The position numbers and the translations under genes are program-made. Below, piece after piece: positions 1-64,000 of a stretch of 64,000 nt of DNA. This DNA comes from an uncultured Acidobacteriota bacterium. GTDB taxonomy: Bacteria > Actinomycetota > Acidimicrobiia > Spongiisociales > ZC4RG35. The notes under the pieces were generated by a model. That model searched no databases, was not told the origin of the DNA, and worked only from the letters and a program-made list of their open reading frames with translations. Numbering within the stretch: position 1 is the stretch's first letter; every line of letters begins with the position of its first letter. The stretch spans positions 128,259 through 192,258 of the forward strand of contig CAWENM010000003.1 of NCBI GenBank assembly GCA_963810465.1. The letters run 5' to 3'.

Positions 1-1573
1 GAGTGCCGTCGTGGAAGGTGACACCTTCGCGCAACGCGCAGGTCCACACGACACCCTCGGCGTCAGGCACACACTCGGTGGCCAGCTTCGGCACGGCCTG
101 TCCTTCGAGGTCGTATCCGTACAGCCCTTCCTGCGTCTGCTGGCAGGCAGACAGTGACTCGCCATCGGTCTCATCAGGGCAGTAGAGCGAGATCGGCTCG
201 GCGTTCTGGACGAACACCAGATCGGCATCTCCCGGGTTCATGAGTGCGAACTGGGGCGCACCGAACGGCGGGGTAACCGCTCCCTCGAGAGTGGCGAGCC
301 CGGCATTGGCCGCGGCTCCCCAGGCGATCGGCACCATCGGCACATCCTCGACGAGCAGGTCGTTGATCTGCGCGTAGACGGGCTGCGCCTCAGCCGGGTC
401 GACGATCCCTGATCCTTCGATCACTGCGGCAGTGATGTCCGTGTTCATCACACCGAACTGGACGTTGATGCCACCGAAGTGATAGTCGAGGAAGTTGGTC
501 ACGTGCGGGTAGTCGGCGCCCCAGCCCAGTAGATGGATGCCCTCTACCGTGCCGGCGGCGGTCGCCTCGATGAACGCACCTGATTCCATGACCTCGATCG
601 TGGCGTTGATCCCCAGGTTCTCCGCCAACTGGGCGCGGATATCCTCGGCCACCGCCGTCGGCTCCGGGAGATAGACCCGGAACACGTCGCGGAGGGAGAT
701 CGTCGTGTCGAACCCATCGGCGAAGCCGGCCTCTGCAAGAAGCGCTCTCGCTGCCTCAGGGTCGAAGTCGGGGAACGATGCGCCTTCACAGGCGTTCTCC
801 AGGATGCACGGCGCGAAGTGGGTGGCCACCTCCGAGCCTTCCGGGTAGAAGGTGTCGATGATCCTCTGCCGGTCGATGCCCAGCGCGATCGCCTGACGAA
901 CCAATGGGTTGTCGAACGGCGGGAACTGGTTGTTGAACCCAACGTAGAACACGTTCGGGTTGTTATCGACGAGCAACTGGAGATTGGTGTCACCTTCGAT
1001 GCCGGCGTAGTCGCTCGCCGCCAGGTTGGTGATGAAGTCCGCGTTACCCGAGGTCAGCTCGGTGATCCGCCCGGTGCTGTCCTCACGCCAGCGGAAGACC
1101 AGCGTGTCGAACGCCGGAGCCTCGCCCCAGTAGTCGGGGTTCGCCTCGAAGACGATCTCGGACCCACGTGCCCAGCCCCCTTCAGGGAGCATGAACGGGC
1201 CTGTGCCCACCGGGTTCTCCAAGGGGGAACCGGCGGTCGCCTCGAGGTGCTCGGATGGCTGGATGGAGAACGGGACGAACGCAATCTTGACCAGGAATGC
1301 CGGGTCGGCCGCGCACAGGGTGAACACCACCTCGGACGCCGAAGTGGCCTCGATCTTGTTGATCTTGCCCCCGTAATCACAACCCCCTGAGTCGAGTGTG
1401 AGCAATTCTGACGGTGCCTCGGTGGTCGCGACCGAAGTGGTCGTCTCCCCGGCAGCCGATGTCGTCGTCTCACCACCCGCAGTGGTTGTCGACTCGTCGC
1501 CGCCCTCGCTGGCACAAGCGCCGGCGATGAGGGCGAGTACTGCGACGAGCGCCAACCAGCGCATTCGTTTCAT
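1..1573 (-). CDS. ABC transporter substrate-binding protein, family 5 (peptide/nickel/oligosaccharide type), lipoprotein; 3' end truncated by window edge
   Basis: My own minus-strand translation from ATG at 1573. N-terminus is MKRMRWLALVAVLALIAGACASEGG (lipobox). There are about 524 codons with no stop to position 1 and SBP_bac_5-like content throughout. It is not in the ORF track, presumably because it has no stop within the window. Confidence 0.8.
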   Translation of the reverse strand, partial: MKRMRWLALVAVLALIAGACASEGGDESTTTAGGETTTSAAGETTTSVATTEAPSELLTLDSGGCDYGGKINKIEATSASEVVFTLCAADPAFLVKIAFVPFSIQPSEHLEATAGSPLENPVGTGPFMLPEGGWARGSEIVFEANPDYWGEAPAFDTLVFRWREDSTGRITELTSGNADFITNLAASDYAGIEGDTNLQLLVDNNPNVFYVGFNNQFPPFDNPLVRQAIALGIDRQRIIDTFYPEGSEVATHFAPCILENACEGASFPDFDPEAARALLAEAGFADGFDTTISLRDVFRVYLPEPTAVAEDIRAQLAENLGINATIEVMESGAFIEATAAGTVEGIHLLGWGADYPHVTNFLDYHFGGINVQFGVMNTDITAAVIEGSGIVDPAEAQPVYAQINDLLVEDVPMVPIAWGAAANAGLATLEGAVTPPFGAPQFALMNPGDADLVFVQNAEPISLYCPDETDGESLSACQQTQEGLYGYDLEGQAVPKLATECVPDAEGVVWTCALREGVTFHDGT

Positions 1574-1698
1574 ACTTTCTTCCTCCCTTGTTGGGTTTAG
1601 GTCGCGGCGAAGGCAGACCAACCCCGCGACTTCGCCCACGCTACCGGTTTCGATCAGACCGCGCGCAAGTCTGGCTACCTGCCAGTCGCTAATTACCC

Positions 1699-4131
1699 TT
1701 GACATGGATGTCGTATGACCACCGGGCGATCGAAGCGAAATGGCAGGACCGTTGGGAGTCGGAGGGGGTGTTTCACACCACGGAGGACTCGACCAGGCCC
1801 AAGTTCTACAACGTGGCCATGTACCCCTATCCGTCGGGGGAGCTGCACATCGGCCATGTCCGCAACTACACCTACATCGACCTGATCACCCGATACAAGA
1901 CGATGCAGGGGTTCAACGTGCTCAGCCCCATGGGGTGGGACAGTTTTGGGCTCCCTGCCGAGAACCTGGCGATCGAGACCGGCATCCATCCGAGGGTCAG
2001 CGTCGAGGCCCAGATCACCAGGATGAAAGAGCACTTCCGGAAGCTGGGCGCCGCTTTCGACTGGAGCCGGGAACTGGCGAGCCACGACCCTGCCTACTAC
2101 CGGTGGGACCAGTGGCTCTTCCTCGAGCTCTACGACCGAGGTCTTGCCTACAAGGCGACGGCGCCGGTCAATTGGTGCCCCAAGGACCAGACCGTGCTCG
2201 CCAACGAGCAAGTGGTGGATGGTGCGTGTGAGAGGTGCGGGACGCTGGTCGAGAAGCGAAACCTGGCCCAGTGGTTCTTCAAGATCACCGACTACGCCGA
2301 TCGGCTCCTCGATGACATCGATCATCTCGATGATTGGCCGGATCGGGTCCGAACCATGCAGAGGAATTGGATCGGCCGGTCTGAGGGTGCCCGCTTCACG
2401 ATCCCGGTCGAGGGCACGGACGCCACGTTCGATGTGTTCACGACCAGGCCAGACACCATCTTTGGCATGACATTCTGCGTCCTCGCTCCCGAGCACCAAC
2501 TTGTCGAGGAGTTGATCTCGGGGACCGAAGTCGAGGCTGAGGCCAGGGAGTACATATCTCGAGCGGCCCGCCAGTCGGAGATCGAGCGTCTCGCCGAAGG
2601 CGAGAAGACCGGAGTGTTCACCGGAAGATTCGCCATCAACCCGGTCAACGGGAAGCCGGTACCCATCTACATCGCCGACTATGTGTTGATGGGTTACGGA
2701 ACGGGGGCCATCATGGCTGTCCCGGGTCAGGATCAGCGTGACTGGGACTTCGCGGTCAAGTACGGGCTCGACATCATCCGAACGGTCGAACCCGGAGAGG
2801 GCTGGGATGGCGAGGCCTATCTCGGAGATGGGCTCACCATCAACTCAGGCTTCCTGGATGGTCTCGACCGGGTCGGAGCCAAGGAGCGGATCACCGCATG
2901 GCTCGAGGAGCAGGGGATCGGTGAGGGAACGATCCAGTACCGGCTCCGTGACTGGCTGATCTCGAGACAGCGATACTGGGGTTCCCCGATCCCGATGGTC
3001 GAGTGCCCCGAGTGCGGTTTGGTCCCCGTCCCCCGCGATCAACTACCGGTGACCCTGCCCGAGGTCGAGGACTTCGCTCCCAAGGGCCGATCCCCTCTGG
3101 CGGCTGTCGAAGACTGGGTCGCCACCACCTGTTCCCGATGCGGAGGGCCGGCGAGTCGCGAGACCGACACGATGGACACCTTCGTCGATTCCTCCTGGTA
3201 CTACTTCAGGTACACCGACCCTCACAACGATGAGGCCATATTCGATCGGGCCAAGGCCGAGTATTGGATGCCTCTCGACCAATACATCGGTGGGGTCGAA
3301 CATGCGATCCTCCACCTTCTCTACGCCCGATTCATCACCAAGTTCCTGTACGACATCGGGCTGAGCCCGGTCACTGAGCCCTTCATGAGGATGTTCACCC
3401 AGGGGATGCTGGTGAAGGACGGGGCCAAGATGTCGAAATCGAAGGGCAACGTCGTGCCGCCTGACAGGTACTACCGGGAGTACGGCGCCGACGCCCTGCG
3501 CCTGTTCGAGCTGTTCGTCGGACCACCCACTGACGACGCCGTGTGGAACGACAGCGGTGTTCCCGGGACCAAGCGCTTTCTCGACCGGGTGTGGAAGATG
3601 GGTACCACCGACCACCCATTCGTGGACCGAGGCGCGAACGATGACGATGCCGTATTGATGGCCGAGACGCATCGTGCTTTGAGACGTGTGACCGAGGACA
3701 TCAACCGGTTCCACTTCAACACCACGGTCTCCTCCCTGATGTCCCTGGCGAATGTGTTCCAGGAGTATCTGGGCCGCTCGCCGGTGGAGAAGACCTTCGA
3801 CGAGGCCTATCGGATCATGATCCTGATGTTGGCGCCGGCCGCACCTCATGTCGCACACGAGTTGTGGGAGTTGAGGGGGATGGGTTCGATGCTGGCCGAA
3901 GAACCCTGGCCCCAATGGGACGAGTCCCTGGTAGCTGAGTCGACTGTGACCATGGTGGTCCAGGTCAACGGCAAGGTGCGCGACAGGGTCGAGGTGCCGG
4001 CCGACATCACCGCCGAGGATGCGGAGCGGGTAGCTCTCGGTCTCGACAAGGTTCAGGGCTGGATCGACGGGGCCGTCGTGCACAAAGTCATTGCCCGTCC
4101 TCCCAGCCTCATCAACTTCGTCCTGGGGTGA
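1699..4131 (+). CDS. leuS: leucyl-tRNA synthetase
   Basis: 810 aa. HIGH motif (HIGHVRNY), KMSKS, class I LeuRS editing/anticodon domains. TTG start as in the ORF track. Confidence 0.97.
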   Translation: MTWMSYDHRAIEAKWQDRWESEGVFHTTEDSTRPKFYNVAMYPYPSGELHIGHVRNYTYIDLITRYKTMQGFNVLSPMGWDSFGLPAENLAIETGIHPRVSVEAQITRMKEHFRKLGAAFDWSRELASHDPAYYRWDQWLFLELYDRGLAYKATAPVNWCPKDQTVLANEQVVDGACERCGTLVEKRNLAQWFFKITDYADRLLDDIDHLDDWPDRVRTMQRNWIGRSEGARFTIPVEGTDATFDVFTTRPDTIFGMTFCVLAPEHQLVEELISGTEVEAEAREYISRAARQSEIERLAEGEKTGVFTGRFAINPVNGKPVPIYIADYVLMGYGTGAIMAVPGQDQRDWDFAVKYGLDIIRTVEPGEGWDGEAYLGDGLTINSGFLDGLDRVGAKERITAWLEEQGIGEGTIQYRLRDWLISRQRYWGSPIPMVECPECGLVPVPRDQLPVTLPEVEDFAPKGRSPLAAVEDWVATTCSRCGGPASRETDTMDTFVDSSWYYFRYTDPHNDEAIFDRAKAEYWMPLDQYIGGVEHAILHLLYARFITKFLYDIGLSPVTEPFMRMFTQGMLVKDGAKMSKSKGNVVPPDRYYREYGADALRLFELFVGPPTDDAVWNDSGVPGTKRFLDRVWKMGTTDHPFVDRGANDDDAVLMAETHRALRRVTEDINRFHFNTTVSSLMSLANVFQEYLGRSPVEKTFDEAYRIMILMLAPAAPHVAHELWELRGMGSMLAEEPWPQWDESLVAESTVTMVVQVNGKVRDRVEVPADITAEDAERVALGLDKVQGWIDGAVVHKVIARPPSLINFVLG

Positions 4132-4520
4132 ACGCCGGCCAGATGCTGCGTTCCGGCGGGATCGACTCTCTTCGGGTGCGTTTGCTGATCCATCCCATCG
4201 ACCCCGAATCGGTCCGCGTCAGATCCGCGCCGCGGATAATGCGCCGGCTCTGGGCCCGAGACATCAGCGCGATGACGTTGGGCAACACCATCTTCCTCGA
4301 CCCGGCCGTCCTGGCAGCGGCGCAGCATCGATCCAGTCTGCTCCTCGTCCACGAGCTGGTGCACGTGCGTCAATGGGGTGAGCTGGGCGTCATCCGGTTC
4401 CTCTGGAGGTATCTGACCGGCTATCTCGGCGGGAGGTGGAAAGGCCTCGGCCATCATGCTGCGTATCTGGCCATACCCCTCGAAGTCGAGGCGCGGGTGA
4501 CAGCCCGTCTCCTCGGGTGA
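4128..4520 (+). CDS. DUF4157-like HExxH zinc-metallopeptidase-fold protein
   Basis: 130 aa with HELVHVRQW (HExxH) motif. GTGA overlap with the leuS stop. Confidence 0.6.
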   Translation: MNAGQMLRSGGIDSLRVRLLIHPIDPESVRVRSAPRIMRRLWARDISAMTLGNTIFLDPAVLAAAQHRSSLLLVHELVHVRQWGELGVIRFLWRYLTGYLGGRWKGLGHHAAYLAIPLEVEARVTARLLG

Positions 4521-4529
4521 GGGTCCGCC

Positions 4530-5339
4530 CTATTCGACGACCACGCCGTCCAGATCCGGCTCGGGCGGATAATGCGGATCCATCATCTCGAGTGTTTGGA
4601 TAAGGATGCTGGCCACCACGAGATCGCGGTACCACTTGCGGTCGGCGGGCACCACGTACCAGGGGGCATGCTCTGTCGAAGTTCGGCTGAGAGCCTCTTC
4701 GTAGGCCAGGGCAAAGTCATCCCATAGCTTCCGATCCTCCAGGTCAGCGGTGTTGAACTTCCATCTCTTGTCCGGTTCCTGAAGACGGGCCTCGAGTCGT
4801 TCCTTCTGCTCCTCCTTGGAGATGTAGAGGAAGAGCTTGACCACGGTCGTCCCCTCATCGGTCAGCAGGCGCTCGAAATCGACGATGTGGCCATAACGTT
4901 TTCGCCAGCGCTCTTCAGGAGCGAGATCTTTCACCCGCACCACGAGAACGTCCTCGTAGTGCGAGCGGTTGAAGATGGTGATCCCGCCATTCTCAGGCGT
5001 TCGTTGGTGGATTCGCCAGAGATAGTCGTGGGCTAGTTCCCATTCCGTGGGAACGCCGAACCCCCAGACCCTCACTCCCTGGGGATTGACCCCTTCGAAC
5101 ACGCTCCGGATGGTTCCGTCCTTGCCCCCGGTGTCCATGGCCTGAAGAACGATGAGCAATTTCTGTTTGGACTCGGCCCAGAGACGTGTCTGCAGCTCGG
5201 CGAGAGTCGCGTTCAAAGGCTTCAGCGCCTCCTTGCCCTCGACCTTCCCCCCTTCGAAGCCTTGCTTGGAACGGGTGTCGCGAGCCGCGAGGTTTGCCTC
5301 CGTGCCGGGTTTGACCAAGTAGGGCGCGATGTCGAGCAC
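4530..5339 (-). CDS. polyphosphate kinase 2 (PPK2) family protein
   Basis: PPK2 signature ...LLIVLQAMDTGGKDGTIR... and C-terminal ...PWYVVPADRKWYRDL... The long Arg/Pro-rich N-terminal extension in the track ORF looks spurious. Start is probably GTG near 5339 (uncertain). Confidence 0.8.
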   Translation of the reverse strand: MLDIAPYLVKPGTEANLAARDTRSKQGFEGGKVEGKEALKPLNATLAELQTRLWAESKQKLLIVLQAMDTGGKDGTIRSVFEGVNPQGVRVWGFGVPTEWELAHDYLWRIHQRTPENGGITIFNRSHYEDVLVVRVKDLAPEERWRKRYGHIVDFERLLTDEGTTVVKLFLYISKEEQKERLEARLQEPDKRWKFNTADLEDRKLWDDFALAYEEALSRTSTEHAPWYVVPADRKWYRDLVVASILIQTLEMMDPHYPPEPDLDGVVVE

Positions 5340-5416
5340 GATGTCGACCCTACCGAACGACCTCCTTCCCTCACCGGCTGCGGATTGGTATCTACGACAG
5401 GAGAAGAGCCCGGTCG

Positions 5417-5986
5417 GTGGGGGTCGCGATGGGTCGGAGAGAGGCGATGGCGCTGGGCCTGATCCTGGCTGCCGTCCTGGTTGGGGCAGGGCTCGGGACC
5501 ACGAGAGACAAGGATCCGGTCGAAACGGCGCCGGCCACGGTTGAAGCCGCGTCGTCGGACACGGCCGTGTTCCCGGTGTATGTCTCAGGATGGGTGGCGA
5601 ACCCCGGTGTGGTCGAGATGACCGACGGGGCGATCGTCGCCGAAGCAGTGGCGGCGGCCGGCGGGGCCCTCGATGGTGCATTGCTCGATGAGATCAATTT
5701 GGCCCGGCCCCTCGTCGAGGGGGACCACGTGCAGATCCCCGGACCTGGCGACTCGATTGCCGCGGCCGCTGGTGGCGGTGATGGCGACGACGGCCTGATC
5801 GCCATCAATCAGGCGGATGCGTCTTCACTGGAAGACCTCCCGGGTGTTGGTCCCGTCCTTGCCGAGCGGATAGTGGCCCATCGCGAGGCCAACGGGCCCT
5901 TCGAGACGGTGGAGGACCTCTTGGAGGTACCGGGCATCGGTGAGGCCAAGTTGGCTGCGATGAGAGATTCGATCGCCGTGCCTTGA
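5417..5986 (+). CDS. comEA: competence protein ComEA (helix-hairpin-helix DNA-binding)
   Basis: N-terminal TM segment and C-terminal tandem HhH (LEDLPGVGPVLAERIV...LLEVPGIGEAKLAAM). Confidence 0.88.
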   Translation: MGVAMGRREAMALGLILAAVLVGAGLGTTRDKDPVETAPATVEAASSDTAVFPVYVSGWVANPGVVEMTDGAIVAEAVAAAGGALDGALLDEINLARPLVEGDHVQIPGPGDSIAAAAGGGDGDDGLIAINQADASSLEDLPGVGPVLAERIVAHREANGPFETVEDLLEVPGIGEAKLAAMRDSIAVP

Positions 5987-8058
5987 CCCTCGACCATCCG
6001 GCGCTCCCGCCGGCGACCTCCCGACCGTGGATCGGTTGTGCCGTGGGCGTGATTCTTGGCGCGTGGACTGGACACTCTCCGGGTTGGGGACTCGTCCTGG
6101 CATCGATCCCGGTCCTCTGGATGTCGGCGAGAGGTCGGACCGTGGCGGCCTTGATCGTTGCTGTCGCCGCGATCCATTCTTCGATCGCCGCCACACCCTT
6201 GGAGCCGCTGCCTCGGGGTCGCCTCGCGACGCAGGGTGTCATGGCCGGCGACGTCGTCGAGGGCAGATATGGGCCATACGCCTTGGTCGAATCGAGGGTC
6301 GGTCCCATCCTGGCCGACTTTCCGCCGAGCGCGGATGCATCACGCGGCGAGGTCGTCTGGATCGAGGGAAGCGTGGTGGGCGGTGCTGGGGAGATCGGGG
6401 GCCGGCCTCATCGCGGCACGGTCGAGGTCGAGGAAATCGAGGTCGTCTCCGGTCCCAACTCGCCGATCCTCGCTCTGGGGAATGCGATGCGTGACCGTGT
6501 CATCGACCGCCTCAGCCCTCTGGAGGGTGGTCGTGGCCTTCTTGCCGGATTCATGGTGGGCGACACGAGTGGGATCCATGAGGTCGATCAGTCGGCGATG
6601 AGACGGGCTGGTCTATCGCATTTCACCGCGGTGAGTGGTTCGAACGTCGCGATCTTCTTGGGTTTGCTCTATCTGGTGGCCGGGCCAATCGGGATCGGGC
6701 CGAAGCGGCGGGCCCTCCTCGGACTGCTCGGCTTGCCGGTGTTCGCCGCGGCGACCAGATTCGAGCCCTCGGTCCTTCGTGCCTCGGCCATGGCGGGCCT
6801 GGTTCTGGCCGGACGTCTGTCCGGAATCGCGATGGAGACATGGCAGATCCTGTCCGCCGCCGTGATCGCCCTCCTGCTCATCGACCCAGGTCTCGTCTCC
6901 AGCGCCGGCTTTCAACTCTCGGTCGCCGCCACGGTTGGAGTCATCGTCGGCTCCAGATGGCCGTCCTCAGGCGGAATGGTGACGCGGGCCCTGGCAGTCA
7001 CCATTGGCGCGCAGGTCGCCGTCGCACCGCTGCTCATCGTTCACTTCGGCCTGGTCCCGCTCCTTTCTCCGATGGCCAACCTCTTGGCGGCGCCTCTGGT
7101 CGCGGCGGCGACCGTGCTGGGCGTCATGGGCGTAGTCGGGCCGGCGCTCCTGTCTGACTTTGGGGCTGGCCTCGCAGCGGCGGTCCTGTCGATCGCCCGA
7201 CTTGCCTCGTCACTACCTCAAATCGGGTGGTTGGGGTTGGGGGTGATCCTGGCACTGGGGTTGATCCATCTCCTCCGACCCACGCTTAGAGGCGCTCTGG
7301 TCCTCCTCGGGGCATTGCTCGTCGCATTTCTGGTCTTGGCCCCGACCCGGTCATTGCCCGAGCACGGAGCAGTCGTCCTGGACGTTGGTCAAGGAGATGC
7401 CGTCCTGATCGCGGGCGGGCCCGGGAATCTCGCCCTTGTCGATGGCGGTCCTGACCCGGTCACCCTCATGGAGAATCTCGACGAGTACCGCGTGACAGCG
7501 CTGGACTTGGTGGTGGTGACTCATGCCCATGCCGATCATGCTCTCGGCCTCACGGCCCTGGCGGGAAGGATCCCGGTAGGTGAGGTCTGGGCCGATCTCC
7601 GGCCACATGAGACGGGAGCGTCGAGGGAGCTCGTCGGGCTCCTTTCGGAGGCGAGAATCCCGATCGTGGAGCCGTCAGTGGGTGATCAGTACCGCCTCGG
7701 GACGTTGACTCTCACCGTGGAGGCCCCATCCCGCCGATATGCGTCAGCAAACGATCAGTCGATCGTGGTGACCGTGACCGGTCCTGAGAGGACGATGCTG
7801 CTCGCCGGCGACATCGAGACCTACGCACAGACCGAACTGGGGCACCTGAGGGCGGAGGTCTTGAAGGTGCCGCACCACGGTGCCGGTACCTCCGACCCAG
7901 ATTGGTTGAAGCGCGTGGGAGCTGATCTAGCGGTGATCTCGGTGGGCTCGAACGACTTCGGGCACCCTGTTGGTTGGGTGGTCTCGGCTCTCGAGGAGAG
8001 CGGTGCCAAGGTCTTACGGACAGACCTCGCCGGAGACGTCGTCGTTCCACTCGGATGA
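5983..8058 (+). CDS. comEC: DNA internalisation competence protein ComEC/Rec2 with metallo-beta-lactamase domain
   Basis: 691 aa, polytopic membrane N-terminal part, C-terminal MBL motif VVVTHAHADH. 4-nt overlap with comEA. Confidence 0.92.
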   Translation: MTLDHPALPPATSRPWIGCAVGVILGAWTGHSPGWGLVLASIPVLWMSARGRTVAALIVAVAAIHSSIAATPLEPLPRGRLATQGVMAGDVVEGRYGPYALVESRVGPILADFPPSADASRGEVVWIEGSVVGGAGEIGGRPHRGTVEVEEIEVVSGPNSPILALGNAMRDRVIDRLSPLEGGRGLLAGFMVGDTSGIHEVDQSAMRRAGLSHFTAVSGSNVAIFLGLLYLVAGPIGIGPKRRALLGLLGLPVFAAATRFEPSVLRASAMAGLVLAGRLSGIAMETWQILSAAVIALLLIDPGLVSSAGFQLSVAATVGVIVGSRWPSSGGMVTRALAVTIGAQVAVAPLLIVHFGLVPLLSPMANLLAAPLVAAATVLGVMGVVGPALLSDFGAGLAAAVLSIARLASSLPQIGWLGLGVILALGLIHLLRPTLRGALVLLGALLVAFLVLAPTRSLPEHGAVVLDVGQGDAVLIAGGPGNLALVDGGPDPVTLMENLDEYRVTALDLVVVTHAHADHALGLTALAGRIPVGEVWADLRPHETGASRELVGLLSEARIPIVEPSVGDQYRLGTLTLTVEAPSRRYASANDQSIVVTVTGPERTMLLAGDIETYAQTELGHLRAEVLKVPHHGAGTSDPDWLKRVGADLAVISVGSNDFGHPVGWVVSALEESGAKVLRTDLAGDVVVPLG

Positions 8059-8077
8059 AGGTGGGAGACTGGGCCCT

Positions 8078-8872
8078 GTGTTGGACCTGGGCGTCACACA
8101 ACTCCCGCTGGGGGAGATCACATACGTGATGGGGGTGATCAACGTCTCCCCGGATTCGAAGAACGTCCACACCGTCGCCGGCTCCGTCGACGAGGCGTTG
8201 CTGATGGCCGACCGTTACCGATCATGGGGGGCGACGTTGATCGATCTCGGCGGGCAGTCGTCCCACTTCGACAATCCGACGATCGAGGTGGCCGATGAGA
8301 TATCCAGAGTCGTCCCGGTGATCGAGGCATTGGCAGCAGAGGGCCACCTGGTGGCCATCGACACCTGGAAGCCAGATGTAGCCGCCGCAGCGGTCGACGC
8401 GGGCGCGGTCATCATCAACGACACCGGTGGTCTGGCCGACGCGGAGATGCGCCAGGCCGTGACCCGGGCCGGCGTTGCCGCCGTCGCCGTGTACGTAGAG
8501 GGAAACAATCCGCACGATGTCGGAGAGATCGAGATCAGGGAGGACAAGGCCGATCGCACCGCGGAAGCCTTTCGCGACCTCCTCTCCGAGCTGGCCCAGA
8601 TCGGCATCGCCAACGTCATTCTCGATCCGGGAATCGCACTCAACTATCGCGGCGACTACGCGGCATACACCCGGATGCAGCTCCAGATCATTGCCGATTC
8701 CGAACAGCTCCGGGCTCTTGGCAAGCCGATCCTGATCCCCATCCCGCGTAAACGGGACTTCCACCGCGTCGTGGCCTACATCTCTCTGGCACTCGAGCAC
8801 AAGGCCGACATCATCCGGGTCCACGACGTTGCCGTCGCCTGCGATCTGGTGAGGCTGTTCGACCGCGGGTAG
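8078..8872 (+). CDS. dihydropteroate synthase-like pterin-binding protein (FolP family)
   Basis: DHPS fold motifs VMGVINVSPDS, LIDLGGQSS, IINDTGG. Start taken as in-frame GTG at 8078 just after the comEC stop, because the track start at 7970 overlaps comEC. Confidence 0.75.
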   Translation: MLDLGVTQLPLGEITYVMGVINVSPDSKNVHTVAGSVDEALLMADRYRSWGATLIDLGGQSSHFDNPTIEVADEISRVVPVIEALAAEGHLVAIDTWKPDVAAAAVDAGAVIINDTGGLADAEMRQAVTRAGVAAVAVYVEGNNPHDVGEIEIREDKADRTAEAFRDLLSELAQIGIANVILDPGIALNYRGDYAAYTRMQLQIIADSEQLRALGKPILIPIPRKRDFHRVVAYISLALEHKADIIRVHDVAVACDLVRLFDRG

Positions 8873-8876
8873 ACCA

Positions 8877-8903
8877 TTCTGGCGCGGAGATCGCGCCAAA
8901 ACG
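8877..8903. repeat. REP-like palindromic element TTCTGGCGCGGAGATCGCGCCAAAACG (copy 1)
   Basis: 27-nt sequence identical to 22671-22697. GGCGCG/CGCGCC stem with a GAGAT loop, immediately after the folP-like stop codon. Confidence 0.8.
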
Positions 8904-8967
8904 AAAGGTGTCGGTGCGTCCGGTTACCGTCAGGTCATGGCGTTGCTGCTGATCTCGGCTCAGTCGA

Positions 8968-9921
8968 ATGCGGGACCAGGCGAGCGTGAGCAGATGCTGG
9001 ATGGGGCGGCGCAACACTTCGCCCGAGCCGGGCTGGAGCGTGGTCAAGTGCTCAGGGTGGACGTTCCCGGCCGGGGTGCGGGCGAGGAGGGTGATGGTGC
9101 CCTGCGCACCGAATTGGAGCCGGTCATCCCGATGCTCCAATCTGGTTCACTCTTCGGTGGAGCCCCAAGGTCTGCAGCTCGTTGACGCTCAGAATCTCCA
9201 GGCGGCCGAGGGCGCGGTGCTGGAGGGGTTGATCGAGATCGCCGACCTGTCCACGATCGAGATAGTGATCCTGGCCACTGGCGCGTTGCCCAGGTCGCTG
9301 TCCGCTCTCGTCAAGAGACTGGGGAGTTCGCAGTCAGTGCGCAAGATGTGGGAGCGCCAGGCGATGCAATGGCTGGACGCCGAGGTCCGGGACCGCGGCC
9401 TCACGTTCGAGAAAGGGGCTGAGAAGGCGCTCCTTCAGAAATTCGGCACCGACACCGCTGCCATGGGGCAGGCGTTGGATCAACTGGAGCAGACGAGCGG
9501 CAAGATCACCAAAGAGGTGGTGCTCGACCGGTTCAAGAACCGTCCCGACGAGCCCACGTTCATGATCACCGATGCCATGTCGAAGGGCGACGTAGGGGAG
9601 GCGCTGCGACGTCTATCGGATTTCCTCGTCCACGGGCACCCGCTGGTGTTCCTGGCGGCCGTCGAGTCGGATCTCAAGAAGCGAGCCTTGGCGGCAACTG
9701 CCCCGGATGAGCCCACGTTTCGCAAGTGGATCGGTGCCACCGCGAGCGACCGGGGGCCGGCACGGTTTTGGTCACAACGGGGACGGGTCCGGGAGTCGTC
9801 GCTGCGACGAGCGCAAGAGGCGCTGGTGCGGGCCGACCGCGTGATCAAGTCACAACCGGAAGAAGTGCATCGGGTGACCTTGGAGCGGCTGACTGTCGCT
9901 TTCTGCCGCTGGTATGGGTAG
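8968..9921 (+). CDS. holA: DNA polymerase III delta subunit
   Basis: 317 aa with HolA-like C-terminal helical domain. Conserved comEC-holA-rpsT context. Confidence 0.8.
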   Translation: MRDQASVSRCWMGRRNTSPEPGWSVVKCSGWTFPAGVRARRVMVPCAPNWSRSSRCSNLVHSSVEPQGLQLVDAQNLQAAEGAVLEGLIEIADLSTIEIVILATGALPRSLSALVKRLGSSQSVRKMWERQAMQWLDAEVRDRGLTFEKGAEKALLQKFGTDTAAMGQALDQLEQTSGKITKEVVLDRFKNRPDEPTFMITDAMSKGDVGEALRRLSDFLVHGHPLVFLAAVESDLKKRALAATAPDEPTFRKWIGATASDRGPARFWSQRGRVRESSLRRAQEALVRADRVIKSQPEEVHRVTLERLTVAFCRWYG

Positions 9922-9948
9922 AGCGGCTTCGCCGCCCCGTTCTACGTT

Positions 9949-10206
9949 TTACGAACTGGTAGTGACTCGCTTGGCGAGTCGCGACTTTTTCCGGGCGGCG
10001 GCCTTCTTGTGGAGCACGCCCTTCGACACCGCGGTGTCGATCTTCGCCTGTGCCTGACGGAGCAATTCGTCGGTGGGCTCGCCTGCGGCAGCAGCCGTCT
10101 CCACCTTCTTGACGCTCGTCTTCAGGTTGGAATTGATCGACTTGTTTCGCATCCGCCGATTCTCGTTTTGGCGGTTCCGCTTGATCTGTGACTTGATGTT
10201 GGCCAT
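9949..10206 (-). CDS. rpsT: 30S ribosomal protein S20
   Basis: 85 aa: [23 protein letters not shown]...[12 protein letters not shown]. Confidence 0.95.
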
Positions 10207-10347
10207 ATGAGTGTGAGTCCTGGGTTCTGAGTTGTGGGTGCGCGAGTCGATGACCCACTGGTCGGATGGACCTCGGCCGAAGGACCGAAGCAGGAAGAGT
10301 AACAGCGGGATATCGGTAGGTACAATGCCGCCTCTTCCCGGTTACCC

Positions 10348-12156
10348 GTGACCAATCAATCGCGCATTCGCAACTTCTCCATCATCGCCCACATCGACCA
10401 CGGGAAGTCGACCCTGGCCGATCGCCTACTCGAGCTGACCGGAGCCGTCAGCGAGCGTGACATGCGAGAACAGATCCTCGACACGATGGACCTGGAGCGG
10501 GAGCGGGGCATAACGATCAAGGCACAGACAGTCCGACTGGCGTATCGCGCGGCCGACGGCCATGACTACGAGCTCAATCTGATCGACACACCGGGCCATG
10601 TCGACTTCTCATACGAGGTATCCAGGTCGCTGGCGGCATGTGAGGGGGCCTTGCTGCTGGTGGATGCCGCCCAGGGTGTCCAGGCACAGACTCTGGCCAA
10701 CGCCTACCTGGCGGTGGACGCCGGTCTGGAGGTGATTCCTGCCATCAACAAGATCGACCTGGTCGCCGCAGACCCCGACCGGGTCGCTGGAGAGATCACC
10801 AACGTCATCGGCGGGTCCTCCGACGACATCGTCAGGATCTCAGCCAAGACCGGAGCAGGTGTGAGCGAGTTGTTGGAGCGACTCGTAGAGCAGGTACCGG
10901 CGCCGTCGGGCGATCCCGACGCCCCGCTGCGCGCCCTCGTCTTCGATTCCTACTACGACGCGTACAGGGGAGTGGTCTGTTACGTCCGTGTAGTCGATGG
11001 CCGGCTCCGCTCGGGATTCAGGCTCAAGTTCATCGCCACCGGCGAGACTCACGACGCAGCAGAAGTAGGAATCCTCACACCTTCCGTAAAACCGGTCGGC
11101 GCACTCGATGCGGGAGAGGTGGGATATTTGATAACCGGGGTCAAGGAGATCGACCGGATCAAGGTCGGTGACACCTTGACCGACGCCGCCAACCCCGCCC
11201 GTGACCCATTGCCTGGCTATGCCGAGCCCAAGCCGATGGTCTTCTCGGGTCTGTTCCCGACCGATGGGGACGACTTCGAGCGGTTGAGGGAGGCGCTGGA
11301 AAAGCTCCGCCTCAATGACGGGTCATTGATGTGGGAGGCGGAGACCAGTCGTGCCCTGGGATTCGGGTTTCGGGTCGGCTTTCTCGGCCTTCTCCACATG
11401 GAGATCGTGCGCGAGCGGCTGGAGCGGGAGTACGACCTGGACCTGGTCGCCACCGCACCTTCCGTGGCCTACCGGGTGACCCTCGCTGACGGCAGCATCA
11501 GGGAGATCAAATCGCCCCAGGACCTGCCTGACCCCGGGAGTCGGGTCAGCGTATCCGAGCCCTACGTCCGGGCGATGATCCTGACTCCGACTGAGTACGT
11601 CGGCCCCATCATGGAGCTGGTCACGACGAAGCGGGGCGAGATGGGCAACATGAGCTATCTGAGCCCGGAGCGCGTCGAGCTCGACTACCAGATACCCCTG
11701 GCCGAGATCGTGTTCGACTTCTTCGACCTCCTCAAGTCCAGGACCAAGGGCTACGCGTCACTCGACTACGAGCCCGCCGAATACAGAACAGCCGACCTGG
11801 TCAAGGTGGACATCCTGCTCAATGCCCAGCCGGTGGATGCATTCTCGGCCGTCCTCCATCGCGACAAGGCCGCTGATTACGGGAAGACGATGACCGGGCG
11901 TCTCCGAGGGCTCATCCCGCGCCAGATGTTCGACGTGCCGATCCAGGCGGCAATCGGGGGAAAGATCATCAGCCGCGAGACGGTGAAGGCGAAGCGCAAG
12001 GACGTGATCGCCAAGTGTTACGGCGGCGATGTGACCCGCAAGAAGAAGCTTCTCACCAAGCAGAAGGAAGGCAAGAAGCGGATGAAGATGGTGGGCTCGG
12101 TGGAGGTGCCCCAGGAGGCATTCGTGGCCGCCCTCCGAGTGGACGATGACACCTGA
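10348..12156 (+). CDS. lepA: elongation factor 4 (LepA)
   Basis: 602 aa, G-domain ([23 protein letters not shown]) and LepA C-terminal domain. Confidence 0.97.
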
Positions 12157-12165
12157 TCGGGACAC

Positions 12166-13341
12166 ATGAGCGTCGCAGACGTAGACATCCACGCCTCGGA
12201 GGCGGCGGCATACGTTCATATCCCCTTCTGCTCCGCCGTCTGCCCCTACTGCGACTTTGCGGTAGTGGCAGGAGCCGACGACCGGATAGACCGGTACATC
12301 GATGCCGTCGTCACCGAAATCGAGATGTCGGAGCCATGGCGCGTGCTCGATGCGGTGTACTTCGGCGGGGGCACACCGAGCCATGTGCGCCCACATCTGC
12401 TGGGCAGGATTCTCGGGGTGCTGCGAGCGCGTCAGGGCATCGCTAACGACGCCGAGATCTCTGTCGAGGCCAACCCTGAGGACTTCAGCGAGGAACGGGC
12501 CGATGAGCTCATCGCAGCCGGATTCAACCGGGTGTCATTTGGGGCTCAGAGCTTCGATGACGTCGTTCTGGCCAGGTTGGGCAGACGCCACCGGGCGGTG
12601 GACATCGTGGGCTCGGTCGATAACGCACGGCGGGCCGGCTTCACCAACGTCTCGGTGGATCTGATCTTTGGCACACCAGAGGAATCCGGGGAATCGTGGG
12701 CGTCATCACTGCAACGTGCGATCGATCTTCGGCCCGACCACGTCTCCTGTTACGCCCTCACTGTCGAGCCGGGCACGCCGCTTCATCGTGAGGTGAGGGC
12801 CGGGGCCGATGCGCCCGACCCGGACGTTCAAGCCGACCGCTACGAGGTGGCCGAGCGGCTGCTCCCGATGGCCGGGCTCGAGAGGTACGAGGTTTCCAAC
12901 TGGGCACGTCCCGGCCAGGAATGCAGGTACAACCTCGTCGTTTGGGCCCAGGGGGAATACGAGGCCTACGGAAATGGGGCCCACCGATTTCTGGATGGAG
13001 TGCGGAGTCACAATGTCCGGCGGCTCGACGCCTATATGGATCGTGTCGAGAGCGGATCGAGGCCAATCGCAGGCACCGACCCAATCGAGGGTTGGGATGT
13101 CGAGATCGACCGCCTTTTCGTCGGTCTCCGCCGGTCCGCAGGTGTGGGAACCGGCCCCGGGGTGGAGTCGCTCATTCAGACCAGTGGCGGGCAGATGCTG
13201 CTCAGAGAGGGGATCATCGAGGTCGCCGGGGGGAGGCTCATGGTCCGCCGACCGTTGCTGACCGACGAGGTGCACCGCCAGGTGCTGGATCTGGACCCGC
13301 CGCAAGGGTGGGTGGAGTCGACCAACCCGGATAACCTCTGA
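12166..13341 (+). CDS. hemW: radical SAM heme chaperone HemW (HemN-like, oxygen-independent coproporphyrinogen oxidase family)
   Basis: CxxxCxxC radical-SAM motif (HIPFCSAVCPYCDF), HemN C-terminal domain. Confidence 0.9.
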   Translation: MSVADVDIHASEAAAYVHIPFCSAVCPYCDFAVVAGADDRIDRYIDAVVTEIEMSEPWRVLDAVYFGGGTPSHVRPHLLGRILGVLRARQGIANDAEISVEANPEDFSEERADELIAAGFNRVSFGAQSFDDVVLARLGRRHRAVDIVGSVDNARRAGFTNVSVDLIFGTPEESGESWASSLQRAIDLRPDHVSCYALTVEPGTPLHREVRAGADAPDPDVQADRYEVAERLLPMAGLERYEVSNWARPGQECRYNLVVWAQGEYEAYGNGAHRFLDGVRSHNVRRLDAYMDRVESGSRPIAGTDPIEGWDVEIDRLFVGLRRSAGVGTGPGVESLIQTSGGQMLLREGIIEVAGGRLMVRRPLLTDEVHRQVLDLDPPQGWVESTNPDNL

Positions 13342-13346
13342 GGAAC

Positions 13347-14348
13347 ATGCTGGAAGATCGCCGGTCCGAGATCCTTCGCGCTCTGGTCGAGGAGCACATT
13401 CGCTCCGGAGAGCCAGTCAGCTCTCGTGCCATCGTCGACCGGGCTCATCTCCAGGTGTCGAGTGCGACTGTGAGGAACGACCTGGCCGCGCTCGAAGCAG
13501 AGGGTTTCGTCATCCAGCCGCACACATCGGCCGGCAGGATCCCGACCGCAGCCGCATATCGGTATTACGTCGACCATCTCGGCCCGGGGAGGCTTCGGTC
13601 GACGGCGCAGGCGAAGATCGACTCGTTCTTCGGCGAAGTCCATCTCGAGCTCTCCAAGCTTCTCAAGGAGACATCTGACCTGCTCGCCGAGGTGACCGAC
13701 CTGCCCTCGGTCGTCGTGGCGCCGGCCCTCCGTGGGGATCGGGTTCGTGACCTGCACAGCGTTCAAGTCACTGCCGATCAGATGCTCCTCATCGTGGTCA
13801 CCGACGGGGGCCGTGTCCTCCAGCAGCGCGCCAGGGTCCGGGTCCCGATCACCGCGACCGAGATGGAAGAGGCCCATCGGGTGGTCAGCGCTGCCGTGGT
13901 CGGGTCCGAACTGGCGGCAACCCCGCTGATCAGCGAAGAGGTGCTCGGAGGACTCGACGAGCGGACTCGCGAGGCGGTCCTGACCATGAACGATGGCCTG
14001 CATCTGGCCGCGGCCGCCGGCACCGAGATCTTCATTGGAGGCACTCAACGGCTCACTTCCGCGTGGGAGGACCTGAGCGCGGTGCAGCGCATCCTGGAGG
14101 TCCTGGCGCGAGAGGCCGAGGTCATGAAGATCCTCGCCGTGGCCTCGGGGACATCGATCCAGATCGGCGCCGAGTTGCCGCTGCAAGACGTAGACCTCGC
14201 CGTCGTCTCCAAGACCTATGAAGCCGGAGCCAGCGGCGGGTCGGTTGGTGTCATCGGGCCGATGCGCATGAATTACAAGAGAGCCATCTCGGCGGTCGAG
14301 GAGGTCTCCCGCGAGTTGGAGGACCGGATCAGCTCCGAAAAAGACTGA
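13347..14348 (+). CDS. hrcA: heat-inducible transcription repressor HrcA
   Basis: 333 aa, N-terminal winged helix (VSSRAIV...VRNDLAALEAEGF), HrcA C-terminal domain. Confidence 0.93.
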   Translation: MLEDRRSEILRALVEEHIRSGEPVSSRAIVDRAHLQVSSATVRNDLAALEAEGFVIQPHTSAGRIPTAAAYRYYVDHLGPGRLRSTAQAKIDSFFGEVHLELSKLLKETSDLLAEVTDLPSVVVAPALRGDRVRDLHSVQVTADQMLLIVVTDGGRVLQQRARVRVPITATEMEEAHRVVSAAVVGSELAATPLISEEVLGGLDERTREAVLTMNDGLHLAAAAGTEIFIGGTQRLTSAWEDLSAVQRILEVLAREAEVMKILAVASGTSIQIGAELPLQDVDLAVVSKTYEAGASGGSVGVIGPMRMNYKRAISAVEEVSRELEDRISSEKD

Positions 14349-14351
14349 CCC

Positions 14352-15428
14352 ATGGCCAAGGACTACTACGACATCCTGGGGGTCGGTAGGGACGCCACCA
14401 GCGAAGAGATCAAGAAGGCTTTCCGGCTCATCGCCCGAGCAACCCATCCCGACGCCAATCCGGGCGACCCGGTGGCGGAGGCGAGATTCCGAGACGCAGC
14501 TGAGGCCTACGAGATCCTGTCCGACCCGGATCGGCGGCGTCGATACGACAGGGGTGACACGATCGATCTGTCCGACTTGTTCGCCGGGTTTGGCGGATTC
14601 GACGATCTCCTACGCTCGGTTTTCGGCGACAGCTCGATGTTCGGCGGTGGCACCCGGAGTCGTCCGACCAGGGGAAGTGACGTCCTGGTGCGAACGGAGG
14701 TCGATCTGTTGGGCGCCGCGTTCGGCGTCGAAGTCGATGTCACGTTCGCAACCAAGACCACCTGCGAGGTCTGCTCCGGAACTGGCGCCGAGGATGGACA
14801 AGGCCAGACGACTTGTCCCGATTGTGATGGTGCGGGCTCGGTGCGCATGGCGCGACGATCCCTCTTCGGGACCATGATGACCGTTGCCACATGCCCTACC
14901 TGTCGTGGTGAGGGCGTGCTGGTGACGAGCCCGTGTCCCACTTGCTCCGGTATCGGAGCTGTTGATGGCGAGCGAACGATGACGGTCGAGGTCCCTGCCG
15001 GTGTGTCCTCCGGGACGCGGCTCCGCATCTCGGGTCGTGGCGAGTCGGGTGGACGCTTCGGCCCTCCCGGTGACCTCTTTGTCGAGGTGCTGGTCGCGCC
15101 TGACCCGAGGTTCGAGCGTCACGACGCCGATCTGGTCCATCACGTGTCGATTGGCATCGCCGAAGCGACCCTCGGCACCAGAGTCGCCATCCCGTTGATC
15201 GAGGGCGGCGAGAGCGATTTCGAGATCCCGGCAGGTACTCAGCCGGGCACCGGGTTCCGACTGCCCGGTATGGGCGTCACTCATCTGGGTCGTCGGACGA
15301 GGGGTGACCTCCACGTAGTCGTGTCTGTCGCCGTCCCGCGTGATCTCACCCACGATCAGGAAGAGGCTCTGAGGCAGTGGTCGGAGCTCCGCGGGGAGAG
15401 GACGGACCGGCCAGCTTCGGCCGGCTGA
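14352..15428 (+). CDS. dnaJ: molecular chaperone DnaJ
   Basis: J-domain with HPD, G/F region, four CxxCxGxG zinc-finger repeats. Confidence 0.95.
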   Translation: MAKDYYDILGVGRDATSEEIKKAFRLIARATHPDANPGDPVAEARFRDAAEAYEILSDPDRRRRYDRGDTIDLSDLFAGFGGFDDLLRSVFGDSSMFGGGTRSRPTRGSDVLVRTEVDLLGAAFGVEVDVTFATKTTCEVCSGTGAEDGQGQTTCPDCDGAGSVRMARRSLFGTMMTVATCPTCRGEGVLVTSPCPTCSGIGAVDGERTMTVEVPAGVSSGTRLRISGRGESGGRFGPPGDLFVEVLVAPDPRFERHDADLVHHVSIGIAEATLGTRVAIPLIEGGESDFEIPAGTQPGTGFRLPGMGVTHLGRRTRGDLHVVVSVAVPRDLTHDQEEALRQWSELRGERTDRPASAG

Positions 15429-15440
15429 TCCATTCGGCCA

Positions 15441-16073
15441 ATGGGCCATGTCCCCCATCTTCTGCTCCCGGGTCCCTGGACGACGGAAAACATCGAGTTG
15501 TCGGAGGAGCAAGAACATCATCTGGAGAAGGTGCTTCGCATCGGAGAAGGAGCGTCCGTTAGCTACACCGACGGCGAAGGATCCATTGGCAATGGCCGGT
15601 TTCTGAGCGGTCAGGTGCTGAGGGCCGAGGAGGCGCGGGTGCCGGCCCCTTCTGATCTCACGGTGGTGGTCGCCCCGCCGGATAACAAGGATCGGGCCCG
15701 GTTCTTGGTCGAGAAGTTGGCCGAAATGGGTGCTGCCGAACTGCTCTTCCTCGATTCCAGGCATGGCCAAGGTCGCCCGCCAAGTGCAGAGAAAGCTCGT
15801 TCGTGGTCGGTCGCCGGTCTCGAGCAGTCACGGGGGGCCTGGCTCATGAGCACTTCAGACCGTTTGGTCGACTTCGTCGACATCAACCGACCCTTCGTGG
15901 TGTGCGATCGGGGAGGGCTACGGGATACGCCGTTCGCGCGGACAGTGGTCATCGGGCCCGAGGGTGGGTGGGCTCCCGGGGAGGTCCCGGAGGATGCGAC
16001 CCTGTGGGGCCTCGGCGACACGGTGCTACGCGTGGAAACGGCCGCTCTCGTGGCAGCGGCCCGCCTCCTATGA
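15441..16073 (+). CDS. rsmE: 16S rRNA (uracil1498-N3)-methyltransferase RsmE
   Basis: 210 aa, PUA-like N-terminus plus SPOUT C-terminus (VVIGPEGGWAPGE). Confidence 0.88.
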   Translation: MGHVPHLLLPGPWTTENIELSEEQEHHLEKVLRIGEGASVSYTDGEGSIGNGRFLSGQVLRAEEARVPAPSDLTVVVAPPDNKDRARFLVEKLAEMGAAELLFLDSRHGQGRPPSAEKARSWSVAGLEQSRGAWLMSTSDRLVDFVDINRPFVVCDRGGLRDTPFARTVVIGPEGGWAPGEVPEDATLWGLGDTVLRVETAALVAAARLL

Positions 16074-16125
16074 ATCCTGGCGTGGAACATGTAGCATCTC
16101 GCCACGGGCTTACGGGAGGAGACCC

Positions 16126-16539
16126 TTGGTCGACAGATTCAGCGCTTCGCTTGGCTTGCGCCTGCGTGCAGCCCGTCGTCAGCGGGGTTGGTCGTTGGGG
16201 GAGCTCGAGTCATACACAGGCGGTGAGTTCAAGGCATCCGTCGTCGGCGCATATGAGCGTGGGGAGCGCGCGCTGAGTGTTCAAAGGCTGGTGCGTCTGG
16301 CCGAGATCTACGCGGTGCCGCCGTCCGACCTCCTGCCAATGGGTTCGTCCGAACGTGGCGTCTTGATCGATCTCGATGTGGCCGCCACGTCGAAGGACGG
16401 TGACCTCATCGACCGGTACCTCGCCGCAATCCATTTCTTGCGCCGTGAGGGCAGGCCAGACGAGGTTCGTGACTCGGACAAGGCAGTGATTGCCTCATTG
16501 CTGGATTCGACGGTCGAAGTCGCCTCCGGGCTGGACTGA
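16126..16539 (+). CDS. XRE-family helix-turn-helix transcriptional regulator
   Basis: HTH_XRE motif LGLRLRAARRQRGWSLGELESYTG...LSVQRLVRLAEIYAVP. Start placed at an in-frame TTG/GTG after the rsmE stop, because the track start overlaps rsmE. Confidence 0.65.
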   Translation: MVDRFSASLGLRLRAARRQRGWSLGELESYTGGEFKASVVGAYERGERALSVQRLVRLAEIYAVPPSDLLPMGSSERGVLIDLDVAATSKDGDLIDRYLAAIHFLRREGRPDEVRDSDKAVIASLLDSTVEVASGLD

Positions 16540-16606
16540 ATTCTCGGAATCAGCACCTGGCGGCCTCTACAATGGTCGCGACGCCACAGAGAGGGCGTCG
16601 TCTCCC

Positions 16607-17587
16607 ATGCCCACCGAGCAATCCACTGACTCTATCGACTCGCGTTTACGCGTCCCCAGCCATCATTTGATGCTGGATCTCTTGGGCGAGGCCGATCGAC
16701 ACCTCCGCCAGGTCGAATCCCATTTCCCGGAGGTGCGATTCGTCGCGCGCGGGGACGAGTTGGCGCTGAAAGGCCCCGACACCGAGGTCGAACGAGCCCG
16801 AACCGTGCTGGAGGAGCTACTGATCCTCGTCCAGGAAGGCCATGCCCTCGACTCCGCAAGGGTCGACGAAGTGGTGAAAATGGTCATCGAGGACGTGCCC
16901 AGCCCTTCGGGGGTGCTCTCCGACGGGATTCCAGTCGGGCGGGGGCGCATGATCCGTCCCAAGACCCACGGCCAACAGAAGTACATGGAGGCCATCAGGG
17001 AGAACACCCTCACCTTCGGCATCGGGCCTGCCGGCACCGGAAAGACCTATCTGGCCATGGCCGCCGCGGTGGACAGCCTGGTCAGCGGGTCGGTGCGTCG
17101 GATCATCCTCACCCGACCTGCCGTGGAGGCGGGGGAGAGGCTCGGATTCCTGCCCGGAGATCTCGCCGCCAAGGTCGATCCTTACCTTCGCCCGCTGTAC
17201 GACGCGTTATGGGACATGCTCGGCCCCGAGGAGACGGCAGCGCTCGTCGAGAAGGGAACTATCGAGATAGCCCCACTCGCTTATATGAGAGGAAGGACTC
17301 TCAACGACGCCTGTGTCATCCTCGACGAAGCGCAGAACACGACGCCGGAGCAGATGAAGATGTTCCTGACCCGGCTCGGGTTCAACTCCAAGATGATCAT
17401 CACGGGTGACATGACCCAGACCGATCTCCCCGACAACCGAAGATCGGGTCTCAAGGTGGTGCGGGAGATCCTGAGCGACATCCCCGGTGTCTCCTTCGTC
17501 GAGTTGACGGCCCGGGACGTCGTCCGGCATCGCATAGTCGCCTCCATCGTCGAGGCCTACGCCCGGTTCGAGAGCAAGGTCAAGTGA
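16607..17587 (+). CDS. phoH: PhoH-like ATPase
   Basis: Walker A GIGPAGTGKTYLAMA, PhoH family core. Start at internal ATG (MPTEQSTD) downstream of the overlapping track start. Confidence 0.9.
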   Translation: MPTEQSTDSIDSRLRVPSHHLMLDLLGEADRHLRQVESHFPEVRFVARGDELALKGPDTEVERARTVLEELLILVQEGHALDSARVDEVVKMVIEDVPSPSGVLSDGIPVGRGRMIRPKTHGQQKYMEAIRENTLTFGIGPAGTGKTYLAMAAAVDSLVSGSVRRIILTRPAVEAGERLGFLPGDLAAKVDPYLRPLYDALWDMLGPEETAALVEKGTIEIAPLAYMRGRTLNDACVILDEAQNTTPEQMKMFLTRLGFNSKMIITGDMTQTDLPDNRRSGLKVVREILSDIPGVSFVELTARDVVRHRIVASIVEAYARFESKVK

Positions 17588-20100
17588 TGCCGCGGCCGAC
17601 GCTCGTCCGCCTCGCCACTTTTGTCGCCACCGTGGTGGCCGCCTGGGGCGTGCTCTCGTTGGGCGGGCCGAGCGGGAATCCGGAGCTGGTGCTTGGCGCT
17701 CCAGCAGCTCAGGACTACCGGGCGCAACGAACCGGCACGGTCGAGGACACGGTGGAAACCGATCGGCTCCGCCAGGAGGCCAGAAATTCAGTCCCTCCGG
17801 TGGAGCAGATCAACGAGCAGATCCAGAACACGGTCAACACGCAGGTAGAGGCGGTGTTCGACGACGTAGATAGCCTTGTTGTCGGCGATCCGGTGGAGAA
17901 TCCCGCTCCCGAGGCAGCGGGCGAGCCGACGACAACCACCGTCGCTTCCGACGCAACCGCAACCACCGAGTCCGTCGAGCCGGTCGTGATCTCCGGAATG
18001 GTCTTCATAGACGTTGGCGCCGACGGCACATTCGACCTGGAGGCAGAGGGATCTCGCCCTGACAGTGGCGCAGCGCGCATGACCGTGAATGTCGACGCCG
18101 GGGGAGAGGTTCAGCAGGTCATGACCGACGAGAACGGGTTTTGGTCGGCGCAGGTTTTGCCTGGTGTCGCCCGTGTCAGCATCGACCCAGAGGACCCGGA
18201 GATCCCGCGGGGGTACGTTTTCGGCTCGGGAAACTACGTGCAGGACGTCGACTGCCAACCCGGGGTCGCCTGCGAGGCGACGGCGATCCCGCTGCGGGTC
18301 AACCTGCGGGATATCGACGAGGTCATCGCTCAGGTGACAGCTCGCCACATCGTCGCCAGTGACGCCATCACCACCCTCGCCGCCACCGCCGGCGACGATG
18401 TGATCCGCACTGCGGTGGGCGAGGATCCCCACCTCCCCGTCATCCGGCAGGCCGCGGTCAACCGCCTGTTCCAGGAGTTCGGGCTCCTGATCAAGCCGGA
18501 CCAGCTTCCGACTGCACAACAACGTCTTCGCTCCAGCCCACCTGCGGTCTTCTACCTCGACGCCAACCCACCCGGTCAGGATCAGGCGGCAAGTGACGCC
18601 GCGGGCGAGGTAGTGGCCAGCTACATACAGGCCAACTATCTCGTCGACGAGGCCGCCACCACAGAGGCCCAGGACGAGGCCGCCGCCGCGGTTGAGCCCG
18701 TCGAAGTCGAGTTCAGCGCCGACACACTCATCGTCGCCGAGGGAGTGCCGCTGACCCAGCTTCACATCGACGCCATCGACGCCACCACTTCCTCGGCGTC
18801 GCAGGCGGAGGCGGACGTCGGGCTGCTCGCCGTGCTCGGCGTGATGGTCGGACTGCTCGGGCTCTATCTGTCTAGGTTCCGGACCGAGTTCTGGGCCAGG
18901 CCACGGATGGTTGCCCTGTTCGGCATCCTCATCGTTCTTGCGGCAGGTGCGGTCCGGGCCACCGTCATCTTCCAGCCTGAATCGAGTTGGTATGTGCTGC
19001 CGGCGGTGGCATTCGGATTCATGACGGCAGTGCTCTTCGACTCACGCATCGCAGTGCTGATGGCGCTGGCTGTCGGCGTCATTGCCGCGGTAGGCACCCA
19101 GGACACCGGTGTGGCCGTCTACGCCACGCTTGCCACTCTCGCCCCGATCCCGTTCGTGAGCTCGGTGACCAGTCGCGGCGGTTTCCGGACAGCCGTGGTG
19201 TTCTCGTCACTGTCGGCTGCCATCGCCGCCGGAGCCACCTCGTCGTTCTTCCACGTCGGGCCCAATGACGTCGTCTGGGAAGTGGTTGGGATCTCCATGG
19301 CCTGGGCATTCGGAGTGTCTGTCGTGGCCTCACTGATCGGCTTGGCCGCCCTCCAGTTCTTCGAGTCGGCTTTCGACATCACGACCAGCCTCAGCCTCCT
19401 CGACCTCACCGATCGGAATCACGAGGCGCTCCAACTGCTTCAAGAAAAGGCGTTCGGGACTTTCAACCACTCGCTGATGGTGGGGACGCTGGCCCATGCC
19501 GCAGCCCGGGCGATCGGCGCCAACCCCCTTTTGGCCCGGGCAATGGCCTACTACCACGACCTGGGCAAGACCGAGAACCCCTCGATGTTCATCGAGAACC
19601 AGTTCGGGATTCAGAACCCTCACGATTTCCTGACCCCCCTCGAGTCGGCCGAGGTGATCCGCAGACATGTGAGCGACGGCATCGTGTTGGCCCGTCAGTT
19701 CAAGATCCCGTCTGACGTCGCCACTGGAATCGTCAGTCATCACGGCGACGGGATCATGCGCTACTTCTACGAGAAGGCCAGGTCCCAGAACGGCGACCAC
19801 GTCGATCCCAACGATTTCCGCCACATCGGGCACAAGCCGAGGACTGCCGAGACCGCAATTGTGATGTTGTCCGACTCCCTGGAAGCGGCCTGCAGGGCCA
19901 ACTTCCAGACCGAGGAGCCGACGCCTGAAGCAATCGAGAAGGTGGTTGACCGCGTAATCGACGAGAAGTTGAACGACGGCCAGCTCTCCGAGTCGCCGCT
20001 CACCTTGGCCGAGATGACCCTGATCCGCTCTGCTTTCCTGGACTCGCTGGTCGGTCATTACCATCAGCGAATCGCGTATCCCAACTTCCCCGGAACCTGA
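17584..20100 (+). CDS. pgpH: 7TM receptor-HD phosphohydrolase (PgpH/YqfF family; predicted c-di-AMP phosphodiesterase class)
   Basis: 838 aa: signal/TM, long extracellular domain, 7TM block, C-terminal HD domain (AYYHDLGK, HHGDG). Conserved phoH-pgpH-ybeY order. Confidence 0.85.
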   Translation: MMPRPTLVRLATFVATVVAAWGVLSLGGPSGNPELVLGAPAAQDYRAQRTGTVEDTVETDRLRQEARNSVPPVEQINEQIQNTVNTQVEAVFDDVDSLVVGDPVENPAPEAAGEPTTTTVASDATATTESVEPVVISGMVFIDVGADGTFDLEAEGSRPDSGAARMTVNVDAGGEVQQVMTDENGFWSAQVLPGVARVSIDPEDPEIPRGYVFGSGNYVQDVDCQPGVACEATAIPLRVNLRDIDEVIAQVTARHIVASDAITTLAATAGDDVIRTAVGEDPHLPVIRQAAVNRLFQEFGLLIKPDQLPTAQQRLRSSPPAVFYLDANPPGQDQAASDAAGEVVASYIQANYLVDEAATTEAQDEAAAAVEPVEVEFSADTLIVAEGVPLTQLHIDAIDATTSSASQAEADVGLLAVLGVMVGLLGLYLSRFRTEFWARPRMVALFGILIVLAAGAVRATVIFQPESSWYVLPAVAFGFMTAVLFDSRIAVLMALAVGVIAAVGTQDTGVAVYATLATLAPIPFVSSVTSRGGFRTAVVFSSLSAAIAAGATSSFFHVGPNDVVWEVVGISMAWAFGVSVVASLIGLAALQFFESAFDITTSLSLLDLTDRNHEALQLLQEKAFGTFNHSLMVGTLAHAAARAIGANPLLARAMAYYHDLGKTENPSMFIENQFGIQNPHDFLTPLESAEVIRRHVSDGIVLARQFKIPSDVATGIVSHHGDGIMRYFYEKARSQNGDHVDPNDFRHIGHKPRTAETAIVMLSDSLEAACRANFQTEEPTPEAIEKVVDRVIDEKLNDGQLSESPLTLAEMTLIRSAFLDSLVGHYHQRIAYPNFPGT

Positions 20101-20137
20101 TGGACGACCCTCCCAGTCGAAAACCCGGCGCCGGTCA

Positions 20138-20602
20138 GTGAGCGTCTTCCTGGCCGACGAACAAGGTGAGCCGGTCGATCTACTCCAATTGCGTCATCTC
20201 GCCGAGTTGGTCCTGACCGAAGAGGGATACCCGGATGAGACCGAGGTGACCGTGCTCCTCGTGAGCGACGACGAGATGGCGTCTTATAACGAGCGCTTCC
20301 TCGATCGCACCGGCCCTACCGACGTGCTCGCTTTTCCGGTCGAAGAATTGACGCCGGGCTTCGTGCCAGATCAGGACCCCGCCGGCCCGCCACTCGTCAT
20401 CGGCGACGTCATCGTCGCACCGGCCTATGTAAGCCGGCAGGCGGCCGAGACGGACGTCGGCTTCGACGACGAGATGGCGCTGATGGTCGCTCACGGGATC
20501 CTCCATCTGCTGGGGTACGACCACATTGACGACGGTGATGCCGAGTTGATGGAACGTCGGGAGGGCGAGTTGTTGTCAATGGTCGGCGTGGAGCGAAGGT
20601 GA
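20138..20602 (+). CDS. ybeY: rRNA maturation endoribonuclease YbeY
   Basis: 154 aa, zinc motif HGILHLLGYDH. Confidence 0.95.
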   Translation: MSVFLADEQGEPVDLLQLRHLAELVLTEEGYPDETEVTVLLVSDDEMASYNERFLDRTGPTDVLAFPVEELTPGFVPDQDPAGPPLVIGDVIVAPAYVSRQAAETDVGFDDEMALMVAHGILHLLGYDHIDDGDAELMERREGELLSMVGVERR

Positions 20603-21786
20603 ACGCCGCGGTTCTGATCGTTGCCCTGGCCGCCTTGGCCCTCGCGGCATGGTTGCGCGCCGCAGGGGCGGCCATCACTCGTGTCCCCCGCGCGGATGCT
20701 CTGCGGGACGAAGCCGATGATGTGCGTGGTGCCGGCACCGTCGCCGATTTGCTCGAGGAGCGTGAGGCGACGACACCGGCAGTGGCCATGGTCGGCTCGG
20801 CCTTGCTGGTCGTGGCTGCAGTGGCCGGCACTGCGCTGGTCGCTGCCGGACAGTCGCTGGGCACCGCCGTTGGCTACGCCGCAATTGTCTTTCTCGTCGT
20901 GTTCCTCGTCGGCGACCTTGCCCCGCGGCAGCTGGGCCGGCGCCGACCGCGCTCGATCGCGTACAAGTCGGCGAGGCTGCTCCGCGTGGCTGTCGGGCTC
21001 GGTGGCTGGGCCTCTGATCTGATCACCGAGTCGAACGGCGAGGACGAGGGCGAGATCGAGCCGGAGCCTGAGAACGTCACCGAGCAGGAACGGGAGATGA
21101 TCGATTCCGTGCTCGAATTCGGCGACACGGTGGTGCGTGAGGTCATGACCCCACGTCCGGACATGGTGACTGTGCCTGTGACGGCGTCGGTGGACGATCT
21201 GATCTCGGTCACCACGGACGAGGGCTTCTCCAGGATCCCGGTGACGAGCAATGGCGACGTCGTGGGCATGGTGATGGTCAAGGATCTGTTGCCACTCCTG
21301 AGCGAAGGCCGCCGCCCTGCCTCCGTTGCGGAGGTGATGAGACCTGTCGAATTCGTCCCGGAGACCAAGCTCGCGTCCGCGCTGTTGGGCGAGATGCAGG
21401 CCAACCATCAGCATCAGATGATCGTGATCGACGAATACGGGGAGGTCGCCGGCCTCGTCACCATCGAGGACCTGCTGGAGGAGCTGGTGGGGGAGATTGC
21501 TGACGAAACCGACGAAGAGGAGATATTCATCTCGGCCCGGCGTGACGGTGGCTGGGACATCGACGGCAGGCTGCCTGTCGACGATCTAGCAAATCTCGCC
21601 GGTGTCGACCTGCCCGATGAGGATTGGGACACCGTGGCCGGTCTGGTGATGGGTCTGGCCGAGCGTGTCCCCGACGAGGGCGAGCATTTTTCATACGGTC
21701 CACTGACGCTCACCGTCACCCGGATGCAGGGCAGACGGGTTGCCGAGGTCTTGGTATTTGTATCGGAGGCTGTGGACGCCGAATGA
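20599..21786 (+). CDS. CNNM/DUF21-CBS-CorC_HlyC hemolysin-family membrane protein (CorC/TlyC-like)
   Basis: N-terminal TM DUF21, CBS pair, CorC_HlyC C-terminal domain. Confidence 0.88.
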   Translation: MNAAVLIVALAALALAAWLRAAGAAITRVPRADALRDEADDVRGAGTVADLLEEREATTPAVAMVGSALLVVAAVAGTALVAAGQSLGTAVGYAAIVFLVVFLVGDLAPRQLGRRRPRSIAYKSARLLRVAVGLGGWASDLITESNGEDEGEIEPEPENVTEQEREMIDSVLEFGDTVVREVMTPRPDMVTVPVTASVDDLISVTTDEGFSRIPVTSNGDVVGMVMVKDLLPLLSEGRRPASVAEVMRPVEFVPETKLASALLGEMQANHQHQMIVIDEYGEVAGLVTIEDLLEELVGEIADETDEEEIFISARRDGGWDIDGRLPVDDLANLAGVDLPDEDWDTVAGLVMGLAERVPDEGEHFSYGPLTLTVTRMQGRRVAEVLVFVSEAVDAE

Positions 21787-22670
21787 GGTCAGGGTTCGTG
21801 CCCGTCGTGGGGCGCCCCAACGTCGGGAAGTCGACGCTGGTGAATGCGATGGTCGGGTCGAAGGTGGCCATCACCTCCTCACGACCCCAGACCACGCGCA
21901 ACGCGATCCGCGGCATCGTGAACGGGCCCGGTCAGGAGCCTGAGTATCAGATAGTCCTCGTCGACACACCCGGGCTCCACAAGCCACGCAATGAGCTGGG
22001 GACGAGGTTGAACTCCCTGGTTTACGGCACCCTTGCCGAGGCCGACGTTGTCGTGTTCCTCGTGGATGCGACCCAACCGATCGGACCCGGCGACCGGCTC
22101 ATCGCCGAGCGTCTGAGTGAAGCTGAGGCCGAGGTGATCGTGGTCGTGAGCAAACTCGATATCGGCCGCCGCGGCCAGGTCGTCGATCAGCTGGCCAAGG
22201 CGGGGGAGTGGGACTTCGCCTCGTATGTCCCGGTCTCGGCCCTCGACGGGTCTGGTGTTTCCGAGCTGGTTGCGGAGGTCGTGTCCCGGCTGCCGGAGGG
22301 GCCGATGTATTACCCGCCCGGTGTGACGACCGATCAGCCCGAGGGCCTGGTGATCGGCGAGATCGTCCGTGAGAAGTTCCTCGACCGGCTTCGTGAGGAG
22401 CTTCCGCATTCCTTGGTTGTCGTGGTGGAGGACCTCGAGCAACGCGAGGATGGGCTCATCGACATCGCGGCCGACGTCATCGTCGAACGCAAGAGCCAGA
22501 AGGGCATCGTGATCGGAAAGGGTGGCTCGCTACTCAAGGACGCCGGGACCGAGGCACGACACGACCTGGAGTCATTGTTGGGGAACCGGGTGAATCTCAG
22601 CCTTCGTGTGAAGGTCGAGCCCGACTGGCAACGAAAGCCCCAGCTCCTCGACCGCCTCGGGTTCGACTGA
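21783..22670 (+). CDS. era: GTPase Era
   Basis: G1 GRPNVGKST, G3 DTPG, KH domain C-terminus. ATGA overlap with the upstream gene. The track start at 21624 is too long. Confidence 0.95.
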   Translation: MRSGFVPVVGRPNVGKSTLVNAMVGSKVAITSSRPQTTRNAIRGIVNGPGQEPEYQIVLVDTPGLHKPRNELGTRLNSLVYGTLAEADVVVFLVDATQPIGPGDRLIAERLSEAEAEVIVVVSKLDIGRRGQVVDQLAKAGEWDFASYVPVSALDGSGVSELVAEVVSRLPEGPMYYPPGVTTDQPEGLVIGEIVREKFLDRLREELPHSLVVVVEDLEQREDGLIDIAADVIVERKSQKGIVIGKGGSLLKDAGTEARHDLESLLGNRVNLSLRVKVEPDWQRKPQLLDRLGFD

Positions 22671-22697
22671 TTCTGGCGCGGAGATCGCGCCAAAACG
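22671..22697. repeat. REP-like palindromic element (copy 2), candidate bidirectional terminator between convergent era and phhB
   Basis: Identical 27-mer to 8877-8903, with the same hairpin. Confidence 0.8.
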
Positions 22698-22698
22698 G

Positions 22699-22977
22699 TT
22701 AGAGGAGCCCGTCGCAGAGGTCGGCGAGGTCCAGGTCTTTGGCGGTGACGCCACCTTCGGAGTGGGTGGAGAGCGTCAGAGTGACCTTGTTCCAGCGGAT
22801 GTCGATATCGGGATGATGGTCGGCCTTCTCGGCGGCCAGAGCGACTCGTGTCACCAGACCCATCGACTCGTTGAAGTCGATCAGCTCATAGGTGCGGGCG
22901 ATGCCGTCGTCGACCTTGCCCCAGCCGGGGTGAGACTCGACGAAGGCCTCGATCTCGGTGTCGGGAACAAGGGTCAT
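22699..22977 (-). CDS. phhB: 4a-hydroxytetrahydrobiopterin (pterin-4a-carbinolamine) dehydratase
   Basis: 92 aa with PCD motif ...EKADHHPDIDIRWNKVTLTLSTHS... Confidence 0.85.
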   Translation of the reverse strand: MTLVPDTEIEAFVESHPGWGKVDDGIARTYELIDFNESMGLVTRVALAAEKADHHPDIDIRWNKVTLTLSTHSEGGVTAKDLDLADLCDGLL

Positions 22978-23010
22978 GTGGCCAGCTTATCGCTGCCCCT
23001 AATGACCCGT

Positions 23011-23068
23011 ACTTGGTACCAAGTGCTAAGTACCGAGTACGCCAGATCAGGCTTCTAGCCTGATCTGG
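23011..23068. promoter_or_regulatory. two perfect palindromes in the phhB/recO divergent region: ACTTGGTACCAAGT (23011-23024) and CCAGATCAGGC-TTCTA-GCCTGATCTGG (23042-23068, ends 3 nt before the recO ATG)
   Basis: Read directly from the sequence. 14-bp perfect palindrome and 11-bp-arm hairpin. Candidate operator(s) and/or translation-initiation-region structure. Confidence 0.4.
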
Positions 23069-23071
23069 CTC

Positions 23072-23788
23072 ATGGCCATCCGTCACGATCAAGGAATCGT
23101 CCTCCGCAGCTACCCGTTCGGGGAGGCGGATCGGGTCGTGGTGCTGTTGAGCCCCAACAGCGGCAAGATACGCACGGTGGCCAAGGGCATCCGGAAGACC
23201 AAGAGCCGGTTCGGAGGGCGTCTCGAGCCGTTCACTCACGTCGATTTGGTCCTCTACGAAGGCCGAAATCTCGACACCATCACCCAGGTGGCTGTGATCG
23301 AGCCCTTTCCCCGGCTCCGGGCGAGTCTCGATGCGGTAGTGGCGGCAGGCACGATGGTCGAGGCAGCCGATGCCGTCGCTCAGGAGCAGGAGTCCTCGAT
23401 GCGGCTCTTTCTCCTGCTCCACCGTGGGCTCAGAGCGCTCGAGGCCGGTCAGATCGGCGCCGACCTGATCACCAGCTATCTGCTGAAGCTGGCCGATGTG
23501 GTGGGGGTGGCACCTTCGCTTCTCGTCTGCGCGTCCTGTGGCCGGGTCGACGATCTGCACGGTTTCTCATTCGGCGGCGGCGGTGCCATTTGTGACTCGT
23601 GCCGGACCGAGGGAGCGGTGCGGCTCCGCGATGGAGTGACCGTCTACCTCGCCGCCCTGGCCGAGGCAGAGTTCGGGCGATTGCCGGAGACAGATGTGAG
23701 CCTGGCCGGGGAGGCAATGGGCATCGCCCGCCGCTTCGTCGAGTACCACCTCGATCGCAAGCTCATCTCACTGGCGGTGATGGAGTGA
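23072..23788 (+). CDS. recO: DNA repair protein RecO
   Basis: 238 aa, OB-fold N-terminus, C-terminal Cys4 zinc motif (CASCG...CDSC). Confidence 0.93.
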   Translation: MAIRHDQGIVLRSYPFGEADRVVVLLSPNSGKIRTVAKGIRKTKSRFGGRLEPFTHVDLVLYEGRNLDTITQVAVIEPFPRLRASLDAVVAAGTMVEAADAVAQEQESSMRLFLLLHRGLRALEAGQIGADLITSYLLKLADVVGVAPSLLVCASCGRVDDLHGFSFGGGGAICDSCRTEGAVRLRDGVTVYLAALAEAEFGRLPETDVSLAGEAMGIARRFVEYHLDRKLISLAVME

Positions 23789-24540
23789 GCCTGGATCTGA
23801 CCAGGATCGACCCAAAGAGCATTCCAAGACACGTCGGGCTCATCCTCGACGGCAATGGGCGGTGGGCCAACGCGCGTGGCCTGCCGCGAACCGCTGGACA
23901 TGCCGCAGGTGAGGCGGCGTTGTTCGACACGGTCGAAGGTGCGTTGGAGATCGGCATCGAATGGCTGACCGCCTACACGTTCTCCACCGAGAACTGGTCG
24001 CGCTCGGACGAGGAGGTCGAGTTCCTCATGTGGTTCAACGAGGACCTGCTCACCCGCCGCCGCGATGATCTCCATGCCCAGGGAGTGAGGATGCTCTTCG
24101 CCGGAGACATGGACGACCCCAGGATCCCGGATCGAAATCGCAAGCACATGGCCGAGGCGGCTGACATGACGGCGGGCAACACCAGTCTCCACCTGGTGTT
24201 CGCCTTCAACTACGGGAGCCGTCGCGAGATCGTCGATGCCACGAGAGCTCTCGCCTCCAGGGTGGCGACCGGGGCGCTGGCTATCGACGACATCGATGAG
24301 TCGAAGTTGGCCGGCTCGCTGTACGTCCCCGAGATGCCCGACGTCGACCTGATCATTCGATCCTCCGGCGAGCATCGGCTGTCCAACTTCCTGCTCTGGC
24401 AATCGGCGTATGCCGAGTTCTACTTCCCGGGCATCCTCTGGCCCGACTTCGACCGACATGGGTTGCTCGACGCCGTGATCGATTACCAGGGCAGGGAGCG
24501 TCGTTTCGGCGCCGCCGAGGACCTGTCTCAGATTGACTAA
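23785..24540 (+). CDS. uppS: isoprenyl transferase (undecaprenyl-diphosphate synthase family)
   Basis: cis-IPPS motifs HVGLILDGNGRWA, RSSGEHRLSNFLLWQ. GTG start overlapping the recO stop. The track start at 23599 overlaps recO. Confidence 0.92.
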   Translation: MSLDLTRIDPKSIPRHVGLILDGNGRWANARGLPRTAGHAAGEAALFDTVEGALEIGIEWLTAYTFSTENWSRSDEEVEFLMWFNEDLLTRRRDDLHAQGVRMLFAGDMDDPRIPDRNRKHMAEAADMTAGNTSLHLVFAFNYGSRREIVDATRALASRVATGALAIDDIDESKLAGSLYVPEMPDVDLIIRSSGEHRLSNFLLWQSAYAEFYFPGILWPDFDRHGLLDAVIDYQGRERRFGAAEDLSQID

Positions 24541-24573
24541 GCGCCCGGATCTGGCCACCGTTCCGTCTTCGGT

Positions 24574-25881
24574 ATGACGCAACCAACCCTCGAGACCATC
24601 TCGAATCTCGCCAAGAAGCGAGGCTTTGTCTTCCAGGCCTCAGAGATCTATGGCGGGATTCGCTCCGCTTATGACTATGGGCCGCTCGGCGTCGAGTTGC
24701 TGCGCAACGTCAAGGACGAGTGGTGGCGAGAAATGGTCCAGCTGCGAGACGACGTGGTTGGGATCGATTCCGCCATCCTCCAGGCCCGCAAGGTGTGGCA
24801 GGCGTCGGGCCACGAGGAGGTCTTCACCGACCCGTTGGTCGAGTGCCGCAACTGCAACGCACGGCACCGTCTCGACAAGCTGGAGGACCCGAACACCTGC
24901 CCAACATGTGGGAAGTCAGGGACGTTCACCGAGCCGAAGCCATTTCATCTCATGTTCCGCACCCACATGGGCCCCGTCGATTCGGAGGAGAACCTGATCT
25001 ATCTCCGACCGGAGACGGCACAGGGAATATTCACCAACTTCGAGAACATCCGCCGCACCAATCGTCTCAAGCTCCCATTCGGGATCGCCCAGGTGGGCAA
25101 GTCGTTCCGAAATGAGATCACCCCGGGGCAATTCGTCTTCCGCACCCGTGAGTTCGAGCAGATGGAGATGGAGTACTTCGTCAGGCCCGAGGAGGTGGAC
25201 GAATGGTTCGCCTACTGGCAGGAGCGACGTTTCGCCTGGTATCTCGGTCTTGGAATGACCGAGTCCAATCTCCGGATCCGGCCACACGACGATGACGAGC
25301 TCAGTCACTATTCAGCGAGCACGGTCGACGTCGAGTATCGGTTTCCCTGGGACTGGGACGAGCTAGAGGGGATCGCGAATCGCACCGATTTCGACCTCAA
25401 ACAGCACTCCGAGCACTCCGGAGAGGATCTCCGCTATTTCGACCCCGATACGAACGAACGCTTCTATCCGTATGCCATCGAACCGGCGGCAGGCGCCACC
25501 AGGACCACCTTCGCCTTCCTCATCGACGCCTATGACGAGGAGAAGGTCAACGACGAGACGAGGACAGTCCTCCGCCTTCATCCTCGACTGGCCCCCTACA
25601 AGGTGGCAATCCTCCCCTTGTCCAAGAAGGAAGATCTGATCGAGCCCGCCGAGCGCATCGCCGCCGAGCTTCGGCAGCGGTGGATGGTTGAGATGGACGT
25701 CACCCAGTCGATAGGGCGGCGCTACCGGCGTCAGGACGAGATCGGCACGCCATATGCCGTCACCGTGGACTTCGAGACGCTGGAGGACCGGGCGGTGACA
25801 GTCCGGGACCGGGACTCGATGAAACAAGACCGGGTCTCGATGGACCGTCTGGTGGACTATCTCTCCGAGCGTCTGGGCTAG
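24574..25881 (+). CDS. glyQS: glycine--tRNA ligase (class II, homodimeric GlyQS type)
   Basis: 435 aa, class II motifs, CxxC insertion (VECRNCNARHR...CPTCG), anticodon-binding C-terminus. Confidence 0.95.
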   Translation: MTQPTLETISNLAKKRGFVFQASEIYGGIRSAYDYGPLGVELLRNVKDEWWREMVQLRDDVVGIDSAILQARKVWQASGHEEVFTDPLVECRNCNARHRLDKLEDPNTCPTCGKSGTFTEPKPFHLMFRTHMGPVDSEENLIYLRPETAQGIFTNFENIRRTNRLKLPFGIAQVGKSFRNEITPGQFVFRTREFEQMEMEYFVRPEEVDEWFAYWQERRFAWYLGLGMTESNLRIRPHDDDELSHYSASTVDVEYRFPWDWDELEGIANRTDFDLKQHSEHSGEDLRYFDPDTNERFYPYAIEPAAGATRTTFAFLIDAYDEEKVNDETRTVLRLHPRLAPYKVAILPLSKKEDLIEPAERIAAELRQRWMVEMDVTQSIGRRYRRQDEIGTPYAVTVDFETLEDRAVTVRDRDSMKQDRVSMDRLVDYLSERLG

Positions 25882-25888
25882 AGGACGA

Positions 25889-26572
25889 ATGAGACGCCCG
25901 ATCGTCGGGTGGGTGCTGGGCGTCGTCGTCGTGGTCGCGGTCGTCGTAGTGGCCTATCTCTATTTCGCCGGCGGGACAGGGGAGCCGTCAACCGAGTTGA
26001 CCACGCCCACGCTCGCTGGGGCAGAAGATGGAATGGTTGCGTTCGTCATCGACCCGACTCGATCCAGCGCTGCGTTCGAGATCGACGAGGTGCTCCGGGG
26101 GGAGCCGCAGCGCGTCGTCGGCACAACCTCTGAGCTTGCCGGCCAATTCGAGATGGACCCGGACGACCTGTCGAGCGTCGAGTTTTCCCAGATAGTCGTC
26201 AACGCCCGCACGTTCGACACCGGGTCGGGGAACCGTGACCGGGCGATCCGGGGACCGGTGATTCTGGACTCGGCGAGCGACGAGTTCGAGTTCATCACCT
26301 TCGACGCGACGTCCGTGGAAGGCCTCCAGGGGGCTCTGACCGATGGTGAGATGCTCGAGTTCACGGTCGAGGGTGACCTGGTCATAAGAGACACCGTCAA
26401 TACGGTCACGTTCGACGTCACTGCCACTCCCATCGACGAGGACAGGATCGACGGGACCGCCGAAGCCACCGTGCTCCGCTCCGACTATGGCATCGGGATC
26501 CCCAACGCCCCGGGCGTGGCCGACGTCAGTGATGAGGTCCTTATACGCCTCGAATTCGTAGCGACATCGTGA
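25889..26572 (+). CDS. YceI-like polyisoprenoid-binding protein
   Basis: N-terminal TM anchor, YceI lipocalin-like domain. Confidence 0.75.
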   Translation: MRRPIVGWVLGVVVVVAVVVVAYLYFAGGTGEPSTELTTPTLAGAEDGMVAFVIDPTRSSAAFEIDEVLRGEPQRVVGTTSELAGQFEMDPDDLSSVEFSQIVVNARTFDTGSGNRDRAIRGPVILDSASDEFEFITFDATSVEGLQGALTDGEMLEFTVEGDLVIRDTVNTVTFDVTATPIDEDRIDGTAEATVLRSDYGIGIPNAPGVADVSDEVLIRLEFVATS

Positions 26573-26606
26573 AGCAACGGCCTGTCGTACTTATGATCGG
26601 CCGACC

Positions 26607-28343
26607 ATGGCAGAGCGAGGTGACATCGATCGGGTTCGGGAGTCCACCGACCTCGTCGACCTGATCTCCGAGGTCACCAAAGTCAAGCGCTCGGGCCGCA
26701 GCTTCATGGCGGTCTGCCCCTTCCACGAGGAGAAGACGCCTTCGATGTCAGTGGATCGGGCCCGCGGGCTCTATCACTGTTTCGGGTGCGGCAAGGGCGG
26801 TGACGTGTTCAGCTTCGTGCAGGAGACCCAGGGAGTCGACTTCGCCGATGCCCTGGAACTGCTCGCGCGGAAGGCAGGGGTCACGCTGGTCCGCGACCCA
26901 GCCGACGCCCGTCAGAGAGGACGCCGCGGCGAAGCAGTCGAGGCCCTCAAGAGGGCGATCGACGTCTACCACGACCGACTGAAGAAGGCTCCAGAGGCAG
27001 GGCCGGCCCGGGCCTACCTTCGTCAGCGCGGATACGACGTCGGGATCATCGATGAGTGGAAACTGGGGTTCGCCGGGACCGACTGGGACACGCTTACCAA
27101 GGAGCTCAAGGCGGGCGGACTCGACGACCGGGTCTTGGTGGACGCCGGACTGTCCCGACGGGGACGCCAAGGGCTGTTCGATGTCTTCAGGGGCCGGCTC
27201 ATGTTCCCCATTCACGACCTTCGTGGTGACGCGGTCGGGTTCGGGGGTCGCAAGGTCGATGAGATCGATCGCAACGCTACGAACAACCCTGACGCCAAAT
27301 ATGTCAACTCCGCAGACTCCGTGGTCTATCACAAGGCCCAGGTTCTGTTCGGGCTCGACCGGGCCCGCCGGGAGATCTCCGACGACGATCCGGCAGTGAT
27401 CGTCGAGGGGTATACCGACGTGATCGCCATGCACCAGGCCGGGATCAAAACCGCCGTGGCAACGTGTGGTACCGCCCTTGGAGACGGGCATTTCGATCTC
27501 TTGCGGCGGTTCAGCGAGAAAGTGGTTCTGGCATTCGACTCCGACGAGGCAGGGTCCAAGGCAGCCCTTCGTGGTGATGAGTTGGAGTCGCCATTTCGCC
27601 TCGACCTCGATCTGCGAGTGGCGGTGATGCCCGACGGGCTCGATCCGGCCGACCTGGTGCAGCAGGCACGAAACGAGGAGTTGGTTGTGGCGGTCAAGGA
27701 AGCACGTCCGCTCCTGGAGCAAAGGATCGAGCACGAGGTGAGTCGGCACGATCTGTCCGGACCGGAGGGCCGAGCACGAGCCCTTCATGCCGCTGCTGCT
27801 CAAGTGCGTCGGGTCAAGGATGGCATCGCTCGTCGGGAATACGCTCGGTTTGTCGCACGGCTGGTCGGCGCAGACCTGGAGACTGCTGAAGCTGCGATCG
27901 AGGGCGACCGGTCAAGACGCGGCCGGGCCGAACCCTCTAACGAGCGCCCCCTCGACCGCATCGAGTCCGAGCTCATGCGAGTGCTGCTCGCCGACCCATC
28001 GACCGTGGAAGGCGTGGTTGCCGAGGACTTCACCGATCAACGGCTCAGACTGGCCTTCTCGGCCCTGGATCTGTCCGCGACTACCCCTGGTCAGCCGGTC
28101 GACATCTCGGAGGCCGGCGAGGAGGAGACGCGATCGTTGCTTCGCTCCCTCGCGATGGACGACCGCCCGCTCCCGTCGGGGCGTGAGATCCTGACCCGGG
28201 TGAAAGAGCGAAGGCTTGACGTCGAGATCGAGGAGCTGCAGCGGATACTGGCCGAAATGGAGCCCGGAAGCGATGCTCATTCCGACAACCTCCGCCACTT
28301 GATAGCTTTACAGCAGGAGAAGCGATCCTCCACCCGGATGTGA
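26607..28343 (+). CDS. dnaG: DNA primase
   Basis: CHC2 zinc finger ([13 protein letters not shown]...CFGC), TOPRIM ([10 protein letters not shown]), DnaB-binding C-terminus. Confidence 0.96.
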
Positions 28344-29467
28344 ACGAAGAACTCAGCAAGGTCGTCGCCGCCCTGGTGAAGCGGGGCAAGCATCGTGGCT
28401 TTCTCACGATGGCAGAAGTCCAGCAAGAGCTGGAGGATGCCGAGGCGTCCGGAGAGGCATTCGAGGAGGTCGCCGATGCCCTCCGCTCCCAGGGAATAAA
28501 ACTGACCGAGGAGGGTCCGGGCGTCACCGAGGAGTTCGTCGAGGTCGGCCAGATCTCGGTGTCGGACCCAGTCCGCCTCTATCTGAATGAGATCGGTCGG
28601 TACCCCCTTCTCACCAGCCAGCAAGAGGTGGAGCTGGCGATGCACATGGAGGCCGGGCTTCGGGCGCAGTCCCGGCTCGACGAGGAAGGGCTCATCGACG
28701 AGGACCGAGCGGTCCTCGGCCATGAGATAGACATTGGCGACGCAGCACAGAAGCAGCTGGTTCAGTCCAATCTTCGCCTTGTCGTGGCTTTGGCCCGTCG
28801 CTACGTCGGTCGGGGGATGGCGCTGTTGGACCTGATCCAGGAGGGCAACGTCGGGCTGATGCGGGCCGTGGAGCGGTTCGACTATCGGCGGGGCTTCAAG
28901 TTCTCCACATATGCCACCTGGTGGATCCGTCAGGCGATCTCCCGAGCTATCGCCGATCAGGGTCGGACCATCCGCATGCCCATTCACGTTCTCGACTCGG
29001 TGAACAAGCTGACCCGGGCACAGCGGGAGATGACCCAGACGATGGGGCGGGCCCCGAGTCTCGATGAGCTCGCCTTCGAGCTCGACATCGAACCCAGCCG
29101 GGTCGCGGAGCTGCAGCGAATCGCCCAGGACACAGTCTCTCTGGAAACGCCAGTCGGCGAGGACGATGACGGGACTCTCGGCGACCTGGTCGAAGATCTC
29201 GAGTCAGATCGCCCGCCGGACGTCGCCACCTTCTCGTCCTTGCAGGATCAGCTGGCCATGGCCCTGGAGGGTCTGAACGATCGAGAGCGTGAGGTCTTGA
29301 TCATGCGATTCGGTCTGGCCGACGGGCGGATGCGCACCCTGGAGGAGGTCGGATCCCATTTCAAGGTGACCCGGGAACGGATCCGGCAGCTGGAGACCAA
29401 GGCTTTGGCCAAGCTCCGGCACCCGGACAAGTCACAGAAGCTAGAAGGGTTCCTGGAGAACTCCTGA
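28340..29467 (+). CDS. rpoD: RNA polymerase sigma-70 family factor (principal/group 1-2, dnaG-linked)
   Basis: Regions 1.2, 2.1-2.4 ([30 protein letters not shown]), 3 and 4 (HTH). ATGA-type overlap with dnaG. The group 1 versus group 2 assignment is uncertain. Confidence 0.85.
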
Positions 29468-29513
29468 TCGGCCCCCCCGGCGCGGGGTGGGCCCGTCGTG
29501 GCAATATCGGGTC

Positions 29514-29759
29514 ATGAGATTCAGATCCGGACTCGTTGTCGGCGCCGCCGTTGGATATGTCCTCGGGACTCGTGCCGGAAAGCAGCGATATGAGCAGATC
29601 AAGCGCTGGGCCGGCGAGGCGAGAAAGCACCCGGCGGTGGCCCAGCTGGCGAATCAGACCGTCGGGGTGGTCGATGCGGGACGCTATGTCGCCGCCACCG
29701 GACTCACGACAGTCGCTAAGGGTCTACGCACCATCGATACTCAGACTGGCTCTGAGTAG
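29514..29759 (+). CDS. small hypothetical membrane-anchored protein
   Basis: 81 aa from ATG MRFRSGLVVGAAVGYVLG..., one TM helix. Confidence 0.45.
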   Translation: MRFRSGLVVGAAVGYVLGTRAGKQRYEQIKRWAGEARKHPAVAQLANQTVGVVDAGRYVAATGLTTVAKGLRTIDTQTGSE

Positions 29760-29801
29760 AGGAATCCCGACTGGTACCCTGACCGTGCCAGTCGGCAACC
29801 T

Positions 29802-29874
29802 TCCGCGGTAGCTCAATTGGTAGAGCAGTGGACTGTTAATCCATTGGTTGTAGGTTCGAGTCCTACCCGCGGAG
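29802..29874 (+). tRNA. tRNA-Asn (anticodon GUU)
   Basis: Cloverleaf read by hand. Acceptor TCCGCGG/CCGCGGA, D-arm GCTC/GAGC, anticodon loop CTGTTAA, T-arm GTAGG TTCGAGT CCTAC, discriminator G. CCA not encoded. Confidence 0.93.
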
Positions 29875-30099
29875 CCCGAATTCTGCCCATTGCATGGGGC
29901 CTTCGCTGATGGCGCAAACACACACTTGTTCGGGTGTAGCCAACCTGCAGCCAGCAGGGACGGACGGGCCTAATGCAGCCTCGAAATGTCCATGACGAAT
30001 CGATATCTGACATCCGCAGCGAAGCATCCGCTCAAGGCCTCATTGATCTCATTCGGCTTGATCAACTGATGCTCATTTGCCTCGACCACCTGCACGCGA

Positions 30100-31173
<1,074 letters not shown>

Positions 31174-31247
31174 TCACGACTGATCGAAATTCGTAGACAG
31201 GACAGCATCAAACAGCACCGAGCGGGACTGGACGGACGGGGCGGGCG

Positions 31248-31294
31248 GGACTGTTAATCCATTGGTTGTAGGTTCGAGTCCTACCCGCGGAGCC
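31248..31294 (+). repeat. 47-nt direct repeat of the tRNA-Asn 3' half (anticodon loop to acceptor end): att-site-like footprint
   Basis: Identical to 29830-29876 (GGACTGTTAATCCATTGGTTGTAGGTTCGAGTCCTACCCGCGGAGCC). Confidence 0.85.
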
Positions 31295-31544
31295 TTCTAT
31301 CCTCAGACGAAATCCGGTGGGCTAAACCCGGCATTCGCCGGTCATCGGATTCGGTTCGTCAGATCTAAGCCCGATACGAATCTCGTGAAGGCAATGAAAC
31401 TTCTCGCGGAAATATCCGGGCCGTCGAGGTCATCACTCTTGCGGGTGGGAGGCAGGAGGAGAGATACGAAGGATCGCAATCCGGAGTCGGCGCAGCGGTT
31501 TCTTGCTGGGTCGGAGGCGGCGGGCTGATTGGCGGTGGTTGCAG

Positions 31545-32810
31545 TCATCCCGGCGGTGGCGGCGTGCCGACTCCGGTGAGAACGCCGAAATCACCGGCCA
31601 CGGGCAGCCCCGTAGCCATTCCGTACGAAAGGGTCTCGTTGGCATTGCCTTGGGTGTTGGTGTAGCGGAGGAAGATGTTGGAGGTCGAGGGCCGGAACAA
31701 GCCGACGGTCTCTGGACCGGGAGCGCCGCGGCGTGCCCATTCGGCGGCGACGATCTTGTCCCCGGGATCGCCGAAGATGAATTGAGAATCTGCGTTGCCT
31801 TGGGTGTGGGAATTCCGGAAGTAGACGAGGCCTGTGGATTCCCGGTGGAGACCGACCTCGTCGATCAGGTCATTGTCAAAATCTCCGACGAACGGATTGT
31901 CCCCGGGGTTGCCGAAAAAGTAGCTGACGTCCGCTGGCCCCAGAGCCTCACCGTTGACTCCGAGATCGTTGACGACATGGATGCGGGATTCGGATGGCCG
32001 ATAGATCGAGACTGTGTCGCACCCATCCCCGTCGAAGTCGCCCGCCAGCGGGATATCCCTCGGGTCTCCGAAGAAGAAGCTGATGTTGGCCGGGCCCTGG
32101 CTATTTGAATTGCGGAGATAGACGAAGCCATCCGACTGGCGGTAAAGGCCGGGTGTTTCGTCGCCGTCACAATCCCAATCGCCGACGAAGGGCAGGTCGC
32201 CGGGACTGCCATAGAAGAAATGGGTCGTGTTACCGGCTAGGTCGAGGAGATGCCACTCACCTGTTGAAGTGTCGACAACGCCAACTGATCCGTTGCCCTC
32301 ACCCTCGGCGAACGTGCGGTTGTAGTCGGAGGAGTCGGTTGGCGGTGAATTGGTCGCCGTCGAATCGCCCCTCCCGACGAAGACCACCGTCACGTACAGA
32401 GAGCCGCCACTGGTGTCGGTGCCGATCCCAACGTGGCTGTAGCCACTCAGAATGTTCTTCTTGTGACCGGGGGAGGCCATGAAAGCGTCGTGCAGCGAGG
32501 TGGGGGACTGGCCCCTGCCGACGTTCTCCGCGATCCCTGACCAGCCGGTGCCAGCCGCGGTGGTCAGTTCCGCCTCGCTGGAGTGGTAGATCTCGCCCGC
32601 CGTCACCATGTTTGCAGTGTGGCTTCGTGCGTGCGAACGCAGTGCGTTGTCGACTTGCAATGCGCCGAGGCCATGCGCGGCACGAGTCGCATTGATCTTG
32701 GACAGGAATTCGGCCTCGGTTTCGGTATCCGCGGCCACGGCGGGGGTAAGGGCAAGGAGAGACAGCGACACAACGACGAGCGATATCACCCGACCACTCC
32801 TTACGCGCAT
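31545..32810 (-). CDS. secreted CAP/SCP/PR-1 domain protein fused to FG-GAP/VCBS-like beta-propeller repeats
   Basis: Signal peptide. CAP-like N-terminal block (GHKKNILSGYSHVGIG). About five repeats of FFGxPGDxPxxGDFDGDGxDxxGLYR.... Confidence 0.75.
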   Translation of the reverse strand: MRVRSGRVISLVVVSLSLLALTPAVAADTETEAEFLSKINATRAAHGLGALQVDNALRSHARSHTANMVTAGEIYHSSEAELTTAAGTGWSGIAENVGRGQSPTSLHDAFMASPGHKKNILSGYSHVGIGTDTSGGSLYVTVVFVGRGDSTATNSPPTDSSDYNRTFAEGEGNGSVGVVDTSTGEWHLLDLAGNTTHFFYGSPGDLPFVGDWDCDGDETPGLYRQSDGFVYLRNSNSQGPANISFFFGDPRDIPLAGDFDGDGCDTVSIYRPSESRIHVVNDLGVNGEALGPADVSYFFGNPGDNPFVGDFDNDLIDEVGLHRESTGLVYFRNSHTQGNADSQFIFGDPGDKIVAAEWARRGAPGPETVGLFRPSTSNIFLRYTNTQGNANETLSYGMATGLPVAGDFGVLTGVGTPPPPG

Positions 32811-33037
32811 TCCTAAATGATCGGCGCCGGCTGGGATCTTCTTTACGCCAGGCCGGACAGTTCTGAGCGGTCGGGGGACTGGCGTCGGTGCAACGCGAGG
32901 AAGGACACGACCCGGACCTGACGACCTACGTCGTGGTGCGTCCGAGTCTGAGTCTCGACGATCCCGGACCGCTAACTCGCGGTCGCCAAGACGCCGAAGG
33001 TCAAACTTCTCGATCGGGGCCTAGGGTCGCGCAAGCC

Positions 33038-33508
33038 ATGCAGCCAATGGAACCGGTCCTCGATTACGACCCCAGGAACAGGCCACAGTTTCCTCTGTTG
33101 ATTTTGCTCCCTCTTGCCCTGGTAGTTGGGATCATCGCCTATTGCGTCGACCGGTCGTCGCCGCCGACGCCTCCACCCGTGGAGCACGTCGAATGGTCGA
33201 TCTCGGTCGGAGATGGTGACGTAGTCACTCTCCGGGGTGTCCTCCCCGAAGGCCGACCCACCGAGACATACCTAGATCATGTCCTGCTCGACCGCGATCC
33301 TGATGGAGCTTTCGTCTGGGACCTCGAAGCCGAACTGCCGGAGACCGTGGCGCTGATCGGAGCCATGGACGACTGCGAGGCAGTGACTGCCGAAGCCGCC
33401 TCATGGACAGATAAGACAGACGACTTCGACCCGAGGGATCTCCAATATCTGCACTTGGCCTACGCCGCGGCGGCGATGGAACGAGGTGTCGAGCTGGGTT
33501 GCGAGTGA
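33038..33508 (+). CDS. hypothetical single-pass membrane protein
   Basis: TM helix PLLILLPLALVVGIIAY followed by an acidic extracytoplasmic domain. Start uncertain (track 32888). Confidence 0.45.
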   Translation: MQPMEPVLDYDPRNRPQFPLLILLPLALVVGIIAYCVDRSSPPTPPPVEHVEWSISVGDGDVVTLRGVLPEGRPTETYLDHVLLDRDPDGAFVWDLEAELPETVALIGAMDDCEAVTAEAASWTDKTDDFDPRDLQYLHLAYAAAAMERGVELGCE

Positions 33509-33528
33509 CCTGCTGTGTCTCCAGGGAT

Positions 33529-33924
33529 TCAGGTCAGGTCGTCGTCGCGGCGATGCCAGGTGACGTGAAACAGCTTCCACTCGCCCCGCGCTTTAACGAC
33601 ATGCGCGAAGTCCACCCACCAAGGTGAGTACACCCGCACTGAAGCGATGTCGTCGTAAACGGCGTCGACGATGATTTCAGCTTCAACCGGCTGGGGCGTC
33701 TGGAGGGCGGCGTCATCGGCCATGGTCTGAGGGGAGAGGGTGATAACTCCGACGACCCCATCCGTGCCGACGGAGTAGCGCCGCTTGATCGCTTCTGGGT
33801 GATACGACCTGAGATGTCTTTCCGCATCGCCCGAGACGTAACCCTCCAAGTAGTCCAGAGCCACCTGGCGTATCGATTCGATATCCGACTCCGAAACGCC
33901 AACCCGATCCTCTACCAGTGCCAT
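33529..33924 (-). CDS. NTF2-like/SnoaL-like (DUF4440-type) small protein
   Basis: 131 aa, pattern consistent with the NTF2-like fold. Confidence 0.55.
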   Translation of the reverse strand: MALVEDRVGVSESDIESIRQVALDYLEGYVSGDAERHLRSYHPEAIKRRYSVGTDGVVGVITLSPQTMADDAALQTPQPVEAEIIVDAVYDDIASVRVYSPWWVDFAHVVKARGEWKLFHVTWHRRDDDLT

Positions 33925-34140
33925 CTGAACAAGCTACACGGAGGCACACTGCGCGGTCCACGCAAGGCGGTTATTGCAGTCGGGAGAGGTCGCGAAAATC
34001 GACGTTGTTGGACCTCTCAACATGCGACGCCTTCGCGACGATGATTCATCTAGAGGTGGGGGTTTGGGCATTCCAAGACGACGTTTGGCGTCTTCGCGTT
34101 CCTCCCCTCTGCCTGACACTTCGGTAGAGAGGTTTGATCG

Positions 34141-34335
34141 ATGACCCTGATGCACATGACCCTGGGAGCGTTGTCTTCCATCTTCGGAGCCCATCTGTCT
34201 TGGGCGATGACGGACTGGATCATCAGACGCAAGCGGGAAGGGCAAAGCATCCTCCTGCCGACCCTCCTCTCCGTAGCCGGCGTGGTCCTGATCGTCGTCA
34301 CCTTCGGTGTTGTCGTGTCATCGACCACGGTCTGA
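34141..34335 (+). CDS. small hydrophobic protein (two predicted TM helices)
   Basis: 64 aa MTLMHMTLGALSSIFGAHLSWAMTDWIIRRKREGQSILLPTLLSVAGVVLIVVTFGVVVSSTTV, in an AT-richer stretch. Confidence 0.35.
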   Translation: MTLMHMTLGALSSIFGAHLSWAMTDWIIRRKREGQSILLPTLLSVAGVVLIVVTFGVVVSSTTV

Positions 34336-34366
34336 ACAAAGTTCCGAAGAAAACCCCCGTTCTGGT

Positions 34367-34394
34367 TTGACGGCTGGATGAGTTTGGGTATAGT
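34367..34394 (+). promoter_or_regulatory. sigma-70-type promoter, module copy 1: TTGACG-N16-TATAGT
   Basis: Near-consensus -35/-10 with 16-nt spacing. Conserved in the second module 498 bp downstream. Confidence 0.55.
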
Positions 34395-34400
34395 TCCGAT

Positions 34401-34860
34401 CTGAAGCCCCGACGGGTCAGAAACTTCGGTTTCAGACTTGTTGGGGCTTCTTATATGCGGTCGTCGAGAAGAGGGACACCGGCGATGGCGGTCTCAGCCT
34501 TCGACGCTGATAGAGGGCTCGTCGCAAGGTCCGCCGATTTCGAACCCGACGCCGCGAACCCCTCACAAGGGGATCCAGGGTCGAAGGACCGACAGAACCA
34601 AAACGATCAGCCATCTCTCGCTCAAGCTACGAGTGGTAGGTGAACCGACTGCCTCGTCCCGGTTATCGGTGCGTGAATCGAACGCGAAACCGGGGACGAG
34701 TCCGGAGCCCTCCGAGCGTGGCGAGGACTCCGGTCACGTCCGTCTCAGCAAGGCGGGAGGAGTTGCCTTGGATCCTGAGCGTGGCGTCGTGACATGACAC
34801 CGAGGTTTCCGTCAGCCAGCAGGCAAGTGAAGATCGCCCGCGAAAGTTTTCGGAGTTCCT
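34401..34860 (+). ncRNA. candidate structured noncoding transcript / riboswitch-like leader A
   Basis: The first 48 nt form a conserved 8-bp stem enclosing a GAAAC-UUCG-GUUUC tetraloop hairpin, followed by about 400 nt with multiple strong stem-loops and no credible ORF. Motifs: GGGGAUCCA, GUGAAUCG, CCGGGGAC, GAGUCCGGAG. See findings. Confidence 0.3.
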
Positions 34861-34864
34861 CGGT

Positions 34865-34892
34865 TTGACGGATCCACGACATTGGGTATAGT
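34865..34892 (+). promoter_or_regulatory. sigma-70-type promoter, module copy 2: TTGACG-N16-TATAGT
   Basis: Same -35, spacer length and -10 as copy 1. Confidence 0.55.
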
Positions 34893-34898
34893 TCCGAT

Positions 34899-35210
34899 CT
34901 GAAGCCCCGACGGGTCGAAACTTCGGTTTCTGACTTGTTGGGGCTTCTTATTTGTCTCTCCCTCTCAAGTTCGAGAGGCTGGACTGCCGATAGGGGGAGA
35001 CGTTGGAGTGGAAGGGGGAGCCGAGAGGGCCCTCCAACATTGTCGCCCTCCGGGTGCCACCATCGCCCGGGGGTCGGCGCGCCCGACTGGCGCGATGAAG
35101 TCCAGCTAGGACCCGAATACCTGCCATCCTGTCCCATTCACGGCCTGGTGTTACGAGGCACATAGCTGTCTCGCCACACACCGCAACTAGGTCGACCAAC
35201 AACATCGAGC
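34899..35210 (+). ncRNA. candidate structured 5' leader B upstream of the M23 peptidase (riboswitch-like; possibly ydaO/c-di-AMP class)
   Basis: Same conserved 5' stem-loop as leader A (compensatory change in the inner stem), then about 260 nt of GC-rich structured leader with GGGGGAGCCGA and GGACCCGAAUACC motifs, ending at the ATG of the M23 peptidase. Confidence 0.3.
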
Positions 35211-36383
35211 ATGCACCGAACCCACCCAGCGAACAGAGAACGTCCCAAGCCCTGGCGCACCCTTGTCGTGGTCGCGACTCTGTCCGCAGTGTTGACGGCG
35301 AGTCTCGCCACCGGCACGGCCCTGGCGATATCTCGGGCGGAAGTAGACGAGGCATGCGCCGATTCCCAAGAGGCATACGACATCTATCGCTCCGCTCGTT
35401 CCGATTTCGAGGTGGCCGCGGTGGCGCTCGAGGAGGCAAACGCGGAGCTCGACGCTGCGGAATATCAGGAACAGCGAATCCGCAACGCCTACGAGGCACG
35501 CCAGGAGGAAAAGGCGGAGCTGTCGACCCGGGTCGAGTCACAGGCTGTCGAGCTCTACATGCAGGCCGCTTCCGGTCCCTCGATGGGGATGGTCAGCCTG
35601 TCCTCTCCCAGTGAAGCATTGACCGCCTACGAGTTTCTCCGGGCGAACGCCGACCAGAGCATGCAATCGGTGAACGACCTGGCCGCTATCTCCTCAGAGC
35701 TGGACCGACTTGGGGTCACGCTCGAGGCAGCTGTCGCAGAACTGACCACGGCGCGGGATGTGCAGCAACAGCAAACCGCTGACCAAGAGGCTGCGATGAC
35801 TTCTGCGTTGGGCGCATATGACGACCTGAGCGACAGATGCAAGGAACTGCAGGCCGCCTACGAAGCCGAACAGGCCCGTCTCCGAGCCGAGGCGGAAGAG
35901 AGAGCACGACAGCGTGCGGCAGCGGCGGCGTCCAGGGGCGGATCAGGCGATTCAGGAAGTGGTTCCACGGGCCCGATCATCGGCGGCATCATCTGCCCGT
36001 TCAGCCCGGGCCGTACGCATTTCAGCAACTCCTGGGGCGCCGGGCGTTCGGGTGGCAGGGCTCACAAAGGGACTGACATGATGGCTCCATTCGACGAGCC
36101 CATCTACGCCGTGGCCAACGGGACGATCAGCACCGGGAGCAGCGGACTCGGCGGCAAGACGATCTGGCTCTCGACTGGAGGGGTGGCCTTCTACTACGCC
36201 CATCTGAGCGGGTTCGCAGTGGGGGATGGCGCCTCGGTGAGTCAGGGTGACCTGATCGCATACAACGGCAACACCGGCAATGCGTCCGGCGGAGCCCCAC
36301 ACCTTCATTTCGAGATCCATCCGGGTGGACGGGGCTCGAGCGCGGTGAATCCCTACAACGCAGTGGCCTCGGTCTGCTTCTGA
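35211..36383 (+). CDS. M23 (LytM) family peptidoglycan metalloendopeptidase with N-terminal signal peptide and long coiled-coil
   Basis: Signal peptide, about 220 aa of coiled-coil, C-terminal M23 domain (HKGTDMMAP...HLHFEIH). Confidence 0.9.
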
Positions 36384-36397
36384 GCCGGGTCTAGCTC

Positions 36398-36586
36398 CTA
36401 TTTCCGGCGTGCCCTGCGCCACAGAACCGCTCCACTGGCCAGAACCGCGACAGCACCGAGCACCACCCACAAAGGGTCGCCGGTCATGAAGCTCTGTGGG
36501 GCGAAGGCGACGTCGAGACCCTGCAGGATCCAGATGACCCCGACGATGCCGAGGATGATCCCCAGCGCCATGCTCAAGTCCCGCAT
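36398..36586 (-). CDS. small membrane protein (two TM helices)
   Basis: ATG MRDLSMALGIILGIVGVIWILQG...VLGAVAVLASGAVLWRRARRK. Shorter than the 87-aa track ORF. Confidence 0.45.
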   Translation of the reverse strand: MRDLSMALGIILGIVGVIWILQGLDVAFAPQSFMTGDPLWVVLGAVAVLASGAVLWRRARRK

Positions 36587-36601
36587 CGCTCGAACATAGC
36601 T

Positions 36602-36631
36602 CTTGACTTCGACCGGTGCTTCAGCTGATAA
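36602..36631 (+). promoter_or_regulatory. promoter for Phe leader peptide: TTGACT-N18-GATAAT, near-leaderless
   Basis: Read from the sequence. The leader ATG lies about 11 nt after the -10. Confidence 0.4.
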
Positions 36632-36641
36632 TCTCGATCCA

Positions 36642-36716
36642 CATGAAGACGAGCCCAACACCGATCACGAGCGCCACGCCTCGGCGCTTCTTCGGGTTCG
36701 TCTATTTCGGCGCCTA
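36642..36716 (+). CDS. Phe-rich leader peptide (pheL-like): MKTSPTPITSATPRRFFGFVYFGA
   Basis: 24 codons, 4 Phe plus Tyr within the last 9 residues. Sits 70 nt upstream of a chorismate mutase/prephenate dehydratase gene. Not in the ORF track (<60 aa). Confidence 0.6.
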
Positions 36717-36779
36717 GCGCCGACTCACCCCACCCCCGCGTTACTCCGTCCCTATCCACTCTTCAACCGCGCCGAGGCG
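36676..36779 (+). promoter_or_regulatory. long-range 11-bp perfect stem (CGCCTCGGCGC 36676-36686 with GCGCCGAGGCG 36769-36779) sequestering the SD (GAGG 36774-36777) of the downstream fusion gene
   Basis: Exact reverse complementarity read from the sequence. The 5' arm lies immediately upstream of the Phe codon run inside the leader ORF. Confidence 0.45.
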
Positions 36780-36786
36780 ACCACCC

Positions 36787-38820
36787 ATGAATGACAAGTC
36801 CGATTCGAATCCAGGTGACATCGAACAGATCCGAGACGATATAGACCGGATCGACGCCGACATCCTCAAACTCCTTGCCGAGCGGAAAGCCCACAGTCTC
36901 CGCATTGCCAAGGAGAAGGGGATCCACGACCGCCCGTCCCGGGACCAGTCGAGAGAAGAGGGCCTCATCTCCGACCGTATTGCGGCCGGGATGGAGCACG
37001 ATCTCGACTCGGGTCTGGTGAACCGGGTGTGGCGGGAGATCGTCAACGACTCGGTGCGGATCCAGCAGGAGTATCTCGGACGTGCCGAGCGACCCCGTCA
37101 GACAATGACGGTGGCCATCCAGGGGATCGAGGGCTCGTACAGCCAGCTCGCATCCCAGCAGTTCTTCGACCACAAGGGGATGTCGGTCAACTACCTGCGC
37201 GCCCCGACCTTCGCCGCGGCCATCGGTGCCGTGCAGAGACTGGATGCCGATGTGGCCGTCCTCCCCATTGAGAACACGACCTCGGGTGCCATCTCGGAGG
37301 TCTACGACCTGTTGTTGGAGAGCAGGCTTCACTTCGTCGGTGACGTTCGTTTTCGGATCCGTCATTGTCTCCTCGGCATCGAGGGCGCCTCGATCTCCGA
37401 GCTACGTCGCATCTACTGCCATCCCCAGGCAGTCGCCCAGTGCACCGAGTTCCTTGCTCAGCTCGACCATTGCGAGATCGTCTACTTCTCTGATACCGCC
37501 CTGTCCGGGCAGAAGATCCGTGAGCTGGGAGACCCGACGATCGCCGCCATCGCCAGCGAGGAGGCGGCGCGTCTATTCGGCCTCGATGTGCTGAAGACGG
37601 GTATCGCCAACAGGGACGAGAACTTCACGCGGTTCGTAGTGGTCGCCGCCGAGCCTGCCGAGGTTCCAGACGGGGTGGCATCGAAGACATCGATCGTGAT
37701 GGCGGTGGGTAACCATCCCGGAGCCCTCATGGACGCTTTGGCCGTGTTCCACGACGCCGACATCAACCTGGTCATGCTCGAGTCCCGGCCTATCCCGAAC
37801 AACCCGCGGGAGGAGCTGTTCTATCTCGACTTCGACGGCAACGTCTCGGAGCCGGCAGTCCAGGCTGTGCTCGAGATACTCATGAGACAGGTCCGGTTTC
37901 TTCGGGTGCTGGGCAGCTATCCATCGAGAGACCTACGCCCCAAGCCGATCGAGCGGAAGATCAAGAAAGTGAAACCTCAAGGCCGTTCCACCCTCACCGA
38001 GTTGGCTCCGACCGCGGCCAGCCCCAAGGGCTACAAGCTGGGCAGCCGCGGTCACAAGGAGCACAACACAATTGTCGAGGTAGCCGGGGTCAGGATCGGG
38101 GGCGACGACCTCGTGGTTATCGCCGGGCCATGCGCCGTCGAGTCCTGGGACCAGGTGATGACTGCGGCCAAGGCGGTGAAGGAGAGTGGTGGGTCCATCC
38201 TCCGTGGGGGCTGTTTCAAGCCCCGGACCTCCCCGTACTCGTTCCAGGGTCTGGCCTACGAGGGTCTCGAGATGCTGGTCGAGGCCGGCAAGGCGTACGG
38301 CCTGCCCGTGGTCACCGAAGTGGTCTCGCCCGAAGACGTCGAAGGTGTGGCCCGCAAGGCCGACATCCTCCAGATCGGCACCAGGAACATGCAGAACTTC
38401 TCCCTGCTCTCAGCGGCGGGTCGGGCGCATCGCCCGGTCATGCTGAAGCGGGGGATGAGCTCGTCTCTCGACGAGCTATTGCAGGCGGCCGAATACATCC
38501 TCTCGGAAGGGAACCAGCAGGTGTTCCTCTGCGAGCGGGGCATCCGGACGTTCGAGACTTCGACTCGCAACACCCTGGACCTGAGCGCCGTGCCTGTGCT
38601 CCGCCAGCGGACCCATCTGCCGATCATCGTCGACCCGTCGCATGCGGCGGGAGATCGTGAGCTGGTTGCGCCGTTGGCGCTGGCCGCTCAGGCGATCGGC
38701 GCCCATGGGATCATGGTGGAGATCCATCCCGATCCGGACAATGCGCTCAGCGACGGTCCACAGTCACTTCGATTGGATCAATTCCAGGACCTGATGCTGG
38801 CCCTTGGCTTCGGGGGCTGA
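36787..38820 (+). CDS. trifunctional fusion: chorismate mutase (AroQ) - prephenate dehydratase - ACT - DAHP synthase (class I-beta / KDO8PS-like)
   Basis: 677 aa. N-terminal CM helix motif ([31 protein letters not shown]). PDT domain with TRF/ESRP motifs and ACT. C-terminal DAHPS I-beta ([37 protein letters not shown]). Confidence 0.9.
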
Positions 38821-38824
38821 GAAC

Positions 38825-39439
38825 TCAGGAGGGAACGTCGACCGTGGTGGGCAACCACGACGGTCGAGCCTCCTCATGGGAGCTGATCAAGTCGTCGTGG
38901 CTCATCGTGACACCGATCCCATCGAGCCCAGTCAGGAGCCGCTCCTTGGCGGTCGGGTCGAAATCGAATTGCTCCTCCAGGCCGTCGGCCGTCACCGTCT
39001 GGCTCTCCAGATCGATGCTCACCTCGGCCGTGGGGTCGGCGGCGAGATCGATGAGGCGGGTGACCGCGTCTTGGGGCAACTCGACGACCAGCAAGCCGAC
39101 ATAGCTCGAGTTGTTGCGGAAGATGTCGGCCGCCGACGCGGTGATGACCGCCTCGAAGCCCCATTGTTGGATTGCCCAGGGGGCGTGCTCGCGTGAGGAC
39201 CCGCATCCGAAGTTCGGTCCGGTGACCAGCACCCGGGCTGCCCGACGGGCGGGATCGTTGATGATGAAGTCGGAGCTCGGTGTGCCGTCGTCGGTGTGTG
39301 CCCAGTTGTAGAAGAGGAACTCCCCGTAGCCATCCCGCTCGATCCGCTTGAGGAACTGCTGGGGGATGATCTGATCGGTGTCCACGTCGCCGCGGTCGAG
39401 GGGCATCATCGTCCCGGTGATCGTTGTGACGGGCTTCAC
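38825..39439 (-). CDS. leuD: 3-isopropylmalate dehydratase small subunit
   Basis: 205 aa from GTG (GTGA overlap with the leuC stop). LeuD/aconitase swivel domain. The track ORF 38825..39616 is over-extended. Confidence 0.9.
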
Positions 39440-40842
39440 GAGCCCTCCCACTCCCTGACATCGACGAAGTGGCCCGCTACTGCGGCCGCGGCAGCCATGG
39501 CTGGACTGACGAGATGGGTCCGGGCCCCACGCCCCTGACGCCCTTCGTAGTTCCGATTCGAGGTCGACGCACATCGCTCCCCGGCGGGGATCACATCGGG
39601 GTTCATCGCCAGACAACTCGAGCAGCCGGCGTCTCTCCAGGAGAACCCGGCTGCCTCGAAGACCTCATGGAGACCCTCGGACTCGGCTTGGGCCTTGACC
39701 TGCATCGATCCCGGAACGACCACGGCGCTCACCCTCGAGTCGACTCTGCGGCCCTCGACGACCTTGGCGGCGGCGCGGAGGTCCTCGATCCTCCCGTTCG
39801 TGCAAGAGCCGAGGAACACGTGGTCGACCGCGATGTCGAGGATGGGTGTCCCCGGTCTCAGGGCCATGTACTCGAGGGCCCGCACGGCGGCATCCCGTTG
39901 CAAAGGGTCGTCATAGGAGTCAGGTGAGGGAACCGAACCGGTGACAGGCACAGTTTGAGCCGGGTTGACGCCCCAGCTGACGTGGGGGACAAGACGGGAC
40001 GCATCGAGGACCGCGACCTTGTCGAACACCGCATCGGGATCGGTGACCAGGCCCTCCCAGGTCGACACCGCCTCGTCCCAGCGGGCGCCCTTCGGCGCGA
40101 AGGGACGACCCTCGATGTACCGGATCGTGGTCTCGTCGGGGGCGATCATCCCGGCCCTGGCGCCTCCCTCGATCGACATGTTGCAGATGGTCATCCTCTG
40201 CTCCATGGAGAGGTCGTGTATCGCCTGGCCCCGATACTCGATGACATGCCGGGTCCCGCCGGACACACCGATCTGGGCAATGATCCCCAGGATCAAGTCC
40301 TTGGCGGCGACTCCCCAGGGCAGCTCTCCCTCCACCTCGACCGCCATCGACTGCGGCTTCGCCTGCCAGATGGTTTGAGTGGCGAGGACGTGCTCGACCT
40401 CGGTGGTGCCGATCCCGAAGGCGAGAGCGCCGAACGCGCCGTGCGTCGAAGTGTGGCTGTCACCACACACGACGAGCAACCCCGGTTGGGTGAGTCCCTG
40501 CTCCGGCCCGACAACGTGGACGATGCCCTGACGCGGGTCATCGAGGCCGAACATGGTGATGTCGTGGTCCTTGCAGTTCTGGACGAGAGCATCGATCTGC
40601 TTCTTGGAGAGAGGGTCACGAATACCGAGTGAGCGACCGGTGGTGGGAATTCCATGGTCGACCGTTGCAATGGTGAGATCGGGCCGCCTCACCGATCGGC
40701 CAGATTGATTCAGACCGGCGAAGGCCTGTGGCGAGGTGACTTCGTGGACGAGGTGCAGGTCGACGTAGAGCAGCGTCGGATCGGCATCGATCACGATGTG
40801 GTTGTCCCAAACCTTCTGAAAGAGCGTGCGCGGGGCGGTCAT
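39436..40842 (-). CDS. leuC: 3-isopropylmalate dehydratase large subunit
   Basis: 468 aa, aconitase family with Fe-S ligand cysteines (CGDSHT, GSCTNGR, CSSCL). Confidence 0.95.
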
Positions 40843-41918
40843 GCCGTGGCCCCGGCCTTCTCGGGCTCGGCGACGAGCGAGGCCACCCGGTCACCGACCT
40901 CGGTGGTGCTGATTCCCATCTCACCGGCACGCAGGGAGGGAAGCGAACCGGCGACCTCACCGACGGCGTTCTCGACGGCGTCGGCCGCCCCGACCTCGCC
41001 GAGGACACGAAGCATCATCCCGGCTGCGCCAATGGCGGCGAGGGGGTTGATGAGACCGGTTCCCTCGAACCCGGGGGCGGTGCCTCCGATTGGCTCGAAC
41101 ATGGAGACACCGTTGGGGTTGATGTTCGCCCCGGACGCGATGCCTAGTCCGCCCTGGATGGCGGCTGCGAGGTCAGTGATGATGTCGCCGAACATGTTGT
41201 CGGTCACGATGACGTCGAACCGGCCGGGATCCTCGACCATCCACAGACAGGTCGCATCGACATGGGCATAGGACGTCTCGACGTGTGGATATTCGGCGCC
41301 CACCTCCTGGAACACCCTCGACCACAGATCCCACGCATAGGTGAGCACATTGGTCTTGCCGCACATGGTGAGGTGTCTCCTGGGCCGGGTCGAAGCCAGA
41401 TCGAATGCGTACCGGATGCAACGCTCCACGGCGAAGCGGCTGTTGACCGACTGCTGGACAGCCACCTCGAACGGTGAGCCCTTGGCCGTGAACTCACCCT
41501 GGCCGGCATAGAGGCCCTCGCTGTTCTCCCTGACCACGACGAAGTCGACGTCCTCCGGGCGAACGTCGCGTAGCGGTCCATTGACGCCGGGATGGAGCTT
41601 GACGGGGCGCAGATTTATGAACTGGTCGAGCTCGCGGCGCATCCTCAGCAGAATGTCCTGCTCGAGAACACCTGGCGGCACGCCGGGATGTCCCACGGCA
41701 CCGAAGAGAATGGCGTCGGCGCTGCCCAATGCCTGAAGGTCGGCCCCCGTCAGCGTTTCGCTCGTGCGCAGATAACGCTCACCACCCAGGTCGAGCTCGT
41801 CGTATTCGATCTCGAAGCCGTGGACCTCCGCGGCCACGCCGAGGACCTTCACCGCCTCAGCTACTACCTCCGGTCCGGTCCCATCACCGGGAACTTTCGC
41901 TATGGAGTAGCTGCTCAT
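40839..41918 (-). CDS. leuB: 3-isopropylmalate dehydrogenase
   Basis: 359 aa isocitrate/isopropylmalate DH family, in leuA-leuB-leuCD context. Confidence 0.88.
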
Positions 41919-43111
41919 TCGAACGAGGCCGTGACCCCGTCGAGTACCTCGATCCCGGAGCTGACCTCCTCGACGATGGCCCGGATCTGATCCGGGGTCA
42001 CTTCGCCGGAACGGTCGGCAACCTCCTTCATCCGGGCGAAGGACGCCTCGAAGACGACGTCGCTCACCTCGATGCCGAGCTCGCCCAATGAATGCTTGAA
42101 GGCAGCACGTCCCGAGTGCTTCCCGATCACAATCACCGAGTTGCCCATCCCGACTGCCATCGGGTCCATTATCTCGTATGTGGTGCGCTCCCGGAGCACG
42201 CCGTGCTGGTGGATCCCCGACTCGTGGGCGAACGCATTGCGCCCGACCACGGCCTTGTTGAACTGGACGGGGTAACCGGTCTGTTCCGACACCAGTCTCG
42301 AGGTCTCGTAGATCTCCTCAGTGGTGACTCCGACGCCGACGCCGTATGCGTCGGCACGTACGCGCAACGCCATGACCACCTCCTCGATAGAGGTGTTGCC
42401 GGCGCGTTCGCCGATCCCGTTGATGGCCCCCTCCACCTGGCGAGCCCCGGCCTCGACTGCGGCGAGCGAGTTGGCAACAGCCAGGCCGAGATCGTTGTGA
42501 CAATGCGTGGAGACCACCACGTCGTCGCGGTCTCCCTTCACCTCGTCCACGACGCGTTTGATCAAGATCCCGTAGTCGCCTGGAGTGGCATATCCCACAG
42601 TGTCGGGGATGTTCACGGTGGTGGCGCCCGCCTCGACGGCCGCCTGGCAAACCGCCACCACGAAATCTGGATCGGAGCGGGTGGCATCCTCTGGCGAGTA
42701 CTCGACGTTCTCCGTGTAGTCGCGGGCTCGGCCCACATTGGCCTTGACGGTCGTGATCACCTCTTCCTCGTTCATGCGGAGCTTGTGCTGCATGTGGATG
42801 GCTGATGTGGCCAGGAACACGTGAATCCGGGGATCGGCGGCATGACGGATCGCCTCCCATGCGCGGTCCACGTCTTCGGCCTGGGCACGGGCCAGGGCCG
42901 CAATCGTCGGGCCCTGCACCTCCTGGGCGATGCGCGTCACCGCCCGGAAGTCCCCTGGCGAGGAGATCGGGAAACCGGCTTCGATGATGTCGACCCCCAG
43001 GCGAGCCAGTTGTGTGGCGATCGCCACCTTCTGGTCGGGGTCGAGGGCGATGCCGGGGGCCTGTTCGCCGTCTCTGAGTGTGCTGTCGAAAATCCTTACT
43101 CGGTCTTCCAT
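41915..43111 (-). CDS. short-form 2-isopropylmalate synthase / citramalate-homocitrate synthase family (DRE-TIM catalytic domain, no C-terminal LeuA regulatory domain)
   Basis: 398 aa, HMGL-like barrel (STLRDGEQ, HCHNDLG). Ends shortly after subdomain II. Operon position is that of leuA. Confidence 0.8.
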   Translation of the reverse strand: MEDRVRIFDSTLRDGEQAPGIALDPDQKVAIATQLARLGVDIIEAGFPISSPGDFRAVTRIAQEVQGPTIAALARAQAEDVDRAWEAIRHAADPRIHVFLATSAIHMQHKLRMNEEEVITTVKANVGRARDYTENVEYSPEDATRSDPDFVVAVCQAAVEAGATTVNIPDTVGYATPGDYGILIKRVVDEVKGDRDDVVVSTHCHNDLGLAVANSLAAVEAGARQVEGAINGIGERAGNTSIEEVVMALRVRADAYGVGVGVTTEEIYETSRLVSEQTGYPVQFNKAVVGRNAFAHESGIHQHGVLRERTTYEIMDPMAVGMGNSVIVIGKHSGRAAFKHSLGELGIEVSDVVFEASFARMKEVADRSGEVTPDQIRAIVEEVSSGIEVLDGVTASFE

Positions 43112-43171
43112 GGTCTCTCCTGAATCTCGTGGTCTCGTCTAGGCGCCGGTCTGCCCGTTGGGGCGTTCCGG

Positions 43172-43240
43172 CTAGATAAGAGCGAGGCCGAGAAGGCTCA
43201 GGAGGGTCAGGTGACGAAGGAAGGAGGCGGCGCGAGTCAT
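43172..43240 (-). CDS. Leu-rich leader peptide MTRAASFLRHLTLLSLLGLALI (8 Leu of 22 aa), start codon overlapping the ilvN stop (ATGA)
   Basis: My own translation of the minus strand between ilvN and the leuA-like gene. Not in the ORF track (<60 aa). Confidence 0.6.
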   Translation of the reverse strand: MTRAASFLRHLTLLSLLGLALI

Positions 43241-43746
43241 TTCCCGACTCCTGCCGTCACAGGGGCGGGACTCAACTCTGACTCCCGCTTCATGGCGATA
43301 CGACCCGACTTGACCAGGTCGATCACGCCATAGGGCCCCAGGTGCTCGAGGAACGTCCTCAGGTGCTGGGGGGTCCCGGCAACCTCGAAGGTCATTGCAG
43401 AAGAGCTGATGTCGATGACCCTGGCGTCGAAGAGTGAGGCGGTGTCTCGAACCTCGCCTCTCGTTGCCGGCTGGGCGCTGATCCGGATGATCATCACCTC
43501 CCGCTCCAATGCCTCGGCCGGCTCCATTTCCTGGACCTTGATCACATTGACCAGCTTGTTGAGCTGTTTCTTCAGCTGCTCTAGCTCCGGAGCATCGACG
43601 ACGAGCGTGATCCGGGATCGCCCGTCCTGATGAGTGGGGCCCACGGCCAGGGAGTGGATGTTGAAGCCCCGGTTGGAGAACATGGCCGAAATCCGGGCCA
43701 GGACGCCGGGCTTGTCCTCGACGAGCACGGTGAGGGTGTGCTGCAT
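43237..43746 (-). CDS. ilvN: acetolactate synthase small (regulatory) subunit
   Basis: ACT domain (LTVLVEDKPGVLARISAMFSNRGFNI) plus ALS_ss_C. Start ATG overlapping the ilvB stop. The track start is over-extended. Confidence 0.92.
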   Translation of the reverse strand: MQHTLTVLVEDKPGVLARISAMFSNRGFNIHSLAVGPTHQDGRSRITLVVDAPELEQLKKQLNKLVNVIKVQEMEPAEALEREVMIIRISAQPATRGEVRDTASLFDARVIDISSSAMTFEVAGTPQHLRTFLEHLGPYGVIDLVKSGRIAMKRESELSPAPVTAGVGK

Positions 43747-45482
43747 CAGAGCTCCTCGCGTCGCATCACGACACGGTCGTTCGAGCCGCCGGCGGGAACC
43801 ATCGGGAAGCACATCTCCTCGCCATCGACCACGACTTCGAGGACGACCGGTCGATCGTTGACGGAGAGGACCTTTTCGATGGCGTTGTCGATCTCAGCAG
43901 GGTGATCCACCCTCAGACCCACGCAACCCATCGCCTCGGCCAGCTTCGGATAGTCGGGATAGGTGAACCCGAGGTCCACCGCGGACAGACGACCTCCGTA
44001 GAACAGGTTCTGCCATTGCTTGACCATCCCGTAGCCGCCGTTGTTGAACACGATGATCTTGACCGGGATCTCCTCGGTGGTGGCGGTGATCAGTTCCTGG
44101 CATGTCATTTGGAAGCACCCATCGCCGTCCAGGGCGATGACCAAGTCGTCGGGTCTGGCCGCCTTGGCCCCGACCGCGGCGGGAACGGCGAATCCCATCG
44201 TCCCCAGACCGCCGGAGTTCACCCAGGATCGCGGCTTCTGGAATCCCCAGAACTGTGATGCCCACATCTGGTGTTGACCGACCCCGGCGGCGACCACGGC
44301 CTCTCCGCCGGTGATGGCGTAGAGCCGCTCGATGAAGTGTTGGACCTTGATCGGGCCATCAGGATCCTGTTCATAGGCGAGGGGGTACTGCTCCTTCCAA
44401 CGGCCGAGCTGGGCGAACCAGTCCTCGCGGGCCGGGGCGTCGGCGGCGTCGCGCCGGGCGCTCAGGCCGGCGAGCAGATCGACAAGCACCGAACGTGCGT
44501 CACCGACGATGGGGACGTCGGCGGCCCGCACTTTTCCAATCTCGGCGGGGTCGACGTCGACGTGGATGATCTTGGCGTGGGGGGCGAAAGCGTTCGGGTC
44601 GCCGGTGACCCGATCATCGAATCGTGCTCCGAGGCTGACCAAGACGTCGGATTTCTGGATGGCGGTGGTGGCGGTGTACAGCCCGTGCATCCCGGGCATA
44701 CCCAGTGCGAGGGGATGGTCGTCCGGGATTGCACCCCTGGCCATCAGAGTCGTGACGACGGGGGCATTGACGGCTTCGGCGAAGGCCAGCAACTCGGGCG
44801 CCGCCCCGGCCTTGATCACCCCGCCGCCCACGTAGAGCACAGGGCGCTCGGCCTGCTCGATCATGTCGAGGGCGGCCCGGATCTGCATCGGGTGCCCCGA
44901 GACGGTGGGCTTGTAGCCGGGGAGGTTGTGCAGATGTGGTTCCCGCCAGGTGGTGACCTGGTTGAGTACGTCCTTGGGGATGTCGACGAGGACCGGACCT
45001 GGCCTTCCGGTGGAGGCGAGGTGGAATGCCTCGTGAATCAGGTTCGGGATGTCGTCGGCGTCGGTAACCATGTACGAGTGCTTCGTGCAATGCATGGCGA
45101 GACCGGTCGTGTACGCCTCCTGGAAGGCGTCACTCCCGATCGCTGATGTGGGGACCTGCCCGGTGATGGCGACGATCGGCGTCGAATCCATCAGGGCGTT
45201 CTGCAGTGGAGTGATCAGATTGGTCGCTCCGGGCCCGGAGGTAGCCATCACCACGCCCACCAGTCCAGTGGCCTGGGCAAAGCCCTCGGCCATGTGCCCG
45301 GCGCCCTGCTCGTGCCGGGCCAGCACATGCCTTATTGGACTGTCAAGGAGGGGGTCGTAGGCGGGGAGAATGGCACCTCCGGGCACGCCGAAAATGATCT
45401 CGACACCTTCATGCTCGAGGCTACGAAGGAGCGAGTGTGATCCGGTGAAGTTGGTTGGTTCTGTCATGGTGTCGGGAAACAA
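43746..45482 (-). CDS. ilvB: acetolactate synthase large (catalytic) subunit
   Basis: 578 aa ThDP-dependent (TPP_enzyme N/M/C). Start is either TTG at 45482 (SD GGAGGG 5 nt upstream, within the terminator arm) or ATG at 45467. Confidence 0.95.
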   Translation of the reverse strand: MFPDTMTEPTNFTGSHSLLRSLEHEGVEIIFGVPGGAILPAYDPLLDSPIRHVLARHEQGAGHMAEGFAQATGLVGVVMATSGPGATNLITPLQNALMDSTPIVAITGQVPTSAIGSDAFQEAYTTGLAMHCTKHSYMVTDADDIPNLIHEAFHLASTGRPGPVLVDIPKDVLNQVTTWREPHLHNLPGYKPTVSGHPMQIRAALDMIEQAERPVLYVGGGVIKAGAAPELLAFAEAVNAPVVTTLMARGAIPDDHPLALGMPGMHGLYTATTAIQKSDVLVSLGARFDDRVTGDPNAFAPHAKIIHVDVDPAEIGKVRAADVPIVGDARSVLVDLLAGLSARRDAADAPAREDWFAQLGRWKEQYPLAYEQDPDGPIKVQHFIERLYAITGGEAVVAAGVGQHQMWASQFWGFQKPRSWVNSGGLGTMGFAVPAAVGAKAARPDDLVIALDGDGCFQMTCQELITATTEEIPVKIIVFNNGGYGMVKQWQNLFYGGRLSAVDLGFTYPDYPKLAEAMGCVGLRVDHPAEIDNAIEKVLSVNDRPVVLEVVVDGEEMCFPMVPAGGSNDRVVMRREEL

Positions 45483-45505
45483 AAAACCCTCCGGGGTGGA
45501 GGGTC
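45481..45505 (-). terminator. intrinsic terminator (attenuator) immediately upstream of ilvB: CCCTCCACCCCGGAGGG + UUUUUUGUUU
   Basis: 7-bp G/C stem followed by a U-run on the minus-strand transcript, located between the leader peptide stop and the ilvB start. Confidence 0.65.
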
Positions 45506-45532
45506 GAGCGCACGCAGGTCTGTTTGCGCGCG

Positions 45533-45613
45533 CTACACGATAAGAAGGAGTACGTCGGCGGCGGCGAACAACTGTCTCACGTGTTTCTCAGTAAACAACT
45601 TGCCCGTACTCAT
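45533..45613 (-). CDS. branched-chain amino acid leader peptide MSTGKLFTEKHVRQLFAAADVLLLIV
   Basis: 26 aa ending VLLLIV-stop, 28 nt upstream of the terminator hairpin. Visible as the C-terminus of track ORF 45533..46159(-). Confidence 0.55.
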   Translation of the reverse strand: MSTGKLFTEKHVRQLFAAADVLLLIV

Positions 45614-45651
45614 GTCAAGAACATCGGGCGATGTCGGCGTTTCCTGAACCG

Positions 45652-45700
45652 TTCTGGCGCGGAGAATGTCGACGTATAGACCGACGTCTTCGCGCCAAAA
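45652..45700. repeat. REP-like element, long variant: TTCTGGCGCG-[29-nt insert]-CGCGCCAAAA
   Basis: Same 10-nt flanks as the 27-mers at 8877 and 22671, with an internal partially palindromic insert. In the ilvB-leader/ROK-kinase divergent region. Confidence 0.6.
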
Positions 45701-45707
45701 TGGGGGG

Positions 45708-46583
45708 ATGGCCAGGTACGGGGCGGTAGAGATCGGGGGGACGAAGACCTCGTGCGTGGTCGGCTCATCGCCGGATGATCTTTTGGAGATGATCACCTTT
45801 CCGACCACCGAACCCGCGGAGACCTTGGGGCAGGTGATCGAGTACTTGCGGGCGGAGTCGCCGGACGCTGTCGGAATAGCCGCTTTCGGGCCATTGGACC
45901 TCGTTGGCGGGCGCGTCGGCGTGACTCCAAAGGAGGGCTGGTCGGGAGCCGATCTCCTGGGCCCGGTCATGGATGTCTTGGAGGTCCCAATCGGTCTCGA
46001 CACCGACGTCACCGGGGCGGCTTTGGGTGAGAGCCGGTGGGGTGCCGCCCTGGGATTGCGCACGTTTGTATATGTCACCGTTGGCACGGGAATCGGTGGT
46101 GGTGCCATCGTCGATGGCGCGGCGATCCACGGGCTGGGACATCCCGAGATGGGCCACATCTCGGTGCGACGTCACCCCGATGACGATTACTCCGGCATCT
46201 GCCGGCTGCACGGTGACTGTCTCGAGGGGCTAGCCAGCGGCCCAGCGATCGAGGGACGCTTCGCGATCCCGGGCGAATCTCTCTCGGGAGCAGATCTAAC
46301 CATGGCTGTGGAGTTCGAGGCCTTCTATCTCGCCCAGATGATGCGGAACCTTGTCTACATCCTCGCCCCGGAGCGGGTGATCGTGGGCGGTGGCGTCTCG
46401 CGTCTTCCCGGACTGCTCGACCTGGTCAATCGGCGGTTGGTCGCCGAGCTCTCCGGCTACCCGGGACTCCCCGAGCACGATTCGGGTTTCGTCGTGCCAC
46501 CCGGATTGGGCGACATGTCCGGCCTGGCCGGAGGACTCGTCCTCGCCGAGCGGGTGCTACAGACCCCTAGGTCGTCCGGGTGA
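45708..46583 (+). CDS. ROK-family sugar kinase (glucokinase/fructokinase type, no HTH)
   Basis: N-terminal EIGGTKT, ROK zinc motif region (GHPEMGHISV...CRLHGDC). Confidence 0.82.
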   Translation: MARYGAVEIGGTKTSCVVGSSPDDLLEMITFPTTEPAETLGQVIEYLRAESPDAVGIAAFGPLDLVGGRVGVTPKEGWSGADLLGPVMDVLEVPIGLDTDVTGAALGESRWGAALGLRTFVYVTVGTGIGGGAIVDGAAIHGLGHPEMGHISVRRHPDDDYSGICRLHGDCLEGLASGPAIEGRFAIPGESLSGADLTMAVEFEAFYLAQMMRNLVYILAPERVIVGGGVSRLPGLLDLVNRRLVAELSGYPGLPEHDSGFVVPPGLGDMSGLAGGLVLAERVLQTPRSSG

Positions 46584-47586
46584 CCTTGTGCAGGCCCCGG
46601 GGTTGCTCGGGATCCAGGCCCTTGGCCAGAGTCAGGTGGTAGGCGAACAGCTGGCCGAGCACCACGGCGGGGATAGGGGACAACCACTCGTCGACCCCCG
46701 GCTCGAGCTCGAGATGGCCGGGCTCCAACTCCGGCAGCCTGGCGTCGTTGCCAATCACAACCAGGGAAGCCCCGGCATTCTTGCACCGGCGCAGCACGTC
46801 GATGACATCATCGATGGCCGGCCCGCGAGCGGCGATGGCGAGCACCGGGTATCCCGGTTCGAGGACTGCGATCGGACCATGAAGAAAGTCGGCGGTGGAG
46901 AACGGCTGAGCCACGACCTGGGTCAGCTCCTGGAGCTTCAGGGCCCACTCGAAAGCGGTTGCCTGGTTGAAACCACGACCCAGCACTGCGCAGTACTCGA
47001 TCCCGGCATGGGCCACAGCCGACTCCGCTGCTCGTCCCTCCTGGTCGAGGGCGTGCTCGACCAGTGAAGGCAGCCCCTCAAGGCCGGCGGCCGTTCCGGA
47101 CATCGCTTCCGAGATCAACGCGACGGCGACCAGTTGGGCGGTGTAGGTCTTCGTCGCGGCCACCGCTCTTTCCTCACCCGCGTGGAGGTCTATGACGACG
47201 TCGGCAACCTCGGCGAGGGGAGAGTCGGGCTCGTTGGTGATGGCGACGGTGGGCCGACCTTGATCCCGGCCTTCCTCGAGGACCGAGACGATGTCGGGCG
47301 ACTCACCACTCTGGGAGATCCCGACCACCAAGGCTCCGTCGAGGCGGGGTGGACGGTCGTATACCGAGAACAACGACGGTGTGGTGAGACCGACCGAAAG
47401 CCCGTTCCGCGTGCCCCACACATACTGGGCGTACCTCCCGGCATTGTCCGAGGTGCCGCGCGCCGCGATCACGGCGTGGGTGCAATCTGAGGCGAGGCCC
47501 GCCACCCGCCGCGCCGGCTCGGCGTTGACGGCGGTGGTGTGGGCAATGACGTCGGGCTGCTCCCTGATCTCCTCGAGAAGTCCCAT
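46567..47586 (-). CDS. tandem SIS-domain sugar-phosphate isomerase/deaminase (GlmS-C-terminal-like; putative GlcN6P deaminase/AgaS type)
   Basis: Two SIS domains (SGESPD, ERAVAATKTYT). Confidence 0.75.
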   Translation of the reverse strand: MGLLEEIREQPDVIAHTTAVNAEPARRVAGLASDCTHAVIAARGTSDNAGRYAQYVWGTRNGLSVGLTTPSLFSVYDRPPRLDGALVVGISQSGESPDIVSVLEEGRDQGRPTVAITNEPDSPLAEVADVVIDLHAGEERAVAATKTYTAQLVAVALISEAMSGTAAGLEGLPSLVEHALDQEGRAAESAVAHAGIEYCAVLGRGFNQATAFEWALKLQELTQVVAQPFSTADFLHGPIAVLEPGYPVLAIAARGPAIDDVIDVLRRCKNAGASLVVIGNDARLPELEPGHLELEPGVDEWLSPIPAVVLGQLFAYHLTLAKGLDPEQPRGLHKVTRTT

Positions 47587-48491
47587 CAGAGCCCGCCCGC
47601 CAGGCCGAGGAGTCGTGCCGGGTTGATCGAGGCACAGGCGCGAGCCTGGTCCTCGGTGGCCGTGGTCCAGCTGTGGAGATTGGCCACTGCCTGGTCCATG
47701 GTCAGGGTGCTCCCGGCGAGGATCGAGCGCCCGATCCGCGGACCTTCGGGGCCGACGAAGACCTCCCGGTCGCCGAGGATGTAGATCCCTTCACCAAGTC
47801 CGGTGGCCTGCATCGCATCGGTTGCGAGGACGAATCGCTCCGGGCCGAGAAGCTCCCAGGCGAGGCGGACTGCGGCCGGATCGGCATGAATCCCGTCGAC
47901 GATCACCCCGCAGGGGCGGTCGGAGAGCAAGGCGGCTCCGACCAGACCCGGGGAACGGTGGTGGAAGGGGCTCATCTGGTTGAACAGATGGGTCACGTTC
48001 GACCATGGGCCATCGAGGGCACGGGATGCCGTCTCGAAGTCTGCTCCGCTGTGCCCTGCCGACACCACAATCCCGGCGTCGGAGAGGATCACGGCAGTTT
48101 CGAAGGCCCGGTCCAACTCCGGGGCGAGAGTCAGCATCTTCACCGCACCCGATTCGGCCCAACGCTGGGCCACTCCGGGGTCGGGGAGTCGGAGATGATC
48201 GGGGTTGTGTGCTCCCTTCCAGTCCGGCGAGATCCAGGGCCCCTCGATGTGAAGTCCGGCCGGATGGGCGCCGTCATAGCCCTCGGGCGGCCCGGAACGC
48301 ATGACCTCGATGGCGGCATCGACGAAGTCGTAAGGCGCGGACACGATGGTGGGGAGAAATCCGGTGACACCGGTTTCCGGGAGATGACGACCGACTTCCC
48401 AGATGCTGGACGGGTCGGCCGTGAAGTCGTGACCCCAGCCACCGTTGATTTGGACATCGATGAATCCGGAAGCCGAGTCACTTTCCGTCAT
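47586..48491 (-). CDS. nagA: N-acetylglucosamine-6-phosphate deacetylase, minimal form lacking the beta-sandwich small domain
   Basis: 301 aa. Begins at the FIDVQINGGWGHDF metal-binding motif, has the full TIM-barrel amidohydrolase core, ends at ...INPARLLGLAGGL. Start overlaps the GH3 stop (ATGA), so the truncation is not a window artefact. Confidence 0.75.
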   Translation of the reverse strand: MTESDSASGFIDVQINGGWGHDFTADPSSIWEVGRHLPETGVTGFLPTIVSAPYDFVDAAIEVMRSGPPEGYDGAHPAGLHIEGPWISPDWKGAHNPDHLRLPDPGVAQRWAESGAVKMLTLAPELDRAFETAVILSDAGIVVSAGHSGADFETASRALDGPWSNVTHLFNQMSPFHHRSPGLVGAALLSDRPCGVIVDGIHADPAAVRLAWELLGPERFVLATDAMQATGLGEGIYILGDREVFVGPEGPRIGRSILAGSTLTMDQAVANLHSWTTATEDQARACASINPARLLGLAGGL

Positions 48492-50059
48492 GTCTCTATG
48501 CCGTGTCCGTGCGGATAGAGCCCGGGGATGGCTGCCGGCAGATGACCCTTGAATGGGATGTCACCGAACAGGGCGGAGGTCAGGGCGTCGAGCGACGACC
48601 GGTGCGAGCTGTAGGTGCAAATGTGGGTGGCAGAGCTCGGGTAGGCCGAGAGATCGAACGGAGTACGCAAGGCCACGGTGACCAGCGCCTTTCCCAACTG
48701 AAGTAGGGCCAAGGCGAGATCCACCTGCCCCGGCGTGGCGGTGACAGTCCCCAAGATGATCAGGTCATGGTCCCTCGCCTTCTCCACAATTGCTGCGATT
48801 TCGCTCCGCTCCGGATGGTGGGAGTAGACGACATCGGTGACATCGGGGTATCTGGCCCGCAGGGCCGCTGCCAGTTGCGGGGCATAGAGGGCGGTGGTGT
48901 CCGCTGGGGTGACGTTGACCGGCTCCGGTTCTAGAGAGAGGATGCGTCGGCCGGGCTCCACTCCAAGCGGGATCAGGGAGTCGTCATTGCGGACCAGGGT
49001 GACCGACTCCTGAGCCAGACGCTTGGCCAGCTCGAGGTGATCCGGCGAGCCCACTATCTCCGGCCGCATCTCATTGGAGGGCAGCGAGCCGCGCAGACGC
49101 TCCACCCTGGCAACCGCAGCCTTCAGGGTGTCGTCGGAGATCAGCCCTCTGGAATGACCCCGTTCCACCGCCATCCGCGCCCGCGCCTGGAGCTCAGGGT
49201 CGGGCATGCAGAGGAGGAGATCTGTTCCGGCCCGCATCATGGCGATGATCTCGACCACCTGGGATGGGCCCTGGTCGAGTGCCCCCATGTCGAGTGCATC
49301 CGAGATCACCAGACCGTCGAACTTGAGCTCCGACCTGACGAAGCCATTGATCCCGGCCTCCGAGGCGCAAATGGAGACATCGGGGCTGCCGGTGAGGGCA
49401 GGCACCAACTGATGGGCGACCATCAACAGCTCCGCCCCGGCGGCGATCCCCGACTGGAAGGGACGCAATTCGACTTGCTCCAGCCGCTCCCGGTCGAGGT
49501 CCAATCGGGGGAGCTCGTAATGGGGGTCGACGGCGGCTTCACCGCTGCCCGGGAAATGCTTGAGGGTGGCGAGGACTCCGGTGCTGATGTATCCGGCGAC
49601 CATGGCGCCGACCAGCCGGGCGACCAGCTCAGGGTCGTCCCCGAACGACCTGATCCCGAGTGACGGGTTGTCAGCACGTGTGGCGACGTCGGCAACAGGG
49701 GCGTAATTGACGTTGATCCCGACCGCGGCCAGCTCCCGGCCCATGGCAACGGCCACCTGAGAGGCAAGGTCGACATCACCTGTGGCCCCGATCGCCATGT
49801 TCCCGGCGAATTCAGTGGACCCGGTGAGCCCTATCAGTTGCCCGCCCTCCTGGTCGACTGCGATGAGGAGGGGAAGCGGCGAGGAGTTCGCATCCTGCAA
49901 TGCCGAGGTGAGTTCGGCCACCTGGTCCGGGGAGGTCATGTTCCATTCCCGGAACAGGGTGACGCCGGCAGGCGGAGACTCGTGGAGACGATTACGGAGC
50001 CAGTCGGGGACCTCGGTCCCCTCGAAAGCCAGCATCAGATGCGGGTCGGCGACGCTCAT
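48488..50059 (-). CDS. glycoside hydrolase family 3 beta-N-acetylhexosaminidase (NagZ-like, two-domain)
   Basis: 523 aa, GH3 N-terminal (KHFPGSG...) and C-terminal domains. Confidence 0.85.
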   Translation of the reverse strand: MSVADPHLMLAFEGTEVPDWLRNRLHESPPAGVTLFREWNMTSPDQVAELTSALQDANSSPLPLLIAVDQEGGQLIGLTGSTEFAGNMAIGATGDVDLASQVAVAMGRELAAVGINVNYAPVADVATRADNPSLGIRSFGDDPELVARLVGAMVAGYISTGVLATLKHFPGSGEAAVDPHYELPRLDLDRERLEQVELRPFQSGIAAGAELLMVAHQLVPALTGSPDVSICASEAGINGFVRSELKFDGLVISDALDMGALDQGPSQVVEIIAMMRAGTDLLLCMPDPELQARARMAVERGHSRGLISDDTLKAAVARVERLRGSLPSNEMRPEIVGSPDHLELAKRLAQESVTLVRNDDSLIPLGVEPGRRILSLEPEPVNVTPADTTALYAPQLAAALRARYPDVTDVVYSHHPERSEIAAIVEKARDHDLIILGTVTATPGQVDLALALLQLGKALVTVALRTPFDLSAYPSSATHICTYSSHRSSLDALTSALFGDIPFKGHLPAAIPGLYPHGHGIET

Positions 50060-50078
50060 TTCGACCGGGGGCGGGGCC

Positions 50079-51002
50079 TCAGCCCTTGACAGAGCCGGCG
50101 AGGAGCCCGCGGACGAAGAACCGCTGCAGAGTGATGAACACGATCAAGGGAATGACCATGGAGATGAAGGCCCCTGCGGTGAGCAGGTGCCACGCCGCGC
50201 CCCGGCTTCCCACCAGTTGGGCCAGACTCACAGTCACAACCGCGACATCAGGATTGGTGCCGAGGAAGACCAGCGATACCAGCAAGTCGTTCCAGACCCA
50301 GAGGAACTGGAAGATGGCGAAGGAAGCCAGCGCCGGGTAGGAGAGCGGGATCACCAGCTTCGTGAATGTGGTGAACGGAGTCGCTCCGTCGATGTAGGCC
50401 GACTCGAAGATGTCTTTGGGCAGCTGGGAGATGTAGTTGTAGAGCAGATAGATCGCCAGTGGAAGCCCGAAACCGGCGTGGGCAAGCCAGACGCCGACGA
50501 AGGTGCCAGTCAGGTCATAGTCGCCGTACAGCCTGAGCAGGGGGACCAGCGACATCTGCAGGGGGATGACCAGAAGTCCGACCACAACAGCGAAGAGAAA
50601 GCTGCGGCCGCGGAATCTGGTCCAGGCGAAGGCGTAGGCGGCGAATGCGGCAAGGGTGATAGGAATCACCGTGGCCGGGATGGTGACTATGAGACTGTTG
50701 ACGAACGCCTCGAACATGTCCTCGGAAGTCAGCACCCTCTGGTAATTGGCCAGGGTGTACTGGGTGAAGTCGAAGGGGTGGGCGAACACTGTCCACCAGC
50801 CACTGCTGGACACCTCGACCTCGGGCCGGAATGAGCTGATGAAGACTCCAGCCGTGGGGACCGTCCATGCAATCCCGATGACCAGAACCAGGACCTTCGC
50901 CAGCCATCCGCTCGACTGCCCGCGCTGTGGCGCGGTCGTCGTTGCCGTTGCGGCAGCGTCGCCTGTGAGCGGAGGGAGACCTTCGACTGTCTCTGCGGTC
51001 AT
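50079..51002 (-). CDS. carbohydrate ABC transporter permease (MalG-like)
   Basis: 6 TM helices with EAA loop-like region. Confidence 0.88.
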   Translation of the reverse strand: MTAETVEGLPPLTGDAAATATTTAPQRGQSSGWLAKVLVLVIGIAWTVPTAGVFISSFRPEVEVSSSGWWTVFAHPFDFTQYTLANYQRVLTSEDMFEAFVNSLIVTIPATVIPITLAAFAAYAFAWTRFRGRSFLFAVVVGLLVIPLQMSLVPLLRLYGDYDLTGTFVGVWLAHAGFGLPLAIYLLYNYISQLPKDIFESAYIDGATPFTTFTKLVIPLSYPALASFAIFQFLWVWNDLLVSLVFLGTNPDVAVVTVSLAQLVGSRGAAWHLLTAGAFISMVIPLIVFITLQRFFVRGLLAGSVKG

Positions 51003-52120
51003 GCCCCGATCCCTTGTCTACGAAGATTTCGCACATTTATCACCATGATCGGGATCACGGCCACCAAGAGGATCACGGCGAGTCCGGTGGCGAAGCCGAA
51101 ATTCCGGAATCGGAACATCTCGTTGAACATTCGATTAGCGATCACATCGGTCTCGAAGTTGCCGTTGGTCGTTACGTAGACGATGTCGAAGACCTTGAGC
51201 ACGGCGATCGCGGTGACGGTGAACACCGTGATCACCGACCCTCGTATCGAGGGAAGCACTATGCGGAGGAAGGTTTGAAATTCGCCCGCCCCGTCGATCC
51301 TGGCCGCTTCCATCAACTCCACCGGAACGCCTTTGATCGCGGCGGACAGGATGACCATGGCGAAACCGGTCTGGATCCAGACGAAGGCGACGATGAGAGC
51401 CAGGGTGTTGGTGGGGATCTCCTGGAGCCAGGGGACGGGCTCCCCTCCGAATGCGGTGACGATGGCGTTGAGGATCCCGATTTGTGGCTGTCCCTCGGGC
51501 TTCCACTCGTAGATGAATTTCCAGATGACGGCGACCCCGGCTCCCGAAATGCAGAGCGGGATGAAGATGAAAGACTTGGCCAGAGACTCGCGCTTGACCC
51601 GGTCGACCAGACCGGCGAAGGCCAGACCGATGAGGAGGGCTCCGACCGGCGCCAGGATGAGCCAGATCGCGTTGTTGCGCAATGCGATCTGGAGGGCCGG
51701 ATCGGTGAACGCCTGGACGTAGTTGTAGAGCGGCCCTTCGCCTTCGGGGACCTCGGTGAAGCTCTGGATGATCGTCCCGATTGCAGGCGCCAACAGGAAG
51801 ATGGAGAGCACGACGACTGCCGGTCCGACGAATACGTAGGGGCGGATGACGGTCGTGGCGCGGGCGGGCAGCAGCTCTACCAGCGAGTTGGCGACGACGA
51901 ACAGGGCCCAGATGCCGACCACACCGAGCACAATGCCGATCAGGGCCTGTACCAGCTTGCCGCCAAGGGGCCCCAGCGCGTCGAGCGCGGTCTCGGAGCG
52001 GAGGATCCTCAAGCCGAGCCATATGAGGACGACGACGCCGACTGCGACCGTGAGATCTCGAACGATCGACAACGGTGGTCGACGGTTCGTCTCTAACTGG
52101 GCTTCAACAGCCTCGGGCAA
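50999..52120 (-). CDS. carbohydrate ABC transporter permease (MalF-like)
   Basis: Polytopic, BPD_transp_1 type. Exact start uncertain. Confidence 0.85.
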   Translation of the reverse strand: MPEAVEAQLETNRRPPLSIVRDLTVAVGVVVLIWLGLRILRSETALDALGPLGGKLVQALIGIVLGVVGIWALFVVANSLVELLPARATTVIRPYVFVGPAVVVLSIFLLAPAIGTIIQSFTEVPEGEGPLYNYVQAFTDPALQIALRNNAIWLILAPVGALLIGLAFAGLVDRVKRESLAKSFIFIPLCISGAGVAVIWKFIYEWKPEGQPQIGILNAIVTAFGGEPVPWLQEIPTNTLALIVAFVWIQTGFAMVILSAAIKGVPVELMEAARIDGAGEFQTFLRIVLPSIRGSVITVFTVTAIAVLKVFDIVYVTTNGNFETDVIANRMFNEMFRFRNFGFATGLAVILLVAVIPIMVINVRNLRRQGIGA

Positions 52121-52204
52121 TCGAACTCCTCAAACGCCGGGCACCAAACCTAACAAAAGCGAGGTCCCCGACGTCGCCGCCGGGGACCTCGACTCACCGA
52201 TGGC

Positions 52205-53623
52205 TCAGCTTGCGGGCCAGCCATCCTCGATTGATTGGAATATCTCCTCAGTGCCTTCGCCGTTGGCAGCTACCCAGTCGACCATCCCGGTCCAGAACGA
52301 ACCGGCGCCGACCTCAGCCGGCATCAGGTCACTCGCGTCGAAGCCAAAGGCATCGGCGTTGTTCAGGATCGGCACCAACTCGGTGTTGGGGTACGTGGTG
52401 TACCACTCCTGCGGGACCGACGTGTTCGGGCTGATGAAGCCACCTACTTCGATCCAGGCTTGCGCTCCTTGCGGTGTGGCCAGGTACTCGAGCAGAGCCC
52501 GCACCTCGGGCCGGTCACCATCTGTGAACATGGAGAACATGTCGCCTGCCCCCAGGACCGGGTTGCCAACCGACTCGTCGATACCCGGGAGGTAGAAGAA
52601 CGAGCTCGCTTCCCCGGGCGGGTTCGCCCACGCTTCCCGGTCGGCGACGTCACGGTTCCCCGGCCAGAACTCGGGGATCCACGACGCCTGCTTCTGGAAC
52701 CAGCAGCCTGGTCCGGCAGCATCGAACATCGGGTTGGCGACGTCACGGATGTTGGTGGCATTGATCGCCACGTTCCCACCGTAGACGTAGTCAGGGGCGA
52801 ACCAGATCGACGACATCTCCTCCGCGGCGGCGAGCACCTCGGGAGAGTTGAAGGGGACCTCGTGCTTCCACCACTGGTTGTAGAAGTCGACGCCAGCGGT
52901 CCGCAGGACGATGTCCTCGACCCAGTCGGTGGCGACCCAGCCGTCGGCGGCCTCGGACTCGATCCCGATGCACCATGGGTTGCCATTTCCATCGGCGATG
53001 ATCTGATCGCTGAGAGCGGTCATCTCGTCCCAGGTGGTTGGAATCGCGTAGCCGGCCTCTTCGAACGGTGCTACCGGGTACCACACGATCGACTTGACGT
53101 CGGTCTTGTAGTAGACGCCGTAGACACCGCCGTCGACCTCGGTCAGTTCGACGAAGCCCGGCACCTGCTCCTCTCTGAGCTTGTCGACGTTGAACCAGCT
53201 GCTGATGTCTACCAGTTGGCCGTCCGCCTGGTATGACGCCATCTTGCCCGGCTGGGCAATCTGGGCGAGGTCCGGAGCGTCGTCGCCATCGACCCTCGTC
53301 TGCAGGGCCAGCTCGTAGTCGGGTAGACCCTCGTATTGGACATCGATCCCGGTGGCCTCACGGAAGGGATCGAGGGATGCGTTGAAGTTCTCCAACTCGC
53401 CTTCCACCCACTGGGCCACGATCTCCACCGTGGTTCCCTCGAACTCCCCGGCCAGGGCCTGGTCGAGGTGCTCGTAACCCGTGTCACCGGCGGCCGCTCC
53501 CTCGCCGGTGGTGGCTGTTTCGCCGGCAGTAGTGGTGGCACCTTCACCATCGCCGCCTCCGCAGGCGGCGATCACGATCGCCATCACCATTGCCAGCAAC
53601 AGCCAGTTCCGGTATTTCTTCAT
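52205..53623 (-). CDS. carbohydrate ABC transporter substrate-binding lipoprotein
   Basis: Start at internal ATG MKKYRNWLLLAMVMAIVIAACGGG (lipobox) with GGAGG SD. SBP_bac_1 type. Confidence 0.88.
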   Translation of the reverse strand: MKKYRNWLLLAMVMAIVIAACGGGDGEGATTTAGETATTGEGAAAGDTGYEHLDQALAGEFEGTTVEIVAQWVEGELENFNASLDPFREATGIDVQYEGLPDYELALQTRVDGDDAPDLAQIAQPGKMASYQADGQLVDISSWFNVDKLREEQVPGFVELTEVDGGVYGVYYKTDVKSIVWYPVAPFEEAGYAIPTTWDEMTALSDQIIADGNGNPWCIGIESEAADGWVATDWVEDIVLRTAGVDFYNQWWKHEVPFNSPEVLAAAEEMSSIWFAPDYVYGGNVAINATNIRDVANPMFDAAGPGCWFQKQASWIPEFWPGNRDVADREAWANPPGEASSFFYLPGIDESVGNPVLGAGDMFSMFTDGDRPEVRALLEYLATPQGAQAWIEVGGFISPNTSVPQEWYTTYPNTELVPILNNADAFGFDASDLMPAEVGAGSFWTGMVDWVAANGEGTEEIFQSIEDGWPAS

Positions 53624-53645
53624 ACCGTTCCTCCTTGTTGATTGC

Positions 53646-54601
53646 TCATTGTTTCTGCTTGCTTTCTGCGGGTGACTCCCGCCCTTGAAGAAGATGATTG
53701 GCAGCCAGGACGGCTGCGCCCCGAGGCCCAGGGGGGTCATCGACCCTAGCGAGCACGACTTGCTCCGGTCGTAGCCTTCGGGCGGCGAGATCGGATGCCA
53801 CCCCCCGGCGCCCTACCTGTTCGCGCACTGCCTCGAGGAAGGGGTCGCCCGCCCCGGACACGCCTCCGGCGAGGACGATCACCTCGGTGTCGTAGGTCGC
53901 CGCCAGCCAGATGAGGGCGGTGGTGAGATGGCCGGCAATCCGACCGGCCACTTTCTCGGCGGCGGGATCACCGTCCGAGGCCGCCCCGAAGAGGGCTGTC
54001 GCGGCGGTCCCGTTCACGCCTTTGGGCCATGCCCTCGAGATCGCAGGGCCAGCCGCAACAGCCTCGAGACAACCCCGCTGGCCACATCGGCACATGACGC
54101 CCGATCCGTCGACGACGACATGTCCGATCTCACCTGCCATGCCTCGTGCTCCCCGTAACAACTTGCCCTTCACTACGACGCCGGCCCCGATACCGGTTCC
54201 GATGCTCACGAGCGCGAGGCTCTCTGGGCTCCGCCCTTCGAGGCGAAGACTCTCATTGGCCCCCATGGCGGCGGCGTGGACATCGTTCTCGATGGTCACC
54301 GGTATGCCGAGCGCCGCTTCGATCTCATCTGCCAGGTTGTACGACTTGGCGCCTACGCCGAGGTTCACGGCCATGGCCACCTGACCTGTCGTCGGGTCGA
54401 CTTGACCCGGCACGCCCACACCAATCGCCGCGCAATCGTCGACCTCCAAGGCCGCGAATGCGGCGACGGCAGAGGAGACCATCTGACGGCCACCCTCGAC
54501 TCCTGCCTTTATCTGATGACGACCGATGACATGCCCGTCGAGCCCTACCGCCACGGCTGAGGTAGAAGAGCCGCCGATGTCGATTCCGACGGTGGTCGTC
54601 A
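53646..54601 (-). CDS. ROK-family sugar kinase (putative N-acetylglucosamine kinase)
   Basis: Real start MTTTVGIDIGGSST (track N-terminal extension is Arg-rich artefact). ROK Cys motif CRCGQRGCLE. Confidence 0.8.
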
Positions 54602-55777
54602 TCGCAGCACCACCCCGAGACGATCGACCAAGACGCCCGAAGCAGCACCGGCCAGCACCAGATCCGCACCGATCTGGGTGGCCTCGATCTCGATCAGGTC
54701 GGCCGTGGCCGGCAGGATGCGGCTGCGCATCTCGTTGCGTACCTCTTCGATGAGTATGTCGCTGGCGTTCAGGAGTTCCGGTGCCAGCACCACATGGCCG
54801 ATGTCGAGCGTCGCAACGACGTTGGCCAGGACCATTCCGATGTGGCGGCCGGCCTCGGACAGTGCACGGCGGACCGGCTCGTCGCCGACGAGCCCGGCGA
54901 GGGCGAGTGCATCCCAAGGATGCCGCTCGGGATCGGCGCCGAGGCGACGCAAGATGGCCGGCACGCTGGCGACAGTCTCGAGACACCCGAAGTTCCCACA
55001 GCGGCACTGATCGCCATCGTCCTTCACTCTCACGTGGCCGATCTCACCTGCGGCCGAATGCTCGCCGCGATGAAGGGTTCCATTGAGAACCACCCCGGCG
55101 CCCACGCCGCGGCCGAGCTTGACCAGGATGAGATTGCGATCGGTGGGGCGGCGGCGGAACTCGAACAGGGCCGCCATGGCTGCGTCGTTGGCGATCGAAA
55201 CCGGGATGTCGAACCGTCGTCGTAGCTCGGCGCCGAGATCGAACCCATGCCAGTCGAGGTTCGTGGCCTCGAGGACCGTGCCTTCGGGGTCGATGACACC
55301 GGGAGCACCGACTCCTATGCCGAGGACCGGCGCGGTCGACTTTGCGATCAACGTCTCGATCAGCTGCACGGCCACCTCGTGTGCCTTCTCACCCACCGGG
55401 GTCGTGCTTGCCTGGTCGGCGTCGACACGTTCGTGTATCCGCCCGCTCAGATCCACTAAAGCTCCCCGAAAAGGACGGTGACCTAGATCGATGGCCACGA
55501 TGTCACGTCCTCTCTCGTTGAGGGCGAGGAGGGTTGGTGGCTTGCCACCCGCGGAGGTCCCTTGGCCGAGCTCGCGGAGCAGACCGCTTTCGATCAGCTC
55601 GCCGACAAGACTCGAGACAGCGGCGCGGGAGAGACCGGTCTGGCGGGCAATCTCGGCTCTGCTGGTGGCGCCCTGGTCGGATACCAGTTCGAGGGTGGTG
55701 CGAAGGTTGCTGCGACGTGAGTCGTGACGGGTCGCCTTGGCGTGGCGCCGGTCGCTCTGATTGCCGTCGATAGCCAA
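54599..55777 (-). CDS. ROK-family transcriptional regulator (NagC/XylR type with N-terminal HTH)
   Basis: TTG start with GGAGGAGG SD. Winged HTH (ATSRAEIARQTGLSRAAVSSLVGEL), ROK sugar-binding domain with CRCGNFGCLE. Confidence 0.82.
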   Translation of the reverse strand: MAIDGNQSDRRHAKATRHDSRRSNLRTTLELVSDQGATSRAEIARQTGLSRAAVSSLVGELIESGLLRELGQGTSAGGKPPTLLALNERGRDIVAIDLGHRPFRGALVDLSGRIHERVDADQASTTPVGEKAHEVAVQLIETLIAKSTAPVLGIGVGAPGVIDPEGTVLEATNLDWHGFDLGAELRRRFDIPVSIANDAAMAALFEFRRRPTDRNLILVKLGRGVGAGVVLNGTLHRGEHSAAGEIGHVRVKDDGDQCRCGNFGCLETVASVPAILRRLGADPERHPWDALALAGLVGDEPVRRALSEAGRHIGMVLANVVATLDIGHVVLAPELLNASDILIEEVRNEMRSRILPATADLIEIEATQIGADLVLAGAASGVLVDRLGVVLR

Positions 55778-55829
55778 CCCTTTCCTCCTCCAAAGAAAGT
55801 TAACTGAACTTACAAAGTCTGGAGGGCCC

Positions 55830-57065
55830 GTGTCAAGCCGCAACCGCGCCAGAATGGTCGGGATGGGCACCCCGCATCTCTTGATCCGTCCCGGCAACCC
55901 GGACTTCCTCGATTTGCCCTGGGACCAACCGTTAACGGCTTGGGTTCACGAGCGGCTCGTCGAGATGCCGACCGGGATCCATCGTCATCCGGTGGTCTTC
56001 GTCGAATACGAAGAAGGGGTGTACGTGATCAAGGAATTGCCCAGGAGGCTGGCCAACAGCGAGTACCGGGTGCTCCGGGTACTCGAGGATCGGACGACAC
56101 GGTCGGCCGAAGTCGTGGGTTTGGTGGAGCGGATGTGGCTCGACCCCCACGATGAGCAGTCGGCGGCGGTCATCACCCAATATGCCTCGCACACCTTCCC
56201 CTACCGGCATCTGGTCAGCGGTCCCGGTTTTGGCCCGAGACGAGACCAGATGCTCGATGCGATAGCCGGCTTGCTCGTCGAGCTTCACCTCATCGGCTGC
56301 TTCTGGGGGGATTGCTCGTTGTCGAACCTCCTCTATCGGTACGACGCCGAGGCAATCGAATCGATCATGATCGATGCCGAGACCTCCCGACTCTACGACC
56401 GGCTCTCCGATGGGCAGAGAGCCGAGGATCTGGAGATCATGAAGCTGAACCTCGCCGGTGAGATGGCCGACATCGCCGCAATGACTGGCTTGGACATAGA
56501 CAGGGCCGACTTCACCCTCGGCGAGGACGTCGAAGCCCGGTATCGATCTCTGTGGGACGAACTGACTGAAGAGCTGGTGATCACGAGAGATGAGAGCTAC
56601 CGGATTCGCGAACGGATCGGCCGCCTCAACCAGCTCGGGTTCTCGGTCAACGACGTCGACCTCACCCCAACCGATGAGGGGAGCCTGGTCAGGATGAAGA
56701 TCGAAGTTGGGGGGCGCACCTTTCATTCGGAGCGGCTACGCCAGCAGACCGGCATCGACGCCTCCGAGAATCAGGCCCGGGTCATCCTCAGCGATCTCAA
56801 CTACCACCTCGCCAAGCATGGCTCGGTCTCGGCGTCGGGCAAGAGCGTCGGCACGTTCAAGTGGCTGACCACTTCATTCGAGCCAATGGTTGCCAGGATC
56901 TCTGAGCTACGTCAGGGCAACCCGGTCCAGGGATATTGCGACCTCCTGCACCATCGATTCCGCCTGGCACAACGTCGGGAACAGGACGTGCCCAACGAGG
57001 AAGCATTGGAGGATTGGGTCGCATCGGGCATGCCAGGCTTCGATTTGGCCCATTTGCCTGTCTGA
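55830..57065 (+). CDS. DUF4032-type atypical (RIO/Kdo-like) kinase-fold protein
   Basis: Catalytic-loop-like GDCSLSNLLY and IDAET. Start ambiguous (GTG 55830 or ATG 55854), because the track start overlaps the divergent regulator. Confidence 0.6.
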   Translation: MSSRNRARMVGMGTPHLLIRPGNPDFLDLPWDQPLTAWVHERLVEMPTGIHRHPVVFVEYEEGVYVIKELPRRLANSEYRVLRVLEDRTTRSAEVVGLVERMWLDPHDEQSAAVITQYASHTFPYRHLVSGPGFGPRRDQMLDAIAGLLVELHLIGCFWGDCSLSNLLYRYDAEAIESIMIDAETSRLYDRLSDGQRAEDLEIMKLNLAGEMADIAAMTGLDIDRADFTLGEDVEARYRSLWDELTEELVITRDESYRIRERIGRLNQLGFSVNDVDLTPTDEGSLVRMKIEVGGRTFHSERLRQQTGIDASENQARVILSDLNYHLAKHGSVSASGKSVGTFKWLTTSFEPMVARISELRQGNPVQGYCDLLHHRFRLAQRREQDVPNEEALEDWVASGMPGFDLAHLPV

Positions 57066-57132
57066 CTTCTCCCCAGGGCGGAGAATTTCCGCTAGGTTCA
57101 CGGCGGCGGCCGCAGATGAGGGAGTATCACAC

Positions 57133-58362
57133 ATGGCTCGGATCACGATGGAGGGTCTTGGGAAGATCTACGAGGACGGCACCAGGGCGGTAGGTGACCT
57201 CGACCTCGAGATCGAGGATGGCGAGTTCCTCGTGCTGGTGGGCCCGTCCGGATGCGGCAAGTCGACCGTCCTCAGGATGATCGCGGGTCTCGAAGACATC
57301 ACCGAGGGCAAGATGATGATCGGTGACAAGGTGGTCAACGACGTCGCTCCCAAAGACCGCGACATCGCCATGGTGTTCCAGAACTACGCCCTCTATCCCC
57401 ACATGTCGGTCTACGACAACATGGCCTTCGGTCTCAAGCTCAGGAAGTTCTCCAAGGATGAGATCCAGCGCCGGGTCCATGAGGCGGCGGACATCCTCGA
57501 GATCCGCGAGTACCTGCAGCGCAAGCCGAAAGCTCTGTCCGGTGGCCAGAGGCAGCGTGTTGCCATGGGTCGGGCGATCGTGCGCGAGCCCGCAGCCTTC
57601 CTCATGGACGAGCCCCTGTCCAACCTCGACGCCAAGCTGAGAGTCCAGATGCGCGCCGAGTTGGAGCGTCTCCACAGCCGTCTCGAGACGACCACGGTGT
57701 ACGTCACCCATGACCAGGTCGAGGCCATGACCCTGGGTGATCGTGTCGCCGTGCTTCGACCTGTTTCATCGGCACGGCCCTGGAACCTGCAGCAGGTGGG
57801 CCGGCCGACTGATCTCTTCGACCACCCGGACAATCTGTTCGTCGCCGGTTTCATCGGCAGCCCGGCCATGAACCTCAGCTACGGGAAGTTGGAGAACCGC
57901 GGGGAGGCGGTCTGGGTGATCTTGCCCAACGCGGAACTGAAGGTCGATCCCCGAGCCCTCGAATCCCACCCCGGCATCGAGAACCGGATGGGTGAGGAAC
58001 TAGTCGTGGGGGTCCGGCCTAACTCTCTCGAGGCTGCCGCGGTCAAGGGACCGGACCCGGACCGGACGCTGAATGCGAGGGTCGAGGTGACCGAGATGCT
58101 CGGCGCCGAGACCTACGTCCACTTCACTGTGGACCGGCCACCGGTGGTCACTCCGGACATCGAAGAGCTCCTGGCGGACACCGGGCAGGACGCCTCATCG
58201 CTCGGCGACACCACCAACTTCATCGCCAGGGTCAGCCCGGATGCCCGGGTGTCGAGAGGCGATGACATCGCCCTGATCGTCGACACCGCCAAACTCCACT
58301 TCTTCGACCCGAAGAGCGGGCTCAGGGTCGGCTCGGAACAGAAGGTAGGCGCCAGCGTCTGA
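57133..58362 (+). CDS. msiK: sugar ABC transporter ATP-binding protein (MsiK/MalK-like)
   Basis: Walker A GPSGCGKST, LSGGQRQRVAMGRA, Walker B FLMDEPLSNLD, C-terminal TOBE domain. Start ATG MARITMEG. Confidence 0.9.
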   Translation: MARITMEGLGKIYEDGTRAVGDLDLEIEDGEFLVLVGPSGCGKSTVLRMIAGLEDITEGKMMIGDKVVNDVAPKDRDIAMVFQNYALYPHMSVYDNMAFGLKLRKFSKDEIQRRVHEAADILEIREYLQRKPKALSGGQRQRVAMGRAIVREPAAFLMDEPLSNLDAKLRVQMRAELERLHSRLETTTVYVTHDQVEAMTLGDRVAVLRPVSSARPWNLQQVGRPTDLFDHPDNLFVAGFIGSPAMNLSYGKLENRGEAVWVILPNAELKVDPRALESHPGIENRMGEELVVGVRPNSLEAAAVKGPDPDRTLNARVEVTEMLGAETYVHFTVDRPPVVTPDIEELLADTGQDASSLGDTTNFIARVSPDARVSRGDDIALIVDTAKLHFFDPKSGLRVGSEQKVGASV

Positions 58363-58381
58363 CCAGCAGGCTTCTCCGGGT

Positions 58382-59753
58382 CGTCTGAGCGAGAACACGG
58401 AATCCAGCGCGAGCTTTCCCGACGATTTCGCCTGGGGCGTTGGCACCTCCGCGTTTCAGATCGAGGGGGCCCGCCACGAGCACGGCAAGGGCGACTCGAT
58501 ATGGGATCGCTTCTCCGACCTGGGGCGCCTGCGGGACCCCGGTGATGTCGCCTGTGACCACTTCCATCGGATGGGAGAGGATCTCGACCTGCTCGCCGAC
58601 CTCGGGGTCTCTGCCTACCGATTCTCGGTCTCGTGGCCGCGGGTCATCCCCGACGGCGATGGAAGGGTGAATCAGGCCGGTCTCGATTTCTATCGGCGTC
58701 TCGTCGCCGGGTTGCGGGCCCGAGGGATCGCGCCCTACGTGACGTTGTATCACTGGGACCTGCCCCAAGCACTGCAGGACAAAGGTGGATGGGCCTCGCG
58801 GAGCACCGTCGACGCCTTCGCCCGTTATGCCTGCGTGGTGGCCGGCGCCCTTGGTGAGCACGCAACTCATTGGATAACCCAGAACGAGCCCTGGATCACG
58901 ACGATGCTTGGGCACCGGGACGGATTATTCGCTCCCGGCGTCTCCGATTGGCCTACTGCCACAACCGTTGGCCACCACCTCCTGTTGTCGCACGGACACG
59001 CGGTGGAAGAGATACGCGGTGTGGTTCCGGACGCGACCGATGGGGATCGGGATCGATTGCCGTCCGGCGGAGCCCGCCTCGGATTCTGACGAGGATCTGG
59101 CCGCAACCCGCTACTACGACGGCACCCGCAACCGTTGGTTCTTCGACCCGGTATTCGGCCGTGGCTATCCCGATGACGTGATGAGGGTCTATGTGGATCG
59201 GGGTCGAATCGGCCCCGGGGTCATCGCAAAGGGTGACATGGAGACGATCGCGATTCCTATCGACTTCCTGGGGCTCAACTACTACACGACCGTGACCATC
59301 GCAGCTGGTGACGACGACCCGGCCGAATCGGGCCCACCGCCGAGCAACGATCCCCGACCGGGTTACACCGATATGGGATGGAAAGTAGACCCCAACGGGC
59401 TGACCCGCTACCTCCGGCATTTGAACGACACGTACGCACCAGCCTCGATCCTCATCACCGAGAACGGCGCCAGCTATTCCGACGGGCCAGACGCGAGTGG
59501 TGTCATTGACGACCGCCGACGTATCGACTACCTGAGATCGCACGTGACGGCCATAGCCGAGGCCCGAGCCGAAAAGGTGCCGGTCGACGGCTACTTCGTG
59601 TGGAGCTTCATGGACAACCTGGAATGGGTCGAAGGGTTCTCCCAGAAGTTCGGCCTGGTCTGGGTCGATCGCGAGACGCTGGACCGAACACCAAAGCGGA
59701 GCTTCGACTGGTATCGAGGTGTGGCGACCACGGGTACGTTGGCCAACTCATGA
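58382..59753 (+). pseudogene. GH1 beta-glucosidase, frameshifted (or sequencing error) with no canonical start
   Basis: N-terminal half (FPDDFAWGVGTSAFQIEG...ITQNEPW...) is in one frame, ending at 59089. C-terminal half (GIGID...ITENG...) is in another frame from about 59035. Shift maps to the G-run near 59040. No ATG/GTG/TTG upstream of FPDDF in frame. Confidence 0.7.
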
Positions 59754-60490
59754 CGAGGACCATGACCTGTGACTGTGAGGCTGTGATCTCCGCCGAGGAC
59801 ACCGAGTCTCTGATCGGCCCGGTGACGGCCCACTTCGACGAGGCACATCCCGAGTTCGAAGAGACCCTTGCCACTATCCGGAACTATCTCGAGTCCGAGG
59901 ATCGCTCCACCGGTCCCACTGAGAGGCTGGCGACTATTGGTGAGGTGGAGATCCTCCCGATGGGCCTGGATTCGGCGACGGATGCGGTCGAGTTCTTCGA
60001 CACCGATGCTTTTCCCGACAACCCGTGGTGGGGTGCCTGCTATTGCATGTTCTACCCACGGGGCGGAAGGACCACTGAGAACTGGGGCCAGGAGCCCTGG
60101 CAGGAGAATCGGGACGATCAACTTCACCGGATAGAGACCGGGAAGACGACCGGAATGCTGGCATGGTCAGAGGGCAAGGTGATCGGGTGGTGCAACGCGA
60201 CCCCACGGGGGGAGCTTCCGGGCCTGGCCACCGGTCAGGATGAGGGAGTTGTCTCCATCGTTTGCTTCGTCATCGCCCCTTCGCACCGAGGGCACGGTGT
60301 CGCCACCCGCCTGCTCGACGGAGTGGTGACGCCACTTCACCGACAATGGATTCCGGCGGCTCGAGGCCTACCCGGTCAGGGAGGCAAAGGACGAAGCGAG
60401 GGCGTTCCACGGGACACTCGATTTGTTCTCGCGTTTCGGCTTCGAGGTGACATCCGAGGAGCCGTTGGTAGTCGGAAGGGACCTGGGATG
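59750..60490 (+). pseudogene. GNAT-family N-acetyltransferase, frameshifted near 60325
   Basis: N-terminal 190 aa (…WGACYCMFY…GWCNATP…VCFVIAPSHRGHGVATRLLDGVV) in one frame. The GNAT C-terminus (RHFTDNGFRRLEAYPVREAKDEARAFHGTLDLFSRFGFEV) sits in the +2 frame. Confidence 0.6.
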
Positions 60491-60844
60491 AGTGAGCGGC
60501 TCGACGACTGGATGGAGGCCTACATCGAGGCCTGGACCACCAACGAGGACCACGACATCATGGCCCTGTTCACCCCGGAAGCGGTCTACGACCCTCAGAC
60601 GGCACACGGTGAACAGCACGGCCACGCCGAGATAGTCGACTGGTGGCAGGAAGTAGGCGATGACCCCGACGACTGGGATTTCGAATGGCTGCCACTCGTG
60701 GAGACCGACGACATGGCGGTGATCACCGGCACCACTCGTTACCTCGACCCGCCGACAAGTTATAGAAACCTATTTGTGATCAGATTCGACGAAGACGGGC
60801 GGTGCACCGACTTCACCGAGTGGTATATCGAGGAAGAGTCTTGA
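60488..60844 (+). CDS. SnoaL/NTF2-like small protein
   Basis: 118 aa MSERLDDWMEAYIEAWTTNEDHD... ATGA coupling to the upstream gene. Confidence 0.6.
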   Translation: MSERLDDWMEAYIEAWTTNEDHDIMALFTPEAVYDPQTAHGEQHGHAEIVDWWQEVGDDPDDWDFEWLPLVETDDMAVITGTTRYLDPPTSYRNLFVIRFDEDGRCTDFTEWYIEEES

Positions 60845-60872
60845 GTGGTGGGTTCTGGGTTCTGAGTCCGGA

Positions 60873-61700
60873 ATGACGACAGCCTTCGTCTTGGGGGGCG
60901 GGGGCCGTTGGGGGGCGGTGGAAGTCGGCATGCTCCAGGCCCTACATGAGCAAGGGATCGAGCCGGATCTGGTCTTGGGGACCTCAATCGGTGCTTTCAA
61001 TGGATCAGTTGTCGCAGATCGTCCGGGCGCCGATGGAGTCGAAGGTCTGAAGGAGCTATGGATACGGATCGCGGAGAGCGACGTCCTTCAGGGGAGCAAG
61101 ATGGCACGCGTCAAGAACGTCGCCACGCTCAGACCGGCGCTGCACGAGACATCGGAGCTGCGGGCCCTCCTCCTGAGCACACACGCTCCCGATCGTCTCA
61201 TCGAGGACCTGAGCATCCCTTTCCAGTGCGTGGCTGCATCAATCGAGAGAGCCGCCGAGCATTGGTTCACCAGCGGTCCTCTCATCGAAGCGCTCCTTGC
61301 CTCATCGGCCGTGCCGGCGCTCTTCCCGCCGGTCGAGATCGCCGGTGAGCACTTCTACGACGGAGGCCTCGTCAACTCGGTCCCTCTGGCGCGGGCTGTG
61401 GAGCTGGGCGCGACGGACATATACGTCCTCCAGGTAGGTCGCATAGAGTCGCCGCTCCGTCCGCCGCAGCGTCTCCACGAAGCTGCCCTCATCTCATTCG
61501 AGATCGCCCGTCGTCATACCTACCACACGGCTGTCGCCAACCTGCCAGACGGGATTGGCCTTCATCTCCTGCCGTCGGGGAACCCCGTTGCCTTCGATGA
61601 TGCCCGGCAGCTGAAATGGAGGGACGTGAGCTCGACCATCGGGCTCATCGATGGCGCATACGCCGCGTCGAAGGCCTACCTGGAAGGGGAGCGCTCATGA
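60873..61700 (+). CDS. patatin-like phospholipase
   Basis: Oxyanion GGGGRWG, nucleophile GTSIGA (GxSxG), DGG dyad (YDGGLVN). Confidence 0.9.
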   Translation: MTTAFVLGGGGRWGAVEVGMLQALHEQGIEPDLVLGTSIGAFNGSVVADRPGADGVEGLKELWIRIAESDVLQGSKMARVKNVATLRPALHETSELRALLLSTHAPDRLIEDLSIPFQCVAASIERAAEHWFTSGPLIEALLASSAVPALFPPVEIAGEHFYDGGLVNSVPLARAVELGATDIYVLQVGRIESPLRPPQRLHEAALISFEIARRHTYHTAVANLPDGIGLHLLPSGNPVAFDDARQLKWRDVSSTIGLIDGAYAASKAYLEGERS

Positions 61701-62728
61701 AGGTGCCTCCGCTCCCTCCGCTCTGGTTGCGACGGCTCCTGATCGATCCGGCGATCGTGCTCCTCGTGGCCCTGGCCTTGATCTCGCTCCCGGTCTGGAT
61801 CATCGGCGCCGCGTTCGTCTCCCGATATGTGCCGGGGAACTGGCGCATCCTGCGCATCGCTTGGTTCCTGTTCCTCTACATGGTCGTGGAGGCGGTGAGC
61901 CTGACCGTGATGTTCCTCACCTGGGTGTTCTCGGGTTTCGGTTGGAAGATGAGATCGCCGTTCTTCACAGAGCTGCACTACCGACTCCTCGCCTTGATGT
62001 TGAGGACGGTGATCAGGTCCGCGGAGGTCACTTTCAAGCTTCGGGTACTTCAGGAGGGTCAGCGGCAGACCACATCTGTGAACGGTGTCACCCGGTCGAT
62101 CCTTGTGCTGTCGAGACATGCCGGCCCTGGCGACTCGTTCCTCCTCATGGACGGGTTGGTCAACGGATACGGGCGCGACCCGCGCATCGTCCTCAAGGAT
62201 TTCCTGCAATGGGACCCGGCCGTCGATGTGATCCTGAACCGGCTGCCTGCCGCTTTCGTCCCGGTCGGTCGGAAAGGAGGAGAGGAGTTGATCGACGCCA
62301 TTTCCAGTCTGGCGCGCTCGATGGACGATGACGACGCATTCGTGATCTTCCCGGAAGGTGCGAATTACACCGATGGTCGGCGGGCACGTGCCATCCAGAA
62401 ATTGAGGGAGATCGGCCGCCCCGATCTCGCCGAACGCGCCGAGGATCTGAAACAAACATTGCCGCCTCGTTCGCTCGGCGTGATCACCGCACTGGCCGCG
62501 GCGCCGCAGGACTCAGACGTGTTCTTCGTGGGACACGCCGGTCTGGAGGCGTTCATCACCGCCGGCGATATCTGGAGGGCGATGCCGATGGATACGGAGG
62601 TCGAGGTGAAGATCTGGCATTTCCGCGCCGAGGACATTCCCCCACCCGAAGAGCAGGAGACCTGGCTGTATGACGTCTGGGCCGAGATCGACGACTGGAT
62701 CAGCGCCGAGTTGGCGAAGACGGGTTAA
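61697..62728 (+). CDS. PlsC-family lysophospholipid acyltransferase with N-terminal TM anchor
   Basis: HX4D motif (SRHAGPGD), FPEG motif (IFPEGANY). ATGA overlap with the patatin gene. Confidence 0.78.
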   Translation: MKVPPLPPLWLRRLLIDPAIVLLVALALISLPVWIIGAAFVSRYVPGNWRILRIAWFLFLYMVVEAVSLTVMFLTWVFSGFGWKMRSPFFTELHYRLLALMLRTVIRSAEVTFKLRVLQEGQRQTTSVNGVTRSILVLSRHAGPGDSFLLMDGLVNGYGRDPRIVLKDFLQWDPAVDVILNRLPAAFVPVGRKGGEELIDAISSLARSMDDDDAFVIFPEGANYTDGRRARAIQKLREIGRPDLAERAEDLKQTLPPRSLGVITALAAAPQDSDVFFVGHAGLEAFITAGDIWRAMPMDTEVEVKIWHFRAEDIPPPEEQETWLYDVWAEIDDWISAELAKTG

Positions 62729-62737
62729 GTTCTGGCC

Positions 62738-63256
62738 ATGTTGACGATCGTTGGCAACATCCTCTGGCTGATCCTGTGTGGCATCTGGATGGCCATCCTC
62801 TACTACATCGGGGGCCTGCTCGGATTGATCCTGATCGTCACCATCCCTCTCGGAATCCAGTCCTTCAAGCTGGGCAACTACGTCCTGTGGCCGTTCGGGA
62901 GGACCGTCGTGACGGAGCCTGGAGCGTCCGTCGTCTGGTCGGTGATAGGGAACGTGGTCTGGATCATCCTGATCGGCTGGTGGCTGGCCCTATTCCATGT
63001 CTTGCTGGCCGTCGTCTTTTTCATCACCATCATCGGGATCCCATTCGGCATCGCCAACCTGAAGCTGGCACGGCTGGCCTTGCTCCCCTTCGGGGCGACC
63101 GTGGTCACCGAGGTCCCAGCCGACATGGAGACAATCGTGGCGGTGCCCCAGCTCGGAGCGACCACCTCGCCCCAGGCCGTGCCACAGCCGGCCCCACCGA
63201 CCCCGGCTAGGTCGCCGGAGCCGCCCGAGTTCACGGGGCCGTCTTCGGCTCCATGA
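62738..63256 (+). CDS. YccF-like inner-membrane protein (tandem DUF307)
   Basis: Two repeated GNxxWxxxxGxxxAxxHxxxA...IPFG modules. Confidence 0.8.
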
Positions 63257-64000
63257 ACGGCATCATCTTCCGAAGCTCGCGGCCCACGTCCTCGATCTGG
63301 TGGGACCGATTCGCCGCCCGTTGCTCGTAGAGGAACGGTGCTCCCTCCCGGGCCTGGGCCATCCATTCGTTGGCGAATGCGCCCGACTGTATCTCTGCAA
63401 GTGCTTGCTTCATCGCAGCCCTGGTCTCGTCCGTGATGATCCGTGAGCCACGTGTGTAGTCGCCGTATTCGGCGGTGTCGGACACCGAGTAGCGCATCCA
63501 GGAGAGACCCCCTTCGTAGAGGAGGTCGACGATGAGCTTCAGTTCGTGGAGTGTCTCGAAGTAGGCGGACTCGGGCTGATAGCCCGCTTCGACCAGTGTC
63601 TCGAAAGACGCCTTGATCAGCTCGGACACCCCGCCACAGAGGATGACCTGCTCGCCGAACAGATCGGTCTCGGTCTCCTCCTTGAAAGTGGTCTCCAGGA
63701 TGCCGGCCCTGCCCCCGCCGATGGCCGATGCGTAGCTGAGTCCGACAGCGCGGGCGTTGCCCGATGCGTCCTGATGCACGGCGAGCAGACAGGGCACACC
63801 GGACCCCTCGGTATAGGTGCGGCGGACCAGGTGTCCCGGGCCTTTGGGAGCGATCATTGCGACGTCGACGTCCTCCGGTGGGACGATCTCCCCGAAATGG
63901 ATGTTGAACCCGTGAGCGAAGAGCAGCGTGTCGCCGGAATCGAGGTTGGGCTCGACCGACTCGGCGTAGATGACCCCCATGATCTGGTCTGGGACCAGCA
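63231..64000 (-). CDS. ilvC: ketol-acid reductoisomerase, 5' end truncated by window edge
   Basis: KARI C-terminal domain (…[11 protein letters not shown]…[20 protein letters not shown]…). The ORF continues beyond 64000. Confidence 0.9.

Follow-up and report, generated by a model that had tools for sequence, protein, structure and literature searches.

What do two copies of a promoter and hairpin, placed in tandem ahead of a cell-wall peptidase gene, contribute to its expression? The copies lie in a 64,000-nucleotide stretch of acidimicrobial DNA (hereafter the window), and a sequence-only reading of it had proposed that they drive long structured leaders, with a c-di-AMP (ydaO-class) riboswitch as the leading candidate and an independently expressed small RNA plus a 5' stabilizer hairpin as the alternative. 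The modules themselves, the stretches behind them, and their counterparts in related genomes bear on this question in different ways.

Tandem modules ahead of an M23 peptidase gene

The two modules are direct repeats of ~93 nt each (34364-34457 and 34862-34954), with a start-to-start spacing of 498; 100 shuffles of the window gave no repeat match comparable to the pair. Both contain TTGACG-N16-TATAGT, a match to consensus at 10 of 12 positions in a promoter scan that picked up 3 promoter-like sites over 3.3 kb, where 0.5 would be expected. Repeat comparison, shuffles and promoter scan thus bear out the two copies 498 bp apart described in the sequence-only reading. Across relatives the promoter hexamers are invariant and the spacer between them is variable, the signature of a real promoter. 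The features of the locus are collected in Table 1; a gap of 31 nt separates the upstream gene, whose product has no Pfam match, from the -35 box of module A and contains no hairpin belonging to that gene.

Table 1. Features of the tandem-module locus, in window coordinates.
Feature	Position	Strand	Description
Upstream gene	34141-34335	+	Predicted two-helix membrane protein, 64 aa; in the ORF list; gene called on the source contig and in L002-L004
Promoter A	34367-34394	+	-35 TTGACG 34367-34372, 16-nt spacer, -10 TATAGT 34389-34394; 10/12 matches
Hairpin A	34403-34450	+	48 nt; 16 outer pairs, A/A 1x1 internal loop, 5 inner pairs, UUCG loop
AU-rich tail A	34451-34457	+	UUAUAUG, immediately 3' of hairpin A
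Region A	34458-34860	+	Conserved ~400-nt non-coding stretch between modules; alignment of 10 relatives
Long hairpin in region A	34692-34741	+	GGGGACGAGUCCGGAGCCCUC...GAGGACUCCGGUCACGUCC; helix 9 of consensus; A-U to G-C at one pair in 3 sequences
Block in region A	34742-34772	+	GUCUCAGCAAGGCGGGAGGAGUUGCCUUGGA; identical in 10 aligned relatives, near-invariant with further variants added
Block in region A	34789-34811	+	GUGACAUGACACCGAGGUUUCCG; near-invariant; contains tandem TGACA TGACA
Promoter B	34865-34892	+	-35 TTGACG 34865-34870, 16-nt spacer, -10 TATAGT 34887-34892
Hairpin B	34901-34947	+	47 nt; helix as in hairpin A, one bulged U replacing the A/A internal loop
AU-rich tail B	34948-34954	+	UUAUUUG, 3' of hairpin B
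Leader B	34955-35210	+	256-nt M23 5' untranslated leader; 10-relative alignment, long invariant runs
M23 peptidase gene	35211-36383	+	Signal peptide, coiled-coil N-terminal half, M23 domain at residues 284-374; PF01551, E 5.9e-20

Of the 48-nt 5' structure originally described, the UUCG loop stands, but not the 8-bp stem around a separate hairpin: each copy forms a single unbroken helix of 21-22 bp that includes three G.U pairs. The difference in the inner stem was seen correctly, as an A/A 1x1 internal loop in A and a one-base bulge in B. Hairpin A folds at -35.2 kcal/mol (z -7.6) when read as the plus strand, against -25.7 for its minus strand; hairpin B folds at -34.7 kcal/mol (z -7.9). The covariance-model matches of A and B score 74.6 and 77.5 bits. 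In the orthologue of hairpin B in one relative (L002) there is a compensatory GAAACCCC/GGGGUUUC, with the G.U intermediate in another (L026). The first base of hairpin A, 8 nt past the -10 box, is the predicted +1 or would lie at most 2 nt downstream of it.

A duplication of the whole leader, followed by divergence, had also been suggested from weak similarity further downstream. This similarity does not stand out from chance: the best local alignment of region A with leader B and the start of the M23 gene scores 21, and the shuffle mean is 21. The repeated part is demonstrable only for the ~93-nt module. The downstream gene is an M23 peptidase, as first read, by its Pfam match (Table 1), and its product has 577 homologues, from Acidimicrobiia wherever the source names a class.

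Region A, leader B and the riboswitch question

Region A and leader B are conserved and non-coding, and they are probably structured. Three-base periodicity is absent from the alignments of 10 relatives (p=0.93 for region A, p=0.90 for leader B), and the consensus folds are well below those of column shuffles (-72 vs -45+/-4.6 for region A; -51 vs -28+/-4 for leader B). In region A, 92.8% of cells are paired, and 19 cells are changed on both sides, compared with 9.8 in shuffles; leader B has an invariant CGAUGAAGUCCAGCUAG at 35093-35109. On the plus strand neither stretch contains a conserved ORF, and 1-nt indels occur among relatives, in agreement with the earlier statement that no credible ORF lies downstream of the promoters. 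Among short peptides considered and set aside, MTPRFP... in region A does not stay intact in L006 and L020, nor does the ATG frame of the block at 34789-34811, and MKSS* in leader B has no consistent Shine-Dalgarno sequence. On the minus strand an arginine-rich ORF of 60 codons (34432-34614) is open in 10/10 relatives, with 9- and 21-nt indels that stay in frame and a pN/pS of 0.57 against 0.9-1.25 in other frames. It is nevertheless probably not a gene: its codon-position bias falls short of significance, L079 and L117 have lost its start by deletion, it is called by no gene caller, and it has no Pfam match and no homologue among 5.8 billion proteins.

L079 and L117 are natural variants without the middle ~190-270 nt of region A. 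The long hairpin of region A is missing from L117; the block at 34742-34772, predicted to form a small hairpin with a Shine-Dalgarno-like GGGAGGAG in its loop, is kept in both with few substitutions. Region A is a candidate structured RNA transcribed from promoter A, and the earlier suggestion that this leader is independently expressed as a structured RNA is plausible. Of the features of a small-RNA gene, promoter A, conservation and the lack of a coding signal are present; a terminator of its own is absent, none having been found before promoter B, and hairpin B would have to serve.

Could these stretches sense a ligand? In Actinobacteria, cell-wall hydrolase genes are typical targets of ydaO riboswitches, and leader B has this genomic context, which alone is no proof of membership. 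The window also encodes the PgpH-type protein reported in the sequence-only reading at 17584-20100, the domain architecture of which is confirmed. An Rfam cmscan of the whole window at gathering thresholds, however, returned one tRNA and nothing else, and a permissive scan of 34250-35300 produced no plus-strand match with E<=10 either to RF00379 (ydaO-yuaA) or to another riboswitch family; fifteen related loci gave tRNAs only. At 34250-35300 no family does better than E=0.6, a value reached where the hairpin resembles sar RNA by chance; this and the other weak matches, to Guanidine-III and miRNA families, are hairpin-shape artefacts, none with an E below 0.6. At the level of sequence models, the proposed ydaO membership is refuted by this covariance-model result, and the ydaO-like words that had been listed are without covariance-model support. 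The likeness to ydaO-yuaA is one of genomic context only, the 5' region of an actinobacterial cell-wall hydrolase gene; the architecture differs, and there is no covariance-model match at any threshold tried.

The wider proposal, that leader B, region A or both form a ligand-sensing riboswitch controlling the M23 gene, whether of the ydaO/c-di-AMP type or of a new class, is very unlikely. Conservation without coding, folding far better than that of column-shuffled alignments, and some compensatory changes in region A would suit it, but besides the missing family match, neither a terminator/antiterminator pair nor a clear Shine-Dalgarno-sequestering switch was found, and variation in leader B is too small for a covariation test. 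Two relatives with a single module (L005, L023) carry a shorter, unrelated leader. Both the module and these leaders are missing from M23 orthologues at 70% and 63% identity, from which it follows that the module is not ancestral to the gene.

The cassette in Acidimicrobiia and the role of its hairpin

In metagenome-assembled genomes (MAGs) of Acidimicrobiia the module recurs as a conserved cassette of low copy number. Among the matches listed there are 62 distinct instances, and in 61 of these the -10 box ends 7-8 nt ahead of the first base of the hairpin. In 55 of the 62 the end of a TAnnnT hexamer is exactly 7 or 8 nt ahead of the opening G of the hairpin, and in 6 more TATAAA ends at 7 nt; this fixed distance predicts a start at the first paired G or 1-2 nt before it. 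Species-representative genomes have 1-3 pattern matches each, and a covariance model run over 252 kb of related DNA found no additional copies. With regard to phage origin, there was no match among 2.9 million viral contigs. About half of the metagenome-scan matches listed come from another hairpin family, unrelated and highly conserved, that was met largely in human-gut assemblies.

The cassette is found ahead of M23 peptidase genes, ahead of a DUF1761-DUF1905 operon, and in units facing convergent GlnD-like and VanY-like genes; within the same MAGs the module precedes both M23 and DUF1761-DUF1905, and it has at least four other contexts. Copies of class 1 and of class 2 can share a MAG (L009 with L019, L023 with L011); for the most part the context classes lie in different clades. 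Most contexts are between convergent genes, or just past a tRNA or other gene. At least four lack a co-directional gene, and there the convergent gene ends 2-80 nt past the hairpin. In L005, L009 and L023 the intergenic region ahead of M23, 330 nt long and divergent, contains a single module.

All 22 hairpin variants fold to one helix, with a mean dG of -32.5 on the plus strand vs -23.7 on the minus strand; the fold is good on the promoter strand only, because of 2-4 conserved G.U pairs. The hairpin has a dG of about -33 to -35 and a z of about -7.6, with the plus strand ~9 kcal/mol better. The sequence-only reading had named conservation and covariation in relatives as a check on the module: it is kept in relatives, and its hairpin shows compensatory changes from G-C to C-G in 5 sequences and from G-C to A-U in one, as well as a G.U to U.G flip in 2 variants, with 97% of cells paired and the observed covariation reached by 0 of 500 shuffles. 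A stable RNA structure on the transcribed strand is maintained by selection.

Sequence is conserved as well as pairing. The hairpin sequence is kept across 23 Acidimicrobiia-type loci, which come from about 20 different species-representative genomes, and across paralogous loci, and is identical at 46/46 positions in four class-3a genomes whose flanks are merely 46-66% identical, a conservation that is partly ascertainment since the search patterns fixed about half of the hairpin positions; the apical AAC-UUCG-GUU is invariant although the pattern fixed just TTCGG. The AU-rich tail, which lay outside every search pattern, is 88-100% identical within each context class, and the next 60 nt are 40-70% identical. 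In addition to the two forms in the window, it occurs as ACUAAUU in classes 2 and 3 and as UCUAAUU.

The reading preferred here, tentatively and with not quite an even chance of being correct, is that the cassette is a promoter fused to a 5'-terminal protective stem-loop. The stabilizer alternative in the sequence-only reading gains support from the fixed 7-8 nt spacing, the promoter-strand structure and the compensatory changes. A housekeeping-type (sigma-70/sigma-A-like) promoter would begin its transcript at, or no more than 2 bases from, the first base of the 46-48-nt hairpin, and the hairpin would be the selected part, acting as RNA on the strand transcribed from that promoter. With no unpaired 5' nucleotides, decay that depends on the 5' end (pyrophosphate removal, RNase J, RNase E) would be blocked, and RNA headed by the hairpin would be long-lived and abundant. 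In the window, promoter B and hairpin B would head the 256-nt leader and the M23 peptidase mRNA, and promoter A and hairpin A the ~400-nt non-coding RNA of region A; with no terminator seen before promoter B, this RNA would probably read into module B and may give a second, longer M23 transcript. In related genomes the cassette has been reused ahead of the DUF1761-DUF1905 operon, and it would also head short or antisense transcripts facing GlnD-like and VanY-like genes.

This reading draws on Mycobacterium tuberculosis DrrS, in which transcription begins with the first base of a 5' stem-loop conferring extreme stability, two or more added unpaired 5' nucleotides destabilize the RNA, and the 5' element gives higher expression of a heterologous gene (PMC5360333). 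The predicted position of the cassette hairpin matches that of the DrrS stem-loop, and a similar need for no unpaired 5' nucleotides would explain the tight distance from the -10 box. Left unexplained by a stabilizer are the near-invariant hairpin sequence and the conserved tail: structure would suffice, yet the sequence is nearly frozen (ascertainment accounting for part of this), the G.U pairs themselves are conserved, and the 7-nt tail, conserved in every class, is not predicted. In the contexts without a co-directional gene, moreover, the cassette would stabilize only short or antisense RNA. Sequence near-invariance and the tail thus keep alive a leaky terminator, a tiny-RNA gene and a protein-binding element as rivals.

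One such possibility, to be regarded as somewhat unlikely, is that the hairpin is a promoter-proximal intrinsic terminator, the default product being a ~55-60-nt hairpin RNA ending in the AU-rich tail, either as a stand-alone tiny RNA gene or through a leaky or regulated attenuator, so that M23 and DUF1761 would be expressed by a read-through fraction only. The architecture fits, with GAAG...CUUC flanks and a GC-rich stem followed by UUAUAUG, ACUAAUU or UCUAAUU, a tail selected by no search pattern; an evidently ordinary intergenic hairpin in the same genomes shares outer stem and tail (GGGAAGCCCCG...CGGGGCUUCUCUCAU), and GAAGCCCC...GGGGCUUC hairpins with a U-run are plain terminators in many unrelated metagenome contigs among the matches listed. 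A self-contained unit is easily accommodated between convergent genes, or past a tRNA or other gene, and a promoter directed into a convergent gene would be hard to understand otherwise; the strong conservation of sequence is also in keeping with a functional RNA product. The U-tract, however, is poor: neither copy is called by a scan for at least 5 T in 8, ACUAAUU tails have only 3 U, and canonical terminators with U6 runs are present in the same genome (window ~45481, minus strand). A terminator would not require a start exactly at the stem base. Further, M23 and DUF1761 are without another -10-like element for 190-260 nt, and efficient termination would silence both. No TAnnnT hexamer was found anywhere in leader B, region A or the DUF1761 operon leaders, which leaves the module promoters as the sole sigma-A-type candidates and means that transcription must pass the hairpin. 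A sliding-window survey for typical terminators was uninformative, because in DNA this GC-rich a 60-nt segment will nearly always fold below -27 kcal/mol.

Another possibility, not exclusive of a stabilizer or a terminator, to either of which it could be added, is that hairpin and tail form a sequence-specific site for a trans-acting factor (an RNA-binding regulator, an RNase III-type enzyme or an antiterminator), the carriers being a small co-regulated set. This is quite improbable, even though it would account for the retention of sequence rather than merely pairing across loci and paralogues, for the invariant apex and for the conserved wobble pairs. At ~22 bp the helix is as long as a classical RNase III substrate, and two of the cassette-associated genes encode peptidoglycan hydrolases, M23 in sense and VanY/M15-like in antisense. 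Yet the neighborhoods examined offer no candidate binding protein linked to the module, a “regulon” of 1-3 copies per genome with classes mostly in separate clades is thin, and the conserved G.U pairs could simply avoid a perfect 46-bp DNA palindrome.

A bolder proposal combines several of these elements, and is doubtful. Hairpin and tail would be an undescribed sequence-specific RNA element of Acidimicrobiia, either a ~55-nt trans-acting hairpin RNA or a dock for a dedicated RNA-binding or antitermination factor that sets a few promoters, including those of two peptidoglycan hydrolase loci; leader B and region A would be a new ligand- or protein-responsive regulatory RNA for a division-type M23 hydrolase.

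Does the palindrome act as DNA instead? An operator just past the start site, bound by a dimeric repressor, is extremely unlikely. LexA would be one candidate because many variants have GAAC-N4-GTTC at the apex; GAACTTCGGTTC is found in most hairpin variants, and class-3b modules are a few hundred bases from dnaE2, with true SOS boxes (CGAACATATGTTCG) upstream of dnaE2 in related loci. The window copies, however, read AAAC...GUUU (apex AAAC-TTCG-GTTT in DNA), other variants have GUUG or GUUA, and the central TTCG is unlike the real boxes nearby. The three G.U pairs make an imperfect DNA palindrome and favor one strand by about 9 kcal/mol, and the changes preserve RNA pairing, not a fixed box. 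Tried as a LexA box of the Cheo type (CGAAC-N4-GTTCG), both window hairpins fail CGAACNNNNGTTCG even with one mismatch; its sole match in the window, at 211-224, is no more than chance expectation.

Should the protective stem-loop reading be correct, the module would be a natural, conserved “expression cassette,” a strong promoter with a 5' protective hairpin, reused by one lineage and duplicated in tandem ahead of a cell-wall hydrolase. It would be the natural counterpart of the engineered 5' hairpins of synthetic biology, and could be a ready-made part for high-GC actinobacteria. Should one of the rivals be correct, a poorly studied class, most of it uncultured, would gain a new tiny RNA or a new protein-recognized RNA element. 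In both cases a false riboswitch call is removed, and two putative conserved non-coding RNAs, region A and leader B, described by no family yet, are flagged.

Comparison with known systems

Putative mobile promoters (Matus-Garcia, Nijveen and van Passel 2012; PMC3488235, PMC3575422) are near-identical promoter segments ahead of non-homologous genes, and the cassette resembles them in that a similar promoter segment of ~95-125 nt precedes non-homologous genes, even within one genome. It differs in that its most conserved part is the transcribed hairpin, not the promoter, and in its very low copy number. Its copies are old and vertically inherited, with orthologous loci kept across species and no recent mobilization, and they have neither transposase nor terminal repeats.

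With REP/REPIN and MITE-type repeats, such as the promoter-carrying Correia elements, the cassette shares an imperfect palindromic intergenic hairpin that is promoter-associated and often lies between convergent genes. These repeats number tens to hundreds of copies dispersed over a genome, in both orientations or with terminal inverted repeats; the cassette has 1-3 per genome, in one orientation at a fixed distance from its promoter and at orthologous loci across species, and no terminal inverted repeats, target duplications or RAYT transposase were seen. This identity was set aside on the low copy number and the fixed promoter coupling.

To Rho-independent terminators and attenuators the likeness lies in a GC-rich hairpin with A-rich 5' and U-rich 3' flanks, similar to the ordinary terminator hairpins of the same genomes. 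The cassette hairpin, by contrast, is at the predicted +1, with no upstream competing structure and a weak U-tract, and its downstream genes seem to be read-through dependent.

The E. coli ompA 5' hairpin and the B. subtilis aprE and ermC leaders are, like DrrS, 5'-terminal stabilizing stem-loops. With these the cassette would share a stable stem-loop whose first paired base is at or almost at the first transcribed nucleotide. In DrrS this arrangement makes the RNA extremely stable and, moved to another transcript, can raise expression (PMC5360333). For the cassette we infer a stabilizing effect. The elements of DrrS, ompA, aprE and ermC are single-gene features without conserved sequence. The cassette, unlike these, combines the same ~46-nt sequence, a 7-nt AU-rich tail and a promoter in many species and at several loci, and in this window it occurs as a tandem pair.

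A duplicated promoter-hairpin module

A 64-aa membrane-protein gene and the M23 peptidase gene flank an 877-nt gap without called genes on the source contig (451 kb, from an ENA metagenome assembly), and within it are two direct repeats. Repeat search, promoter scan and folding bear out the tandem modules described in the sequence-only reading: each copy has a TTGACG-N16-TATAGT promoter and, 8 bases 3' of TATAGT, a hairpin (48 nt in copy A, 47 nt in copy B) forming a single uninterrupted helix, 21-22 pairs long and capped by a UUCG loop (dG -35.2 kcal/mol, z about -7.6, in A; -34.7 kcal/mol, z about -7.9, in B), followed by UUAUAUG or UUAUUUG. On the reverse strand the hairpin reaches just ~-25 kcal/mol, because three of its pairs are G.U. 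The downstream continuation of similarity proposed at the same time is not seen; alignment shows none past the module.

Features of the window and of related loci or metagenome contigs (L handles)
Feature	Position	Remark
PhoH-like gene, then directly 7TM-HD (PgpH-type) gene	16490-20100	
64-aa membrane-protein gene	34141-34335	left border of gap
Module copy A, ~93 nt	34364-34457	direct repeat with copy B
Arginine-rich ORF, 60 codons, MADRFG...RRRVRNRRTLRRALYQRRRLRPPSP...	34432-34614	minus strand
Region A	34458-34860	between the modules
Hairpin CAAGGC/GCCUUG	34749-34771	Shine-Dalgarno-like GGGAGGAG (34755-34762) in loop
Module copy B, ~93 nt	34862-34954	direct repeat, 498 bp from copy A
Leader B	34955-35210	module B to M23 gene
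ATGAAGTCCAGCTAG (M-K-S-S-stop)	35095-35109	in leader B
M23 peptidase gene	35211-36383	right border of gap
tRNA genes near module	L019:5890-5963; L027:2311-2384	minus; plus
SOS boxes CGAACATATGTTCG	L062:2882-2893; L092:315-326; L014:6389-6400	
Hairpin GGGAAGCCCCGAGGGCGGAGACGUCAGCGGGGCUUCUCUCAU	L010:6668-6714; L019:3797-3843; L030:7550-7596; L021:5082-5128; L011:1230-1276; L018:3280-3326	
Hairpin GAAGCCCCCUUAUCCUGCUCCUUCGGAGCUGCGGAUAAGGGGGCUUC	e.g. L034:5493-5539	

Distribution and conservation of the module

Homologues of the M23 protein number in the hundreds, named Acidimicrobiia wherever the source gives a name. The two-module layout is kept in relatives with M23 proteins 87-96% identical; a relative at 78% has a single module in a divergent 330-nt intergenic region, and the module is absent at M23 orthologues of 70% and 63% identity. 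When one genome for each species was scanned for the pattern, 25 loci came up, 23 of them in Acidimicrobiia-type MAGs, and further variants are among the metagenome-scan matches listed; viral contigs had no instance, and 252 kb of related DNA searched with a hairpin covariance model yielded no additional copies. Genomes carry 1-3 copies, either upstream of M23, singly or doubled (class 1), 70-100 nt before a DUF1761-DUF1905 operon (class 2, which can co-occur with class 1 in one MAG), opposite a convergent GlnD-like gene of ~777 aa, the stop codon of which falls inside the hairpin tail (class 3a), opposite a convergent VanY/M15-like gene (class 3b; the labels GlnD-like and VanY/M15-like are putative, from reading the translated sequences), or in at least two more convergent contexts.

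In L019 and L027, which belong to two different context classes, a tRNA gene on the hairpin's own strand ends ~70 nt before it; the module promoter occupies the interval, and the tRNA has no other hairpin after it. Module-bearing Microflora Danica MAGs (L006, L008, L009, L011, L015 and others) are titled "uncultured Acidobacteriota", which looks like a mislabelling of the phylum, since the name given to their M23 proteins and to sister MAGs is Acidimicrobiia. Most hairpin variants (L005, L007, L010, L014 and others), though not the window's two, have a GAAC-TTCG-GTTC apex, the core of a LexA (Cheo) box of the Gram-positive type; at a distance of a few hundred bases from class-3b modules, dnaE2 is preceded by genuine SOS boxes that overlap a TATAGT -10 box. 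About 2 kb from class-2 modules, between FAD-oxidoreductase-like and universal-stress-protein-like genes, is the shorter kindred hairpin GGGAAGCCCCGAGGGCGGAGACGUCAGCGGGGCUUCUCUCAU, preceded by another small hairpin and probably an ordinary terminator of similar design. An unrelated, strikingly conserved hairpin, GAAGCCCCCUUAUCCUGCUCCUUCGGAGCUGCGGAUAAGGGGGCUUC, occurs in L033-L152, mostly human-gut metagenome contigs; more than 50 contigs among the matches listed also have a 45-nt upstream flank that is conserved (UCACCGGGACCCGAUGGGUUUCCCUCUGAAUGCGUCCUCGCACUU), and the hairpin may form the 3' end of a structured RNA in a common gut bacterium.

TAnnnT ends exactly 7 or 8 nt before the hairpin's first G in 55 of 62 distinct instances; in six the box is TATAAA, 7 nt away, and one instance is without a promoter. 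Across relatives the hexamers are constant and the 16-17-nt spacer divergent. All 22 hairpin variants share the same fold (mean dG -32.5 on the plus strand versus -23.7 on the minus), and the stem shows compensatory substitutions: five sequences swap G-C for C-G, A-U replaces G-C (a sister genome has the G.U intermediate), and a G.U pair flips to U.G. None of 500 shuffles matched this level of covariation. Within classes, identity is 93-100% in the hairpin (partly ascertainment), 88-100% in the 7-nt tail (which no search pattern included), 65-88% in the promoter region and 40-70% in the next 60 nt. The module is a real, conserved, lineage-specific promoter-hairpin cassette, and is unlikely to be a DNA operator.

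Region A, leader B and known RNA families

Both region A and leader B are conserved in relatives, lack coding periodicity (p = 0.93 and 0.90), and have consensus folds far under column-shuffled controls (-72 versus -45; -51 versus -28). Region A shows modest covariation (both-side changes in 19 cells versus 9.8 in shuffles), and natural variants have lost its middle while retaining ~95-130 nt at its start and, on the 3' side, a block with CAGCAAGGCGGGAGGAGUUGCCUUGG and GUGACAUGACACC. Leader B varies too little for a covariation test, and the single-module clade has an unrelated leader in its place. Either region A or leader B could conceivably include a new riboswitch or small RNA, with nothing positive in favor of one.

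The arginine-rich ORF is open in 10/10 double-module relatives, with 9- and 21-nt indels in frame and pN/pS of 0.57; its start is deleted in the variants L079 and L117, no gene finder calls it, and it is probably not a gene. It has no Pfam match and no homologue in 5.8 billion proteins. TAnnnT is absent from region A and leader B (659 nt together) and from homologous leaders of nine relatives; base composition alone is estimated to give ~4-5, and there may thus be selection against -10-like sequences here. With its two preceding bases, ATGAAGTCCAGCTAG is almost invariant in 10 relatives; because the Shine-Dalgarno is not consistent, an RNA motif is the likelier explanation and a mini-ORF the less likely one. 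The CAAGGC/GCCUUG hairpin, invariant in the first 10 relatives and with no usable start codon after GGGAGGAG, resembles stand-alone SD (STAB-SD) elements and may be such a stabiliser.

Against 4227 Rfam families the sole match in the whole window is a tRNA, and 15 related loci gave tRNAs only. A permissive scan of 34250-35300 gave a best match of E=0.6, in which the hairpin by chance looks like the terminator stem of sar RNA from phage P22, and no ydaO/c-di-AMP match at E<=10. The "riboswitch-like words" once noted here mean nothing to covariance models; by that evidence the module is not a c-di-AMP riboswitch. The PgpH-type protein in the window is real; no link with the M23 leader is seen, and its gene is best taken as a coincidence because it lies directly downstream of the PhoH-like gene and ~14 kb from that leader.

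Possible roles of the cassette

The 403 nt of region A, the 256 nt of leader B and the leaders of class 2 and of the single-module relative have no TAnnnT, so transcription of M23 and DUF1761 must cross the hairpin; the module promoters appear to be needed for the downstream genes. Our tentative best reading is that a promoter has been joined to a protective hairpin at the transcript's 5' end, a mechanism read from analogy and geometry only, which does not explain why the sequence is frozen, why the AU-rich tail is conserved or why there are convergent contexts. All three would suit a tiny hairpin RNA gene or a terminator that is promoter-proximal and leaky, and these genomes have an ordinary intergenic hairpin that is likewise of GAAGCCCCG...CGGGGCUUCUCU design, but the U-tract is weak and we consider this rather unlikely. 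Recognition by a trans factor, compatible with either a protective hairpin or a terminator, would accommodate the same features and seems improbable.

The protective hairpin is favored because of its predicted geometry, which is that of DrrS, and the apparent need for the module promoters: from the tight coupling of -10 box and stem base, the transcript's first nucleotide is predicted to be already paired. In M. tuberculosis DrrS, a 5' stem-loop beginning at the start-site nucleotide gives extreme stability, destroyed by two or more added unpaired bases, and the 5' element boosts a heterologous gene (PMC5360333). The module would have the DrrS arrangement, a stem-loop from the first nucleotide as predicted from the -10 position.

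Follow-up and report, generated by a model that had tools for sequence, protein, structure and literature searches.

The + strand gene at 36787..38820 of the 64-kb window, by which we mean the whole stretch of DNA analysed here, encodes a 677-aa fusion protein that joins chorismate mutase and prephenate dehydratase to an ACT domain and DAHP synthase (CM-PDT-DAHPS; Pfam CM_2 15-94, PDT 109-289, ACT 303-361, DAHP_synth_1 430-668), and a short ORF rich in Phe codons lies just upstream of it. The question raised by this locus is how translation of such a leader could adjust expression of the fusion gene to the supply of phenylalanine. On balance, and with moderate confidence, we favor the interpretation that 36603-36786 is a ribosome-mediated, Phe-sensing attenuator of the fusion gene that acts by masking of its Shine-Dalgarno (SD) sequence, with Rho probably reinforcing the effect. 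Control would probably be translational, and a reinforcing contribution from Rho is possible. The elements of the leader region, their conservation, the covariation of two of its stems (P0 and the stop-codon hairpin), the complementarity to the SD region and the thermodynamics under ribosome masks were all computed directly.

A Phe-rich leader ORF family linked to the fusion gene

The leader ORF (36643..36717, + strand; ATG 36643, TAG 36715-36717) consists of 24 codons plus TAG (MKTSPTPITSATPRRFFGFVYFGA) and ends 69 nt before the fusion start. Its last nine residues include four Phe and one Tyr, and the candidate sensing codons, all on the + strand, are F16 (36688-90), F17 (36691-93), F19 (36697-99), Y21 (36703-05) and F22 (36706-08). 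An earlier note on this DNA had proposed a 24-codon Phe-rich leader at this site, and our comparative analysis confirmed it: we identified 90 distinct homologous leader ORFs of 19-27 codons, whose length differences were always in frame and all of which were linked to the CM-PDT-DAHPS fusion. The ORF, the promoter geometry and the stop hairpin recurred at 57 genome loci and 42 metagenome loci. The leader ORF was conserved in related genomes exclusively before the fusion gene, 56-113 nt upstream of it, with the fusion present in 57/57 Acidimicrobiia genome loci with the leader and in 39/39 metagenome matches with enough downstream DNA, counts that overstate independence because the family members are phylogenetically related.

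Across the 90 ORFs, Phe and Tyr together made up a mean of 5.0 of the last 10 residues, compared with 3.4% of the N-terminal part, and the peptide ended in YFGA in 81 cases. The aromatic motif varied by clade (FFGFVYF, FGFAYFYF, FYFRGYF, GFAFSF and FFGAVFF) and the aromatic enrichment persisted throughout; the N-terminal peptide was not conserved. The same fusion gene is preceded by a classical Phe-leader and terminator attenuator in Vicinamibacteria and Phycisphaerae, and control of this gene by a Phe leader is therefore independently attested.

The promoter TTGACT-N18-GATAAT (+ strand; TTGACT 36603-08, GATAAT 36627-32), which the earlier note had also described, was present and was the sole promoter-like site in 36300-37000, where 0.1 was expected from shuffles. 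An alternative -10 element of the TANNNT type, TAATCT (36629-34, + strand), overlaps GATAAT. In 57/57 homologous loci, TTGAC[A/T/G] was found 35-40 nt before the leader ATG, and none of these loci had an SD-like motif upstream of that ATG. Judging from promoter geometry, transcription is predicted to start 0-4 nt before the leader ATG, so that the transcript would be leaderless or nearly so.

A terminator scan found no intrinsic terminator in 36300-37000. Likewise, no leader, riboswitch or T-box family was matched by Rfam cmscan of 35500-38000 at E up to 10, or by a gathering-threshold scan of the whole 64-kb window, which returned tRNA only. No other sensory sORF was found within the window. 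The leuC gene in the window is preceded by an overlapping gene and not by a leader.

Pairing between the leader and the Shine-Dalgarno region

The SD box of the fusion gene, GCGCCGAGGCG (segment D, 36769..36779, + strand), holds GAGG (36774-77), and 9 nt separate this motif from the fusion ATG at 36787. It is fully complementary over 11 bp to the anti-SD arm CGCCTCGGCGC (segment A, 36677..36687, + strand), which ends right at the first Phe codon (36688). An 11-nt complementarity had been claimed before, and its arms indeed pair perfectly with GAGG in the 3′ arm, but the 5′ arm occupies 36677-36687 rather than 36676-36686. The A:D stem was the longest perfect stem in 36640-36800, and a length of 11 bp was reached by only 2 of 1000 dinucleotide shuffles. 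The GCGCCGA part of D is also complementary to the 5′ arm of the stop hairpin.

In the ribosome-free, pseudoknot-free model, however, the A:D stem was not the ground state: its probability was 0.01, and the minimum free energy (MFE) was -44.5 kcal/mol vs -42.4 kcal/mol with the stem forced. The ribosome-free RNA was predicted to adopt P0, P1 and the stop hairpin (described below) with the SD largely open. Repression would therefore need kinetics, continuous leader translation or a pseudoknot combining P0 with A:D, a structure that lies outside ViennaRNA's pseudoknot-free model and for which the energy comparison is only rough. In the nearest relatives, the A:D stem was the MFE fold.

When the stem was followed across related genomes, a comparison that the earlier note had proposed, the contiguous 11 bp remained intact in, and was restricted to, the nearest subclade (..TPRRFFGF.. 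leaders); elsewhere it was broken, with three A:D pairs lost in most other clade members and no compensating change on the SD side. Across clade 1 only the GGCGC core of A was conserved, and ACGCGCCGAGGC was kept in 24/28 sequences of alignment A2 (outliers L028, L029, L031 and L045). In sister lineages, the SD box pairs with the Phe codons themselves (GGGUUCGUCU..UCGGCGC), with CCUCGGG or with codons 6-10. The leader:SD pairings of other lineages included GGGUUCGUCU..UCGGCGC with GCGCCGAGGCGAACCC (-30 kcal/mol), GCCUCGGG with CCCGAGGU, and a 13-bp pairing of CCAUUCAGGACAC with GUGUCCUGAAUGG. The SD region paired better with the leader part lying under a Phe/Tyr-stalled ribosome in 77/86 sequences, a count uncontrolled for length and composition, and in the ..GFAYFYFGA, ..RGYFGA and some other clades the leader:SD duplexes were no better than shuffles.

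Conserved stems within the leader

A stem between the 5′ end and the Phe codons, P0, had been overlooked in the earlier note and competes with the A:D stem. Its 5′ arm R1 (AGACGAGCCC, 36647..36656, + strand) covers codons 2-5 and pairs with its 3′ arm R2 (GGGTTCGTCT, 36694..36703, + strand), which comprises codons G18-F19-V20 and the first base of Y21. The pair probabilities were 0.79-0.99 in the window RNA; in sister lineages, the partner of segment R2 is the SD region AGGCGAACCC. Because MAFFT misaligns the variable 5′ half, P0 was examined in an alignment that had been anchored and concatenated, and 89% of cells were paired in 55 sequences. Covariation was observed at pair 7:34 (AU 39, GC 13, UA 1) and at pair 10:31, which includes two UA swaps. 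RNAalifold on all 57 sequences recovered the stop hairpin alone.

Between the P0 arms lies a local hairpin, P1 (36669..36689, + strand), in which GAGCGCC (36669-75) and GGCGCTT (36683-89) enclose the loop ACGCCTC, with a probability of 0.74-0.98 and an energy of -11.5 kcal/mol. A 5-bp core of P1 was kept in 28 clade-1 sequences, including two compensatory pairs, and since its 3′ arm overlaps A, P1 and the A:D stem are mutually exclusive. The small hairpin previously noticed across the leader stop proved to be real and longer than had been stated, with 7 bp formed by TCGGCGC (36707-13) and GCGCCGA (36717-23) around the loop CTA (36707..36723, + strand; -12.1 kcal/mol), so that the TAG at 36715-17 lies partly in the loop and extends by one base into the 3′ arm. 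In 57 sequences 98.5% of its cells were paired, and compensatory C:G to U:A changes occurred at two pairs, one of them accompanying a change of the stop codon from TAG to TGA.

Folding of the leader under ribosome masks

Ribosome positions were represented by blocking a 30-nt footprint on the window RNA. With F16, F17 or F19 in the A site, the predicted probability of A:D was 0 and GAGG was 0.60-0.71 unpaired. An initiating ribosome gave the opposite result, with an A:D probability of 0.99 and GAGG 0.00 unpaired, and a ribosome at the leader stop gave 0.77 and 0.16, in line with the earlier claim that a ribosome reaching the stop would let the stem form. Stalls at Y21 or F22 were predicted to close the SD, not to open it; hence the companion claim, that a stall on the Phe codons frees the SD, stood for F16, F17 and F19 but failed for F22 (and for Y21). 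In these masked foldings, A paired with D whenever the ribosome disrupted P0 without covering A.

The effect of the masks on SD accessibility was clear only in the window type and was weaker in type II. In the ..GFAYFYFGA, ..RGYFGA and some other clades, the masks shifted accessibility by at most 0.1. The Wilcoxon P values that we calculated for SD accessibility across clades are untrustworthy because the sequences are related.

The C-rich spacer and alternative read-outs

Between the leader stop and D lies a C-rich, G-poor spacer (36718..36768, + strand; C 55%, G 10% over 51 nt), a candidate Rho-loading (rut-like) tract that had likewise escaped the earlier note. Its C>G skew exceeds that of any other 50-nt stretch in the 64-kb window, whichever strand is read, and 57 homologous spacers averaged C 51% and G 14%. 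Within it lies a near-invariant box, CCCCACCCCCGC (36728-36739, + strand), which had no second copy at one mismatch or fewer within the window. The tract was predicted to be single-stranded, with an unpaired probability of 0.78, and together with the box it was the most conserved non-coding feature across all clades, including those without leader:SD complementarity. A search for a partner of the tract in the leader, the SD box and the early fusion ORF yielded only the 4-mers CGGG:CCCG and CGCG:CGCG, unconserved across clades. Pairing of the tract with GAGG itself was also considered and rejected, the complementarity being poor because of an A-C mismatch. The tract points to an additional or alternative read-out of the Rho type.

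SD masking alone leaves the family-wide P0, the stop hairpin and the C-tract unexplained, and two other readings give these elements the leading part. In one, which we hold to be a tentative possibility, Rho-dependent transcription attenuation would be the primary family-wide read-out: the C-tract would be the rut site, the leader ribosome would decide whether Rho halts RNA polymerase before or early in the fusion gene, P0 would restrict the leader to a single pass, and the SD pairing would be secondary or incidental. The conservation of the tract and box in every clade and the predicted single-strandedness agree with this reading, as does the lack here of the intrinsic terminator that the orthologous gene uses in other phyla; canonical terminators are also unenriched in the 64-kb window (27 found vs about 26 expected). 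Closure of the 5′ end by P0 after the first pass would suit a one-shot, irreversible decision. There are precedents as well, since uORF-controlled Rho attenuators are known from tnaC, mgtL, corL, speFL and hisL (PMC12360218), and uORF-associated Rho-dependent premature termination dominates in M. tuberculosis (bioRxiv 10.1101/2022.06.01.494293). Against the Rho reading, we found no leader segment able to mask the C-tract, its G-rich partners reaching at most 4 bp, and conditional masking by the ribosome itself failed as well: a ribosome positioned at F22 or on the stop codon covers no more than the first few bases of the tract, and a Phe-stalled ribosome reaches only about 36721, whereas the box starts at 36728. 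Without shielding or restructuring, a block of Rho under starvation is unexplained unless it comes through translation of the fusion gene, as in the main model. An invariant 12-mer is also atypical of rut sites, which are usually unconserved in sequence. The other reading, which we consider rather unlikely, is that Acidimicrobiia use a distinct class of terminator-less attenuator, in which a leaderless sensory ORF, folded back on its regulatory codons through P0, would be read a single time during transcription, the invariant stop hairpin and CCCCACCCCCGC would form a specific recognition module for Rho or another C-tract-binding factor that turns ribosome position into a choice on transcription elongation, and the SD pairing of this genome would be a lineage-specific add-on.

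Two further explanations fared worse. A classical attenuator of the pheL/pheA type, with the stop-codon hairpin or another hairpin serving as an 'I-shaped' terminator that lacks a U-tract and is blocked by a stalled ribosome, appears most improbable. It would account for the universal conservation and the covariation of a stable, GC-rich 7-bp hairpin, which ribosomes at F19-F22 would melt, and orthologous genes in other phyla do have classical attenuators. The hairpin is followed by CUCACCCCACCCCC and not by a U-tract, however, the terminator scan was empty, and Rfam Phe_leader and all other leader models were unmatched at E up to 10. Moreover, a ribosome at the stop melts the hairpin just as a stalled one does, and the hairpin therefore cannot distinguish the replete from the starved state; we rejected it as a regulated terminator. 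It is also very unlikely that the locus senses no Phe at all, the conserved object being a 5′ UTR whose structure a protein or small molecule binds, or a functional micropeptide, with the Phe codons a by-product of RNA constraints. Since the C-terminal codons overlap stems and show nucleotide-level conservation, constraints on peptide and RNA are confounded, and the invariant C-tract could bind a protein. Against this, aromatic enrichment persists across differing clade motifs with in-frame length changes, the N-terminal peptide is unconserved, the only gene linked to the element belongs to the Phe pathway, this gene has unrelated Phe-rich leaders upstream of it in other phyla, and Rfam riboswitch matches are absent.

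Proposed mechanism

For the favored reading, SD masking with probable reinforcement by Rho, we propose the following sequence of events. Transcription from the promoter would begin at the AUG of the 24-codon leader or a few bases ahead of it; this leader would therefore be translated without an SD. While Phe-tRNA is plentiful, ribosomes would run through the leader, and a ribosome on the 5′ codons, on the last aromatic codons or at the stop would hold P0 open. With P0 open, the GGCGC-containing segment 36677-87 would pair with the GCGCCGAGGCG box at 36769-79; this pairing would bury GAGG, and the fusion gene would therefore be poorly translated. When Phe-tRNA is scarce, a ribosome waiting with F16, F17 or F19 in the A site would cover 36677-87 and leave the SD open. 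The untranslated state would probably be reinforced by Rho loading on the C-rich single-stranded spacer, leading to polarity with no intrinsic terminator taking part. Leaderless initiation, the response to Phe, the choice of pairing in vivo and any role of Rho are the parts of this scheme that we infer.

Significance and comparison with known systems

The family comprises about 90 covarying sequences in which an amino-acid leader peptide, with predicted control, precedes a biosynthetic gene in an uncultured actinobacterial class. It is unmatched in Rfam, and a 2005 survey of the Actinobacteria available at the time yielded no conserved RNA element for phenylalanine genes (PMC1262725). The leader very probably allows the ribosome to gauge phenylalanine supply, and the terminator-less design would be a variant of a familiar switch that does without the usual transcription terminator. 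In Acidobacteriota and Planctomycetota the Phe attenuator of this fusion gene is a textbook terminator-based one, and in Acidimicrobiia it is terminator-less; comparing the two could reveal how one expression platform is exchanged for another between phyla that differ in their reliance on intrinsic or Rho-dependent termination. The C-tract and the stem between the 5′ end and the codons are concrete, mutable elements with which SD masking, Rho or both could be separated.

In its gene context, the locus resembles the pheL-pheA and pheM-pheST leaders of E. coli (Rfam Phe_leader) and the aroR leader (F-Y-F) that precedes aroF in C. glutamicum (PMC11802643, PMC4046766), where a short Phe-rich leader stands before genes for CM/PDT or DAHP synthase. 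In classical Phe leaders, a ribosome stalled on Phe codons raises downstream expression, and we propose the same logic here. Those leaders act through an intrinsic terminator and antiterminator, whereas the present one has no terminator, no Rfam leader match and no SD of its own, and its read-out would probably be SD masking and/or Rho. The short ORF, the C-rich unstructured tract, the lack of an intrinsic terminator and the use of ribosome position as the signal are shared with tnaC-tnaA, mgtL-mgtA, corL-corA and speFL-speF. In tnaC and speFL, a ribosome stalled at the stop shields the rut site according to an inducer logic, and stalling in mgtL and corL alters the fold of the leader, hiding the rut site or changing pausing (PMC12360218); in our family, by contrast, neither shielding nor refolding of the C-tract was found, and any role of Rho is putative.

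Among systems that act on the SD, the LEU element upstream of actinobacterial leuA, in which Leu codons pair with the SD (Seliverstov et al. 2005, PMC1262725), is itself a prediction and likewise combines pairing of a regulatory codon run with an SD box and the lack of a classical terminator, but it serves another amino acid and has another fold, a pseudoknot. The earlier note had called the present design 'ermC-like'. The comparison is apt in that a ribosome stalled in the leader ORF frees a sequestered SD, in ermC and cat as in our predicted foldings. The label is nevertheless loose: erm/cat stalling depends on a drug and the nascent peptide and works through a four-segment hairpin rearrangement, while here a stall set by codon supply would place the ribosome directly over the anti-SD.

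The nearest design is that of the mycobacterial leaderless poly-Cys sORFs (Ms5788A, the 'Cys ribulon'), in which stalled ribosomes unmask the SD (Canestrari et al., bioRxiv 10.1101/834739). The function of the Phe family is a predicted one. The two differ in the amino acid sensed, Phe (plus Tyr) rather than Cys, and bear no sequence relationship; in the window the anti-SD immediately precedes the codon run and is not part of it, and P0, the hairpin with the stop codon in its loop and the invariant C-tract of the Phe family have not been described for the Cys sORFs. Both occur in Actinomycetota and place a sensory sORF as the first cistron (leaderless by prediction in our case), with clustered codons for the end product and no need for a terminator. 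In both, the region of the codon tract pairs with the downstream SD region, and a stalled ribosome blocks the duplex, as predicted here for the window RNA and only partly retained across the Phe family.

Leader ORF and complementary segments in the window

The promoter-like motif, the short ORF and the fusion gene described in the earlier note were all present in the sequence. TTGACT-N18-GATAAT at 36603-36632 is the sole such site within 36300-37000, and the 24-codon leader ORF with stop TAG (MKTSPTPITSATPRRFFGFVYFGA, 36643-36717) starts ten bases past it. The fusion ORF of 677 aa (36787-38820) carries the Pfam domains CM_2, PDT, ACT and DAHP_synth_1. As had been claimed, an anti-SD arm (A, CGCCTCGGCGC), whose 3′ end abuts the first Phe codon, is the perfect complement of the SD box (D, GCGCCGAGGCG, 36769-36779), although its true position is 36677-36687, one base to the right of that proposed; the GAGG inside D, 9 nt before the fusion ATG, was seen directly. 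Among the perfect stems of 36640-36800, A:D is the longest, and just 2 of 1,000 dinucleotide shuffles reached 11 bp. The hairpin over the leader stop was likewise found, with 7 bp (TCGGCGC/CTA/GCGCCGA, 36707-36723). The region 36669-36723 plus 36769-36775 holds three GCGCC pentamers (36671-36675, 36717-36721, 36769-36773) and two GGCGC pentamers (36683-36687, 36709-36713). Because at most two helices can form among these five, one GCGCC is always left without a partner, and ribosome position sets which copy this is, possibly the SD-linked one.

Upstream, a divergent ORF (36398-36586, minus strand) encodes a 62-aa predicted membrane protein (MRDLSMALGIILGIVG...) without a Pfam match. The -35 box of the leader is 17 nt away from the start of this ORF. 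The two genes have a 56-nt intergenic region in common, and their divergent promoters probably overlap. Separately, a stretch of about 93 nt occurs as two direct repeats (34364-34457 and 34862-34954, plus strand), 498 nt apart and 89-95% identical, upstream of an M23-peptidase ORF (35211-36383). Both copies open with an identical promoter-like TTGACG-16-TATAGT, had no Rfam match, and may have arisen by duplication of a small RNA or of a 5′ leader.

Conservation of the leader and its RNA elements

A scan with the fusion protein (one genome per species) identified 79 loci, the close ones among them being MAGs mostly labelled Acidimicrobiia. Every Acidimicrobiia-type locus with upstream sequence had an ORF of 19-27 codons whose distance to the fusion gene downstream was 57-84 nt. 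Scanning metagenomes with TAYTTYGGCGCCTAGCGCCGA returned 44 matches, 42 with the same leader, and the fusion gene followed the leader by 56-113 nt in 39/39 matches with enough downstream DNA. Across a total of 90 distinct leader ORFs, Phe plus Tyr averaged 5.0 of the last 10 residues vs 3.4% in the variable N-terminal part, and length differences were in frame without exception. The aromatic motif depended on the clade (FFGFVYFGA, FGFAYFYFGA, FYFRGYFGA, GFAFSFGA or FFGAVFFGA). TTGAC[A/T/G] was found 35-40 nt before the leader ATG in 57/57 genome loci and an SD-like motif in 0/57, counts that are not independent events since the sequences are related. From this fixed promoter spacing and the missing SD-like motif, we infer a leaderless or nearly leaderless transcript. 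No Rfam family matched the leader element; the sole match in the window at the gathering threshold was a tRNA (29802-29874).

Full-length four-domain fusions (chorismate mutase, prephenate dehydratase, ACT and type-I-beta DAHP synthase) at 47-61% identity were also found among loci L058-L079, in MAGs labelled Ignavibacteria, Planctomycetota, Thermoanaerobaculia and Vicinamibacteria, so the architecture is widespread rather than lineage-specific. Some record titles conflicted. Records with fusion proteins 93-99% identical to that of the window (L001-L004, L006-L008, L059) are titled 'uncultured Acidobacteriota bacterium', at odds with three independent studies; equally close records from other studies bear the title Acidimicrobiia. 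The titles Gammaproteobacteria or Boseongicola were attached to a few relatives at 72-75% identity (L028/L029, L035). Mislabelling or contamination of the bins is the probable cause.

The alignments revealed a stem absent from the earlier account, P0, which pairs leader codons 2-5 (AGACGAGCCC, 36647-36656) with the G18-F19-V20-Y21 codons (GGGTTCGTCT, 36694-36703). It was 89% paired in 55 distinct sequences, vs 28-52% when the 3′ partners were slid. One pair was A:U in 39 sequences, G:C in 13 and U:A in one, and a second showed two A:U to U:A swaps. At the peptide level this covariation appears as Thr3/Val20, Ala3/Ala20 and Ser3/Asp20, a coupling that is explained by RNA pairing only. Analogous stems between the 5′ end and the aromatic codons occurred in clades with other sequences, e.g., GCCGCG:CGCGGC becoming GUCGCG:CGCGAC in locus L049. 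The stop-codon hairpin was 98.5% paired in 57 sequences. Two of its pairs showed compensatory changes from C:G to U:A, in one case together with TAG to TGA, and its loop had variants such as GUAA. The MAFFT alignments are imperfect in the variable regions.

Directly past this hairpin, a near-invariant CCCCACCCCCGC box (36728-36739), single copy within the window, lies in a C-rich, G-poor spacer predicted to be single-stranded. The spacer is 55% C and 10% G vs 31% and 33% for the whole window, the most C-over-G-skewed 50 nt on either strand of the 64 kb, and homologous spacers (n = 57) averaged 51% C and 14% G. The ACGCGCCGAGGC box was kept in 24 of 28 sequences in the clade-1 alignment, the exceptions being the outliers L028, L029, L031 and L045. 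An ACGCG(C/U)CC core was widespread.

Leader:SD pairing and ribosome masks

We folded the window RNA (36643-36806) with ribosome masks. Ribosome-free RNA had an MFE of -44.5 with P0, a local hairpin P1 (36669-36689) and the stop hairpin, the best A:D fold being -42.4; P(A:D) was 0.01 and GAGG was unpaired at 0.43. With the A-site at F16, F17 or F19, P(A:D) was 0 and GAGG unpaired 0.60-0.71. With the A-site at Y21 or F22, P(A:D) was about 1 and GAGG unpaired 0.00; the values were 0.77 and 0.16 at the stop, and 0.99 and 0.00 with a ribosome on nt 1-18. A ribosome paused at any of the first three Phe codons thus freed the SD, and any ribosome opening P0 while 36677-36687 stayed uncovered drove it into A:D. 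Since the masks switch the SD as predicted, the proposed stall logic is supported for the window's genome, with the corrections that late stalls (Y21, F22) would repress and that naked RNA is predicted open. These thermodynamic masks ignore kinetics and pseudoknots; a rough sum suggests that a P0 + A:D pseudoknot, which the software cannot score, could be energetically competitive. Across the family, the mask effect was clear for the window type only (SD-core accessibility 0.26-0.28 with a ribosome at start or stop vs 0.54-0.59 stalled), weaker in type II, and at most 0.1 elsewhere.

The pairing itself also varied. Clade 1 (28 sequences) kept the GGCGC:GCGCC core of A:D, but the contiguous 11 bp was confined to the nearest subclade (..TPRRFFGF..), where it was often the MFE structure. 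Three of the eleven pairs were broken in 10-16 of 27 clade-1 sequences, without any change on the SD side. The best leader:SD duplex of sister lineages joins CGGGUUCGUCUAUUUCGGCGCC, made up of the Phe codons plus the stop hairpin's own 5′ arm, to CGCGCCGAGGCGAACCC (up to -30 kcal/mol). Loci L040/L041 pair (G/U)CCUCGGG-type segments with CCC(A)GAGG, and in the ..RGYFGA clade codons 6-10 pair over 13 bp with GUGUCCUGAAUGG, which adjoins GGAG. In the ..GFAYFYFGA clade and some others, complementarity was no better than in shuffles. Leader:SD complementarity is therefore recurrent, not universal, and achieved through different sequences.

Proposed mechanism and alternatives

The best-supported reading of sequence and folding models is a leader peptide sensing Phe-tRNA, with SD masking as the read-out. 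GGCGC-containing leader segments, the ones that would lie under a Phe-stalled ribosome, would mask the fusion gene's SD. The conserved C-rich tract would then load Rho, and untranslated transcripts would be terminated. Rho loading is most plausibly the candidate role of this tract by analogy with translational riboswitches, in which Rho is established to end untranslated transcripts (PMC12360218). A purely Rho-based switch is a substantial rival, because SD masking alone leaves the family-wide invariance of the C-tract, P0 and the stop hairpin unexplained. However, we found no route by which a stalled ribosome or alternative fold could hide the C-tract, so such a switch has no mechanism of the correct sign.

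An intrinsic-terminator mechanism was ruled out, there being no U-tract. The stop hairpin was also ruled out as a regulated terminator: the leader stop sits in its loop, so ribosomes would melt it in both states. Canonical hairpin-plus-U-tract terminators were not enriched in the window (27 found in 1-60000 vs about 26 expected from shuffles), although a few convincing ones were present, e.g., 52191-52160 (minus), 45505-45485 (minus) and 9962-9982 (plus).

Independent support for Phe sensing comes from other phyla. The same gene follows unrelated Phe-containing leaders (MNVAKSRGRFVFTCSHGAGGGVV and ..RRFFFGYFTAGGRSAMV) in Vicinamibacteria (L071, L076, L078) and in one MAG of Phycisphaerae (L077), each followed by a GC hairpin plus U-tract with an evident antiterminator alternative. 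The arrangement is that of a classical attenuator: in L076 (2297-2490) and L077 (2298-2476), as in L071 and L078, a promoter directly 5′ of a short F-V-F or FFFGYF ORF precedes the hairpin and terminator, the latter a GC stem plus TTTTTGT in L077 (2445-2469) and a GC stem plus U-tract in L076 (about 2438-2478). For the L076 fusion gene, the ATG at 2509, which follows GAGGAG, appears to be the true start rather than a TTG. Because unrelated Phe leaders precede the same gene, Phe-leader control of it has either emerged or persisted in several phyla; Acidimicrobiia would differ in the expression platform.

Comparison with known systems

For the phenylalanine genes of Actinobacteria, a comparative survey from 2005 (PMC1262725) described no conserved RNA element, and the Acidimicrobiia leader matched no Rfam leader model. 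Its biological logic is that of pheL-pheA and C. glutamicum aroR-aroF (PMC11802643, PMC4046766), but it lacks the terminator that defines them. It also resembles the LEU element, whose Leu codons are predicted to pair with the SD (PMC1262725). Closest in working are the mycobacterial leaderless poly-Cys sORF attenuators, in which stalled ribosomes block an SD-sequestering duplex (bioRxiv 10.1101/834739).

Follow-up and report, generated by a model that had tools for sequence, protein, structure and literature searches.

A predicted single-chain fusion of chorismate mutase, prephenate dehydratase-ACT and type I-beta DAHP synthase behind a phenylalanine-rich leader in Acidimicrobiia

Type I-beta DAHP synthases (DAHPS) are a classic example of how an added domain can make a catalytic barrel allosteric. 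To our knowledge, the barrel has so far been described with two kinds of decoration, a ferredoxin-like domain or a chorismate mutase (CM) at either the N- or the C-terminus. The T. maritima enzyme, for example, carries a ferredoxin-like, ACT-like N-terminal domain and is gated by Tyr. The AroA(G) proteins of Bacillus, Listeria and Geobacillus (3nvt, 5j6f) have an AroQ CM joined to the N-terminal side of the barrel by a short direct linker. Published precedents exist for the gating of type I-beta enzymes by N-terminal modules (PMC8408635), and the CM and prephenate dehydratase (PDT) activities of P-proteins are known to be inhibited by Phe (PMC10520331). The combination of all these domains is, as far as we found, mentioned only once in print, in a 2005 remark on a "bizarre" aroA-I-beta pseudogene fused to aroQ-pheA in Shewanella (Song, Bonner, Wolinsky & Jensen, BMC Biol 3:13, PMC1173090). 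At the level of expression, pheL-pheA and the aroR-aroF pair of C. glutamicum (PMC11802643) provide precedents for a Phe-responsive leader.

The locus studied here lies in a 64-kb stretch of Acidimicrobiia DNA (64,000 nucleotides, hereafter the window). An open reading frame of its forward strand (36787..38820) starts with ATG, has zero internal stops and encodes a 677-aa protein with the order CM-PDT-ACT-linker-DAHPS (type I-beta). Pfam identifies CM_2 at residues 15-94 (57 bits), PDT at 109-289 (181 bits), ACT at 303-361 (22.5 bits, under the 27-bit cut-off) and DAHP_synth_1 at 430-668 (267 bits). Pfam, NCBIfam and structure alignments agree on the four domains that a preliminary description had assigned to this protein from its letters, and the AF2 model is in line with them. 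The signature residues, catalytic and putatively Phe-binding, are complete in all four domains, and equally so in all close relatives and in the intact fusions of other phyla. No second copy of CM, PDT, ACT or DAHPS was found within the window. On these sequence features, the protein very probably has a genuine single-chain trifunctional architecture.

Separate, adjacent pheA and aroA genes occur in this order in other lineages, and the frame seen here might be an artefact of two such genes, produced by mis-assembly, by an error of sequencing or by overlooking a stop or frameshift between them. The chance of this is negligible, because the same unbroken frame recurs in many independent assemblies and samples: tblastn recovered residues 1-677 as a single segment with 85-99% identity in independent metagenome assemblies (L086-L104), protein length and Pfam set are matched in at least 120 clusters (90% identity), some of which lie on contigs of 1.4-2.6 Mb, and the linker stays in frame and is conserved among close relatives. 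The architecture itself is common to more than 240 protein clusters at 90% identity. Its rarity had thus been overstated: databases contain it in hundreds of clusters, spread over several phyla and common among uncultured bacteria, and a degenerate version was reported for Shewanella as early as 2005. Carriers among the matches listed by a scan of genome contigs (at least 600 stretches, a sample and not a census) include Acidimicrobiia, the lineage of the window, as well as Ignavibacteriota, Acidobacteriota and Alphaproteobacteria. The word "unusual" does hold for the literature searched, which covered few subscription-journal papers and in which an intact CM-PDT-ACT-DAHPS protein did not turn up. 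Two cultured organisms, Stygiobacter electus and Iodidimonas gelatinilytica, carry the intact form and make it directly accessible. Database names for these proteins are either "bifunctional DAHPS/chorismate mutase", which NCBI assigns because the PRK12595 model is passed, or "chorismate mutase/prephenate dehydratase"; each omits one activity and can be a source of error when the metabolism of Acidimicrobiia and Ignavibacteriota is reconstructed.

The N-terminal part resembles an E. coli-type PheA. The AroQ CM domain (residues 15-94, 36829..37068) aligns with 1ecm over residues 13-97 and retains R16, R33, K44, R56, E57 and Q93, equivalent to R11, R28, K39, R51, E52 and Q88 of EcCM. The PDT catalytic domain (residues 109-289, 37111..37653) aligns with 2qmx, 7alz and 6vh5 and has the catalytic TRF motif as T281-R282-F283. 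The ACT domain, below threshold in Pfam, is assigned to residues 299-379 (37681..37923) because the alignment with the Phe-bound PDT 2qmx reaches residue 378 and the AF2 model, with a pLDDT of about 85-92 in this region, folds as beta-alpha-beta-beta-alpha-beta at 299-379. It contains the motifs GALM (312-315) and ESRP (332-335), also aligned to the Phe-bound PDT 6vh5, which we take to be those of the PheA Phe-binding site. Residues 12-384 align end to end with PRK10622, but at 313 bits against an equivalog cut-off of 577, which indicates the same architecture and not an enteric equivalog. CM and PDT catalytic residues, GAL(V/M)/ESRP motifs and an upstream leader with Phe codons, as in pheL-pheA, are shared with the E. 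coli type, whereas the additional 290-residue DAHPS module and the lack of a canonical terminator in the leader set the present locus apart.

The C-terminal part is a DAHPS barrel (residues 414-671, 38026..38799) that includes an N-terminal PKGYKLGSR hairpin segment. DAHPS models score above their curated cut-offs (PRK08673, 428 versus 335; TIGR01361, 385 versus 268), whereas the KDO8PS model PRK05198 stays far under its own (122 versus 242), so that the proposed class I-beta assignment stands. The barrel matches 1vs1 with 329 bits, and the AF2 model, a (beta/alpha)8 barrel, superimposes on this structure with a TM of 0.92, an rmsd of 2.0 A and 61% identity. All eight catalytic positions checked are kept. 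The metal ligands (C449, H619, E645, D656), the PEP motif K478-P-R-T-S482 and K554 are invariant in the alignment of intact fusions, among which DAHPS is the most conserved domain (64-70% identity across phyla). The barrel is predicted to be catalytically intact.

Relatives with a degenerate barrel are widespread in Proteobacteria. Proteins of Agarivorans, Ferrimonas, Paraferrimonas, Marinobacter and Corallincola are full-length and collinear with the 677-aa protein, and relatives of this kind keep 0-5 of the eight DAHPS catalytic residues. According to the 2005 description and to the Alteromonadales relatives, AroQ-PheA of Shewanella oneidensis has the same CM-PDT-ACT-DAHPS(I-beta)-like order in a single polypeptide; no Shewanella sequence was among the matches listed. 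Among distant proteins with the architecture (representatives at 50% identity), around two thirds have lost these residues, and the Shewanella domain was called a pseudogene (PMC1173090), which could suggest that the C-terminal barrel of the window protein is likewise a non-catalytic pseudoenzyme or scaffold and the protein a bifunctional P-protein only. We regard this as very improbable, since, unlike the Shewanella-type proteins, the 677-aa protein keeps all eight catalytic positions, exceeds the cut-offs specific to DAHPS and, in its barrel, shares 61% identity (rmsd 2.0 A) with the A. pernix enzyme, which is active; the barrel is also the best conserved of its domains. The intact fusion is a likely origin of the dead DAHPS domain on Shewanella PheA, unexplained since 2005. 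The proteobacterial DAHPS-like barrel has remained under constraint after the loss of catalysis, suggesting that it interacts with the P-protein part in a structural or regulatory, non-catalytic way.

The ACT domain lies directly N-terminal of the barrel, at the position of the I-beta regulatory module, as had been noted before: residue 414 corresponds to T. maritima residue 67, and Foldseek places the whole T. maritima chain, ferredoxin-like domain included, on ACT, linker and barrel. The match covers 384-387 columns in order with about 40% identity, compared with 50-51% for the barrel-only 3pg8. The protein thus shares with T. maritima DAH7PS (1rzm, 3pg9) and with the engineered FL-PfuDAH7PS (4grs) an I-beta barrel tethered at its N-terminus to a beta-alpha-beta-beta-alpha-beta domain. 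It differs in that this module is the ACT domain of a complete PDT enzyme, that two further enzyme domains precede it and that its linker exceeds theirs by about 25 residues. PF18152 (DAHP_snth_FXD) gave no Pfam match in the 677-aa protein. By structural analogy, the protein may work like the N-terminally gated T. maritima family, yet it is not filed as a member.

In sequence, a complete P-protein (AroQ CM, PDT and ACT) is tethered, by a linker predicted to be disordered, to the N-terminus of an I-beta DAHPS. In the scheme that these likenesses suggest, the barrels would form the usual tetramer core, with PDT-ACT and CM dimers on its faces, and Phe bound at the ACT interface would move the bulky N-terminal part across the active site of DAHPS, much as Tyr latches the gate of TmaDAH7PS and prephenate closes the CM gate of GspDAH7PS. 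Such gating through the ACT domain is plausible by analogy, although we hold it with less than even confidence. The AF2 monomer has a pTM of 0.50 and an rmsd of 14-19 A to the T. maritima enzyme with its regulatory domain, its inter-domain geometry not being confident. If gating does occur, the protein would be a natural counterpart of engineered ACT-DAH7PS chimeras, in which one Phe site throttles pathway entry, branch point and committed Phe step together. A whole Phe-regulated P-protein as N-terminal decoration would then represent a further way to couple pathway entry to one end product, and the fusion would offer engineers of the phenylalanine pathway a module ready for use as a single gene.

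The linker (residues 385-413, 37939..38025) bears on how far the two halves communicate. It is rich in K, R and P, measures about 28 residues and is predicted to be disordered (pLDDT 45-55 over 381-410 in AF2). Its length and sequence differ between lineages, with an identity of 4-42% versus 64-85% for DAHPS. A long and variable tether of this kind would suit a protein in which the three activities are real but the barrel is uncoupled from ACT, fusion serving co-expression, stoichiometry or proximity only; Phe would then act on PDT and CM as in ordinary P-proteins, and on expression via the leader. The same reading gains from gene order. We found pheA next to aroA(I-beta) as unfused neighbours at eight loci, and five others encode a fusion in the reverse order, FXD-DAHPS-PDT-ACT (Pfam and segment BLAST); the existence of both orders is what simple fusion of operon neighbours would give. 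It is nevertheless a minority option in our view, given that undecorated I-beta DAHPS is unregulated while every characterised decorated one is allosteric via its extra domain (PMC8408635), and that the proteobacterial barrel remained constrained when no longer catalytic. PDT/ACT and DAHPS were moreover fused at least two times independently and are often encoded by neighbouring genes, a sign that they are functionally linked. At the same time, the reverse-order fusions retain the FXD regulatory domain of DAHPS itself (PF18152 match) and have PDT-ACT at the C-terminus, indicating that an N-terminal ACT is not needed for the advantage of the fusion.

A different effector has to be considered as well. 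In a crude NJ tree without support values, DAHPS domains from the fusions branch among Bacillus-type CM-DAHPS proteins, whose effector is prephenate or chorismate, a grouping that complicates the idea of Phe gating. Feedback could then be sequential, as in Bacillus, with prephenate or chorismate acting at the CM (or PDT) active site and Phe having an indirect effect, in that it would close PDT and let prephenate build up. The PRK12595 equivalog for bifunctional DAHPS/CM is passed (390 bits in two stretches, cut-off 279), three proteins look like intermediates with a truncated PDT, and the mechanism is documented for GspDAH7PS (PMC8408635). It would also spare the cell a problem, in that inhibition by Phe alone of a sole cellular DAHPS would starve Tyr and Trp synthesis whenever only Phe is high. 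However, the CM of the window protein, with its full catalytic set followed by a dedicated PDT, stands about 320 residues (PDT, ACT and linker) away from the barrel with no direct link, unlike in AroA(G), and the tree that favours this explanation carries no branch support. We therefore rate sequential feedback as rather unlikely, a shade below the uncoupled fusion. For Phe gating combined with a trifunctional enzyme and a Phe leader, the balance of the evidence is modestly favourable.

Adjacent, intact, degenerate and truncated forms could be read as a family life cycle, in which neighbouring pheA>aroA genes would give rise to the intact trifunctional fusion, and the latter would meet one of two fates. 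In the first, the barrel would lose its DAHPS catalysis but stay on PheA as an inactive scaffold or regulatory domain (Shewanella, Agarivorans, Ferrimonas); in the second, PDT would erode towards a Bacillus-type CM-DAHPS. The intact, degenerate, truncated and reverse-order forms offer material on how fused enzymes turn into regulatory pseudo-domains. The wider combination of a Phe-latched DAHPS gate, this life cycle and a non-canonical, possibly Rho-dependent leaderless Phe attenuator in Acidimicrobiia is speculative, and we would not expect all of it to hold.

Upstream of the fusion gene, a Phe leader had been suggested, and its conservation bears this out. A sigma-70-type promoter (36603..36632, forward strand like all features given here; 10/12 match) consists of a -35 box TTGACT (36603-36608), an 18-nt spacer and a -10 box GATAAT (36627-36632), and is the only such match in 2.6 kb. 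TTGACA and a GATAAT-like -10 box with equal spacing are conserved across leader-bearing loci. The leader ORF (36643..36717) encodes MKTSPTPITSATPRRFFGFVYFGA in 24 codons plus a stop; it should be leaderless or nearly so, because the -10 box ends 10 nt before its ATG. Its C-terminus reads RRFFGFVYFGA before the stop, with four Phe codons and one Tyr codon in the block FFGFVYF (36688-36708). The N-terminus is hypervariable, while the aromatic C-terminus ending in FGA is conserved. Leaders of this kind precede the fusion in 53/55 metagenome loci where the latter is at least 57% identical, and in 8/8 Acidimicrobiia genome or contig loci. A response to Phe is likely on these sequence grounds, and ribosomes that stall within the FFGFVYF block of the near-leaderless ORF would tune fusion expression further.

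The leader stop UAG (36715-36717) falls in the loop and 3' arm of an invariant 7-bp GC-rich hairpin, UCGGCGC-CUA-GCGCCGA (36707..36723), whose 5' arm is formed by the last sense codons. This hairpin is unique in the window, and one Acidimicrobiia locus (L002) has a compensatory CGGCU/AGCCG version. It is followed by a C-rich, G-poor, Rut-like spacer (36718..36786; C 53%, G 16%) that is predicted to be unstructured, includes a conserved block CACCCCACCCCCGC at 36726-36739 and ends in a GAGG Shine-Dalgarno-like motif ahead of the fusion ATG. The C/G ratio of the spacer is 1.9-4.1 in 31/31 leaders, against an overall G + C content of the window of 63.5%. Promoter, hairpin and spacer are conserved across Acidimicrobiia loci. 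No canonical intrinsic terminator with a U-tract was found after the leader; one is present in the neighbouring ilvB attenuator of the same window. RNAalifold on the leader alignment gave no conserved terminator or antiterminator; all that it recovered was a 5-bp core of the stop-codon hairpin, which is invariant and shows no covariation. Rfam gave no match in the leader even at E <= 1. The output of the leader is thus probably something other than an intrinsic terminator; a Rho-dependent or kinetic mechanism may operate, with the stop-codon hairpin and the C-rich spacer as its elements. A translational model based on masking of the Shine-Dalgarno motif was not supported, as masking the footprint of a stalled ribosome left the predicted accessibility of the fusion RBS unchanged (means of 0.50, 0.52, 0.46 and 0.49 over 27 sequences in the test with stalls at the first aromatic codon, the last one or the stop). 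In folds of individual sequences, leader codons 2-5 pair over a long range with the aromatic codons, and the stem so formed differs in sequence between clades; it is suggestive, the count of covariations being blocked by alignment indels.

Like aroR upstream of aroF in C. glutamicum, also a member of the Actinomycetota, and like E. coli pheL, the leader is a short ORF with clustered Phe/Tyr codons upstream of an aromatic-pathway gene. Sequence similarity to aroR or pheL is none, and the present leader differs from both in that its ORF is near-leaderless and that the stop-codon hairpin at the end of this ORF leads into a C-rich spacer, with no U-tract terminator. Finally, an 11-nt complementarity between leader codons 12-15 and the Shine-Dalgarno region was observed in the closest relatives of the window sequence, to which it is limited.

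The fusion gene (36787-38820, + strand) is a single open reading frame of 677 codons that starts with ATG and contains no internal stop. In Pfam, residues 15-94 match CM_2, residues 109-289 PDT, residues 303-361 ACT (22.5 bits, under the 27-bit cut-off) and residues 430-668 DAHP_synth_1 (267 bits). A search against solved structures relates residues 13-97 to the E. coli chorismate mutase (CM) 1ecm, residues 108-378 to the Phe-inhibited prephenate dehydratase (PDT) 2qmx of Chlorobium, and residues 411-671 to the A. pernix DAHPS (329 bits). The protein exceeds the curated NCBIfam DAHPS cut-offs (PRK08673, 428 vs 335; TIGR01361, 385 vs 268), whereas the NCBIfam KDO8PS models score far under theirs, which places the C-terminal part with DAHPS. 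All these matches, together with the uninterrupted frame, bear out the four-domain trifunctional fusion of the preliminary description; the observation is confirmed, and its interpretation partly supported. In an AlphaFold2 model built with 135 homologues all four domains are confidently folded (mean pLDDT 84.5), the ACT domain being a βαββαβ unit at residues 299-379. The pLDDT falls below 50 at residues 1-8 and 385-399 only and stays low up to about residue 420. The modeled DAHPS barrel superposes on 1vs1 with a TM score of 0.92, an rmsd of 2.0 Å and 61% identity.

The signature residues of all four domains are present in this protein and are kept in every close relative. These are R16, R33, K44, R56, E57 and Q93 of CM, equivalent to R11, R28, K39, R51, E52 and Q88 of E. 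coli CM; TRF (281-283) of PDT; GALM (312-315) and ESRP (332-335) of ACT, the P-protein Phe-site motifs; and, in DAHPS, K478-P-R-T-S482, K554 and C449, H619, E645 and D656, the last four being the metal ligands by correspondence with T. maritima. DAHPS is the most conserved domain of the intact fusions, with 64-70% identity across phyla vs 33-40% for CM, and the identity of the linker is just 4-42%. An artefact at the fusion junction (a mis-assembly or a missed stop) is ruled out: residues 1-677 are recovered as one tblastn segment at 85-99% identity in metagenome assemblies made independently from different samples (L086-L104), and the Pfam set recurs in at least 120 clusters (90% identity) of proteins of 674-703 aa, some of them encoded on contigs 1.36 and 2.64 Mb long. 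The named relatives are Acidimicrobiia MAGs, which makes this the probable lineage of the window.

An exhaustive phmmer search over 1.84 billion 50%-identity representatives gave 23,671 matches, and the architecture of the best 150 was assigned by domain-segment BLAST. Among these 150, the CM-PDT-ACT-DAHPS order is found in 55 representatives, about 16 more have the same length with a CM too diverged for BLASTP, and 52 are DAHPS alone. Rarer forms are the reverse order DAHPS-PDT-ACT (7), CM-DAHPS (4), DAHPS-CM (2) and PDT-ACT-DAHPS-CM (1); the other 13 comprise P-proteins that lack DAHPS and partial or other arrangements. When GTDB species genomes were scanned and each reading frame checked, the matches listed included single-frame forward fusions whose residues are intact; they belong to Acidimicrobiia, Melioribacter and Ignavibacteriaceae, Holophagales and Krumholzibacteriia, as well as to one Actinomycetes MAG and one unclassified MAG. 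The forward architecture recurs at L005, an Acidobacteriota locus broken off by the contig end. Ignavibacteriota hold at least 120 further 90% clusters, including one from the cultured Stygiobacter electus, and an essentially intact form is present in the alphaproteobacterium Iodidimonas gelatinilytica. In the fusions of the latter (P0438) and in those of a Rhodothalassiaceae MAG and related unnamed proteins, together P0432, P0436, P0440 and P0122, the DAHPS site is kept, with S482N in some, and Arg56 of CM, the equivalent of E. coli CM Arg51, is replaced by Val or Gln, suggesting a CM that may have lost activity or taken on another role. Cultured carriers exist, and the fusion is under-annotated. 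NCBI names such proteins "bifunctional DAHPS/chorismate mutase", JGI "chorismate mutase/prephenate dehydratase", and "3-deoxy-7-phosphoheptulonate synthase" is also in public use; P0019, P0022, P0293, P0389 of S. electus and others bear names of these kinds, and neither the NCBI nor the JGI name covers all three activities. Because each public name leaves out an activity, automated pathway reconstructions of Acidimicrobiia and Ignavibacteriota may overlook PDT or DAHPS.

The fusion belongs among the decorated type Iβ DAHPS and the aromatic-pathway fusion enzymes. No description of an intact CM-PDT-ACT-DAHPS was found in the full-text literature, and the decorations of type Iβ enzymes given in an account of 2021 are limited to discrete allosteric modules and to CM at the N- or C-terminus (PMC8408635). 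A degenerate state of the DAHPS domain is common among distant representatives: all eight catalytic positions are kept in 21 of 68, and they are partly or wholly lost in the other 47, of which 45 keep three or fewer, while nearly all 47 retain the CM, PDT and ACT signatures. Examples are Agarivorans (P0134), Ferrimonas balearica (P0425), Paraferrimonas (P0156) and a Marinobacter (P0421); close relatives also occur in Aliagarivorans, Alginatibacterium, Corallincola and Celerinatantimonas, the catalytic state having been judged for the other genera only. The dead barrel shows 37-83% identity vs 11-52% for the linker and continues to match DAHP_synth_1 at 171-190 bits, and is therefore a retained pseudo-domain and not decaying DNA. 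These proteins are probably the "bizarre" aroA(I-beta) pseudogene domain of Shewanella, as it is termed by Song et al. 2005 (PMC1173090). Among the matches listed for the Agarivorans protein, the best other than itself are intact fusions over their full length (45-49% identity), and on a crude NJ tree without support values a single clade unites the barrels of intact fusions, degenerate fusions and CM-DAHPS and leaves out most free-standing FL-type enzymes, which would fit a single origin followed by decay.

Other arrangements join the same partners. FXD-DAHPS-PDT-ACT proteins of about 620-650 aa, in the opposite order, retain the ferredoxin-like domain of DAHPS; they occur in Ruminococcus intestinalis (L017, 2806-4728), in spirochaetes and at further loci (L022, L032, L050, L069) and proteins (P0141, P0143, P0144, P0154, P0170, P0208). 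This fusion is independent of the forward one, and its barrels cluster with free-standing FL-type DAHPS on the same NJ tree (no support values). Separate but adjacent pheA and aroA genes are found in many Clostridia and Deltaproteobacteria, and pheA or other genes lie beside aroA(I-beta) on the same strand in these lineages, Anaerolineae and others (L011, L013, L026, L031, L036, L039, L041, L042, L067 and L056 of Haloimpatiens), an arrangement from which the fusions could plausibly have arisen. Finally, P0148 and P0155 combine CM, the first ~76 residues of PDT, ACT and DAHPS, and P0135 and P0178 have ~90 aa between CM and DAHPS. These partly deleted forms are intermediate between the trifunctional fusion and the Bacillus-type CM-DAHPS and cluster with both (NJ tree, no support values); they may, speculatively, be a reductive series. 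Reverse fusions, adjacent genes and truncated forms thus point to a recurring functional link of PDT/ACT with Iβ DAHPS.

The ACT domain had been described as lying N-terminal of the barrel in place of its own regulatory domain, and this holds. After a linker of about 28 residues, disordered in the model and variable in the alignment, the conserved PKGYKLGSR segment aligns to T. maritima residue 67, just past the FL regulatory domain; PF18152 (FXD) has no Pfam match in the protein; and in Foldseek the whole T. maritima chain with its FL domain aligns in order to ACT, linker and barrel. The rmsd of this match is 14-19 Å, so fold and order agree and the orientation is not fixed by the alignment. 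TmaDAH7PS has a Tyr-latched FL gate and GspDAH7PS a CM gate closed by prephenate (PMC8408635), and the CM and PDT of P-protein are inhibited by Phe (PMC10520331). By analogy with these systems, we tentatively suggest that Phe occupying the ACT interface would draw the N-terminal module across the active site of DAHPS. Against such gating, the reverse-order fusions do without an N-terminal ACT, the barrel is akin to CM-DAHPS on the NJ tree (no support values), and, should the fusion be the sole DAHPS of the cell as it is of the 64-kb window, inhibition by Phe alone would be awkward for metabolism. A fusion with no coupling of DAHPS to ACT is a somewhat less likely reading than Phe gating through ACT, and prephenate or chorismate as the true DAHPS effector is slightly less likely again.

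The Phe leader proposed upstream of the fusion is well founded. A strong promoter-like site (TTGACT-18-GATAAT, 36603-36632) ends 10 nt before the ATG of a 24-codon leader (36643-36717), MKTSPTPITSATPRRFFGFVYFGA followed by a stop codon. Of 55 metagenome loci with a fusion of at least 57% identity, 53 have a leader in this position, as does each of the eight Acidimicrobiia genome or contig loci; it is absent at the fusion loci of other phyla. Its N-terminus is hypervariable and its aromatic C-terminus fixed. Promoter and spacing are conserved alongside, implying a near-leaderless reading frame. An invariant hairpin (36707-36723), with a compensatory variant at one locus (L002), takes in the final sense codons of the leader together with its stop codon, and the block CACCCCACCCCCGC is conserved 3' of it inside a spacer rich in C (36-54%) and poor in G (12-20%). 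The arrangement resembles pheL-pheA and aroR-aroF of C. glutamicum (PMC11802643). The leader has no Rfam match, no U-tract terminator was found, and alternative pairing lacks support in the alignment. An intrinsic terminator is improbable as its output, and our best guess, which we hold weakly, is a mechanism that depends on Rho or is kinetic. SD masking is not supported, the ribosome-footprint test being without effect. Divergent from the leader promoter, and abutting or overlapping it, is a small reading frame for a predicted two-helix membrane protein (36398-36661, - strand); four Acidimicrobiia loci (L081-L084) likewise have a small called gene there, of 54-72 aa and on the minus strand.

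By contrast with the Phe leader, a U-tract terminator is present upstream of ilvB. There, a region on the - strand (45477-45625) with a TTGACA -35-like box contains a leader, MRQLFAAADVLLLIV and a stop codon (GTG 45580 to TAG 45533), and a GC hairpin, GACCCTCC-ACCCC-GGAGGGTT (45505-45485), followed by a T-run, TTTTTTGTTT; the ilvB ATG lies near 45467. The ilvB-ilvN-leuA-leuB-leuC-leuD operon is, judging by these elements, governed by a textbook attenuator, which shows that leader-peptide control in this genome does employ canonical U-tract terminators. This leuD-leuC-leuB-leuA-like-ilvN-ilvB cluster (38825-45482, - strand) is convergent with the fusion gene, and the convergent leuD-leuC-leuB-leuA-like order is kept in L081-L084 (78-87% identity) and partly rearranged in L085 (72%), another Acidimicrobiia locus.
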